From Octopus vulgaris (Eukaryota), in contig OX597821.1 of NCBI GenBank assembly GCA_951406725.2, positions 30,380,001 to 30,444,000 of the forward strand: 64,000 bases of DNA, in the 5' to 3' direction. Each line of letters starts with the position of its first letter. Within the stretch, counting starts at the first letter, position 1. A program made the translations under genes and the position numbers. Positions 1 to 64,000 of the stretch are shown here, one piece after another. The notes beneath the pieces were generated by a model that worked only from the letters and a program-made list of their open reading frames with translations, was not told where the DNA came from and ran no database searches.

Positions 1-320
1 GGTAGCAATCAGCCCCTTTTGCTATCATTCTCAGGGCACCAATGACAGAAGGTATTGTCTTGGTCTTCAGGTTCCACATTTTGCTGATTTCTATTTCCAG
101 ATCTTTATATTTGCTCAATTTCTGGTAGGTCTTGACAGATACGTTTATATCGATTGGGACAGTCATATCAATGAGGAGGCATGTTTTTGTCTGAAGTCTT
201 TTACTATGATGTCTGGCCTATTCGCGACTATCTTTCTGTCACTTTGGATGGTGAAGTTCCAGAGGAGTGAGATGTGGTCATTTTCAAGCACTGGGGTGGT
301 TTGTGTTCCCACCAGTTTTT
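1..320 (-). mobile_element. R4/Dong-clade non-LTR retrotransposon fragment (restriction-like endonuclease domain)
   Basis: Minus strand reads, with frameshifts, WWEHKP..VLENDHISLLWNFTIQSDRKIVANRPDIIVKD..CLLIDMTVP..KLSKYKDLEIEISKMWNLKTKTIPSVIGALRMI, the RPD..D..P..K..KY REL motif. Confidence 0.85.
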
Positions 321-615
321 ATCAGTGAATATATAGTGCAGCTCTATATCAAGATAAACAGCACATCACCTTGCAAGTGGGGCCCAGTTAGAATTTTCTT
401 CTGGTTGAGTACCCCATCCCGCTCAAAACCTCCCTGAATAAGGGTTGTTTAAGGATGTTGAACGAAACACAAATGTTTCCAGAAGTGAATAATTCAAACC
501 CCAAAGAATCATTCTCAACACACGGCTGATGCTTCCCCACTACTTCTGCTCGTGATCAGAGATGCACATATCATCAACCACTAAGGGACGTGGTCAACTG
601 GTTAAGGTCAAATAA

Positions 616-878
<263 letters not shown>

Positions 879-2055
879 TCATTAAACAAAATTCAATTTT
901 ATGCAGAAATGTATAAACAAAAAAAAACTGCCACAGCATATTTTGAAAAGATGTTTTACAATTTTGAACACGCTGATTTTTGGGAAAAACGCCTGATGAG
1001 ATATTTTGGGATGTTTCTTTTTAATAATGCAAAATGAGAAAATGGAGAAACGTATATCATAAATCAATCATCAACTATCAGATAATACCCAATCAATACT
1101 TTATTAAACCACTAATCAATTGCAACTTTGAATTGCTGTAAAATTAGCAAGAACAAAATGTTAAAACTAAATTTATAAAAAATAAATAAATAAAAATTAG
1201 CTGCTGATTCGTAACTCCTATTGTATTCAACAATGAAGAGAAAAAAAATAATAATAACAACAATATCAACGACTGAGACATTATTAACAACGCTATTAAC
1301 TGCTTTAAGAACCCTGATACTAAGGGATAGCGTTGAATAGAGAGACAGCAATAGAGACTAAAGGGAGACAAAAACGGAACGGCTCCGTTGATAATACCAC
1401 CGTCGTCGTCATCGTCGTAGTCGACGCCGTCATCATCACCAGTAAGAATAGGAGCGATAACAATGATAATTTTCAACTACAACACAAACAACAATATTGG
1501 CACAAATCAATAACATCGCCAAGAATGGAGGAGACAACGAGCATTCCGTTGACAATAGAAGCAGCAACGGCAACAAGAGGAAGAACAATCATTATAACAA
1601 TACAGACAACAACAACAAAAACAACCACAAAACAACTTTAGCAAAGTTAATAACGGAGAGAACCCATCGGTGGAATACAGACATCCAACTAAGAAACACT
1701 TAATGCGCAATGGGGCTCAAAGCAGCTGGTGTTTACTGGAAATTCTAATTATTATTATATTTATGCGGAAACAGGAAGGCAAACAAGAACAGCTGTCACT
1801 CAAAAGCACGTACGACTTGGAAAACATGTAGTATGCGATCACTAGTTGACTTAGGTAAGATATAGTCGGTAATAGACATAGATGCCCACTTGTCCGTTCT
1901 ACAATTACTAGAAACACAAAGATATAGTAGTTGGAGGGAATAAAAGTTTTACCTGCATTCAGCCGGTACTCCTATGTTCATGAATAGACAGAATTTATGT
2001 GAAATGAAATATACTGCTCAAGATCGAGGGTGGCCTCCCGGTCCATAAACAAAAT

Positions 2056-2477
2056 GGATCTTTTCGGTTTGAACGGCAGTTTTTTCTAGCGGTGTCATAT
2101 GAATTTGTCACCCATAATTATGACCCTAGTATCGATCTATTGCATTTGAATCTGTTTTAGGGTTAGGGTTAGGGTTAGGGATGGGAGGGTATCTTTTTTT
2201 TTTCTTCACAAATGTAAATAAACCCAATCTGTTTCTTAAACGAGGAACATATTCTTACGGCACAGAATGTTTTCACCTCAATAGACGGTCATTGATTGGG
2301 TGAAATTGCCGAAATGCAAGAAATTAAAGACAAAATATCTTACAAACTATAGAATTTTCTCAATAAAGCCAAGAGAAAAAGATGTTTTATAAATACATTC
2401 TACCAGTATACGAAGTTTAAAATTGTTTAGTTACCTAGAAATTATGTTAAAAACTGCCGTTCAAACCGAAAAGATCC
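2056..2477 (+). mobile_element. GGATC-MITE copy 1 (29-bp TIR, internal (TTAGGG)4)
   Basis: TIRs GGATCTTTTCGGTTTGAACGGCAGTTTTT and AAAAACTGCCGTTCAAACCGAAAAGATCC; flanks AACAAAAT/AATAAAAT; TTAGGG x4 at 2157-2180. Confidence 0.95.
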
Positions 2478-3236
2478 AATAAAATTGTTAATCTAGTAAC
2501 AGGGAGATCCGCATTCATTACGAAGTCATACACATTAACCAGAGGAAAATGCATAAAGAAAATCAGGATGATCGCCACTTATTTAATATCACCTTATCTC
2601 AGTGCCTTGTGTTTCACAGGAAATAGGGCGAATTGGATAAAAGTCTAATGATAATTACAGTGTGCTAAGTCTTACATATGTAGCATAATTTGTGTAAATT
2701 GCACTACATTCGTACTACTTCGTTTGTCTACAAAACCAAAACCTGTTATAGAGGAATTGCTGCTGAAATACAACCACAAAAGTGACCGTCCTTCTGAGCG
2801 CACAAAATCTGAAAATTCTCGTATCGGCTACTATAATAATACTCCATCACAATTTTCTCCATCACAACATATTAATAAGAAAGGAAGGGGTGATAGTTGA
2901 ATGAGGAAGGGATGATGATAAACTTGGTAGTGGGAGGATAGAAATTCTACGGTGAAAGAAAAAGCAAACAGCGTTTCAACTCTGTGTAAGTATATATTGT
3001 GAATGTAAAATGGGGGTATGTGAATGTTTCTCTGTGTGTGTGTGTGTGTGTGTGCAATGGAAGTGGGCTGCATAACAGTCAACGCTGAGAAGAAAAATCA
3101 GACTGCGTTTCATTTCTGTGTGAGTATATGTGTGAGCCTGTACAAGTGAAGTATATGAACGTTTATAAGTGTGAAACAGTGTAGTTTCAGTAACAAACAA
3201 TGATCGATATCACATATCAACATCCAACCAGTAGAT

Positions 3237-3786
3237 AACGTTCCTTTCTACTCTAGGCACAAGGCCAGACATTTTGGGGAAGGAGGCCAGTCGATTACGC
3301 AACTGGTACTTAATTTATCGATCCCGAAAGGATGAAAGATAAAGTCGACCTCGGCGGAATTTGAACTTAGAACGTAACGACAGACGAAATGCCTATTTCT
3401 TTACTACTCACAAGGGGCTAAACACAGAGGGGACAAACAAGGACAGACAAACGGATTAAGTCGATTATATCGACTCCAGTGCGTAACTGGTTCTTATTTA
3501 ATCGACCTCGAAAGGATGGAAGGTAAAGTCGACCTCGGCGTAGTTTGAACTCAGAACGCAGCGGCAGACGAAATGCCTATTTCTATTTCTTTACTACCCC
3601 CAAGAGGCTAAACACAGAGAGAACAAACAAAACAAGGACAGACAAACGGATTAAGTCGATTAAATCGGCCCCAGTGCGTAACTTGTACTTAATTTATTGA
3701 CCCCGAAAAGATTAAAAAGGCAAAGTCGACCTCGGCGGAATTTGAACTCAGAACGTAACGGCAGACGAAATACTGCTAAGCAATTA
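3237..3786 (-). mobile_element. Nested/tandem array of Nin/Deu-domain SINE units
   Basis: Three repeats of ...TCGACCCCGAAAGGATGAAAGGCAAAGTCGACCTCGGCGGAATTTGAACTCAGAACG... (with variants), separated by the SINE tail CCTATTTCTTTACTAC..AAGGGGCTAAACACAGAG. Confidence 0.85.
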
Positions 3787-3859
3787 GCCGTCAATTTTGA
3801 CGGCACGGGGCCAGCTAGTACATTATCAACACTGGCTTATAATTTCTTTTTTCGTTCTG

Positions 3860-5380
3860 AGGCAAGGATCAAATATGTGTTTTATTGTACTAATTTTGAT
3901 ATGGTGAATTCCAGTTTTCTGAACAGTTTTGCTCTATCACGTATAGTTCTTTTATGTTCACATATCCCATTTTAATTATACTGTATATAAATTGAAAATA
4001 TAAAGAGTTTATTTCATCTGCTACAAAGGCATATTGCATAAAAAAAAACATAGATGCATGACGCTGACGGAACTGAATTACTTGAATAGTACAATACACA
4101 CAAATCCTAGCACGGAAGACAGTTAGAAGTGAGTTTTTGGACGATCTTGTGTACTTTGCCTCCGAGATGTCACACAACAGCATCTCGCAAAAGTCTCCCA
4201 TCATGCTTCGGTTGTCCTCGCCTTGGCAGTTGCTCGCCATCCTAGTAATATATTGGTGGAACATTTCTCTATGCTCGTCACTCACTGCTCCAAGCCTCGG
4301 AGGGAAGTTGAGGGGGGAGTGGAGAAAGTGAATTTTGAGTGACATTCGGCACCCCATATCATCATAAGGCTGTAACAGTTTCTCGATACACTCTTGGTAA
4401 TCTAGTACCCGAGTGTTGCCAAGTAAGCCATGGCAGACTGGCTTACATGCTTTCCAGATCTCAGTTCCTTTAAGATAAGAAGCTCCTCAAAGTCCTTATC
4501 CTTCAGCACCTCTCGGATCTTGACCTTAGTAGAAATTAGAGGTCCTTGAGCTTAGTAGAAATCAGAGGTGCGAACAGAGTGCACAAGTGTTGGAAGGCTG
4601 CGGCAATTTTGTCTATTACCATCACGAAATTCTTCATCAAACCAAGCTTGATGTGAATAGGAGGAAGAAGCACCTTGTTGATGTCCACCGGATGATTTTC
4701 TTGGACACTGTGTTCACCAGACAGGTAATTGCTTCTAGATCCCCAGTCTTTCTGCTTGTAGAGATTGGACACATCTCGACTGTCCCGGAAACAAAGAAAG
4801 CAACAATACCTTGTAAATTCTGTTTGCATATCCATAAGGAGCCAATGACCTTGAGGTCCCCGCAGAGACTCCACTGCTACTGGTTGTAATTGACAGCTGC
4901 CAAAAGGAGCTCCATATTTTCATACGAATTCTTCAGATTGACAGAGTATGTAATGGAAATGCTAGGGTATTTATTCCCATTGTGCAGGAGCACACACTTC
5001 AGACTTCGCTTGTAGGAATCTACACCAGTCCGAAGGATTGTGTGGAAAACCAAGGGAGGTGGACAAGCCAGAGACATTTGTGCAGTAGCACTACCTATTT
5101 TCCATGTCGAAGAATGGAGCAAAGTCCTGGTTCCATGTCTTGAGACTGGTGATCCTTACATCTACCTTGACCAGGTTCCACTGCTTAAACCAGAATGCCA
5201 GGAACTCTGACTGCTGCTTAAATAGATACAAATCACGGGCAAGATAATTCAGGTCTTTCTGCGCGATCCAGTGGTGCTCAATGCAATTTGCCTTGAATAA
5301 ACAGGGATATTGTCTTCAGAAGAGATCGACTTAGCAGAATCTTCCCCTGAAGGCATCCCCTGAGGGTGGGTAGGAGAATA
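3860..5380 (-). mobile_element. Decayed DDE transposase, probably Chapaev3 (CMC) type
   Basis: Frameshifted pieces DSYKRSLKCVLLHNGNKYPSI, YCCFLC..DSR, LLPPIHIKLGLMKNFV, KIHFLHS..LGAVSDEHREMFHQ..MMGDFC. Superfamily assignment is from recalled motifs. Confidence 0.75.
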
Positions 5381-5858
5381 TCTAATATCATCGATTCCGT
5401 TATTTGACTGGAACTTTAATTTATTAACAACGAAATTATGAAAGTTGGACTCTATGGGATTTGAATTCAGAACGTAGAGAGCTGGAACAAATGATAGAAC
5501 GGTTCTCTAGAGTTTCGAATTCATTTAGGAACTTCATTGGAGGATTAGTTTAGAGAGATTTTCAAAGATAAAATAAACAATTGTAACAATGGTCGCAATG
5601 AAGTATTCTGTGTGAGATCTTCAAAACTAGATAAAAGATAAGGAGAAATGGGAAACTAGATCAGGTGATAAGAGAGATTAAGGTGGTAAAAAAAAATAGG
5701 TGTATAATAAAGAATATACAGTAACGAAAGAGTAAGCTATTAGGAAAGTAAAGGATTTAGTAAATTTTAAAGTAATTTGCGATAATATAAGAAAATTGAA
5801 ATTTAGAGACAAAGGCAGAAATCACGAATGCAACTAAAAGATAATGTGTGATGGAGAA

Positions 5859-5862
<4 letters not shown>

Positions 5863-5931
<69 letters not shown>
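5863..5931. repeat. (GA)n microsatellite
   Basis: Direct dinucleotide tract. Confidence 0.97.
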
Positions 5932-5934
<3 letters not shown>

Positions 5935-6059
5935 GGGGGAGATAAAGAGAATGAGATAGACAGGCAGCTAAGGAGAGAAATTTAAGAAAAGAATAGAAAT
6001 AAGCGAGTAGAATCAATAGACAAGGAGGGAAGGTAGAAAAATGAAAAAAATAGAATTTG

Positions 6060-6277
6060 CAAGGGAGCGCTGAGAAGTTCCTGGCTTTAATAGTATCGTG
6101 AAAGGTCTGGTTGGAGGTCCAAACTTTTGTGTTTTTTACAGGCCTTAGAAAAACTGAAGGACCGCGCTGCAATACGGGTATGAATCTGAGAGGGGAATAT
6201 GTTGAATAAAATCCTAATTAACTTTTCCTCGTATATTTTCTTTTACCGAAAGCCGGGAACTTTTCAGCCCTCCCTCG
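6060..6277. mobile_element. Mariner-derived MITE
   Basis: Imperfect TIRs CAAGGGAGCGCTGAGAAGTTCCTGGCTTT and AAAGCCGGGAACTTTTCAGCCCTCCCTCG, with TA on the right flank. Confidence 0.75.
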
Positions 6278-6560
6278 TATACAAAGAATGACATACAGAA
6301 ACAAATGTGACACGAAAGATAAAATACTATATAGACATAGGAGGAAACGGAGGGAAGGAGATACATAAATTGGGGGAAAAGAGGGAGATTGGAAATAGCT
6401 GAAAAGAGTTAAAAGAATTGAAAAGAGAAGAGTATTAAAAATGCGAAGAGTTGTATTATATCTTAGTTGCAGTTCTGTCATAATTGACAGATCAAACTCA
6501 TGATCGGCAGCATTCCATTGTGCCTATTCAGAATATACGTGTATATAATACTACATAGTG

Positions 6561-6859
6561 GGGGCGCAATGGCCCAGTGGTTAGGACAGCGTACTCGCGG
6601 TTGTAGGATCACGGTTTCGATTCCCAGACCGGGCGTTGTGAGTGTTTATTGAGCGAAAACAACTAAAGCTCCACGAGACTCCGGCAGGGGGTAGTGGCGA
6701 TCCCTGCTGTACTCTTTGGCCACAACTTTCTCTCACTCTTTCTTCTGTTGGCCTGCTCGCGGGATGGCGTCATTTGAAGGATAAAACAATGCGAAGCGCA
6801 TTGTGACCAGCGATGTGTAGCAACACCTGATAGCCTGATCGGTTACGGTGATCACGGTG
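6561..6859 (+). mobile_element. tRNA-derived SINE with 16-bp TSD
   Basis: A box TGGCCCAGTGG, B-box-like GGTTTCGATTCCC; TSD ATAATACTACATAGTG/ATAATACTATATAGTG; related copies near 18.9, 45.5 and 53.1 kb. Confidence 0.9.
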
Positions 6860-7289
6860 ATAATACTATATAGTGACTGTTTTAAAGCATTGGGTGCAAT
6901 TTTTCACCTAATCTTGCCTTTAATTTCGACAGAATAGCGCAATGGAACGCATGTTTTGTTTATTTGTATTTTTAATGTTCATATATGCATTTGTTGCCAC
7001 TAAGTTAAAAAATCACATTCGTTTTGACGTAACTTCGATAGTTATTTATTTATTCCAAATTTCATATTTGCTCGTTATATTTGTAGCTTTTCTCTACAAC
7101 ACTTTGTTGGTTCAATCTATTCTAGTAGTTTAAGGATAATTACACAACATTTAATACATTTTCAAATATTGAAAGGTTTTTCAGGAAGTATACTAATAGA
7201 ACAAAAAGAAACAAGAAAACTCTGCAATGTAAATTCCTTGGTAACTCTTTTCTTAAGATGGGAAGTGCTTTGACGATCGAGATTTTCTT

Positions 7290-8020
7290 GAGTGTATACC
7301 TTCATCTCTTCTGATTAGAGACCATATATAATCTCCCATCATAGCAGTATCGCATCATCCTTGGTATCTTCTTTCCATAGTTGCGATATCTTAATGAAAT
7401 CTCTCACCATGCTTCTCACTGACATCACCCATATTTTCGGGGGAAACATCTAGGTGAGAGTGCAAAAAATTGAACCTTTGAGGACATACGACAACCCATT
7501 TTCTTGAAGTTTTCAATAAGCTTTGCTACCAGCTGCTTGTAATTTGGATCCTTATGATTTCCTAATAATCCACGAACTACAACACGAAATGCACACAACC
7601 TCACTTTTCAACTTTTGTCATCGCTCTTTCCTGTTTCTTCGACTTTAACATTGCATTTACTAGGGGCCGCCCAACAAATATTCCACCCTTGATCTTAGCC
7701 TCAGATATCTTTGGAAACATAAGACAAATTTCTTGAAAAGCTTCTCCTCAAAAATCTAAGGCCTTCACAAACTGTTTTACCAATCCGAGTTTGATATGAA
7801 GTGGGGGTAATAAGATATTGTTGGAACCTACTAGTGGCTGTTTGAGAACATTTAACATTCCTGGCTGCAGTTCCACTCGTGGGGGCCGATGTACTCTCTT
7901 GTAATGATCATCATCAGCTCTTCTCTCCCATAACCAAAGGGAACATGAATACTTTGTGTATCCCACTCGCAAGCCAAGCAAGAATGCAAGCATCTTGAAA
8001 TCACCACAAACATCTTATGT
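7290..8020 (-). mobile_element. Second Chapaev3-like transposase remnant (different family from 3.9-5.4 kb)
   Basis: CGDFKMLAFLLGLRVGYTKYSCSL..W..R, LLPPLHIKLGLVKQFVKALDF, FLHSHLDVSPENMGDVSEKHGERFH. Confidence 0.75.
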
Positions 8021-8353
8021 AATACCTGCTTTTTTCAATATAATAACCACACACATAACAAAATGTATCTGGAGAATTTTTACATACTCTAGAAGCCATC
8101 CTGAAAGTAGCAGAACTTAGTAATTGGTCTGAAAGAGAAAATTAGACATACATTTAGTAGCGGAACATTATAACGATACCGAATACATAATAATATTGAA
8201 AGACGACATCTTTTTTTTAACTGTTGATGATTCACCAAAAATAATTTCATTTTTGGAATCAGCATAAAGAAATGGATTGTTTTGTAATCGATGAAGAAGG
8301 ATATTAGTGAGTAAGAAGATCAAAAGAGTGAGGATGGCAGGACAGAGACAGAA

Positions 8354-8590
8354 AGGCGGTGAGCTGGCAGAAACGTTAGCACGCCGGGCGAAATGCTTAG
8401 CGGTATTTCGTCTGTCGTTACGTTCTGAGTTCAAATTTCGCCGAGGTCGTCTTTGCCTTTCATCCTCTCTGGGTCGATAAATAAAGTACCAGTTTCGCAT
8501 TGGGTCTATGTAATCGACTTAATCTGTTTGTCTGTCCTTGTTTGTCTCCTCTAAATTTAGCCCCTTGTGGGTAATAAAGAAATAGATAGG
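8354..8590 (+). mobile_element. Nin/Deu-domain SINE, full length
   Basis: Head GGCGGTGAGCTGGCAGAAACGTTAGC..GAGTTCAAATT, core GCCTTTCATCCTCTCTGGGTCGATAAATAAAGTACCAG, tail GGGTAATAAAGAAATAG; AGGACAGAGA on both flanks. Confidence 0.9.
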
Positions 8591-9465
8591 ACAGAGAAGG
8601 AATTAGAAGAAACAACGGAATAAAAAGAATGCAGAAGGAAATAAGAGTAGGAGATAGTTGAAAGTCATTTACACTGTGTTACCTCAGGTCAGTTGCTGTT
8701 CAGGAGATCCATAATCGGATAGTCGCGGGTCGAACAAGTCGCTGTGACCTAGAAATCTCTTCTTAACTAAATGAGGTACCCATTCTCAAGCTGAATTGGT
8801 GAATCGCAGTGGATATCGTCTAACCATATTGCGATTTCTCCATCGACCATTTCATTTCTTAACGCCTACGCATTACATTGGTGAAAAGGAATGGAGGTGA
8901 GCTAGGTGGAGTAGGTCTGAGCATGACTTTGGCTGTTCCTCTGGGCAAATAGTCGGAGCTGTACCTCCTAGAAGTGTATTTGAGGCCAGTGAAATTGATG
9001 ATGTTCCAGGTATATCTGTGTGCACGTATTATATGTGTAAAGTAAATGTGTTTAATGAGGGGGGTGGAGAAGGAAAGAGAGAGAGAAATAAAGAAAGAAA
9101 GAAAGAGAGAAAGAAACAGAGTGTGAGAAAAAGAGAGAGAGGGAGTAAGGCAAAGGGGGTATGGCATGATAAGAAAGAGTGCAGAGGAATGAATTACTAC
9201 AAACGAAAATAAAGGCAAAGCAACTGTAGTGCGAGGTTGCAGAATGGTACAAGAAGAATAAAGATACAGCAAAATAATTAAGACCAGAGACAGAAAAGTC
9301 AGAATAGAAGAGAGAAAAATGTTGTGTGAGAGGCATTGTTAAATAGGGAATGAGAGGGATGGCTAAGAGACGAAAGACGGTATACAAAGATATACATAAG
9401 CAAACGCACACAGACACACATCAACACACACACACGTACGCACACGCACACACGCACACATACGT

Positions 9466-9496
<31 letters not shown>

Positions 9497-9648
9497 CAAA
9501 ACTATGAGAGAGAATCCACTATGTGGACGCTCTCTCATAGTTTTGTATTAATAATATTTACTGAATCCCAGTCTTTTATACGCTAGGCCACTTGGTGTTT
9601 AAATTGAGGTTATTAATTAGTATCCAATTTTTTCACCCTTATTTTGAC

Positions 9649-9686
<38 letters not shown>

Positions 9687-9691
<5 letters not shown>

Positions 9692-10003
9692 TATTATAAA
9701 AGGCAGATTTTATCTGCCTCCCTTTGAGAGTTATACAAATCTACAATATAGGATTTCTTCAATTACAATTTACCTGGCATTTTTAAGAGTACAATGCATC
9801 GCGTCATGCCAGGTCCAGTTTTTAAAATTTAAACTCCAATTAAGCAAAATTTACAGAAAACTCACATTCTGGTGTGTGTGTCAAATGCTTTTCTTAGTCT
9901 GGTTTACACCACACGCAAACGCACACACACAGTGGGCAACGAATAAAATGAAAGTAAATAGAGACAGAGTGATTTGAGGAAGACTAAAGTGAAAGTATTC
10001 TGT
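9687..10003 (+). mobile_element. 5' fragment of the non-autonomous Helitron found at 11527
   Basis: Starts TC after (TA)n; ~315 bp nearly identical to 11527-11837. Confidence 0.8.
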
Positions 10004-10100
10004 CCATGACACTGATAGATACATGAGTAAAATGTATGGGAAGCTAAGAGCTAAGAGTGAGTGAAAATGTTCTTGGAAGAGAGTAATTAGTAATAAAGTA

Positions 10101-10267
10101 AACATACACTCATACATACATACATACATACATACATACATACATACATACATACATACATACATACATACACACACACACATACACACACACACACATA
10201 CATACACACACATACATACATACACACATACATACATACATACATATACATACATACATACATACAT

Positions 10268-10313
<46 letters not shown>

Positions 10314-10415
10314 GAAGCTTGAGAACAATCAGATACATTTGCAACACATCTGTTGAAAATATTATTGTTCACACACATACATATACATATATACATACAG
10401 ACAGACAGACAGATA

Positions 10416-10450
<35 letters not shown>
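10101..10450. repeat. (CATA)n/(CA)n compound microsatellite
   Basis: Direct. Confidence 0.95.
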
Positions 10451-10452
<2 letters not shown>

Positions 10453-10509
10453 ATCCAGCATGGCCACAACCTCAAGGCTGAAACATATAAAAGAATAACA
10501 GAATATAAA

Positions 10510-10862
10510 TGTGTGCAAAGTACAAGAAATATTAATGCAGTATATGGGGATTGGACAATAAGCGTAAGGCAGTGTCAATGGTGGTTCCAGAAATCCCGAG
10601 CCATAAACTACAGCCTAGAAGACGAGCCTCATCCTGAAAGATCTGTAGAACTCGACAAGGACATCCTGAAAACCCTGGTGGAACAAAATATCATCGTAAC
10701 TGTTGAGGAACTAGCAGAGAAGCTTGGATTTGGTCATTCAACCATTCATTGACACCTGTGTGCTATCGGAAAAGTCAGCAAATTGGGTCAATGGGTTCCT
10801 CACGAACTTTCCGAGTCTAATTGCATGCAGAGAGTGAATGTATGCTTTTCTTTGCTGTCATA
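10510..10862 (+). mobile_element. Mariner transposase N-terminal fragment
   Basis: TRNINAVYG..ISVRQCQWWFQK..SLEDEPHPER..TVEELAEKLG..STIH*HL..IGKVSKLGQWVPHEL (WVPHEL motif). Confidence 0.9.
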
Positions 10863-10887
10863 TCTCACCACTACTGCGCTATGTATA

Positions 10888-11526
10888 TCTATATATATAA
10901 AACTGTAGTTGTGTGAGTGTCTGTCCCCTTCGATTTAGATTCCTAACTACTCCCACATTTTGCGGTACAGTTTAACCAAATTCGGGTAGCTTATAGTCGT
11001 GATTCATATCGAGCCCGTCTGAATATTAGCGCGCGTCTACGATGAGTCTACGATTTTAAAAATAATTTAACATCATTTTTTATTCCATTTTAATGCATAA
11101 TTTTTCGTGTGTCGATGGCGGCGGAGTTGGCGTCCACGCTCACACCTGCACCTGTGGGGAAGGGAGTGTAAGGAAATCAACGTCGTAATGCGTTGTCAAG
11201 GAGACCAGTGTTCTTTTAGAACAACGACTTCATGGCTTGAAGACACCAAAACAGAAATGGCTAAGAAAGCGTCTACATGAGTCTACGATTTAAAAAAAAA
11301 TTTACCATCGTTTTTTTTCCATTTTAATGCATTTTTTCGCTATTATATAAGGGAAGTAACTCTCTAAAAATGTCTACGATGAGTCAACGATTTTTAAAAA
11401 AAATTTACCATCATATTTTTTCCATTTTTAATGCATTTTTTGCTATTTTTTGGCTATAACTCTCTAAAAAATGCTTATATAGTTATTTCCCTTACAAACC
11501 CGAGCAACGCCGGGCGATACTGCTAG
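10888..11526 (+). mobile_element. Non-autonomous Helitron A
   Basis: A|TCTATATATATAAAA 5' end; 3' hairpin CCCGAGCAACGCCGGG (11499-11514), then GCTAG|T; no TSD. Confidence 0.85.
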
Positions 11527-13179
11527 TCTTATTATAAAAGGCAGATTTTATCTGCCTCCCTTTGTAACTTATAGAAATCTACAATATAGGATTTCTTCAA
11601 TTACAATTTACCTAGCATTTTTAAGAGTAGAATGCATCGGGTCATGCCAGGTCCAGTTTTTAAAATTTAAACTCCAATTAAGCAAAATTTACAGAAAACT
11701 CACATTCTGGTGTGTATGTCAAATGCTTTTCTTAATGTGGTTTACACCACACGCACACGCACACACACAGTGTGCAACGAATAAAATGAAAGTAAATAGC
11801 GACAGAGTGATTTGAGGAAGACTAAACTGAAAGTATTTAAACCACTACTCAAAAAATAAAAAAACACAGCAAACAGAAACAAATAAATACATAACGATTT
11901 ACTCCTCACACAATTTCTTCAATTAGAGTTTACCTAAGATTTTTCAAAGTACTCCATTCGGTCATGCCATAATATATTTCTTTCAATTTCACCCCCAATT
12001 AAGACAAAATTCGAGAAAACTCAATATTTTAACATTTCACTCCGAAAGCATTGATGTACATGTGTGCGTGCGTGAGTGTGTGTGTGTGTGTGTTTGATGG
12101 GTTGTGCGACACAGAAAGTGTGGTGTGTAAGTGAAGTGCTTTTGTTAGTGTGTGTAAAGAGACAGACAGAGTGAAAGACAGAAATAACTGAACTTTTTTA
12201 TTCACTTTTTGTAGTGAGTGACTGAGAGAGAAAAGAGAGAGAGGGTTATGTATGTATATATGTATGTATGGCTTCAGTGACACACACACACAAAAACACA
12301 TACCTACGTACACCTAAAGCACGCACACACACACACACAAGCGGAGCGCGAACTTCAAAATTTTGGTAGTATTAATTTGCGAGCGTACTTCTAAGCGCGC
12401 GTAATTGAAAGTTTTCACTATGATATCATCACGTGCGAAAAAATTCGAAGGGTTTTGAACAATTGAGATACAGATGTCACGCCTGTATTGAAACCATTGC
12501 TAAGCTGCCGTAATTGCTTAATTAAGACTTTGTTTAAATTGAAAGGGGCAAATATGTGACGAGGTTGAAAAAAAATACCCCAGAAAAAAAAATGTACTGC
12601 TGGTATTTATATAATTCACTACTATTTTGCTACAATGTCATGAAAAAGAAAAATTTAGGTATGTAAATCGAATTCGCCACCCCCTTTTCCCCGTTCGCGT
12701 TTGTGTAAAAAAAATTATTATTTAAGTTTTAAAAATTATTTACTTTGTTCAAAAAATATTAATATTAATTAATTTTCAAGAATTATTTAATTTTATTCTG
12801 TAAAATAGTAATTAATTCATTTATCTGTAAATCCGCGAGGTTGTTACTCAGGCACCTAGAATGGTAACCTTCAACTAACACTATCTCCTCCGAGACCCTG
12901 CGGCGCAAGTTGACCAAAATTGAGAGTATGGTAGAAGAAGGGTTGCTCTTCCTTCCGTAGAACATAAAATTCAAATCGGACCATGTTAACACCAAAAATT
13001 ATTTACATCAAAAAGATGCTTTTTTCTATGAAAATCCCTATTTTTTACGATTTTTTCACTGCTGTGTCGCCACTTTTCGGTGTATTTCGACCAGAAAAAT
13101 GTTCACAAAATTTTTACTTTTCAAAATTACAATTCCAGCGGGTCGAAACAAACCCGAGCAACGCCGGGCGATACTGCTA

Positions 13180-13180
<1 letters not shown>
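11527..13180 (+). mobile_element. Non-autonomous Helitron B
   Basis: Begins TCTTATTATAAAA immediately after the CTAG of Helitron A; ends with the same CCCGAGCAACGCCGGGCGATACTGCTAG|T. Confidence 0.85.
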
Positions 13181-13226
<46 letters not shown>

Positions 13227-13236
13227 AGAGAGAGAG

Positions 13237-13300
<64 letters not shown>
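13181..13300. repeat. (TA)n(GA)n(GATA)n microsatellite
   Basis: Direct. Confidence 0.95.
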
Positions 13301-13943
13301 GTAAATAAGAAAGAGAGAAAGATTGAAGAGTTAAAGAATGGTTTTCAGCAAAAGAATGAAGTACATGTTAGGTAAGTCAATGATGGACTCTGAGATGAAA
13401 GACAACAAAAATATTAACGGTACGGATTGATGTAATGGCAGGTAGAAATTGTAGGGTGATGATGATGATGATGATGATGATGATGGTGAGGATGGTGATG
13501 ATGATGATGGTGAGGGTGATGGAAAAGGAGTGTGGAAGTAAATATATAATCCCCCAAAATAAAGATTGCTGCAATAAACAAATCACTTCTAGATAAATAT
13601 AATAAATCAATGCTATATAGAGAGAGAAAAAAAAGGAATGAAACAAAGACAGGGAGACGGAGTTGAAAGGATGAAGAAAGCATAGGCTGGGAGACGAAGA
13701 AAGAGAGAAAGAAGAAAGGGAAAGGAAGTGAGATTTAACAAACGTATCAGTGTTTATTGCACGAATTCGTGAAAAGAGAGAGAGGGAGAGGGAGAGAAAG
13801 AGGGAGTGAGAGAAGAAAAATGTGTTACGTTTAGGAGAATAAGATTAAGAGGTACATGCGCAGACAACGCAAGGGAGATAAACATTTCAAAGGAAGAAAC
13901 TGAATAAAACAACTTCCTGCTGTTGCAACTGCTGCTGCTGCTT

Positions 13944-13998
<55 letters not shown>

Positions 13999-14185
13999 AC
14001 TCACTACCACCATCACCACAACTGATTAATGCATATATTCTAGCGTATACATGTGAATATATGCATATATGTATAAGAATATGTACGTGCAAATATTTCA
14101 CGTGGGTATACGTGTGTATGCGCGTGTATGTGTCTATATACACACATATTTATAGATATATGTATAAACGTGCGAACACTAAGGC

Positions 14186-14223
<38 letters not shown>

Positions 14224-14381
14224 TATATATAATACATGTGTATATACATGAATATATATATATAACCATATATATGTATATATAGTTTTATATACATATA
14301 CACATCTTTACAATATATTTGTATATATATGTATATATATGTGTATATATATATATATAATATGTATATGTATATATATAT

Positions 14382-14428
<47 letters not shown>

Positions 14429-15414
14429 TATATACATATGTACATATATACATATGGAATATTCTAACATGCTAGTGTAATTGTGCACAATTAGTCAAAT
14501 ATGTTGCAACATGCTCAAATCCATATATGCACAAATGCAGCAGTGCACATAAGCGCTTAAACAGATACGCATATACAAACACACAGACATACAGACACAT
14601 ACACACACACAGGCACACACACACATACACACACTTATACGTGAACACGCACACACATATTACCGCCTGTTACCACTCTCACTAAACAGACATACATACA
14701 CACACACTCACACACACAGACACGCACACTCACACTCACAAATACGCTTACACACGTCGACACACAACCGCATATGAATATAATGCGACAATGAGAAGTG
14801 CAGCAAAGTAGAATGATGGCAGAAAACACAAAGAAAATGGAATTAAAAGAAAGAGACAAGGAGAGGAAGAGAGGGGGAGAAAGAGGAGGAAGGAGAGAAA
14901 GAGACAAATAGATACAAAGAACTGGTAAGGGAGAGTAAAAGGATAAAAGAAGACGCAATGTATTGTATTAATTCTTTACTGTCGGAAACGGAAGTTGCAG
15001 AACGGAAGTCAAATCTTTTAGAGAGAAAGCGTATTTTTTTTCCTTTCTCTCTCCCCTCCTTTTGCTGCATATATATTTATATATGTTGTATTAATTTTAT
15101 ATTCTTCAATTTTTTTTTTATACTTTGCCTATATGTTGCCTTAATTTGTCGCTTACAGTCCTATGTACAATTTATTCAGAGCTGAGCAAATGTAGCTTCT
15201 CTTCTTATAAGCAGCAATTAATATGTATTTTCTTTCTTTCTTTTTATCTTTATACTTCTTTTATGTCTAAATGTTTGTAATACTGGTTCAGGAAGAATTT
15301 GTATAAGAAGGCTCCTCTCAGTAGCGAAGAATCTCGTTTTACAGATTGGTGGATTGATCGATCCATATTCAACTAAACGCAAGTATACATGATCGTGCAT
15401 GCAGATAGATATAT

Positions 15415-15450
<36 letters not shown>

Positions 15451-15559
15451 AAACACACACAATCACACACATAAACACACACACACGCACACATATAATG
15501 AAATTAAGATCAGGACAACAGAGATATGTACGTCCAAGTTTTATTCTACAGTTAATCAT

Positions 15560-16100
15560 ATTCTTCTTTGTTAAGACCTACGCACGTTTCTGCTGCAAGC
15601 CAGTGCATTTTGGTGTTAATTATCGGTGCAACTTGGTCTCACGCTCAACTGCACCCCACACGTAATGAGCAAGGGGGTTACAGTCTGAAGTTAGGTGGCC
15701 AGATGTTAGGGGTTATGATGTCGCAGAAATTGTTCGACAGCCTTGACTGGCTTCTGTGGCATGGTGCAGAGTCCTGTTGTCAGATATAGGTCGTTTCAGC
15801 AGCCGCCCTCTTGACCCAGAGAAGTACTACCTCTGCCAAGTACTTGATGTAGGGCTCCGTGTTGAGTTTGAGGCCATGTGGGAAAACGAATGGCGGTTTA
15901 ACATCGCCATCACTGGTGATCACTCCAAACACCATGATGTTGACTGGTTGTTTGATTTTTATTTCTTTCGGTACATGTACTCAGATTGCACAGTCCTTAG
16001 ATTGACTCCGACAGATTCCGAAATGTTCGTTTTGGACCCTCCGGTGCCAATGCCAACCAGTACAGCATGCCGTTTCCAAATTTCTGGTAGAGTGAATTGC
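15560..16100 (-). mobile_element. Tc1/mariner (maT/DD37D-like) transposase remnant
   Basis: HIMVFGVITSDGDVKPPFVFPHGLKLNTEPYIKYL..*QQDSAPCHRSQ..IWPPN./DCNPLAHYVWGAVERETK. Confidence 0.8.
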
Positions 16101-16671
16101 GTAATGGTGCTGTTTTTCTCAAAGAATGTGCCTAAATAACACTAGAATTCTGTGTAGTGGACAAAATCAAAAATAAACAATGTGGATACATGAAATCAGA
16201 AATATAAAAGAAGACCACTTACCCATGGCTTCCCGTATATATATAACTAATCAAAAGGTTGGATTATTGGCAGTTAGATCGTAAAGGCAATATTAACAAA
16301 CGCCACGAAAGGGACGGATGGTGCTGGTCAGCACCGATTGTGCTGAGATAAGAGTTAAAATAACTCTGAAGTTATTACATCGTTTAGAAAATCAGCATAT
16401 GATTTAAACAGTTTGTCTTATATTATGGTTAACAGAGTAAGTTGAGTTTAACCCTAGACATTAAAAGCTACTGATGAGTATTAAGGTGTCCTACAGCAAG
16501 ATTTGATATCGTGATACGGCTTTGTATGCTAGGGACGTACAACCCTTTGTCAGTCATTAAATTAGTGCTTTTAATGGCTTTAGAGTTAATTTAACTTAGC
16601 ATAATAGGTGCTGCTAACTCCCTACATAATTATTTCGACATACCTACATATTTCGTTATGCCCACAGGCAG

Positions 16672-16850
16672 CTAAACATAGTGGGGACAGATAAGGACAG
16701 AGAACGGGATTAAGTCGATCACATCAACACCAGTGCGTAACTGGTACTTGTTTAATCGACTCCGAAAGGATGAAAGGCAAAGTCGACCTCGGCTGAATTT
16801 GAACTCAGAACGTAACGGCAAACGAAATACGGCTAAGCATTTCGCCGCCC
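16672..16850 (-). mobile_element. Nin/Deu-domain SINE (5' truncated)
   Basis: Same core as 8354-8590 in reverse. Confidence 0.85.
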
Positions 16851-16934
16851 CGTGAATACCTACATACAGATATATGTAGGTATGCAAACCTACATACACG
16901 TTATCTGTCTGTTTATCTATCTATCTATCTATCA

Positions 16935-17003
<69 letters not shown>

Positions 17004-17016
17004 ATTTCTCTCTCCC

Positions 17017-17067
<51 letters not shown>

Positions 17068-18507
17068 TTATATATATATATGTGTATATATATTAAGATA
17101 AAACTTACTTAGAAATGGATGCGTGCGTTCCGTCATATAATAACAAATTAATAAATAAAACATATGCATATATACATACATATATGTACGTACATACATC
17201 TATATGTATATATACATGCATATATGGGTACTGGACACCAAAAAATATCGAACACAATGAGAAACGAAAACATAAACACAAAATCAAGGAAATGGACATT
17301 TTTCTTAAACAACGAAAAAATAGAGTACAAGACATACAATACAAGGAACATTCCTCTTCTTCAGCCGCGTCTGTTTCATCTACTCCTCATTTCGAAGGTA
17401 AAGGAGAGACACGACTTCATGAAACAATCCTTCCTGCAAAAGCAAATTAAATAAAATTTGAGATTTTTTGCGGAGGGGTAAAAGTGGTAACAAAAATAGG
17501 ACAGTAAAGACAGTACAAAATATAAACAGTAAAATATAGTACAAGGAGAATAACAGTAGCACGAACATGGAGGTGTGTTAAGCCAGAACGAAAGAAAAAA
17601 TATTTTTAATGCTTTGAAAACGGCTAGAGAGACAGAGAAAGCCGTCCACACTTGAAGGTCAGAAAGACAGTAGTAGAGGGAGGAGGAGGAGGAGGAGTAA
17701 GAGAAAGTGATATGTATATAAATATGTATCTGTGTGTGTGTTTGTGTGTATGTATGTATGTATGTATGCATGTATGTATTCACATACAATGTAGCTCGCT
17801 TGTCATACTGCATAGGCATAACAATTAATTTATAAGTACGATTTGCTCCTGTTTCATCCGAAAATTGAAAATGTGTACACGCTCAGAAAGGTGTTGCAAT
17901 ACACAGATCTGCGAGTGTAGTTCGTTAAATGAAATATTCGGAGTACAGTAGAGAGAAATGCTACCTTTAAATAAATGAATTACTGAGTTGCCGCATGTAT
18001 TGGGTATGTAAGTTTTGTTCATGAGAAAGAGACAACTACTTGAAAATAAAAAGAATAATAATTTAGAAAATAAATAGCATATAATGGACAATGTAATAGA
18101 AATAATGTAATCTAGAACAGACAGCGTAAGACAAAATACATTTTATATTGGCTTAATCATTCGTTGAGCAGAGTGTTTCAGGGAAGTTGTGCAGGGTCAA
18201 TAAGTCAGTGGTCTCTAGACTAAAACTACGCTCTCCGAAGAAATCGATTCCACTTTTGGTGTTTATAATGTGCAAATGAGTTGTCAACAACTATACAGAG
18301 CACGAACTTGTTTATATACCTACGGGGTAGGTAAATTCTGTTATGCAGTAGATGTTTATACAGGTCCAGTTGTCATCAACTGAAGTTCTAGACAATAACC
18401 CAGTGAGCATAGTGGCAGGGATAATAACAACAGTTATAGCTTCACTTATGATATACATGCATAGATACATACTTACATATATGTATGTGTATGTATGTAT
18501 ATGTATG

Positions 18508-18556
<49 letters not shown>

Positions 18557-18872
18557 GTATGTATATATGCATATACGTATATGCATATATATGTGTGCGT
18601 TTGTGTATGCATGTATGTATGTATATGTATATATATATATATATATGTGTGTGTATTTGTACACATTTATAAAATTTATGTATGGTGTGCCGAAAGACAA
18701 CGGCGTAGAATTGGTGTGGATTGTGCTGAACAGTCCGGTTACCATTTCTACTGCATTCGTTTATTCTCAAAGGTTCGGTCATACTGTTTACTACATTCAA
18801 AGAAAAAGAAAGAGCCGAGTCAGTGATATATATATATATGTATATATATATATGTACATATATATATGAATA

Positions 18873-18939
<67 letters not shown>

Positions 18940-18941
<2 letters not shown>

Positions 18942-19250
18942 CCCAGTGGTTAAGGCAGCAGCAGCGAATTCGCTGTTGGAGGATCGCGGTTTCGATTACC
19001 AGACCGAGCGTTGTGTGTGTTTATTGAGTGAAAACACTTAAAAGCTCCACAAGGCTCCAGCAGGGGGTGGCGGCAACCCTGTTGTACTCTTTCGCCACAA
19101 CTTTCTCTCATTCTCTCTTACTGTTTCTTGAGTAACGCTGCGATGGACTGGCGTCCCGTCCAGCTGAGTGAAACACATACGCCACAGAAACCGGGAAACC
19201 GGGCCCATAAGCCTGGCTAGGCTTGAAAATGGCGACGTTTATCGTCGTTG
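18940..19250 (+). mobile_element. tRNA-derived SINE
   Basis: CCCAGTGGTTAAGGCAGC..GGTTTCGATTACCAGACC..TTTATTGAGTGAAAACAC; same head as 6561. Confidence 0.85.
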
Positions 19251-19699
19251 ATATAGTTATATATTTGTGTTCGTCTAGCAAAATCTCTGCAAAACATTTT
19301 AAGAAAATTGTCTATAAAATGCTATAAAAGTACCAGCAGAGTAAGCTGAGTGAAAATATACCACATCTGCTTTAGAATTATGTAATAAATTCACGTCGTC
19401 ATATTTTGAATAATTTTAAGCATTCTCCTCCTCATTTATATTTTCTGAGATCCTTCCTAAATTTATGTGTGTCCCACGAATCGTTTCGGCTATCTCCTGA
19501 AATATGATGCCCTTATTCTGATATAATATCGAAAAAAATGACATTTATGCATTATGAATATTATAGCCGCTCGAGTATGTAAAATTGAATTACATAGAAA
19601 ACCATGACAAAGAAGGCAATATGAGGAAAACACACATATGAGGAAAAGATGAAGGAAGTGTACAACAGAACGGCCAGGATAATACTTTTCAAAAATCTG

Positions 19700-21660
19700 G
19701 TTTGAGTGTTATAAATAAGATAGTAGGTATAAATACTCTAGACATTCTTGTTATGCATTACACCTTCAGCATAATAAAATGGAAATTTAGTGAATTGGAA
19801 AGCTTAGATAGAAAGAAAAACAAAACGGAAACTGCTGACAGCGTTGCGAAGATACAATACCAAAGCTAATATACATAGAATTGACCTACCTCTCACACAA
19901 GTTGTGCTGGGTATTATACAAATAGCGAACTATCATAAAATAACACAAGTAAGATAGAAAAATGGAAGCAAGTAAAGGGAAACTGAAAATTACAATAAGG
20001 AAAACAGTTCTTTCTATTCTCCATAAATAAAGACATGAGTAAGAACAAGCGAGGCAACAACTACATTGAAATAATGCAGTCAGAGGAGAACAGCATAACG
20101 TGAAAGGTTGTAAAATAAGCAAATATAAAAATCAAAATGAATTTATAAACTATGTTAACGAAAAACTGAAGAAAAAGAACAAACCCACGGCCAATATCCT
20201 GCAAAGCTCGACAGAGAGGTAATAAACTAAAGTGAAAGCCAACAATTGTTGAAAGCTCTGTTATAATTACAGAAAGGGAATGTCTGATACTAACCACCAT
20301 AAAGCCAGAACTAAGATGATTATATAGTAAAAGGTATTAGCATCAAGTACAAACTACGTAGCAAGTGCAATGAAAAGCTGACCATATTATCTTAGGCAGT
20401 CCGGTCCTTGTCAGGTCCTATATATGTGAACTGGCAAATGTGCAAGAAATGGCACAAAAATTTGCCAAACGGTGCACAACAAAAATTCAATTCTACACGT
20501 CTTAAAAAGAATTCTATAAACTAACGAAAAGGAAGATATGTGACTCGTCTAAATATAGGTATCAAAAACAGGAACAAAGATATACAGGGTTAATAAACAT
20601 CTCATGTGTACTAAACAGCGCGAAATCAAGTCAAATATGTCCAGATTGAGGGACAGGGAAAGTGAAATAAAAAGTTTGTTGCTGATGCCTCAGCATGGCA
20701 AATATATGGCCTGTATCAAACAAGATGCTTTTTACTAGAAGCACACCCATCAGTGACTACCTAGCTTAGGTCTAAAGGCAGAGATCAAAGACTTCAACTT
20801 ATCTGTTGAAGATCAAAACTTATTAACCCGGAACTACCAAACCAATATGATTAAGAATGGAGTAGATACAAAATGCTGATTCTGCAATGAGAAAATTGAG
20901 ACGGCAGAGCTTTAATATTTAGCACCAGTAGACTATAAATCAACATGACGAAGTTGACCAATATCTACACTGGTTAATATATCGGTATCATAAAATCAAA
21001 ACTTTTGACAAGTGGTATGGTTCGAAGGCGACGAACTGGTGGAAACGTTAGCACGCTGGGCGAAATGCTTAGCGGTATTTCGTCTGCCGTTACGTAGTGA
21101 GTTCAAATTCCGGCGAGGTCGACTTTGCCTTTTATCCTTTCGGGGTCGATAAATTAAGTACCAGTTACGCACTGGGGTCGATGTATTCGACTTAATACCT
21201 ATGTCTGTCCTTGTTTGTCCCCTCTATGTTTAGCCCCTTGTGGGTAATAAAGAAATAGGTATGAGCATGACTATTCGGCTTAACTGAGGGAGAAAATGGA
21301 GCGATTCTTTAGGACTTCCCTGTACGTAAAGATTGAATCATTAAAGCAAATAAGGCGGGTATTATTGTAAAAGTTCAAAACATAGTTTGTATTTTGAGTG
21401 AGGTGAGCATTCCTTGTGATCATAATATTGCAGCAACAGAATTTGACAAGCTCAAGGAATATTATAATTTGCTCATTAAAATAAGAAAAAATAAACTGGT
21501 AGCATCTCATGGCAGTTACGGCACCAATAATTATAGGAGTACTTGGAATGTTCAAGAAGGGAACTGAAAATTATTTTTAAATGATCCCTTGTTTACTATC
21601 CCTACAACAAGGGCAAGACATTATTTTAACTGGTACGTTAAAAGCATTAAGAAGAGCAGA
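19700..21660 (+). mobile_element. R4/Dong LINE 3' half, decayed and interrupted by a SINE
   Basis: ELESLDRK..RKLLT, PKANIHRIDLP, HGKY, LKAEIKDFNLSVEDQNLLTRNY..KC*FCNEKIET (CCHC region), HDEVDQYLHWLI, DFPV..IKANKAGIIV, APIIIGVLGMFKKG. Confidence 0.75.
21020..21257 (+). mobile_element. Nin/Deu-domain SINE inserted in the R4/Dong element
   Basis: Full head, core and tail; GGTATG on both sides; the LINE reading (KWY|EH) resumes after it. Confidence 0.9.
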
Positions 21661-22439
21661 GTTGCTCGTCCTCTCTTTTACTCTCTTTTACTTGTTTCAA
21701 CCATGTGACTGTGGCCAAGCTGGAGCACCGCCTTTAGTCGAGCAAATTTAAATTATTTTACATGAATTTAGTTGATTTGGTACATTAACAATCACATACG
21801 CCTGAAACTTTATTTCTATGCCTGGATTATGCATGCATTACATATTTGGCCCCAAACTGTTTATGAGTACCTAGATTCTACAATCTTAACTTTAATCTTT
21901 AAGAAAATTGAAGACGATGGACAAGTCAGTTATGTACATAGCATAAAGTACGAGATATAGTTTCAAGAAAAAACGTTGTGTAAAAAGAACAACATAGGAT
22001 ACAAGTGAAAGTGAGGAAATGAGAGAGAAAGAAAGAGATGTTTGAAAGAAAGAGATGAGCGGAAATATAGATATACTGATGAAATTATAAGGAAAATAAA
22101 ACTAACCAAAAAGAGAAATATGTTGTAAAGAGTGGGATAACGAAAGATAACTGAGCTTTATGGAGAAATGTGTGTTTGTTAATTGGGAGTGTGAAAGCTA
22201 ATAACGTTTGTGAGAATTTAAGTAAAAAGCTGAATGCAGAGATAAAGATGGAAGCATGAAAAATAGTAAGGTGGATGAAGTCTTCTTCAACGAGGTTGAT
22301 GGTTACAAAGAGAAACAAAGAGACTTAAACGGCTTGTGTTTATTACAATATACTTATTTGAAGACGTCTACAGTAAATGATTGAATTATAACGTTTATGG
22401 TGAAGTAAATATACGGAGAGACACATATATATCTCTCTT

Positions 22440-22822
22440 CTTTCTTTTTCTTTTTACTTGTTTCAGTCATTTGACTGCGGCCATGCTGGAGCACCGCCTT
22501 TAGTCGAGCAAATCGACCCCGGCACTTATTCTTTGTAAGCCCAGTACTTATTCTATCAGTCTCTTTTGCTGAACCGCTAAGTGACAGGGACGTAAATACA
22601 CCAGCATCGGTTGTCAAGGAATGCTAGGGGGACAAACACAGACACACAAACATACACACACATATACATATATACGACAGGCTTCTTTCAGTTTCCCTCT
22701 ACCAAATCCACTCACAAGGCATTGGTCGGCCCGGGGCTAAAGTAGAAGACACTTGCCCAAGATGCCACGCAGTGGGACTGAAACCGGTACCATGTGGTTG
22801 GTAAACAAGCTACTTACCACAC
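22440..22822 (-). mobile_element. CORE-like tRNA SINE (third family)
   Basis: Reverse copy of 40154-40528: CTTGGGCAAGTGTCTTCTACT core and GGCGGTGCTCCAGCATGGCCGCAGTCAAATGACTGAAAC tail. Confidence 0.85.
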
Positions 22823-23050
22823 ATCCAATACATACAAACATATATATATATATAGATGGAGCAAGAGGTTTTGTCAGTGAACAGGTCGCGGTCTCAAAGC
22901 GATGAAAATATTTTGACAAATTAAATTTAAATGTTGAAGTGAATCTAACGGTTTTGTGTGTTTCTTAAATGGGTTATAAACACCTTCCACACTGAAGTTG
23001 TTTTCGTTCCAGCACACGATCTCAGATCAAGACACTCGCTATGCAAGCAC

Positions 23051-23203
<153 letters not shown>

Positions 23204-23961
23204 ATGAAACAGTAATTAATTTGATCGAGAGATAAAGCAGAGGAGAAAGAAAAGATATCTCATTAAAACAAACTAAAGAAAAAGAGGAAGTGGAAACATT
23301 TTGCTATGTGTATGTATATATGCGCGTATGAGTACATATGTGTGTGTGTGTTTGTCTGTGCGTGTGTATTGACTGCAGAGAAATTTCTTAATTATCGCTA
23401 AATCAAAAAATACAATAACATATAATGAAGATATGTACAATATTTTGTAGACAAATATAAGTGCAATTTGAAATAATTAAGAAAAAATGTAAGTTTTCTA
23501 ATTGGTGTCTGTCTCTCAATAGCTTTCAGTTTCTTGCAAACTAGTTTTGAACAAAACTTAATTACAAACGGGTGGCGAAAGAACTGTTAAAAGTAAAAGA
23601 GTAACGAAACAGTGAGAGGAAAGGAAACAGAATGTAATGCATCGCAGGAAAACCACTTGATAATGTTTAATGAAGAAAACCAAGTTATTAATGAAAGGAA
23701 ATAATATATATTAAAATGAACTGTAAATAAACAAGACTTACTAGACAATGTGAAAATGACAAAACAAGGAAAAATAATTTTCACTGTTTTGAAAGTACCT
23801 TTGAACAACAGTTAACTACTAGACAACATTTGACAATTAAAATGCTCTAGGCAGGAACAAAATATAAAGTTAACACCGCATCATATTTAGAAGGCGTCAA
23901 GAGTGTTTCAAAATATATCAATGGATTTCAAAGAAAAGCAATCAGATCTATAAAAATGCTG

Positions 23962-24392
23962 GGATCTTTTCGGTTTGAACGGCAGTTTTTAACATAATTT
24001 CTGGGTAACTAAAAGATTTAAAACTTCGTATGCTGGTAGAATGTATTTATAAAACATCTTTTTCTCTTGGCTTTATTGAGAAAATTCTATAGTTTGTAAG
24101 ATATTTGTTGTTTTTTCTTCACTTTCTGCAATTTCAACCAATCAAATACGTCTATTGAGGTAAAAAATATTCTGTGCCGTATGAATATGTCCCACGTTTA
24201 AGAAACAGATTGGATTTATTTACATTTGTGAAGAAAAAAAGACACCCTTGCCCCCACCTAACTAAACCTAACCCTAACTAACCCTAAGCCTAAAACGTTG
24301 AAATGCAATAGATCGATGCTAGATTCATAATTATGGGTGACAATTTCACATGACACCGCTAGAAAACACTGCCGTCCAAATCGAAAAGATTC
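23962..24392 (-). mobile_element. GGATC-MITE copy 2
   Basis: Both TIRs (right one degenerate); flanks AAATGCTG/AAAGGCTG. Confidence 0.93.
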
Positions 24393-24596
24393 AAAGGCTG
24401 TGCATTTAATCCACAGCTCGAATAAAATTTCTTAGGATCCACATATCTTAAAGTTCACTATTTCCTGACTTCAAATTGGTAACTGACATCAAAATGAAGA
24501 ATTTTCATTTGGTGCTCATATATTAAGACCCACAACAGCTGAAATACGAATCTGCAAATCTTAGCGGAAACCACAGTAACGCGCATATATTTGTCT

Positions 24597-24644
<48 letters not shown>

Positions 24645-24729
24645 AAACAGAGGGAAAAGAGAGGGAATAAAAGAACGGGTGTGATGGCGTTTACTTTTTA
24701 CTAAATATCTAAAAGAATATTTTTGAATG

Positions 24730-25177
24730 GGATCTTTTCGGTTTGAACGGCAGTTTTTTCTAGCGGTGTCATATGGAATTGCCACCCATAACTATGACCC
24801 TAGTATCGATCTATTGCATTTCAATCTGTTCTAGGGTTAGGGCTAGTGTTAGGGTTAAGGTTAGGGTTAGGGTTAGGGTTAGGTGTGGGAGGAAGGGTAT
24901 CTTTTTTTCTTCACAAATGTAAATAAGCCCATTCTGTTTCTTAAACGGACATATTCATACGGCACAGAATGTTTTTAACTCAATAGACGCCACTGATTGG
25001 TTGAAATTGCAGAAATTGAAGGAAAAAACAACAAATATCTTACAAACTATAGAATTTTCTCAAGAAAGCCAAGAGAAAAAGACGTTTTATAAACACATTC
25101 TACCAGTATACGAAGTTTAAATTTTTTTAGTTACCTAGAAATTATGTTAAAAACTGCCGTTCAAACCGAAAAGATCC
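24730..25177 (+). mobile_element. GGATC-MITE copy 3 (expanded TTAGGG tract)
   Basis: Both TIRs; flanks TTTGAATG/ATTGAATG. Confidence 0.95.
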
Positions 25178-25223
25178 ATTGAATGTGCAATTGCTCTTAA
25201 AAGTATTCTGTTAACACACTATA

Positions 25224-25347
<124 letters not shown>

Positions 25348-25634
25348 TAACTGATTTAGGAGCAGTAATAAATGTGTACCACAAAGGAAAACTTGTAAAA
25401 CTATAAAAGTCATTAAATAAGACTGATTGGTGTTATAAGCACATTACTAGAAATAGAGCCAAAAGCCCTGATGTTGCAGCAAAGCACATATTTTTGTATA
25501 CATACATACTGACAGGGAAACTGGATTCGGAACAAAAGCAGAAATTTTCCCACACTGAGCGATTAGTTTTGGATTTACACACACAAACACACACACACCA
25601 TATGGTTTGCACAGCGAATTATTTTATATATATA

Positions 25635-26060
25635 GAATCTTTTCGGTTTGAACGGCTGTTTTTTTTACATAATTTCTAGGTAACTAAAAAATTTTAAACT
25701 TCGTATACTGGTAGAATGTGTTTATAAAATATCTTTTTCTCTTGGCTTTATTGAGAAAATTCTATAGTTTGTAAGATATTTGTTGTTTTTTCTTCTTCGA
25801 TTTCTGCAATTTCAACCAATCAATGACCGTCTATTGAGTTAAAAAGCATTCTCTGCCGTATGAATATGTCCCTCGTTTAAGAAACAGATTGGGTTTATTT
25901 ACATTTGTGAAGAAAAAAAGATACCCTTCCCCCACCCCTAACCCTAACCCTAACCCTAAAACAGATTGAAATGCAATAGATCGATACTAGGGTCATACTT
26001 ATGGGTGACAATTTCATATGACACCGCTAGAAAAAACTACCGTTCAAACCGAAAAGATCC
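25635..26060 (-). mobile_element. GGATC-MITE copy 4
   Basis: Both TIRs; flanks TATATATA/TATATTTA. Confidence 0.95.
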
Positions 26061-26389
26061 TATATTTATCCTTGTGAAATATAATTTCACCGACAGTATT
26101 ACAGGAGCATAACAACTTCTTGACATCGCCGTTTCCATTCAAGTTCATTTGTGTAGCTAGTGCGCCTCTTGCTTTGACCTCCATAGTGATTACAAGAAAT
26201 ACATTAATATCAATTTCCTTATTGGTCTTATTATGTAGTTGTACACATAAAGATCTTGCGAGCACTATCTAGAAATTTGATTCTAATATACGAATAAATT
26301 TCAATTCATTTGGATTTATATATTTGGGAAATACATGTAAATTGATAACAATAACCGTTTGATAATCTTTAATATTATATTTAGCATGA

Positions 26390-26585
26390 AGACGGTGAGC
26401 TGGCAGAGTCGATGTTACGGCGGCCAAAATGCTTAGCGACACCTTCTTCGTCTTCACTTTCTGAGTTCAAATTCCACCGAGGTCGAATTGCCTTTCATCA
26501 TTTCGGGGAGCGATAAAATACGTACCAGCTGGACTCTTACCGTTTTCCCGGAAATTTCTGGTCTTGTGCCAAAATTGGAAACCAC
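26390..26585 (+). mobile_element. Nin/Deu-domain SINE, older subfamily
   Basis: GACGGTGAGCTGGCAGA..GCCTTTCATCATTTCGGGGAGCGATAAAATACGTACCAG, with the CTTGTGCCAAAATT tail type. Confidence 0.8.
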
Positions 26586-27402
26586 TGTTATACTGAACTT
26601 CCTCATATACATACATAAATAGACACTCACACACACACACATACACACACACACGTATTTATATATGTATGTATGTATTTATGTATGTATATCATTCACT
26701 TTATTTCAAGATTTCTTGCTAATACAGAAATAACCGTTTTCTAACCTAGATCCAAGACTCCTTCATGGAATTTCAACACCAACAGGGTATGTATGTATGT
26801 ATGTATGTATGCGTGTGCACTGGCCATTGCATTTTAGCAATTGCTGTCCAAATTATACAGTATGTTGTGATACATGTTGCATCTCGAAATGAAAGTTTTT
26901 GGAATTATATTTGCATCAGCAAGAGTAAGAAGGGTGAGATATCAGAAATATTAAATGTTTTCTGAATTCGATCACTGATCGGCCTTATATGAATCAGAAG
27001 TTGTAACTCAAAAAAAACCTAATCTTTCATTGTCTAGTAACGGTGATTCGGAGTGGACTGATTTATCGTGTCCACTCTAGAGCAGTATGTGTTTGTTAAT
27101 ATGTGTTCTCATCGGTATACTTATATATAAGCACGAGCGTTAATATAAATGCAAGATTTGTCTGTGTGAATGTGTGTATGTATTCTTCTCTGCTTTGGCA
27201 GTATACATACTAAAATTGAAATGATACATGATATAGAGAATATTATCATAGCCAAGGAGCAAGGATGATATGATCATTTGTGATACATTACAAATTCTCA
27301 ATATTGCTCTCGTAGCACGGACACAGATTGCAGGCTGAAAAAAATGAAAACTTGAAAGAGGATGAATACAGACTGTCATCAGTAAATATTTTGCCATGGT
27401 CA

Positions 27403-27595
27403 AGGCGGCAAGCCGGTAGAAACGTTAGCACGCCGGGCGAAATGCTTACGTTCTGAGTTCAAATTACACCGAGGTCGACCTAGCCTTTCATCCTTTCGGG
27501 GTCGATAGATTAAGTACCAGTTGCCTACTGAGGTCGATCTAATCGACTGGTCCCCTACACCTTAAATTTCCAGCATTGTGTTTAGAGTAGAAAAG
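27403..27595 (+). mobile_element. Nin/Deu-domain SINE
   Basis: GGCGGCAAGCCGGTAGAAACGTTAGC..GCCTTTCATCCTTTCGGGGTCGATAGATTAAGTACCAG. Confidence 0.85.
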
Positions 27596-27652
27596 AAAAT
27601 TTTGTCATAGTCTAACATGAGATAAATAGTAGAACCCTCAAAGAGCTAATCC

Positions 27653-28046
27653 GGATCTTTTCGGTTTGAACGGCAGTTTTGTAAAATAATTTCCACGTAA
27701 CTAAACACTTTTAAACTTCGTATACTGGTAGAATGTTTTTATAAAACATCTTTTTCTATAGTTCGTAAGATATTTGTTGTTTTTTTCTTCAAGTTCTGCA
27801 ATTTCAACCAATCAATGACGTCTATTGGAGGTGAAAACATTCTGTGCCCGTATGAATATGTCCCTCGTTTAAGAAACAGATTGGATTTATTTACAATTCT
27901 GAAGAGAAAAAGATGCCCTTCCCCCACCCCTAACACTAACCCTAAAACAGATTCAAATGCAATAGATAGATTCCAGGGTCATAATTATGGGTGACAATTT
28001 CATATGACACCACTAGCAAAAACGGCCGTTCAAACCGAAAACATCC
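27653..28046 (-). mobile_element. GGATC-MITE copy 5
   Basis: Both TIRs; perfect 8-bp TSD GCTAATCC. Confidence 0.96.
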
Positions 28047-28861
28047 GCTAATCCACTTCCCTGCTTAAGAACACGCTATAGCACTTTAGAGCATTTGACT
28101 CAGTATACTGAGATTGAAGGATCCACACTAGGTCGTCGATGCCTAGGTAACTTGATATCACGAGACATATTTACTTCTAGGAGTCGTATTATATTCCTCC
28201 GTCACTTGCTTTTAGGACTTTCATCTTGCGTACGGTGTTTTTCGTTCTTTGAAAGTGTTATGCGTATTTATTATTATTTTTTTTTATTCTGCAGTATTGT
28301 AATGAGAAAATAATTGTTAAAGGTTTTGTAAAGTGTGAATAATTGTTCAATGCTGAAAAGAAAAGCAATATTTTAGCAATAGTTCAGGCTTGAATTATTA
28401 TTGAAAACTCAATATGTTTCCAAGACGAAGAATATTATGTCTTTAAAGGTTAAGAGAGATGAATAGATCTAACATTTGGTTGTAGACAGTCAACTAACTT
28501 GATCGGTGCATTTTATCTTTTTCTTTTCTATTTTTGTCTTTTCGTTTTCAATGCATTGTTTGCTCACGCTTTGGATTCATTGCTTTGAGATGCCTAGTGC
28601 CTGCCATGTTTTAGCTGTAAAAAGGAATATAATTTATGGCTTCAACCTTAGCCATGATACTGCCGAAAAATAAATTAAATTTCATGTTTTTATAAAGGCT
28701 ATTTTCAGGTGGAGAGGTGTGCTACGGTTCAGTCATTTCATAGTATTGATTATTGCTGGAAATGAGGTTTTATTATGGTAAAAACAAATCTTAGTTTCGA
28801 GGTCAATTACACCATATCTAGCAATAATGACAAGCTTAAAATAAAATCACCATCACTACTA

Positions 28862-28900
<39 letters not shown>

Positions 28901-28907
28901 TTGTTGC

Positions 28908-28960
<53 letters not shown>

Positions 28961-28964
28961 GTAA

Positions 28965-29160
28965 TCATTTCTGTTATAGGCACAAGGCTTGAAATTTAGT
29001 AGGTGGTGAATAGTCGAATAGTCGATAATGTAGTCCCCAATGTTTCACTAGTACTTAATTTATCGACCTTGAAAGGATGAAAAGTAGAGTCAACCTCGGT
29101 GAAATTTGAACCTAGAATATGCAGGTAGATGAAATATCGCTAAGCACTTCGCCTGGGCTT
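28965..29160 (-). mobile_element. Nin/Deu-domain SINE next to (CTA/CTG/TAA)n tract
   Basis: GTACTTAATTTATCGACCTTGAAAGGATGAAAAGTAGAGTCAACCTCGG core. Confidence 0.8.
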
Positions 29161-29948
29161 CTTAATTTGTCGAACATGTATATTTTAGCTAACATTTTAA
29201 TTGCCAGCATCAGTACCCGGTACGCATTTAATATACGGTAGGTTAGGGTAGGGTATTAACATATTTTAAATGAGGCGGGTGGTCGATATGGCAGTAGAAA
29301 TATCTATAGGGGGTTGATGTTGAAGGAGAAGTAGCTAGGGTGTGTGATAGTGAAGAAGTAGCTAAAGGGGGTCGAAGCGGAAGGAGTAGTGCTAAAGGGA
29401 GTGGGGTCGTTGGTCGCAAAATTTAGGCAACCCCTTGTCTGATGCAATATTTTTCATTTTCTATATTTGCTGTTCCTCACTTTACGTTTCGATTCTTCTG
29501 AGGTTTTCAAATTGATTCCATCAGAAAGATTTTCGGGCAGAGGGATATATGTAGTTGGAGAAGGGGCATATATGTGGAATTGAAATGCCTGTGTTTATGT
29601 ATATAATCTGGTTGACTTGTGTGGGTAGGGTCTCTTTGACATTATCATAGGTTCTATTGTTACTGAAGTTGTGATTTCTGGCTGTTCCTTTGGTGATTCT
29701 GTACTTAGAATTCTGATGTATCTGATAACTTTTCTCCTATTGTTGTTGATGTTTCTGTTGTGTTGAAGGAGCTGGAGGGCAATTCTTCAACCTTTTTTCT
29801 GTGATGCACGTAATATTCATCGTTTGTGTCACCATAAATATGGCATTTTATCTTCTGCCTTCAATTGCTATGAATAACTGAAAGCTATTTCAGAGTTTGA
29901 TGAATTCAGGGATGGTTTTGTTGTTTTCCTTATCTGTTCGAGAAACTA

Positions 29949-31216
29949 TCAGGCTGAGTAAAAAGTAAGCAACACTTTGAACCACGAAGAATTTGTACCG
30001 GATTTTTGCAGAGTTGAAATTATCTGATAATACAGACATAGACTTACACAAATGCATCAGTAAATTAACATTGATATTTTTTTCATCGTTGTTATAATCA
30101 TCTGAAATGGAACTGTCAAAGGGCGATATTCGAGCAATTTTGCTCTTCAACTTCAAAGAAGGACGTAAAGCAGTTGAAACTACTCGCAATATCAACAGAA
30201 CATTTGATGAGGAAATGACAAGTGAGTGGTCAGCTCGAATATGGTTTAAACGATTTTGCAGTTTAGACCTCAGCCTTCAAGATCGTGAGCGTAGTCGACG
30301 CCCATCTGTCATCGATGACGGTCAAATAAAGACCGTCATTGAGAAGGATCCACGTAAAACAACTCGAGAACTGGAAAGAAGAACTTCAAGTTAGCCAGAA
30401 CAGAAAACTGCCTGCAAGCATTTGCATGCTATTGGAAAATCAAAAAAGCTCGACTAATGGGTACCACACGATTTGATTGAAAATCAGAAAATGCGCAGAT
30501 ATGTAATTTGCTCGTTGCTTCTTCTCCGTAACCAGACCGATCCATTTCTGGACCGTATTGTAAGTTGCGATGAAAAGTAGATTCTGTGCAATAATAATAA
30601 AAAAAGACGTTCTTCGCAGTGGCTGGACCAAAATGAGGCATCGAAAACTCTCACTAAAATCGAGCTCTTCAAAAAGAAGGTCATGGCGACTGTTTGGTGG
30701 TATACTGTTAGGCTCATGCACTATAAATTCTTAAAACCCAGAAAATCCATTACTACAGAACATATTACCATGAAATTAACAAAATCAACGAAAAACCGAT
30801 ACTTCTCCGTCCCAGACTGGTCAGCATGAGGGTCAATCCTTCTTCATGACAATGCTCGACCACACGTTTCACTAACAATGCTCCGGAAGTTGAGGGAACT
30901 TGGCTACGAAGTTCTTCCCCACTCATCTTATTCCCCAAATCTTTCTCCTACCGACTACCACATCAAGCACCTTGATGGTCTCCTGCGAGTGAATGAGTTC
31001 AAAAATCAAACCGCTGCTGAAAATGGGTTGAAAGTGTTCATCAGCTCCAGAACCCCAGATTTCTATGTTACCGGAATAAAACTTGTACCTCGTTCGCAAA
31101 AACGTGTTGATTATAACGGTACTTTGATAAACAGCATTTCCGCATTGTTGAAATATATTCTGATGAATTTCATGTTTCAATTCGTTGCTTACTCAAAACT
31201 GCTTTACCCAGCCTGA
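29949..31216 (+). mobile_element. Near-full-length mariner (DD34D), transposase pseudogenised
   Basis: TA|TCAGGCTGAGTAAAAAGTAAGCAAC left TIR and GTTGCTTACT..TTTACCCAGCCTGA right TIR; ATG at 30107; WVPHDL, IVSCDEK, LHDNARPH and YSPNLSPTDYH motifs with stops and frameshifts. Confidence 0.92.
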
Positions 31217-31229
31217 CAGTTCCTTCCTA

Positions 31230-31700
31230 GTAGCTGACCAGTTCTGGTTGTAATTCAGCTACATTTTTTGTTATTTCTCTCCGACTGAGGAGTGTTGCAA
31301 TTCAGAAACAGATCTTCGCATTATAGAGATTTAAAAAACAAAATTCGATTGTCGCTTCTTTGTTATGAAACGTTGTTTTCACTGTACCAAACCACTTTTG
31401 CGGCGACGTAAGATTTTATGCTACTGGATAGTTTATGAACTTTTCAATCTAGGCCTGAATTGCTTACTAAATCCATTTCGTTTTGAATTAAATTCATTTC
31501 TATAATATATCGTTCAGGTTTGGGTTACGTATTGAATTTGATGCACTGTTTAGATAAATCTTTCAAACATCTTTGCAGAGAGGAAATTTATATTTCTAAG
31601 TTATTCATCTAACCTCCAATTTTCTGCATAGATACGCAAGCCTGTTTTCATTTCGTTTGCGCCCCCCTCTGTATTTATTGTCGTTATTGTATTGAAGTTT
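31230..31700 (-). mobile_element. Probable R4/Dong ORF N-terminal remnant
   Basis: QKIGG*MNNLEI*ISSL and LRRRKSGLVQ*KQRF resemble the pre-RT region of R4-clade ORFs; very degraded. Confidence 0.4.
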
Positions 31701-34048
31701 GTGATGATGATGGAGCTGGTAGATGCCATGTTTGTTTCAATGATCTATTTGTTTTGCTTGTCACTGCTGTTGTTGTTGCTAGTATTTGTAGCAGGGAGAA
31801 GTAGTAATTGTAGTCTTGGGTTCACATCTCTGCGCGTTGATTTTGTTCTTGCCGTTGACATTTTTTTCCCTGCATTTTGCTTTCAGTCTACCAAGTAGTG
31901 GTGGCAAATTATGTTCATAGTGGCTTTTTGAAAATGTATCTTCAATCTCGATGAGAGAAGTCCTATTATGCTCCTCTCCATTTTTCTAAGAGGCAATTTC
32001 AGTTAATAGACTTTAAAAATCTTCTGCAAAGGGATTTAATAACAAAATGGTAAAACTACAACCAAAATTACTTCGTGGAAAGCAAGAAATTTGATGACAA
32101 ATTGTAAGCTACGAAACGATGTTTTTTCCATTTACAAATATCGCAACAAAAATAATTATTTCTGCTATAAGAACAAAGTCTGATTTTTTTTGTTCGAGTG
32201 CGATCAGTCGATTGTATCAACTACAATCCCCAATCGGTAATTAAGTTAGCAATCCGAAACGGTAAAAAGCAAAGTCTACTGTAGCAGCATTTGAACTCAG
32301 AGAGTAAAACGAGAAGAAATGTCGTTAAGTAGATTTTTTTCGGCATGTTAATGTTTCTGCCTGGTCACCGTTTTATAAATATTGCTTCTAACAATGAAAC
32401 AAGTCCGCAAATTTTGGGAGAGATGTAGAGTCGGTTACTTTTTATCCTCATACATTTCTCGTAGTTTCATTTTCTCGACTCCAGAAGAATAAGATATCAA
32501 ACAATGGCAGGTTTTAAACTAAGAAAATCGTGAAGTAATAGATCGAAATTTTATCATAATCACGAATTACTCCCAATTCTTTTTATCAACCTGTAATCAA
32601 CATATAAACTTTCTTGCACAGCAAGCATATTCTTGTTTTCTGTGCTATTACAACACTCCATAAATTTTGTAGACTTTTCACAATAAATAACAGGAGAAAA
32701 AAAAAAGAAAAGAAAAAATGAGTAAAAAAAAGTAGTGATATAACGATTTCATGCAAAAAGTACCAAAGCGACATTGCACGTAGACTACATTAGCGGTATG
32801 GAAAAACATCAAGACACGATATTCAGTTTTTTTACTAACACGTAGGTATACCTTGTGTTAGAATTATAGATAACTACGTTAAAGCATAATGACAAAGCCA
32901 TCCTTTTTGATGATAAGTATGAATAATAATTAGTATCCTCAAGTCTATATTACTTTATAATGTTTTTGCGCAATATAAGACTTCAAGACGTTTTGATATA
33001 GTTATTTGCTGAAAGTTAAGGCATATTGCGAAGAAAAATTACACAAAAATCTACGACAGAAAATATAAAAAGCAGAAAACAAAATACTAATACGTATGAT
33101 ATCGAAATGGTTGCTATTACATGGAAATATATAACACCTATATTTTTTTACGGCAATAAAATAAGGAAGGAGCTCGCAATTACGGTATAAAGAAGTCTGG
33201 AGAATATTGAATCGAATAAAAGATTTAATTATCATATTACATACGACAAACTCGACGTAAGATTCTTGATAAAATAAATTCAAAGTATTAATGCATATCA
33301 ACTTCAAATGTACGCATATATTTATATTTATTATACCCATACAGACAAGCTTACACAGTCACAAACGTATACGTATAGATATATTCATTTATACTTACAC
33401 AGACCCACAATCAGGAACACATGAATATACATGTATATGTAAATATGCATCTAATGAATATAAATGTCAGAAAATATAGAAACACAAACCAAAAATGTAT
33501 TACGTCTCAAGATGCCTATATTTACATAGATATACCAGCTGCTTATATCTACTTGTAAGCGCTCACATACATATACAGGCTGACAGACAAACAGCTTGAT
33601 ACACAGTGCGACACACATAAACCTTGCACACACATAAATGGACATAAACATATTTAATAACTTGTTTTACAGGCTTTTATACTTAAATACACTAAACATT
33701 CAATGAACACAAAAAACTCAAAACTAGATGTAGATTTAAAATAGTACTTATTAATGTTGAATGTTTGCTAGGAGTCTCTCTAATATTCGCTTTGAGCAAC
33801 CAGAACAAGCAAAAGTTCAAACTAAGCAGTCATTATTGATAATAAGTATTTATTTGTTAGTAAATATTTTCTCGGAAATCGCGGGCAATAGCGACGTTGC
33901 TTTATAAGAATCCATTGAATTGTTGACAGTGGCGTTAACAAGTCAGTGTCGAACAAGAAACAGAAAACTCCGTTGACAAACGAAAGATGGTAGTATCCTG
34001 TGCTGATATATCTGTAACTAAAGCATTATCAATAGCATCTAGATATTT

Positions 34049-34334
34049 ACCTACCTACCTACCTACCTACCTACCTACCTACCTACCTACCTACCTACCT
34101 ACCTACCTACCTACCTACCTACCTACCTACCTACCTACCTACCTACCTACCTACCTACCTACCTACCTACCTACCTACCTACCTACCTACCTACCTAACT
34201 ACATACATACATACATACATACATACGTACATACATACTTGCCTCCCTACTTACCTACATGCCTACCTACCTACTTACATACCTACCTACAACTATCTCT
34301 CTGTCTATCTATCTATCTATGTATCTATCTATCC

Positions 34335-34426
<92 letters not shown>

Positions 34427-34550
34427 GTCTATCTATCTACCTATCTATCTATCTATATATATATATCTGTCTATCTATCTATCTGTCTATCTGCCTATCT
34501 GTATGTCTATCTATCTCTCTATCTAACTATCTATCTATCTTTCTATCTAT
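34049..34550. repeat. (CCTA)n/(CATA)n/(CTAT)n compound tetranucleotide array
   Basis: Direct; explains the YLPT/IYLS ORFs. Confidence 0.97.
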
Positions 34551-34659
34551 ATTGCTAGTTATAGACATATGCATGTACACACATGCAGACATACACGCAC
34601 ATACATTTATGTATTTATATGTATATTAAATCACTTTCTGAGTGAATCTGCCATGACTT

Positions 34660-35200
34660 AACATGTACTCCATTGCAATAATATAAACTTTCATTTAATC
34701 CTGATATCCTTGGCCTGAAGTGTGGCCTGCAGTATAAATCCCGATTGGCTCTTTACCACTTATACGTTTGTGCCCACCATGAAAAATATGTAACCCGAAT
34801 TTCATCTACTCCTTTCTTTAACACTTGTATTCTTATTCGCCCATCCAGCAAACCTAGTCGCCTACCGTGAAATATAAAAAGAACTTCCCTCAACTTATCG
34901 TACTTTGATACGAAAAACGTCCACCACAATCCTTTCATCTCAATAAGTCACTATTGTCCCTGATAGTTGATTTTTATATTTCCTACGGATTGCTTGAAGC
35001 TAACTTTCTTCCTCCACCTCCGGTCACTTCATCTTGAACCATTAATCATTAAACATTTGTTTTCTCTGTTTCTTTTTTACCTCCTAATGCTTCCTGTCTG
35101 TTGTAGAGCCGTGGCTGAAACGTCAAAGACTTTCCCCTTTTTCCCGAGCGTTAACTTAATACGCGTACTTATTGTTCATTCACCTGCCTTTTGTTTTCTG
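34660..35200 (+). mobile_element. Degraded Penelope-like 3' end (GIY-YIG trace plus pLTR-like segment with hammerhead-like motif)
   Basis: LKCGLQY trace near 34715; CTGTTGTAGAGCCGTGGCTGAAACGTCAAAG at ~35098-35128; downstream sequence homologous to the reverse of 41270-41400; ends in (TA)n. Confidence 0.55.
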
Positions 35201-35276
35201 TAAATTTGAATTATATATATATATGCATGTGTGTATATATGCATGTACGTGTATGCATATATATATATACACATAC

Positions 35277-35319
<43 letters not shown>

Positions 35320-35809
35320 TATATATATATGTATATATATATGTACATATATATATATACATATATACACACACACGCACATACACACATACACACACAC
35401 ACACATATATATATATACACACATACACGATAGACCCACCAAGTATATATATACACGATGAGCTCTCGCCCACCGAATTTCGCTCGGAAGTATTAACAAT
35501 TTCTAGTCTTTGGAAGAAGAAGCATTCTTGTTGCAGAAATTACAGGAGTTAATGCAACATCATATACAATCTGTCAGAACGTACAAGGCTGATAAGAAAA
35601 CAACATATTAAGTATGCGACTTGCGATTCGGCCTATCATCAAATACGATTTTATTCAATGAAGGTGTCTCAGATCGGAATGGAAAAGAACAATCTAGTTG
35701 CAAATAAAATCCGATTATCACGTAGCCCTTTATACATCTGGGATATATTTACTAATACTTGAAAAACTAACGAAGCAATGCTCTGCACGTTTATAGCATT
35801 AGAAATATA

Positions 35810-36339
35810 CAGTAATACCTCACTTTACGAGGACCCGGTTTATGAGACCCGGGTTTACTAGTTTTATTTGACAATGAATATAAAGATCCAAATTTCAAAG
35901 GAAGTGCAAAAGTTTCAACTACCATAACGAATGCTTCTGCGTATTGCTGAGAAAATTATAGAGAAATTTAAAAAATTCTTATAAGCAAAGAATTCTAGAG
36001 TGTTTTTTAAAAGAAATTTACAAGTCCGTCTACAAGTGCTTGTGAATCATCGATGGCATCTACAGTTGATGGTGTGTGTGAGTCTAGTGCGAGTCTATTC
36101 TAAATTTTTTTTTATTATACATGATGTTGACATTCTTTTTCTTTTACATAAAGTATTCTTTACATTTTACTGTTATTTTATTGCCATTTATTTACGAGTA
36201 TTATAAATTGTATAGGTAAAATATTTTTATGGGAACAAATCACGATTTATAACATTGCTACTAAGGAAAGTTATTGCTCTGTTTTACGAGTTTTGTGGAA
36301 TAAATTAACTTAATTAACTAGTATATCGAGGCAATACTG
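35810..36339. mobile_element. pogo/Tigger-like non-autonomous element
   Basis: TA|CAGTAATACCTC ... GAGGCAATACTG|TA. Confidence 0.7.
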
Positions 36340-36439
36340 TATACTCGTTTGCATTTACGTCAGTTTTTCTATGCTAGCATAAGTTAGACAAATACATTAT
36401 TTCACAGTCTCAAAGATACTAATCATACGGACAACATAA

Positions 36440-38369
36440 TAAACAGGAAAAATACGATCAACACCACGGCTCCAAAGAAGCCGACAAAGGTAGTACTATA
36501 GTTCTTATGGACACACATTTTTAGAAACACCTAGTACTCTTCTTACTAAACGACAACTCTTTCTATGAAATAATCACTAACTATAAACAACAAAAAACAC
36601 TCAAAAACCTCCCCACTCTTATACTCCAACACGGTCAAGGGCTCATGGAAAAAGAAATGGATTACATCACTAATTGCAAATAGAAGCACAGGCTCTTCTA
36701 TGGCCTCCCTAAATTCCATAAAAACAAATCCATCACCGAAGCCTGTAAACTCTCATCTGACATCCACATCAACATCAAGGCACCGGAAGATTTAAAAGTA
36801 AGACCCATTATAGCTGTCACCTCCTATGAAACACACCGAATAAGCAATTTCCTGGTCATACTTTTAAAGCCTTTCCCCAGTCACATCAAATTTTCGTTAG
36901 AGATGATCTTGGCATTCTCAACCACCTCCCGAAAACAACCAACGAGGAGGCATTCTTGGTTTCCTTTGATGTTATCAACCTCTATACCAACATCCCACAT
37001 GAATATGGTATTGAGGCAATTTATTTCCGGCTGAAGAAACACCCAGAAGCATTTCCTAACCGCATTATTAAGACCTTCATTACGGAATCACTGAAGTTCA
37101 TTCTGAAAAACAATTACTTCCTATTCGAAACACACACACTGCCGTCAAAAATGTGTTACCGCGATGGGTACCAAAGCTGCACCAGTCCTTGCGAACCTCA
37201 TAATGGGTTTCTTCGAACTATCACTTCATGAGATATCACGCCAGAAATTTGGAGACCTTTTCCATATCTAATTAATGGAAAACTGGAAAAGATACTAAGA
37301 CGATTGTTTCATCATATGGAAATAAACCTTGTGAAAAACGTCTGGAATTCAAACCACACTTAACAACATACATCCCAACATGCAATTCACTATGGAATTC
37401 AGCAAACTTCATCTCCCTTTTCTTGATCTCCTAACTATAAAACCACCTGAGAAACAAATCACAACAGACATCTACCACAAACCTACATACTCACAACAAT
37501 ACCTCCTCTTTAGTTCATGCCACCAAAAACACACCAAGATGAATATCCTCTTCAACTTAGCTAAAAGCATTTGCACCATTGTCTCTGACCCAACCACTCG
37601 AGAAATGCGCCTACAAGACCTAAAAAGAACACTGTTAAAACGCCAAAATCCCTCCACACTCATAGACTATGGAATAAAACGTGCCATGGATCTCGACAAT
37701 AACATACTGAGAACCATTCAATACAGTAATACACACAACCTGAAAACACTTCCATACATTTCCACGCAAAACCCCCAAAACATCGAAACATACACCACAA
37801 TCATACAAAACCTCCCCTTACTGACCACGAACCCAAAAATAAATAATATTATCAATACACATAAAATCCTTAAATATAAAAGGCAACATAAATCCTTCAA
37901 AAAGCTCTTAACCAATGCCAAACTACACACACAACATCCACCCCCATTAGTTAAAAAATGTGCACGCCCTAACTGTGTTACCTGCCCCTACCTACGTGAA
38001 GTCTCTGAAGTTACTTTCAAACAAGGAACAAAGTTTAAAAATCAAAACTAACTTCTCTTGTTCCTCCGAGAACCTCATTTACGTTCTTACATGCGCAGGT
38101 CGCCAACACAATTACATCGAACAGGACAGACGAGTCTTTCTTCACGCAGAAGTGTAGCAGTACATAGAGAACAGATAAATCTCCCACAATACCGTCAAAT
38201 TCTACTCAGTGGCCACATAGACTCTTGTACTAGAAATAAAAATCCCAAATTTCTTATATTCCCTTTATATCAATGTAAAGACGGAATCTCTACACAAGAA
38301 AGAATAAACAAAGAGAATCTTTTCACTGAAAATTTCCAAACGCTTCTTAATATGCAAACCCCACGGTGA
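36440..38369 (+). mobile_element. Penelope-like element: reverse transcriptase plus GIY-YIG endonuclease, pseudogenised
   Basis: ADKGSTIVLMD, YGLPKFHK, RPIIA, SFDVINLYTNIP, MGTKAAPVLANLIMG, WKRY*DDCF, QFTME..LPFLDL, YHKPT, C..C..C linker, CSSENLIYVLTC..HNYI. Confidence 0.93.
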
Positions 38370-39326
38370 CAGTATTCCTTTTTCAAGCCCACCTAATTAA
38401 ATACATATACATTTGTTACTTGTATTTCTAAGAACAGACATAAGCGTCCTCTTGACAAAAAATCCAGCATTCCAATTAAAGAGTATAAAACCCACAGAAT
38501 TGTCTTCCCTTATCCATAGGAACTAGCTAACTCCTACCCCGTTTCCTGTTTGACTCATAAACATCCAACCTTTTCGAGCAAAACACTACAATGAAACACA
38601 TGCATCCTAATCACTATGATGTATTGGTATATTTATTTATTTATTTCTGTATATATTTATTATTTTTTTGAAAAACACTTTAATATTTTTTCCTCTTTCT
38701 TACATTCAAAAGTTGCCATGCAATGAAAGCCGTTTTGAAACCCTTTTCAATCTTTCTTACACTCATTTATATTAAAATTCGCTTTCAGTTTAGCATTCTG
38801 CCTTATTACTATTATTTTTTTCCTTTCCGATAATTTTTCCACGTGTAGTGAATACAACCCCACCATTTACTGACTTATATGTATAAGTATATATATATAT
38901 ATTATATTTTGGACTAATCGGTATATGTAAGTTAGCGTGTTGATGTGTTGAGTAAAGCACTGGCACGGTTTCAGCTACTTAGTGTCACCTGCTCCAGTTG
39001 GGACATATTTCCGCTGGATCTACGTCAGAATTTCCGCGGTGTTAGTTGTGATAATAATCAATTAATGAAGCAGAGGATGGATTTGGTACTAGTCTTTCAG
39101 TCTATTTCCATCTTCTCTTATTATATACAAATATGTTTTCCTCTAACAAGTACATTCAGAAAGCCCTGGTCGACCCGGGTCTATAACTCTCTCACTCCAA
39201 ACAAACGTACAGTGAAACTGTAGCGGACCTATTTGACTGAGAAGTGCGGAAGCGAGCTCTCTCGTTAAAGACACAAGCAAATGAAACTGCTTTCATATGA
39301 TGTGCATCTAAACCAAAACTCATACG

Positions 39327-39368
<42 letters not shown>

Positions 39369-39430
39369 AATATATATATATCTATATATACATATATATA
39401 GATATAGATATATACACACACACACACACA

Positions 39431-39473
<43 letters not shown>

Positions 39474-40153
39474 GTTAGAAACAAGTGAGATGCATAAATA
39501 GAAACACAAGCGTAATAAGAATTTTCTACTTTGGTATAATAACTGTCGAAATTTGCATGTATACACGGAAAAAAACACGAAGGTTGTGGAACCGAGCCTG
39601 ATACACATGAACAAGCAGTGCAAAATATATATGCAAATATCAAATCCCATGTACATGCGACACGAATACAATAATACACATGCATGTAAACGTCAACACA
39701 TGATCACATGCACTACACACTCAAATTTGTATTCATGACATCGCAAAAGCTCAAAGTATATTTACGCTGTGCATGTAAACATTGAATCTTGTTTTCTCTG
39801 GGGAAGATGTGTCAACTTTTATCAGGATCTCCGGCAAAACTTTTGTTAACTTGGCTGTCCCTAGCAAACTAACATGGAAAAGAACACAGTCAACTTTTAC
39901 CTAGATTTACATGCACGCTCACGTACGAACGCACACACGCACGTACACACTCACACATACCCCACACATGCAATGTATTTGTAATTAAATGTGTGTGAGT
40001 GAGTGTGTGTGTGTGTGTGTGTGTCTGATGTGTGTGCATATAAAAATACAGACAAACACATATATATGAATATATATATATATATATATGTGTGTATATA
40101 TATATATATATATGTATGTATATGTATATATATATAAATAAATATATATATTT

Positions 40154-40528
40154 AGGCGCAGGATGGCTGCGTGGTAAGTAGCTTGTTTACCAACCACATG
40201 ATTCCGGGTTCAGTTCCACTGCGTGGCACCTTGGGCAAGTGTCTTCTACTATAGCCTCGGGCCAACCAAAGCCTTGTGAGTCAATTTGGTAGACGGAAAC
40301 TGAAAGAATCCCATCGTATATATGCGTGTGTGTGTTTGTCCCCCTAGCATAGCTTGAAAACCGATGCTGGTGTGTTTATGTCCCCGTTACTTAGTGGTTC
40401 GGCAAAAGAGGTACAAAAGAATAAGTCCCGGGCTCGAGTTGCTCGATTAAATGCGGTGCTCCAGCATGGCCGCAGTCAAATGACTGAAAGAAGTAAAAGA
40501 GTAAAAGAGATTAAAAGAGAGTAAAGAG
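40154..40528 (+). mobile_element. CORE-like tRNA SINE, full length
   Basis: GGCGCAGGATGGCTGCGTGGTAAG..GGGTTCAGTTCC..CCTTGGGCAAGTG; (GTAAAAGA)n tail. Confidence 0.88.
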
Positions 40529-41168
40529 TATATATATATATATATACTTATATATAAACGCATATGTAAATACATATTTGGGTAAACACACATATACACA
40601 CATATCGAATGAGCAAATGCAAACATGCGCACTGACACACAAACAGACCCACACAGGCAGAAATTTACACTGAAATATATTCTCGGGGCTTAGTTCTCAC
40701 AGGGTTGGAATCTTTAGACATGGCACTCGATTCATAAGAAGGAGAATCTAGTTTAAACACACACTATAATTAATTAAATGTATTGAGCTCTTTTTCTCTA
40801 CTACATATTTATGGGTGTATGTGCACGCCGGTTAGCACGAGAGCGTGTGCTAATGCGTGATAGTTTGAAATATTAACTAAGAATTATACAAGTGTGAAAA
40901 AATGTTATATATTCAGACCATACATTCACACCAGACCACACGCATACACACACATCGGTGCATAAATGTATAATTAACTGTGAATTAGTTGCTGCTTCGC
41001 AACATACGTATGAATAACATTATATCGTTTTGAGAATATAGACGTTTAAGTGAATTCACGTATCGGTTAGACATACGTTCATCGAATGGTAATAATAAGA
41101 CTCACGTTATCTGATTCAAAATATATCGAATGGTATATTTCTTTATGTCTGTGTACATACGCAATTGT

Positions 41169-41258
<90 letters not shown>

Positions 41259-41362
41259 TATATATATAAGGGAGAGTTTACGAAAAAACAACAAAAGACG
41301 AAGACTGGTGGTGTACAAAACAAACAGATGTATTAGTATGACGCTCAGGAATAGAAAAAAGT

Positions 41363-41398
41363 CTTTTACGTTTCGAGCCTTCGCTCCTCTACAGAAAG
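41363..41398 (-). ncRNA. Atypical minimal hammerhead-like motif
   Basis: Minus strand: CUUU CUGUAGAG GAGC gaag GCUC GAAA CG UA AAAG. Stems I and II, GAAA and a palindromic stem III are present, but the core deviates from CUGANGA. Confidence 0.5.
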
Positions 41399-41497
41399 GG
41401 ACACATAAAATAAGGAGAGAGAGAAGGAGAGAAAAAGGGAGACAAAAAAAGAGAGAGAAAAGGAGAGAAAAATATATATCCGTATATATGTATATAC

Positions 41498-41579
<82 letters not shown>

Positions 41580-41708
41580 AAAGTCAGGCAACCGGTTGCT
41601 TAGCCACATTTCTGTTTTCTACAAATAAGACTCCACATACGACATATCCCTGTAATTCAAATATGCAAAAGAGAAGGAAGAAATGACGAAAACAATGTCT
41701 AACGGTTA

Positions 41709-41775
41709 TTTACGAACGCGTTTCTAGATTAGGAATATATTATAATATCAATCCCATGTCCTTCGTCAGCGTAAA
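41709..41775 (-). ncRNA. Type I hammerhead ribozyme (minimal, stem II imperfect)
   Basis: Minus strand: UUUACG CUGACGA [long AU-rich stem II] GAAA CGCG UU CGUAAA; perfect 6-bp stem I, palindromic stem III, GUU site. Confidence 0.65.
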
Positions 41776-42154
41776 CCTCCACTAAAATAGATTTATCAAA
41801 TTCTACGTACCTCCACCTCTCGATCAGGTGACATCGAAATAGTGGAAGATAGCAAGCATAGACCAAACCTATATAGACGATTGAATCCGTAAATTTTCCC
41901 TCCAAAAGTTTACCATGCGTATTACAAAAATAGTTCCTTAGAGATAGAAACTATGGGTTGTCGTAAGGGAGTGAAAATTCCAATTAGTAATATAATAAGA
42001 GTAAATAATAGCTTTAATTTTTTTTTATTTATATACAAAATATATATTGAACTTTTATAGAAGTTCCTACCGTTAATGGTTATATTTACATGCCGAAATC
42101 TACCAGTAAATAATTGTTGTTTTTTTAAAAACCATTAAAGCTATTATTTACTCT

Positions 42155-42236
<82 letters not shown>

Positions 42237-42428
42237 CTAATGTGGGATAACATTTATTTCGGGAAAAAATTTTTATCAATGGCCAGCATATCAAAAGTGC
42301 CTTTAAATGTTAAATAAGGGCAAACGAAAAATTGTAATGCCAAATATGCCGAAAAAAAGACAAAAAATTATCAATAACCCTTATAATTTATGCGTCTCGA
42401 AACAAACCGATAGAACTTTCTAAAAAAT

Positions 42429-42499
42429 CGTTATTACCGTATTGGTCCCAATTTCGGGGTTAATTCATACGAATTGTCCCCTCTTCAGCGATAAATACG
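42429..42499 (-). ncRNA. Type I hammerhead ribozyme, canonical core
   Basis: Minus strand: CGUAUUUAUCG CUGAAGA GGGG acAAUUCguauGAAUUaa CCCC GAAA UUG ggac CAA UA CGGUAAUAACG; all conserved core nucleotides, three stems, AUA cleavage triplet. Confidence 0.85.
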
Positions 42500-42999
42500 T
42501 GAGATATAAGTGAAATACTTACTCATACCCATGGTAAAAGCAAGCACTAAGTCCTGTGCAGACCTAGGTCTGTGTGTGTGTGTGTGCTATCTTATATATA
42601 TATATATAAACATGGATAGAGAGATGCAGGCAGGCATACTTTCACAAACGTGCAAACACACACACGCATATATACACATACACGTATATAAATCGGCTTC
42701 TTGCATCGAACAAGAGTGTCTCCCAGGTTGAATAAAAATTCAACGCCTTAAGCCTAATAACATAAATATATAATCGATTGCAATGATAGACACTGTTTAG
42801 TAGAAACAGGCTATAAAAATCTAATCTAATATAATATAAAATACGTGTCGGGTGCGTGTTCCCGCATGTTATTCCTAATACAAAAACTGGTACAAACTAT
42901 GTTACTTTAGGATCTCTCTCTTCCTCTTTCTTTCTTTCTTTTTTACTTTCTTTCTTTATTTCTCTCTCACTCTCAAATGTTCTGCTATTATTCATGTCC

Positions 43000-43300
43000 T
43001 GTGCATATGAATCTTCTCCACAACCCTCTAACCTGTGCTGTTCTCTTCATTACGGCCTAATATCACCCAGAATCATCATTCTTCTCCCGCCCCGTCTTCT
43101 CACCTGTATTAACTCCCGTCTGTCACAGCGCGCAGAAGCCCTCTTCATCTTATATGTCCTATCCATCTTGATTTCCTTCCCTAGCTGGTATCCATCAAGA
43201 ATTACTTCTCTCCAACTCTCTTAAGCACTCTTTCGTTGCTCTCGTGGTCCGTCCAGTAGATCCTCTCCATTCGCATAGAAAATTCCATTTAACAACCCTT
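43000..43300 (-). mobile_element. RTE-clade LINE 3' fragment
   Basis: RMERIYWTDHESNERVLKRVGEK*..GRKSRWIGHIR*RGLLRAVTDG..RRRGGRRM. Confidence 0.75.
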
Positions 43301-43512
43301 CACTCTTATATAGGTTTTAAAATTTGCAGACACCAGGTAATGACAGCAAACAAAGCAGTTGGTTTGCAGAACATCAAGACAAGTGTGATCGAAGTAGGTG
43401 ACGATACAAGATGTGAATAAACCAGAAGACCAAGGAAATGAAAACTGGAAAGAGCAGAGAAGCTAATTTGCAAATCAACATCAACGGAAATTAACTAGGG
43501 CAGATTCAACAA

Positions 43513-43792
<280 letters not shown>

Positions 43793-45471
43793 TGGAAGAG
43801 AGAAATCAGAGCAAGACTTGCCACAACCAAAAAAGGAATTCAACAAACACAAAACACTGCTCCCTAAAGGCCTGGAGCCTGACCCGCAAAAGAACCTGGT
43901 GAAAAACTAAGTATGCTGTGTGCTCATCTGTGACTCAGAAACAATGGACCGTCAACAAAAACTTCGCGATGCATTAGTATAAATAAAGAGAACAGATTTG
44001 TTTGATTTCTCACTCGGACTCCACTCCAGCAAATACTCAGTCAGAATTTTCAAACAAATTATAAAGAACATAATATGTTTAGCTCGTAAATACAAGAGGT
44101 TTTATTCGGATATAAATTTGGAATACTTTGAAGGAATTCCCAACGCTTGCAGTGTGTGATATTTTGAAGATGGTCTCATGCACTTTAGAGTTTCCAGATG
44201 AGGAGAACTGTCAAAAATAAACGATGGCTTCTCTGTCAGATTCCTATTACGTGATACAGGATTTTACTAAGCATCATACAATATCTTCAGAAGAAAAAGG
44301 ATCAATATCAAAACCAGATGGTAACGATATATAAATGAAAAGTTTCATGAGAACTCAAAAATATCATGTATATTTCTTCACTGCCAAAACTCTGTACTTT
44401 GCACTCCATAGTATGTTTACGAAAGTAGCTCTTAGTGTTTTTTAATGAATTAAATGATGCCTCTTCCTGATGAGGCATGACCAGAAATTTCCCAGCATTC
44501 TTTCAATGTATACATGTTTTTCAACAGTATAAATACTTCGCAATAATTAATAAAAATCTTTTGAGCACCGTTAATTGAAAAACGTACTTCTTAATGGTTA
44601 ATTGCATTCACGACACTTCAAAGTGTTTGCTGATTATATATATATCTGCGCGCGCGCGCGTGTGTGTGTGTCAAAAATTAAGTTTAGTTAAGATATGTTT
44701 GCGACAAATTTCTACTGCTTATGTCCATCTCATTGACAAGAGTCCACAAACTCCAAACATCGATGTCTAGCATTCCCGATGGAACAAATTGGGTGTTTTC
44801 ACGCCTTTTGCCATAAGAGAGATATTCTCTCCACAGCAATTGCAGTGCTTTTGTCTATTAGCATTTGAAATACGTCGCAAAGAAATTTTAGCTAACCTAA
44901 ATAATACTTATGCTAAACACTACTTAGCGCTAACATTTTGTCAAATATGTAATATGCATGTGTTTCATTTTGTGTGTGTTTGTGAGTGCTAACTTATGTG
45001 AATTAAACAGAGCCACTTTTGATTTAACTGAAATTTCATTATGAAGCTTTTACGGTGATCCATGTTCACTGGTGTTGAGGGGAATAAGAAGAATAGTTGA
45101 AACATGTATAAGAATAAATCATTCATTGCCGTTTCTTGTACGTAAAATTTCAGAAGAAAAATTTGGATATGTACCTGCAACATACCTATTTAAGCGTTTT
45201 TCCGCTTTACATCACTTTTTAATTGCCGCTGACTTACCCGTCACTATCTGTGTAATTTATGATTTGTGTACGTTTTATAGAAACTTCAAATGTATTTCGA
45301 AGTTGCACTGCCGTTTTGTAAATAGCGCCGGAAGGACGTGCTAATGCATAAAACTCTTGAAAGTTTATCTTGCAAAAAAAGTTTACAGTTCTTTGGTGAG
45401 TTATTTTGTAGCCATAAGCCTAGAATATATTGCTTTTTAATGGGTATTTGCTATAGTGGTGAAATACGTAA

Positions 45472-45852
45472 GTGGAGGTGAAATGGCCCAATGGTCAGGG
45501 CAGCGGACACGCGGTCGTAGGATCGCGGTTTTCGTTTCCCAGACTGGGCGTTGCGAGTGTTTATTGAGCGAAAACACCTAAAGCTCCACGAGGCTCCAGC
45601 AGGGATGGTGGTGATCCCTGCTGTACTCTTTCACCACAACTTTCTCTTACTTCCTGTTTCTGTTGTACCTATATTTCAAAGGGCCCGCCTTGTCACTCTC
45701 TGTGTCACGCTGAATATCCCCGAGAACTGCGTTAAGGGTATACGAGTCTGTGGAGTGCTCAGCCACTTACACGTTAATTTCACGAGCAGGCTGTTCCGTT
45801 GATCGGATCAACCGGATCCCTCGTCGTCGTAACCGACGGAGTGCTTCCATTA
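45472..45852 (+). mobile_element. tRNA-derived SINE with TSD
   Basis: Head as at 6561; GAAATACGTAA on both flanks. Confidence 0.88.
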
Positions 45853-46663
45853 GAAATACGTAACTTCAAATTCACTGGTATGGGTCAAGGTCCTTCTGGG
45901 GTAATATTTTGCTTTGATCATTTCCAGTGCATAACATGCACCAAACCAAATCTACATTGAGGGAATCAGTAGGTCAGGCCAAATGCCTTACGCTATCTAA
46001 TACGTCATACTGAGTTGTGATATCAACACCTGCGATTTTACTGGTGCAAAGCTGTATCTGCTCAATTAGGTCGCCGTTCACTTGAATAAACATCGGCAGG
46101 GTAGAGAATGAGAGTCTTACATGCATCGGTTAATGCTAGTCTTCTCAGAATGGATGGTCAGCATCAGGTTGATAGTGAACCTTCTGTCGTAAAATCTCTA
46201 CACTTTGGCAGTTGTGCACCTGTTAGTTCTAATTTCCAATAAAATCGTTCTGTATTGACAATATTGAGTCAGGGGAATTCAAAATCGTTTGCATTTGTGT
46301 CTCTATTGACTACAGATATCTTCTAACACAGCGCACTGAATTACTTGTCTTTCATTCCCACAAGCTGTATGTGGGTGTGTATTCGTATCGATGTATATAT
46401 ACATATGTAAAATTACAGAAATGTCTAAGCGAGATTTATAGTACTTTAAATAAATACATTTTAATTCAACACTCAATCTGTTTACAATAAGTCATGGTAA
46501 CACAAACAGACACACACGCATACACACATATATACACACACACACAAACACATATTTCAAATATACATTAGGTGCTAATGACACATTACTCTAAAATATT
46601 CTGGTAACTTAAGCTGTCTTTATTTCTTCGTACCAATATCTACTTATCCACTTGATAATATAC

Positions 46664-46738
<75 letters not shown>

Positions 46739-46969
46739 GCTACCAATTATTGTGTGTATGTAGGTGTGTTTATATTACGTGTATATATACAACATATATA
46801 TACATGTGTGTATGAATGTATGTATATATATATATACTGTTATGTGTGGGGAGAGCCATTCTCTTTTAGTGCTTCAACACACGAACTCATATTGGTTTGC
46901 AAGATTCTTGCAAACCAAATCCAAAAACCAATATATATATATATATATATATACATGTGCGTATGCATG

Positions 46970-47013
<44 letters not shown>

Positions 47014-47039
47014 CATATATATGTTATATATATGTGTTC

Positions 47040-47335
47040 TTGTATTTGTTTCAGATCTTTTGACCGCGGCCATGCTGGAGCACCGCCTTTAACCGATCAA
47101 ATCGACCCTAGGACTTACACTTTGTAAGCCTAGTACTAATTGTATCGGACACTTTTGCCGAACCACTAAGTTTCGTAGATATAAACTCACCAACATCGGT
47201 TATCAAGTGATGGTGAAGGGACTATAGTAGTGAAGGTGCTATAGTAGAAAACATTTGCCCAAGGTGCCACACAGTGATACTGAACCCGGAAGTATGTGGT
47301 TGGTAAGCATGCTACTTACCACAGCCACTCCTGCC
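47040..47335 (-). mobile_element. CORE-like tRNA SINE
   Basis: Reverse copy of the 40154 family with an internal deletion. Confidence 0.82.
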
Positions 47336-47431
47336 ATATGTACATACATATATACATATATTATATATAAGTGTGTGTGTGTTTATACGTATATAAATAT
47401 ACATATATAAATATACATACATACATATATA

Positions 47432-47474
<43 letters not shown>

Positions 47475-48194
47475 TACGTATGTATAAATTCATACTTATA
47501 TGTATATACGTACATACATATATATATATCTTTCTCTCTCTCTCTCTCTACACACACACAAACACACACATACACACACACACGCACGCCATACACACAT
47601 GCGCTTATAACTAGGTGTATGTCAAGAAGAGTCTCAAGATAATACAGTTTTCACTTAAGCGTTAATCTCAAAACTTTCTGAAATTTTTATATAAAATGCA
47701 TTCTAGATTTTGAAAGATTTCCCCATTAAATGTCTTAAGAAAATTTGCTTACACGCACTGACACAGAGACACAGACACACACATGGAAATATCAATACGC
47801 ATGCATGCGTGTACCTGAGTCTCTCTCATTTTCTCAATCGAAAGGGAGAAAGAGAAGGAGGAAATGAGTTGCCAGACACTTACAGACGGGTGGAATACTT
47901 GGGAAAGTGAAGAACTGAGAGAAGCAGAGAAAGTAGAACGCATATATTAATTGCTTCAGGTAGTGAGATCGGCATGTTTGATTGATAAACACGTTTACAC
48001 ACTCCTGTAGGTACATCGCATGTAATATGGCTTTATACGCCGGTCGAGTTATCTGGATTAGCGTGGTTGCTGGGTTCGTAAGTGGGAAAAAAATTGTTGA
48101 ACTTAAATGATTAAGTAGCAAGTTTTATGAAGAACTTTCTCATGTAATTATATTTATGTTTATCTCTATTGTAAAGTATATACCTGTCTAACGT

Positions 48195-49080
48195 TGAATT
48201 CCCCGGTGTTTGCTTGGTCTCTAAGATCATATGAAGATTTTGAAGTAGTGTTTATTTATATCTTTCATGTTGTGACCTGACAAAATGCTCTCATATATTA
48301 CATCATATTTTGTCCCACAATATTAAACGATATGCAGCATATATGGAAGAAAATGGAAAGAAAAATATTTTATACAGTAGCAACTAGGTTTGTAGATAAC
48401 ATTACTTGTTCTGTATTCCGGTGCTTTGATGTAAAGATAGCTGCTTGGACCAGCAGGTGGGATTACAGTGAAGAACGGGACATCAGAAAAATATGAATTT
48501 GCCAGTTCAAATCCATCAACAGGGGTTAACCTAGAGACTTGATAAAAGTCTCCGTAAAGGACGGTGCCATTTGAAATTTCAGATGCTTTAACGGAAACAA
48601 ATTATCTGGCGGGATGTTGGGACTGCATGGGATAAACACTTCTCACTTGGTACAACCAGTCAAAATGGGAAGCTTGTATTTGAGTATATTTTTGAAAATT
48701 TCTATTGTACCATTACATATGTTTGGTACATCCAAATACCTTTTCACTACAAAAATGTCTTGATTTTTCGGCTGCTGATTGTGATAAGGGACAATAGGAA
48801 ATTCTAGGGAAATGATAACGGCTTCGTTAACGTCCGCCTAAGTGTGAATTTACTTGTGTCATAATATTTGCAATGGTATCTGTTGAATTATGATAACCAT
48901 AATGTCCTGTGTAATATTTTATGAGCTAGCATGACACTCCCGGAAGCAACACGTGACTAGGGTTAAAACAATAAACTTGCAATCGTACTTCATTAGCTGT
49001 GTTAATGCGCAGAATGCTTTCACATTTTGATTTCTCGGAACTCAATGTTTGCAGATAGATGGATGCATCCACTGACTGAA
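48195..49080 (-). pseudogene. Possible decayed IgGFc-binding-protein N-terminal-domain sequence
   Basis: Ordered pieces ILRINTANEVRLQVYCFN..VLLP..*..KYY; DVNEAVIISLEFPIV; an ~80-codon stop-free run VSVKASEISNGTVLYGDFYQV..SDVPFFTVIPP..SYLY; GTKYDVIYESILSGHN..FKIFI/YDL. Recognition by eye only. Confidence 0.4.
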
Positions 49081-50299
49081 GTGAATTTTTGCACGGGCTA
49101 AGGCGTTATCTATATTAAGAGTAAATCCGATTGGATAATGCGGTCGAATGATGATCGTTTTCCTTTCGTATTTCTATATGTTTCTTTTAAGTCCAGCTAC
49201 AGGTTTTCCCGGTTAAATCACTGACAATGTTTCCTTAAATTATCAGACAGAAAGACAGTGACTCGACCGATATTAATGTTTCCTCCAATCAAGACTGAGA
49301 TATTTTGTACCTATTTTATACATACAATTTGGCCCGTTTTATAGTGTGTCTGCCTAGTCATTTTAACGATATCCTCCACAGAACTAAAACTGCTCACAAG
49401 GTGCAGTGGTAGCTTTAAAGGAGAATGATCAGCCCAGCTACATTTGAAAGCATATTTTATAATTCTATTTAAAACCGCAACAGTAGAAACGTGATTGGCG
49501 GAACAAACTTTTGGCCAAAATTAATCTACTGTAACTGATCCACTTGAAACAGTCTAGGAACCTTTGCTTCTCGTCTCAGATGACTTCAATTGGTTGAACC
49601 TTGAATAAGCTTTTCCTCATTTGGAGTCAAGAATCATTTGTTTGATGGGGGAAATACCATTCTTTATAATGAATGTCATAGCAGGTTGCTGAAAGAATGT
49701 CTCAACTGAAGGTTGTAGGTACTGTTTTTATTGGTGCTGGCAGTCCATACTATTCAAGCACCTTGCCATCATTTACAACTTGTTGGTCTCCCACATGCAC
49801 TCGTGGTAATTGCGGTAAAGTTGCAAAGGAATGAATGCTGAGAGGTCATAGTAAGATCATGCTGCCAAAACATTCTGTATTTATTTGGGGTGGGGCGCTG
49901 TTTTATATTGTATCATCTTTCAAAAGCCTCGGCTCAATGAAGCTACGATGTATTTTGCACTAAATATGTTAAAAAATTGTTTTAAGGTCATAGAATAAGG
50001 TTGGATTATGGATATTGTGGGAAACATGCGTGAAATTTAAATTGGCTATTAAAATTCCCTATATTCAAAAGGTTAGTGGGCTGAATATAAATATCCATTT
50101 CTAGATAAGAGAAAATATTTCAACGTATCAGTTTTCCACATTGACATTTATTTATCATAATATGGAAAAATAGCGGTGAAAAATGCCCTGTTTGTAATCT
50201 GTAAAAAGAAAAAAATTACGCAAAATATATTCACACTATGTTTTGGAAAGTTTACATTATTCAAATTTCTGCTGAAATGAAGAATAATGATAATAGTAA

Positions 50300-50700
50300 T
50301 CTTTTCTACTATAGACATAACGCATGAAATTTGAGGTGAGAGGGCTACTCGATTACATGGCCTCCACTGCTCAACTGGTAATTAATTTATCGATCTCGAT
50401 AGGATGAAAGACAAAGGTGACCTCGGCGGAGTTTGAACTCAGATCATAAAGTCGGGAGAAATACCTATTTATTTACTACTCACAAGGGGCTAAACACAGA
50501 GGGGACAAACAAGGACAGACAGACGGATTAAGTCGATTATATCGACCCCAGTGCGTAACTGGTACTTAAATTATCGACCCCGTGAGGATGAAAGGCAAAG
50601 GTGACCTCAGCAGGGTTTGGACTCATATCATAAAGTCGGGAGAAATACCGCTAAGCATTCAACTCGCTAAGTATTCAACTAACGAGTATGTCAGTTCTCT
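50300..50700 (-). mobile_element. Nin/Deu SINE with nested SINE tail and duplicated segment
   Basis: Two copies of AAAGGTGACCTC..ATCATAAAGTCGGGAGAAATACC flank a young SINE tail. Confidence 0.85.
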
Positions 50701-51130
50701 GCGTTCTAAATAATAATAATAATACTTTCGAACGTTTAGTACTTAGTTTCAAATCCAATATAAGTAACAAAAATATCTGTTCTTATAAGGTTTCGCAATT
50801 AAATTTGTTCATTTGAAATATTCAGGCAGCGCGTTCTATAAATCGGAGCGTTTATATATATACATTCTGATATACAATGAAGTATTATCAGTCCAATACA
50901 TAATAATTTAAATTTAAGTCTTTGGAAATACGAACAGATGTACACGGGAAACAATAATTCAACAGTTTTATATTCTCCGATTCTGGAGCTTATTGTTCAC
51001 ATTTATAAATATTTAATTTAAATTCTGGTTTATTTCCACAATATGTCCATTATGTATATGGAGGTGAATAGTAAATGTCTCTCCCTCTCCCTCCCGCCGT
51101 TCTCTTAACATATGTGTGTATATATATATT

Positions 51131-51213
<83 letters not shown>

Positions 51214-51439
51214 ATTTATGTATGTATGCATATACGTATATATATATAGAGAAATTTACACGAAAATATTTATCAAAATCTTTTAAGTTGAATTCAGTAA
51301 CCTCTAATTTAAAAGTACACAGTGAAGACGATAGGACTGATGAAAAATTTTTTTAGACTAAATAATTGTTTCACTTCGTAACATATCTTTAGGGCAATGT
51401 AAAAGTGCTGATCAAATATGACGCTAAATAACAAATTAT

Positions 51440-51854
51440 GGATCCTTTCGGTTTGAACGGCACTTTTTTCTAGCGCTGCCATATGAAATTGTCACCGATA
51501 ATTATGACCCTAGTATTGATCTATTGCATTTCAATCTGTTTTAGGGTTAGGGTAAGGGGTGGGTGAAGGGTATCTTTTTTTCTTCACAAATGTAAATAAT
51601 CCCAATCTGTTTCTTAAACGAGGGACATATTCATATGGCACAGAATGTTTTTACCCCAATGGACGTCAGTGATTGGTTGAAATTGCAGAAATTGAAGAAA
51701 AACAACAACAAACATCATACAAACTATAGAATTTTCTCAATAAAGCCAAGAGAAAAAGATGTTTTATAAACACATTCTACCAGTATACGAAGTTTAAAGT
51801 TTTTTAGTTACCTAGTAATTATGTTAAAAACTGCCGTTCAAACCGAAAAGATCC
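51440..51854 (+). mobile_element. GGATC-MITE copy 6
   Basis: Both TIRs; AATTAT shared by the flanks. Confidence 0.93.
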
Positions 51855-52239
51855 AATTATTTCTTTCTTGCTCCAAGGGAGCATCAACATTGGTTTTTAT
51901 TTATGATCGGTTACAATTCTGTGTTACATTATTGTATAATTGCTTAAGTTAGCAAAGAACAGTTGCAAAATGTCGACGGCATTTGTACTAACATATCCTC
52001 CGTTCCTTATACCCACATGCATATTTATACATATATAATTATGTACACACACACATACACACACACATATACATACGCGTCCGCACCCACATCCAAACGT
52101 ACACAGACACACACACACATACACTGAGCCGCAAAAGTAATTCGAGACGTATGTGACCGTGAATTATGTATTAATTTCATTATGGCAGAAATGAATTTTC
52201 ATAAAACTCATAAAGTCAATTCCTTGGATGCACTTTGGC

Positions 52240-52740
52240 CACAGTCAAAGGGTTGTTCTCGTGTGTTCTGGCAGTGGGAGGATCCAGAAAATCGATATTG
52301 TAGCGTGTGACATGTTCAACACAGTGTATGCTCTCCCTGGGTGTTCAAAACAGTCATACACCGTCGGTGCATGGAATGCATGAGGCTGTTCACAAAAGCC
52401 ATTGGTACCTGTGCGGAGACCCTGAGGAAAGCTGCCTCCAGTTAAATAAAACATTGGGACCACCTGGTTCAGCCGTCCCTGGATTTCATCCCACAGCTGT
52501 TCAATTGTTAAGAGAGCTAACCTGCTCGCAACCTCACTCTAGTTCTTCTCTATCTGGAGATCTGGACCGAACCAAACTCCTAGCATTTTCACCGGTCCGT
52601 GTGTCCATTGTCTGACATCGCTGTTTGAACAGCATCTACTTGCCTCTCCAGGTGACGAGCTGCAAGCCGATCGACTTACCTTGGTTAACTTTTGCTCTTA
52701 CCACCGCTTCGTAATCCTTTAGGGCCTCACCTATCCTCTG
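52240..52740 (-). mobile_element. L1/Tx1-clade LINE RT C-terminal fragment
   Basis: DYEAVVRAKVNQGKSIGLQLVTW, then KMLGVWFGPDLQIEKN*. Confidence 0.75.
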
Positions 52741-53059
52741 TAGGTGATTCATGCACACGTCTATATACGCACATGCACAAGAAAAAACAGGGCTAAAGGC
52801 AAAATACAGAAAAATATGTAAAGAAGTATAAAAAGTAAGCAATAAGAGTAAAACACGTTTATATACGCACATACTCGTATGCATGCACACACGTCTATAT
52901 ACGCGCATACGTCTATATACGGAGCTTATCATGGCTACCGAATAATTGTCACATATTATATTTACAGGTAAATTCCTCTATTTACATAATATCTAGGTCT
53001 CCTTCATTCTTTTCTTGTCTTACCATTTCTATCAATATATATATATATATATATACAAT

Positions 53060-53295
53060 AAATGCTTAGCCAAGCTCATCGGACCGGTTTCCAGGTTTCA
53101 AAGGCGTATGTGTTCACCAGCTGGACGGGACGCCAGTCCATCGCAGCGTTACCCATCTTTGCCCGCTGAGTGGACTAGAGCAACGTGAAATGAAGTATTT
53201 TGCTCAAGAACACAACGCGTCGCCCAAATCAGAAATCGAAACCACACTCTTACGATCATAATGCTGACACCCTAACCACTGAACCACGCGCCTCC
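53060..53295 (-). mobile_element. tRNA-derived SINE
   Basis: Reverse has GGAGGCGCGTGGTTCAGTGGTTAGG..GGTTTCGATTTC; tail GATGGACTGGCGTCCCGTCCAGCTG shared with 19.1 kb. Confidence 0.82.
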
Positions 53296-53301
53296 ACACA
53301 T

Positions 53302-53332
<31 letters not shown>

Positions 53333-53875
53333 AGCATATGTTTAAACAATTAATTTCATTAATAGCTTAATGAGTGTATTATAGCATATCTAAAAATTCG
53401 CCTTCAGCTGATGATACATAAATTTCAGAAAGAATGATGTATTCAGAAAGGTACTCACACTTATGTATATCCATCCGTTACTTACCTGTATGTGAGATGC
53501 ATTGCATCGTTAAATACGAAAAATAAATTTTAAACAGCCGAGTAACTTAATATTCCAAGTAATAAATAACACATTAATTACCCATAGAAACAATAAAATA
53601 ATGCTTTTCTCAGCACGTCGCTCACCTGATACTAATGTGATCATATGTCACGTTTAGCGAAACAATTTTCAGGTAATGCAATCTTTAGACTGAACGGCAG
53701 TTTTGCTTAGCTCTGCAAACCGTGTTTATTTATGTAGCTAATTATTGCTTCAGTTAGGATTCATTAATACAATTCGCTATTTAGAAAAAAAAAACATAAA
53801 ATGCCATCCCCACCCCCGGATATATTGTTATTAATGTTATAACAAGTCTTTCTAATTATAGATGAGACCATGGTT

Positions 53876-54307
53876 GGATCTTTTCGGTTTGAACGGCAGT
53901 TTTTAATATAATTTCTAGGTAACTAAAAAATTTTAAACTTCGTATACTGGTAGTATGTGTTTATAAAACATCTTTTTCCCTTGGATTTATTGAGAAAATT
54001 CTATAGTTTGTAAGATATTTATTTATTTTTTCTTCAATTTCTGCAATTTCAACCAATCACTGACGTCCATTGAGGTAAACAGCATTATGTGCCGTATGAA
54101 TATGTCCCTCGCTTAAGAAACAGATTGGGTTTATTTACATTTGTGAAGGAAAAAAGATACCCTTCCCCCACTCCTAACCGTATACCCTAACTAACCCTAA
54201 ACCTAAAACAGATTGAAATGCAATAGATCGTATTCTAGGGTCATAATTATGGGTGACAATTTCATATGACACCGCTAGAATAACTGCCGTTGAAACCGAA
54301 AAGATCC
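53876..54307 (-). mobile_element. GGATC-MITE copy 7
   Basis: Both TIRs; no recognisable TSD (CCATGGTT/AATAGGAG). Confidence 0.93.
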
Positions 54308-55499
54308 AATAGGAGAAACAGTCGTTAGTGATTATAGTAGAGGAATAAACTTTCTGGACTCGAATCCAAACTGGTTTTTGGGATACATCCAGAAACAAGA
54401 CATCAGATGATAAATGAGAAGGAAATGCTTGTGTGGACTTATGTAAATATTTTCAGTAACATTTCATCTATAATGAACTGTTTGATATTTCTAAAAAGTA
54501 TATCTTATCCGAATACGCATTTCTTATACTGTGTAAGGCGCATGGGTTAGCGGTTAGAGCTCCGGTTTCACAATCATGTAGTAGTAAGTTCGATTTCTGA
54601 ACCGGGTTCTGTGTTGTGTTCCTGAGCAAAACCCTATAGCGTTGAAATTAGTACGTGTAGAAATAAATGTCAGAATTTCTGTTTTGCTTTTTTAAAGCAT
54701 AATTTATTTATTTGTGAGTGTTGACAAATGTGTGAGTGCTGAACAAAGTGAACCCATATATGTTTGAGTCAGAGTGAAGCCATAAAAGCTCTCAGTTGTA
54801 TGAGTAGATTAGAAGTTTAGAGTTCTAAGGATAAAACGAAAATGAACAGGCAGCTCTGTTCGCTAACATTTACGGAGATCTGTTTGCTGACGGTCGTTGC
54901 CTCGATTCTGCAGACTGGCTGTTTGGCTGATGAAATTGTTGTCACACGTTAGCGCCCACTGGCAGACAAGAAGAGCCAACTTAATTATCTCTGTCAAAAG
55001 ACATAACCATCTGCTGGCTTGTACTTGCTACATTAGTCTTCCGCAGACTGAAATACGATGCAGCCGATAGGCAATGCAACACGCCAAGCAAAATCGAGAG
55101 AAAACAACATTCACAATTTTTGAACAACATATTGTACAAAGAAAGAAGGGAAAATGCAAAGCAAAAACGCAAAAAGCAAAAGAGAAAAAAGCACCAAATT
55201 GGGGTTGCACAACCCAGTTTATAAATATACAATTTTGGACAGCTTTTGGGGCCAATGAACGTGATGACCACTACGTGTCATTGTAACGCATGCTGACGTG
55301 GACAGAGGTGAGTGCGATTGGCGTTGTGGTACTTGCACAAGTTATCATCCAGCTTCCAATGGTATGGCAGAACGATACCACCGACAATTAGATGATGCAG
55401 TGTTGGATGGGGGCGAATATGGCTCTAGTATTAGAGCCTCTGTAAAGGCCCGTTTCAGTCTTTCCACCGAGACAAACTCTCGTCCACCATTAATATCAA

Positions 55500-57860
55500 T
55501 GGTAAAAATCTTGTCCGTTTTGTAAAGGACACGGCAATATATTGCATATGATTGCGTGAGAGGAGATTTCGCAGAATCTTTCCTCGGGCAAGCGTGTGTC
55601 TAGGACGGGATGTCCTTTGGAACAAATGATTTGTTGATTTGACCCCGAGGTTCACAGGAGGCATGTCATTCATATACAAAGTTCGTTCTTCAGTTTCTAG
55701 GTCATCTGGAACAAGAAAACGGTGCGTCGTAAAAAATCTCCGCCGAGGTGTATCACAAGCCCTCCTTGACTGCTGAATGGCAGCCCAGAAGAACAATAGG
55801 GAGTTATTTACTCCAACGGCCTGAGTCAGGATAGGCGTGCAGCGCGGCCTCTAATTGTCGATGGGATCGTTGCGCCATGCCATTAGAAGCTGGATGATAA
55901 CTTGTGGTATTATGCGCTTAGCGGCGATAATATTTGATAGCTCAGTGAATAGCTATGACTCATCTTGCCGACCACGATCTGTTGTGATGATAGCAGGAAT
56001 ACCGTAGCACGATGTCCAACCTGCTACCAGGGATCGCGCTACAATTTCCACAGAGATATGAGTTAGGGGTTTAGTTTCCGGGGATGTTTTCGGTTTGAAC
56101 GGCAGTTTTTTCTAGCGGTGTTATATGAAATTGTCACCCATAATTATGACCCTAGTATTGATCTATTGCATTTTAATCTCTTTTATGTTTAGGGTTAGTT
56201 AGGGTTAGGGTTAGGGTTATGGTTAGGGGTTGGGGGAAGGGTATCTTTTTTTCTTCACAAATGTAAATAAACCCAATCTGTTTCTTAAACGAGGGACATA
56301 TTCATACAGCACAGAATGTTGTTTACCTCAATGGACGTCAGTGATTGGTTGAAATTGCAGAAATTGAAGAAAAACACAACAACAAATATCATACAAACTA
56401 TAGAATTTTCTCAATGAAGCCAAGAGAAAAAGATATTTTATAAACACATTCTACCAGTATACGAAGTTTAAAATTTTTTAGTTACCTAGAAATATATGTT
56501 AAAAACTGCCGGTCAAACCGAAAATATCCGCATCGGTCACTGCATAAAGCAATCAACAAGTTACACTTGCTGATGATGCTGCTGTTTCAAAACTGCGCCG
56601 ACCGGTGTTTTCCATACGTCAACGACCAACGAAAGCTGGACATCAGGCACAAAGAAGGTAGGTAAAGAAGCGTTAGCTAACAATTGTTTAACATTGTTAA
56701 ATGTCACTAGCTGAGCCGAGTCGGGAAAAATAGCTTCATCCTTCGTTTTTCTGTTTTGAAGAAGATCAGACGGGGCGAATATGAAGTCTGCACATTGTGA
56801 GATAAGACGCAGATAATAGTTCAGAAGATTTAGGAACTGTCTAAGCTGTTACAAAGGAGTAGGTGGAGGAATATCTTGAAGAGCTTTAATTTTCTCTGGA
56901 AGTGGCGATATGTCGTCAGCATTGATGACGTGGCCCAAAAAGACGAGGAAGCACCAAAAGCACACTTCGCAGGGTTGATGCGAACTTGGCATTTTTTAAA
57001 ACGTTCGAAGAGCTGAAGCAGGTCAGCTACATGTTCCTCCGTGGAAGATCTCGCGACAAGGAGGTCGTCGATATAAACATATACGAAGTCTAAATCACGG
57101 ACGACCTCATCCATAAAACGCTAGCTACATTTGGTAGTTGCATTTTGTGCTAGCTGCATTTCATAATCCACTCGAAAAGGCGTGGTAGCAGCAGTCCTCG
57201 ATATATCCTCTGAGTGTACTGAAATTTAGTGGTAAGCTTTCACCAGGTTCAATTTTGAGAACAGTGTACGTGGAGCGAAGAAGCGAAATCTAGTATGTGC
57301 AAAATGAGATATCGAATCGGAGCAGTAATGGAATTTAATGTTCGGAAATCTCCAGTAGGATACCAGCCACTGGAGTGTTTTGGGATCAAATATTAGGGAC
57401 TAACCCACGGGCTGGTAGAAAGTATTATAATTCCTTACTACAGCTTATGCCGTAGTTTTTGCCGTTTACATTATTTCGGAAGAGAGCCGACGGGGACGAA
57501 CAAAAATAGGACCGCCCTTAGTCTCGATGAAATATTTGGCAGGGTGCGTGGGAGCACTCGCTTCAAAGTTTAAATTGGTTAACTCCGGAAAGGAATGTAT
57601 GTGTGACTCATGTGGGTCGTTCAAAGTCGCAATAAAAAAACTGGACAAATCAAGTGGGTTAATGATCGACACCCAGGAATTGAAAGGTCCGTAGTTTTGT
57701 CTAACAATTGACCTGCACGCATATCCACCAAAAGATTAAAGTGGTGCAAGGAAATAGCGCCTTGTCTGAGATATGGTAGATCCGCGACGACGAAAAGCCA
57801 TGCAAAATTTCTGCGAAGATTCAGATTCGGTAGGTATGCCAGAATGTTTGACAACTTGCA
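55500..57860 (-). mobile_element. Gypsy/Ty3 pol remnant (protease, RT, partial RNase H, integrase)
   Basis: NFAWLFVVADLP, RPRRLS, SPWVSP, TGDFRTLN, FSKLNLVKAYH, VYVYIDDLLVA, GIPAIITTDRGRQ, TTSYHPASNGMAQRSHRQL. Confidence 0.92.
56082..56529 (+). mobile_element. GGATC-MITE copy 8, inserted in Gypsy integrase
   Basis: Both TIRs; the integrase reading LVDCFMQ*P | PETKPL continues across it. Confidence 0.93.
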
Positions 57861-58099
57861 GACTACTTGACTAATAAGTCTCTCGTGGCTGGTTTACCAA
57901 AAACATAGAGTACACAGGTTTGTTTCTAATATGATGCATTTCTTTAAAATGAAAAGAAATTGTGTAAGGCAATACACACAATCTTTAGGTATGCCGTATA
58001 TAAGTTTAAATCTCACGGGGATATCTAAAATGATAATCCAAATTAATAGGTTAACACTGTCTTGTATGTTGCATTTGAGTTCGCTAATAATAAAGGTAA

Positions 58100-58660
58100 T
58101 TTAGAGAAGTAGGACGAAGCTCATCAACAATCTGAAATTCGTTGATGAACTAAAGTGATGTGCTGCAAATTTCCTTCAATTTATGATTATCCTTAGAATG
58201 GTTAACTATCATTAGCATCGTTAAACATTTAAGAAGAGACATTAACATGTCATTCGGATTGGAAAATTACGAGATGTTGGCAGCGAAATGAAGTATATTT
58301 TGAAGGGAAATAAATAATTCGGAATTTCATAGAGGAGAGTCAAAAGCGGAACTTGAGAACTCTATGTTCGGCTGATGAATGTATAAGTGTAAGTCAAATG
58401 TAGGTGAATATAAATGAGAAATGCAAATCTTGACAATCAAAACATTTCAAAAGACTCATTTATACAGTAAATTTATCATTGTTATCGTTAACAAATAGCA
58501 GCGCCAGATATAAGATATGGTTACATTGTAATGTACAGATCGTAACTGATACATAACTCATAACATCACAAATACTCTACAGAAATGATACTTTACAAAA
58601 TAATAGCCGGTAATAAACATTAATGCCAAGAAGAGAGGAAGTGGTGGTGGGGTAATAGTT
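58100..58660 (+). mobile_element. R4/Dong RT fragment
   Basis: LINNLKFVDELK*CA (YMDD region), IVKHLRRDINMSFGLEN, AAPDIRYG, LMPRRE. Confidence 0.65.
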
Positions 58661-59429
58661 GATATCAGGGAGTAGACGATATCGGATGTTCTCGGCGTTG
58701 CTAACATAAATATTTTCTTCTACGTACCATTGTTATCTATGTTCATACAAGGGCTCGGTGAGATATCCTCTATGTAAATTGTGTTTCTTTGAGAAAAAGC
58801 AACCATGTTTATAAAGAAGAATATAATGTATAACGTATTCTTGGATACACTAAACTGAAATGAGGTGGTCAGGGCTGGAATGTCTTTGAATATAAACCAG
58901 ATTTTGAATATAAATCAGAGTTTATACAAGGCTGTTCAAAATTTCGTTGCGTTAATGATGTAGATTATTTTTGAAAACGATTTATTGTCACGTAATATGT
59001 TTCATCGGCGTGTAGTGAGGTATGGTCTCACTGAGAGCAACTGATGCTGGTTATACTGATTTCCAATGATGCTAGATTTCAGTTGTTTTATGAACTTCAA
59101 TCTGAATTATTTTCATATTTTAATTCCTTTGTACTGAAGTTACATCCCGCGTGTCCCTGTCTTTTTTCCAACTGAAATATACTCTTCTTGTTATATAATT
59201 GTGTATCGTATTTTAGAGAGCTCCTTGTGGCATAATATTTATTCAGAGGCACCTATGTCACTGGATGAATTATGCTCTGAATTAACGAACCCCATTGTCT
59301 ATATTGGTAACTGTGGTGTTCTCGTCTTCGGTGAAATCTTTCGCAGTTGAAGTGTTTCCACAGAAAATTTAGTTTTCTGAAATAAAAAAAAAACTGTTTA
59401 TATTTTCCTGATTAATATGTGGGCGTGAT

Positions 59430-60140
59430 AAGGTGGTGAACTAACCAAATCGTTAGTGTGCCGAGTAAAATGTCCAATGCATTCCGTCCGTCTTTAATTC
59501 TGAGATCAAATTCCACCGAGGCCGATTTTGCAGTTTAATAATTCGGCGTCGATTAAATAAATACCAGCCGAGAACTGGGGTCGATGTAATATAGTGACCT
59601 ACAGCTCCAAGAATTGCTGGTCTTGTGCCAAAATTTGAAGTCGATATTATTTTTCGAGGATAAATTTGCATGTATTATTTATAATCAAATAGGCTAGGGA
59701 TGTTATATTTGTATGTCGGTTTCGGTTCTTTAAGTTGTCATACAAAGTATCATGCTATTATGCCTTTTAAAAACAGCAATATCGACCTCAGTATTTAATT
59801 GAAATAATGAAATAATGAAAGGCAAATCCGACCTGGACGGAATTTGAACTTAAAACGTAAGGACGGACGGAATGCCGCTAAGCATTTTGTCCGGCGTGCT
59901 AACGATTCTGTCAGCTCCTTGCCTTAGGAATAAAAATAATATTGTTTTCAAATTTTGAAACACATCCACCAATTCCAGGGCGGAGTAAATCAATTACATC
60001 TACTCCAGTGCTCAACTGGTATTTATGCGATCGACTTAGAAAGGTCTACAGAAAGTAGAGACGGACGAAATGCAGCTAAGCATCTTACACAACGTGCTAA
60101 CAATGCTGCCATCTCTACGCGTGCTAACAATTTTGCCATC
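59430..60140. mobile_element. Cluster of degraded Nin/Deu SINE pieces in both orientations
   Basis: Head and core motifs at 59430-59640 (+), 59815-59925 (-) and ~59990-60140 (-). Confidence 0.7.
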
Positions 60141-60236
60141 TCACTACAATTCCTAAAATTGTAGTAATATTGAGTATAAGTATATTGATGCATGAATATT
60201 AGAAAATGAACATCCATCAATATATGAAGCGTATGA

Positions 60237-60588
60237 GGATCTTTTCGGTTTGAACGGCAGTTTTTTTCTAGCGGTGTCATATGAAATTGTCACCAATAAT
60301 TATGACCCTGGAATCGATCTATTGCATTTCAATCTCTTTTAGGGTTAGGGGTGGGGGAGGGTATCATTTCCCAAACTGTTTCTTAAACGAGGGACATAAT
60401 CATACGGCACAAAATGCTTTTTGGCTCAATAGACGTCACTGATTGGTTGAAATTGCAGAAATTGAAGAAAAAAACAACAAATATCTTACAAACTATAGAA
60501 TTTTCTCATTCTACCAGTAAACGAAGTTTACAATTTTTTATTTACCTAGAAATTATGTTAAAAACTGCCGTTCAAACCGAAAAGATCC
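60237..60588 (+). mobile_element. GGATC-MITE copy 9 (internally deleted)
   Basis: Both TIRs; perfect TSD GCGTATGA. Confidence 0.96.
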
Positions 60589-61457
60589 GCGTATGATAAT
60601 AAAATGCAAAAATATTAGTTTCCAAACCTATTTAACCGTGCAGCATTTTTACTTTAAAACTCGGTGTATTTGTGTATGAGCTTGAGAGGGAGCAAGAACA
60701 TTACAAGGAGAAAATAATCACTTAACCTATAAATTAAAAACAAAATAAAAGCTACAAGGAAAAATGTTCTGTAGAAAACAAAATACATATAGACATTGTA
60801 TGTCGTGGGCTGACAGCGTCAAGTGTGTGTAATGGAAAAGAAGAGAGAGTGGAAGAAGTGTCGTATTACATTTGACATATACGTCTCGTTGAAGGAGGTT
60901 TTCTCGAATACCTATATGTCATTCTGACATCAAACATACATGCACACTTACACACACACACACATGCGCATGGACACAACGTACACACATTATACAGTCA
61001 TCCAGATGTGTGTGTATACTTATGTAAATATATGTATATACGTACATATACACATGTCATTATATATACATATATATATATATATGTATATGTGTTTATA
61101 TACATTTGTAAATATATATATGTATATCTACACACACACACACGCAAACAGATACACAAAAGCAAAAAACACACACACATATATATTTTATGTATGTGTA
61201 TGCTTGCGTGTGTGTGTTTATACGCGTGCGCGTGGCATCTGTACACTTATGTTTTTTTTATTTGGTGTGTGTGTAACACTTATGCACTGACTAATACATT
61301 GTAAATTTTGGAGATTTTCTTGCGGCACTTTTTTCAGTTCTTATTTTATAATTCTTCTACAACTGTCTCTTAAACTTCTCTACATATGAACCCCATTTCA
61401 CTGAACAACGCGTTAGCCACGTTTTCTCCATGTTTCGTCGCACGAAACCTATAGATA

Positions 61458-61973
61458 CAGTAAATCCTCGAGTATAATCCGCATTTTTTTCCCAAAATTT
61501 AAAAGTCAAAATCCTTAATGCTTACTATATACGAGCTTAAAAAATGAAAAATACTTTCGAAGAAATGTCCGAGTCTCTATTTACCGTCGGGCAATGTTTA
61601 TTCAGACGCATTTTGTGACGTCAGGCGTTTTTCCACTCGTCTTTAGCTAAGCCTGAAGGCAATGAAGTCATAAAAGAATCATTCATAGCTTGCAGTAAGC
61701 AACATTTATTAAACGTTATTACTGTTATTTCTTTATTTTCTGCAAATAAAATGCACAAAAAAGCTACATGTTTGCATTATGTTATATATACAATAATGAT
61801 AAAGGACGATACCGTATAATTTTTTAAAAACCAAGGATGTTATATAGACCTCCTTTACTCAAGTTAGAGAAAGGGTGCGTATTATACACAAGATTTATAT
61901 TTTTCAGAAGTACAGCCCCTAAAAATCCTCTGCGTATTATACTCAAGGGCGGACTATACTCGAGGTTTTACGG
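61458..61973. mobile_element. Tc1/pogo-superfamily non-autonomous element
   Basis: TA|CAGTAAATCCTCGAGTATAATCCGC ... GCGGACTATACTCGAGGTTTTACGG|TA. Confidence 0.85.
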
Positions 61974-62519
61974 TAAATGTTTAACAGAATATTTAAATAC
62001 AATAGAAAGTATTTTTGTGCAGTGTTCTAAAATCGGAACCCGGATAGAACGATGCTCTGCTAATATTCTACATGAAACATTAAAATATCTTCAATTAGAA
62101 GTATTGTACCTCATCTAAATCTTTTCTTTCTAGGAAATATTACTCAGCTCTCCGTAAGATTCGGCACTGCCCAGAATGTCTCTTGAGATCACAATAGTAG
62201 AAGTTGTTCTTGTTTCTGATGCGGGATCAAGGCCAGATAGTTCAAGCGAAGGGAAATAATAGATGCTGCCCGCACCAATACGTAACTTGTGCCATATTTT
62301 ATTGAACGCGTTTTGTTGAATAGCAAAGTTGACCCTGGTTGGACTCGAAATCACAAGGTAATAACTGCAGGGTATGTAAGTTGTTGCTCTGCTGATTCTC
62401 ATATTGAACAAACAATAAAAATAAGCATACGAAATTAGTTGCTGTTGTAACGGTAGGAGAAACCGAAAAACGATGTATAATTAAAAACCAGAACTTAGAA
62501 TTACTTAACTGGCAGGAGA

Positions 62520-63245
62520 ATGTTTTGCATGGTAGATTTCCAAAGATAGTAGCAGAAATTAGGAATAGTGAGACATGTCAGAAGCAGCACAAGATCAGGC
62601 ATTGAGGATTAACCAGGTAAAAATCAAGACAGACAAACATCAGGTAGATTCTCAAAATAGTTTGTATAACTCAAAGAAAGAAAATGTTACTCATATAGTT
62701 AATGAATGTAGTATGCTGGCATAGAAAGAATAGACATGACAACCTAGGGAGAATAATCCACTGAGAATTATGTAGAAAGTAAGGACTCTAGTTAAATGCG
62801 AGACAGTAAGAAATATAACATGTGGGATTTTAACATTCATGCTGACTGAGTAACTGAAGATAGAAAGCCTGATTTAGTAGTATACGAAGAGAATAGTAAG
62901 TGCCATGTAGTTGACTTTACAGTCCCTTAAATGAGAAAGACAGTATCAGTCTTATAGAGAAAATTGCAAAGTACTAGGACCTAGCCATTGTGGTCCAGTG
63001 TTTATCGAAAGTGCACGTAAAACGTATTCCTGTAGTTATAGGTGCGTAAGGAACTATCCCTAAAGACATGAACATATGAATAGAGGAAATAGACATAAAG
63101 CTTAGTTTAGTACAGATACAGATATCTCTTATCAAGGACAGCTGGGATACTTAGGAGGGTGCATTGCGTATAAGTTTACTTGTTGTAGGACGACGTTAGG
63201 ACTTTTTCTTCCAAAATCTAATGTGTTGTGCGTAAAAGAAATAAT
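62520..63245 (+). mobile_element. R4/Dong LINE 3' end
   Basis: LHGRF, AAQDQALR, ENVTHIVNECSMLA, RHDNLGRIIH, WDFNI..RKPDLVV..VVDFTVP..EKIAKY*DL, IPVVIGA*GTIPK; runs into (TAA)n. Confidence 0.85.
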
Positions 63246-63671
63246 GGATCTTTTCGGTTTGAACGGCAGTTTTTAACATAATTTCTAGGTAACTAAAAAA
63301 TTTTAAACTTCGTATACTGGTAGAATGTGTTTATAAAACATCTTTTTCTCTTGGCTTTATTAAGAAAATTATATAGTTTGTAAGATATTTATTTATTTTT
63401 TCTTCAATTTCTGCAATTTCAACCAATCAATGACATCAATTGAGGTAAAAAACATTCTGTGCCGTATGAATATGTCCCTCGTTTAAGAAACAGATTGGGT
63501 TTATTTACATTTGTGAAGAAAAAAAAATACTCTTCCCACCACCCCTAACCCTAACTAACCTTAACCCTAAAAGAGATTGAAATGCAATAGATCGAAACTA
63601 GGGTCATAACTATGGGTGACAATTTAATATGACACCGCTAGAAAAAACTGCCGTTCAAACCGAGAAGATCC
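63246..63671 (-). mobile_element. GGATC-MITE copy 10
   Basis: Both TIRs; perfect TSD GAAATAAT. Confidence 0.96.
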
Positions 63672-63672
63672 G

Positions 63673-63700
63673 AAATAATAATAATAGCAATAATAGTAAC

Positions 63701-63748
<48 letters not shown>
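63673..63748. repeat. (TAA)n tract (tail/target of the Dong element)
   Basis: Direct. Confidence 0.93.
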
Positions 63749-63754
63749 CATTTC

Positions 63755-64000
63755 TGCTATCTTTTACTTGTTTCACTCAGTAGACTGTAGCTATAATGGG
63801 GCACCACTTTCAAGAAATTTTAATCGATTGGATCGACCCTAGAATTTTCTTTAAAATTGATACTTATTCTATCAATATCTTTTGTTAAACTGATTTTTTA
63901 CAAGGACATAAACACACCAATACCGGCTATGAGGCGGTGGTGGTGGACAAACATAGACACAAAGACACACACACATATACGAGGGGCTTCTTTCAGTTAC
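63755..64000 (-). mobile_element. CORE-like SINE 3' part, degraded, cut by the window edge
   Basis: CTTTTACTTGTTTCA..GCACCAC..CTTATTCTATC..ACACCAATACCGG resembles 22440-22700. Confidence 0.7.

Follow-up and report, generated by a model that had tools for sequence, protein, structure and literature searches.

Three same-strand hammerhead motifs in a (TA)n cluster of Octopus vulgaris as probable Penelope-like element ends gathered at a shared insertion target

Introduction

Within about 1.2 kb of Octopus vulgaris contig OX597821.1, three short units follow one another between (TA)n tracts, and each carries a hammerhead motif on the minus strand. The question raised by this arrangement is whether the row works as one device, in which a common transcript would be cut into RNAs that circularise and move, as a preliminary description of the locus had proposed, or whether it is the trace of separate insertions into one target. 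We addressed it in a stretch of 64,000 nucleotides (assembly GCA_951406725.2, positions 30,380,001 to 30,444,000 of the contig), hereafter the window, numbered from its first nucleotide.

Organization of the locus

Followed along the plus strand, the locus consists in turn of (TA)49, U1 (203 bp), (TA)52, U2 (414 bp), a 173-bp inverted-repeat element, (TA)39, U3 (340 bp) and short TG and TA runs. The features used in the analysis are the following:

41171..41268, no strand: (TA)n tract at the 3' end of U1 (TRF, 49 copies)
41269..41471, minus strand: U1, 203 bp, with a pyrimidine-rich 5' part, a minimal hammerhead and a 98-nt U-rich tail
41363..41398, minus strand: minimal type I hammerhead motif of U1, predicted cut after 41367
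41472..41575, no strand: (TA)n tract, spacer between U1 and U2 (TRF, 52 copies)
41576..41989, minus strand: U2, 414 bp, with 220 nt upstream, a hammerhead and a 139-nt tail; predicted rod
41709..41775, minus strand: hammerhead motif of U2, predicted cut after 41715
41990..42162, no strand: MITE-like element, TA-flanked, outside U2 (blastn self-match)
42158..42235, no strand: (TA)n tract at the 3' end of U3 (TRF, 39 copies)
42236..42575, minus strand: U3, 340 bp, with 87 nt upstream, a hammerhead and a 204-nt U-rich tail
42429..42499, minus strand: hammerhead motif of U3 with intact core, predicted cut after 42440
35040..35211, plus strand: diverged relative of U1 with a decayed core and an 87-nt tail reaching a TA-rich tract
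36453..38880, plus strand: broken Penelope-like element (PLE) with RT and C-terminal GIY-YIG

Read on the minus strand, the three units share one plan, in which a non-coding lead of 77-220 nt is followed by the hammerhead, a U-rich tail of 98-204 nt and a TA tract. The distance from cut site to tract is 98 nt in U1, 139 nt in U2 and 204 nt in U3, with 39-45% U, and TA tracts terminate all three units and also the U1 relative at 35.1 kb. The predicted cut sites lie 348 and 725 nt apart, which agrees with the spacing of about 350 and 725 nt given in the preliminary description. All three units are low in GC and have no open frame of note, and no open frame starts within them; no gene was identified over the cluster, and the 64-kb window contains no tRNA gene able to drive its transcription.

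The element at 41990-42162 has 36-bp terminal inverted repeats, 34 of 36 positions being identical in a blastn self-match, is non-coding and lies between TA dinucleotides; by its target rule we take this MITE to be of the Tc1/mariner type. Because it is a separate element, the middle unit measures 414 bp and not about 580 bp. The locus had been described as three apparently unrelated units of 200-600 bp, and of this account the separation by TA tracts stands, but U2 and U3 look related and the middle unit resolves into 414 bp plus the 173-bp MITE. A weak partial match to the MITE was seen at 21314-21394.

Structure of the hammerhead motifs

A descriptor scan and a reading of the strand both recovered the three minus-strand motifs reported earlier (41363-41398, 41709-41775 and 42429-42499). 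In U1, stem I measures 4 bp (41398-41395 with 41366-41363), stem II likewise measures 4 bp and is preceded by one extra nucleotide, helix III is the palindrome ACGU, and the core, CUGUAGA, carries U rather than A at position 6. U2 combines a 6-7-bp stem I (41775-41770 with 41714-41709), an intact CUGACGA core and a palindromic ACGCGU helix III with a predicted stem II that consists of an A.A mismatch and 3 bp, an internal loop and a 5-bp extension, and this is the lowest-energy fold computed for the segment. U3 has an intact core (CUGAAGA/GAAA), a 6-bp stem I, a 4-bp G-C stem II with an extension and a helix III of 4-5 bp. Set against the type I pattern, CUGANGA...GAAA...UH with three helices, U3 agrees in full, U2 matches throughout the core but opens stem II with the A.A mismatch, and U1 departs at position 6. 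Judged from their sequences, U3 is a candidate monomer-active ribozyme and U1 a candidate natural position-6 core variant.

To gauge how often such motifs arise by chance, we took the 58,022 bases outside microsatellites, shuffled them 150 times with dinucleotides preserved, and scanned the results with descriptors that had been fitted after the motifs were seen. A strict descriptor that accepts U3 and a U6-tolerant one that accepts U1 and U3 gave 0 matches in the 150 shuffles, and the U2 descriptor gave 0.013 per shuffle. The loosest descriptor, which takes all three, gave 0.15 per shuffle (maximum 2) against 3 in the real window, all within this 1.2 kb. In a separate loose scan, three of the four matches were U1-U3, located 98-204 nt upstream of a TA tract. 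The Rfam hammerhead models, which the preliminary description had put forward as a check, did not lend support, as no hammerhead family was found either at gathering or at E<=10.

The fold stability of the isolated motifs was ordinary (z from +0.9 to -1.5). For U3, placed in 68 nt of context, the hammerhead fold came to no more than 0.8 kcal/mol above the minimum, and there the predicted ensemble probabilities of stems I and III were 0.38 and 0.14, falling to 0.02 or less in longer contexts. Within whole units, the hammerhead fold costs 4.3 kcal/mol in U2 and 3.8 kcal/mol in U3.

Relationships among the units

After the cut site, 8 of 10 bases are identical between U2 and U3, an agreement whose frequency in the window is 7e-4. 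The alignment of their tails is weak; equally good ones came from 14 and 16 of 1000 shuffles and from 7 and 4 of 818 real windows. From these shared bases and tails, U2 and U3 are probably distant relatives. A relative of U1 lies at 35093-35162 on the plus strand (73% identity over 71 nt; its score of 66 was reached by 0 of 200 shuffles). Its core has decayed but also has U at position 6, so that two of two copies share this base, and its 87-nt tail ends at TA. Within the 64-kb window, U2 and U3 had no further copies.

Outside the window, exact-pattern scans gave 0 matches for U1 in viral contigs and metagenomes and for U3 in metagenomes, genomes and viral contigs; since these collections are mostly microbial, the blanks are uninformative on copy number. 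At least 24 sequencing runs were listed, of which 21 contain part of 41269-42580 and none contains half its words; four organism labels had shares of at least 0.2 among the listed runs, and none of the runs listed as containing it was of RNA. A protein search with the open minus frame of U1 gave no candidate, and the best score of the 73-aa open frame of U2 against the ESM Atlas, 0.78, was counted as a blank. Going by the accessible part of its description, the O. vulgaris repeat library (PMC13282606, on Zenodo) may already contain U1-U3.

Origin of the units

We consider it probable that U1-U3 are independent, 5'-truncated, hammerhead-bearing PLE 3' ends that piled up in one TA tract. Two PLE lineages would be the source, one for U1 and another for U2 with U3, and each unit would have been copied separately into the same TA microsatellite and shortened at its 5' end. 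Every insertion would split and lengthen the tract, leaving a target for the next one, and a TA-targeting MITE would have joined the same growing tract. In the parent elements the hammerhead would help to process tandem transcripts, as a homodimer for U1 and U2 and perhaps as a monomer for U3, so that at this locus U1 and U2 are without a partner and probably silent. We infer that the units accumulated at a target they have in common and do not form one device for processing RNA.

This sequence of events follows what is described for PLEs elsewhere. EN-bearing PLEs nick AT-rich DNA and their RT starts downstream of the hammerhead, so that every insertion, even a short one, retains the hammerhead and the adjoining 3' sequence; in the accessible text of PMC11167929, purified PLE protein nicks at AT-rich sites, begins RT downstream of the hammerhead and inserts in vitro without need for cleavage. 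In the consulted parts of Craig et al. (2021, PMC8557442), the hammerheads of Hydra-clade PLEs have a helix III of 3-4 bp, and in many of them stem II is accompanied by an extra nucleotide. Their distance from the 3' end is about 35-150 nt, in one case about 350, as computed from the positions listed in file S2. The same parts give (TA)n as the target of nearly all families in that file, including Hydra-1_Obim and three Octopus Naiads, and state that Neptune elements are also thought to target (TA)n. As far as the available portions of the sources extend, minimal PLE hammerheads are mostly single copies from truncated PLEs and inactive as single motifs (PMC4209133), and the majority of PLE insertions are truncated at the 5' end and retain one terminal repeat (Li et al. 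2026, bioRxiv 10.64898/2026.07.22.740005). PLEs also tend to insert beside earlier copies (PMC6765202). In O. vulgaris, PLEs are reported, in a source available in part, to make up 6.83% of the genome in 190 families.

U1 carries the marks of the minimal PLE hammerhead, namely an extra nucleotide after A9, G10.1-C11.1, a 4-bp stem I and a palindromic helix III, and the tails of 98, 139 and 204 nt place all three motifs near a 3' end when compared with the distances of about 35-150 nt (once about 350) in Hydra PLEs. This anatomy and the TA ends support the earlier suggestion that type I hammerheads of the PLE kind sit here in elements sharing (TA)n as a target. At its 5' end U3 has a 14-bp palindrome (42559-42572) of the sort found at PLE inversion junctions, a weak sign given 6 palindromes of at least 14 bp in 58 kb against 2.5 in shuffles. 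Palindromes of 12 bp also occur at 36370-36381, just upstream of the detectable 5' end of the broken PLE, and at 41588-41599, near the 3' end of U2; with 14 such palindromes in 58 kb against 9 in shuffles, they are not significant.

The weak link of the reading as truncated PLE ends is that no unit is tied to an ORF or a published consensus. No RT or endonuclease linked to U1-U3 emerged from a profile built on 64 PLE proteins, from tblastn with 151 or from two C-terminal profiles, and the 77-220 nt upstream of the hammerheads contain no RT and GIY-YIG ORF, lengths that would fit within a 3' non-coding region of 510 nt. Six plus four short motifs of the units are absent from the supplement of Craig et al., and the octopus Hydra and Naiad 3' ends given in its available part showed no match to the units when compared by eye. 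Motifs resembling a PLE C-terminus, picked out by eye upstream of U2 and of the U1 relative, were discarded, as they received no score with the two C-terminal profiles. Two further points speak against PLE ends: U3 has stem sizes (6-bp stem I, 4-bp stem II) that are canonical and of the retrozyme type, and a 204-nt tail that exceeds most Hydra ones; and simple truncation does not predict the U2 rod described below.

The broken PLE at 36.4 kb

The local PLE encodes RT together with GIY-YIG at the C terminus, with a CX4CX2C linker, a motif of the Neptune/Nematis type, in an ORF remnant at 36453-38369. It has several frame changes, and single-frame alignments cross 9-10 stops; being broken in this way, it is unable to supply protein. 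Its non-coding 3' region of about 510 nt ends in a short TA tract and could hold any of the three units, so the absence of coding remnants in U1-U3 is expected. The element lies on the strand opposite to U1-U3, and its comparison with the units showed no similarity (z <= 1.6). Six PLE proteins were looked up, the best named relative being from Mytilus coruscus. Searches of mostly microbial collections for relatives together with their surrounding DNA confirmed 0 of 50 candidate stretches in one case and 0 of 62 in another. A candidate decayed hammerhead at about 38710-38750 (AAAAG/CTTTT around GAAAC) was rejected, having no recognisable core and being missed by the loose scan. The 3' region also has a 22-nt direct repeat (82%) at 38687-38708 and 38744-38765, spaced 57 nt, which flanks this possible decayed hammerhead.

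The predicted U2 rod and a possible retrozyme origin

The alternative that survives best, possible in our view but unlikely, is that a non-autonomous, retrozyme-like family is represented here by solo copies, namely U2 and the probably related U3, with U1 remaining a PLE stub. Tandem masters elsewhere would give rise to a rod-shaped RNA of about 400 nt with the hammerhead on a side branch; this RNA would become circular, and PLE proteins would place it in (TA)n. In favour of this alternative is the predicted fold of U2, a rod of about 340 nt in which 41972-41874 pairs colinearly with 41701-41630 and the hairpins and hammerhead form side branches. The minus strand has 43 pairs with a span of at least 150 nt and a probability of at least 0.8, a count reached in 1 of 152 shuffles and the highest among 232 real 414-nt windows taken from both strands of positions 1-59.7 kb. 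Its MFE has a circular z of -3.3 (0/152) and a linear z of -2.3 (3/152) or -1.9 (3/100), and that of the plus strand is -0.2; a z of -4.9 obtained from 40 shuffles had dropped to these values (-3.3 circular, -2.3 linear) at 152. Where the arms fail to pair, U.U is favoured (7 of 14 mismatches, with none in the opposite sense), which decay of a DNA duplication would not predict. U3 adds its canonical helix sizes and a hammerhead fold that lies close to the minimum in 68 nt. Moreover, the self-pairing of U2 resembles a retrozyme monomer of mussel size as described in the accessible part of PMC7229834, and the lengths of all three units, non-coding and low in GC, fall in the 150-450 bp range of retrozyme monomers.

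Against a retrozyme origin stands that this locus has no tandem or terminal redundancy; the longest internal direct repeat is 8 nt in U2 and U3, and the non-repetitive part of U1 has none of 8 nt. Watson-Crick pairs make up 40 of the 43 long ones, and 30 persist on the plus strand, so the rod is equally compatible with an old PLE arm in inverted orientation that has a tail of 54 nt on one side. The energy of U2 is ordinary among real windows of like composition (37 of 232 are lower), U3 and U1 are not self-paired (z of -1.3 and +0.1) and U3 shows no rod, and the hammerhead fold carries the whole-unit costs given above. The rod statistic was picked after the fold had been seen, among three units, and the p of about 0.01 for U2 is the value before correction. 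Separately, the idea that the 3' end of U3 equals the 5' start of U2 by circular permutation was tried and abandoned, 908 and 754 of 1000 shuffles scoring as well.

In the available text of the Li et al. preprint, retrozymes are themselves argued to be freed PLE ends, so the two main readings differ in degree: a small RNA of its own against the leftovers of a full-length parent. In its complete form, with U2 and U3 as solo copies of an undescribed retrozyme lineage whose rod of about 400 nt has a hammerhead with stem II extended across an internal loop, is made circular from tandem masters and is aimed at TA microsatellites by PLE proteins, and with a U1 family that has fixed U at the nearly invariant core position 6, we regard the proposal as doubtful.

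It is improbable, in our estimate, that U2 is a single old and decayed PLE insertion with an inverted 5' arm, composed of direct and inverted ends and a one-sided tail. This would be a variant of the reading as truncated PLE ends, with which it overlaps although we weighed it apart, and it would explain the rod at the DNA level. The arms are colinear, measuring 74 and 72 nt without a 25-nt hairpin, and 54 nt at the 3' end remain unmatched; copies that are inverted and truncated at the 5' end are typical, as is a one-sided tail of 30-40 bp, and the 30 long pairs retained on the plus strand agree with such an origin. However, the DNA alignment of the arms is weak and gappy (score 52 against 38 +/- 5 in shuffles, maximum 62.5), the hammerhead core and stem I between the arms are intact, and the mismatches are skewed to U.U.

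The proposed joint RNA-processing system

In the preliminary description, cleavage of one read-through transcript at each of the three sites would release RNAs of 725 and 348 nt, which would form circles and be mobilised by the element at 36.4 kb. The spacing does hold and U1-U3 all lie on one strand, but for a palindromic target three insertions on one strand have a probability of 0.25, and both the U1 relative and the PLE lie on the other strand. Stem I strands form 4-7 bp with the partner strand of their own motif but no more than 0-2 bp with those of another; with a dimer-type helix III in U1 and U2, this means that neighbours cannot complete each other. The RNAs between the sites would be chimeras containing 76 and 94 nt of TA run, the longer one also including the MITE. 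U1 is without A6, and changes at A6 lower hammerhead activity, A6C to under 0.1 per min (PMC3088659). The absence of tandem or terminal redundancy weighs here too, and so do the broken and unrelated PLE and the lack of an identified gene over the cluster or a tRNA gene in the window to drive transcription. Minimal PLE hammerheads are inactive as single motifs according to the consulted portion of PMC4209133. With stem I non-pairing, U6 and a broken PLE, the proposal is poorly supported and we consider it highly improbable. Least credible of all is that the motifs are chance matches in AT-rich DNA, a view consistent with the missing Rfam match, the post hoc descriptors and the low ensemble probability of U3 stems I and III, but opposed by 1-3 motifs found where 0-0.15 are expected, by the position of all three 98-204 nt upstream of a TA tract and by the existence of a U1 relative.

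Other repeats in the window

The window holds several further repeats. A dispersed SINE-like repeat at 40158-40510, which we assume to resemble octopus SINEs, has relatives at 22443-22827, 46967-47334, 21672-21745 and 63904-63998, the copies being 72-88% identical. Fragments that by eye resemble the C-terminal part of a LINE RT, presumably of the RTE type, lie at 43000-43290 (minus strand) and 43794-43960 (plus strand) and flank a TA-rich tract of 282 bp. A broken mariner-type transposase occupies 29890-31216, its best match being a SETMAR-named nematode protein (56% identical), and a decayed U6 snRNA copy with a 7-nt insertion (27190-27299, plus strand, 48.6 bits) is likely a retropseudogene. 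Reading frames at 9654-9977 and 11483-11815, about 1.8 kb apart, are near-identical by translation and represent a two-copy repeat, and short interstitial telomere-like (TTAGGG)n arrays are found at 24832-24883 and 56189-56228.

Significance

Our literature search for hammerheads or retrozymes in Octopus or cephalopods returned Craig et al. as the one relevant work and no retrozyme description, and four motifs taken from the window occurred in the text of no paper; the available part of the Craig et al. work already records a TA-targeting, hammerhead-bearing octopus PLE. If U1-U3 are truncated PLE ends the locus matters little, such ends having been described in many invertebrates including octopus, and it adds two uncatalogued lineages. 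The lesson would be that insertions into one common target can produce a row of hammerheads on a single strand, which therefore does not have to represent a cassette for processing. Were U2 and U3 shown to be retrozymes, small ribozyme circles would be extended to this group and tied to a (TA)n-targeting PLE, and the proposal that retrozymes are freed PLE ends would receive a direct test.

Comparison with known systems

The comparisons below refer to the parts of each source that were available. The PAc Poseidon of Anolis (Frangieh et al. 2024, PMC11167929) is the source of the mechanism invoked here, with AT-rich nicking, the start of RT and dispensable cleavage; its hammerhead overlaps the start of the ORF, whereas no open frame starts in U1-U3.

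The minimal hammerheads (min-HHR) of metazoan PLEs (Cervera and de la Pena 2014, PMC4209133) resemble U1 in the extra nucleotide at A9, in G10.1-C11.1 and in occurring as single dispersed motifs, and both U1 and U2 in the palindromic helix III. U1 differs from them in having U at position 6 and a stem II of 4 bp instead of 7-8 bp; a literature search for a hammerhead A6U change returned matches that, judged by title, concern other RNAs.

Animal non-LTR retrozymes (PMC7229834; Li et al. 2026) differ from these units in that the locus has no tandem copies or redundancy and carries three different sequences in place of one repeated. They are alike in being non-coding units (200-414 bp here) of low GC with a type I hammerhead, in the canonical helix sizes of U3 and in the predicted self-pairing of U2.

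Compared with the Hydra-clade PLEs (Craig et al. 2021, PMC8557442), the units have no ORF and do not match the octopus Hydra and Naiad consensus ends, the tail of U3 is longer than most, and stem II of U2 is long and interrupted. These PLEs, including Hydra-1_Obim of Octopus bimaculoides, nevertheless share with the units a type I hammerhead near the 3' end, a U-rich tail and a (TA)n target, a helix III of few pairs as in U3, and extra nucleotides beside stem II as in U1 and U2.
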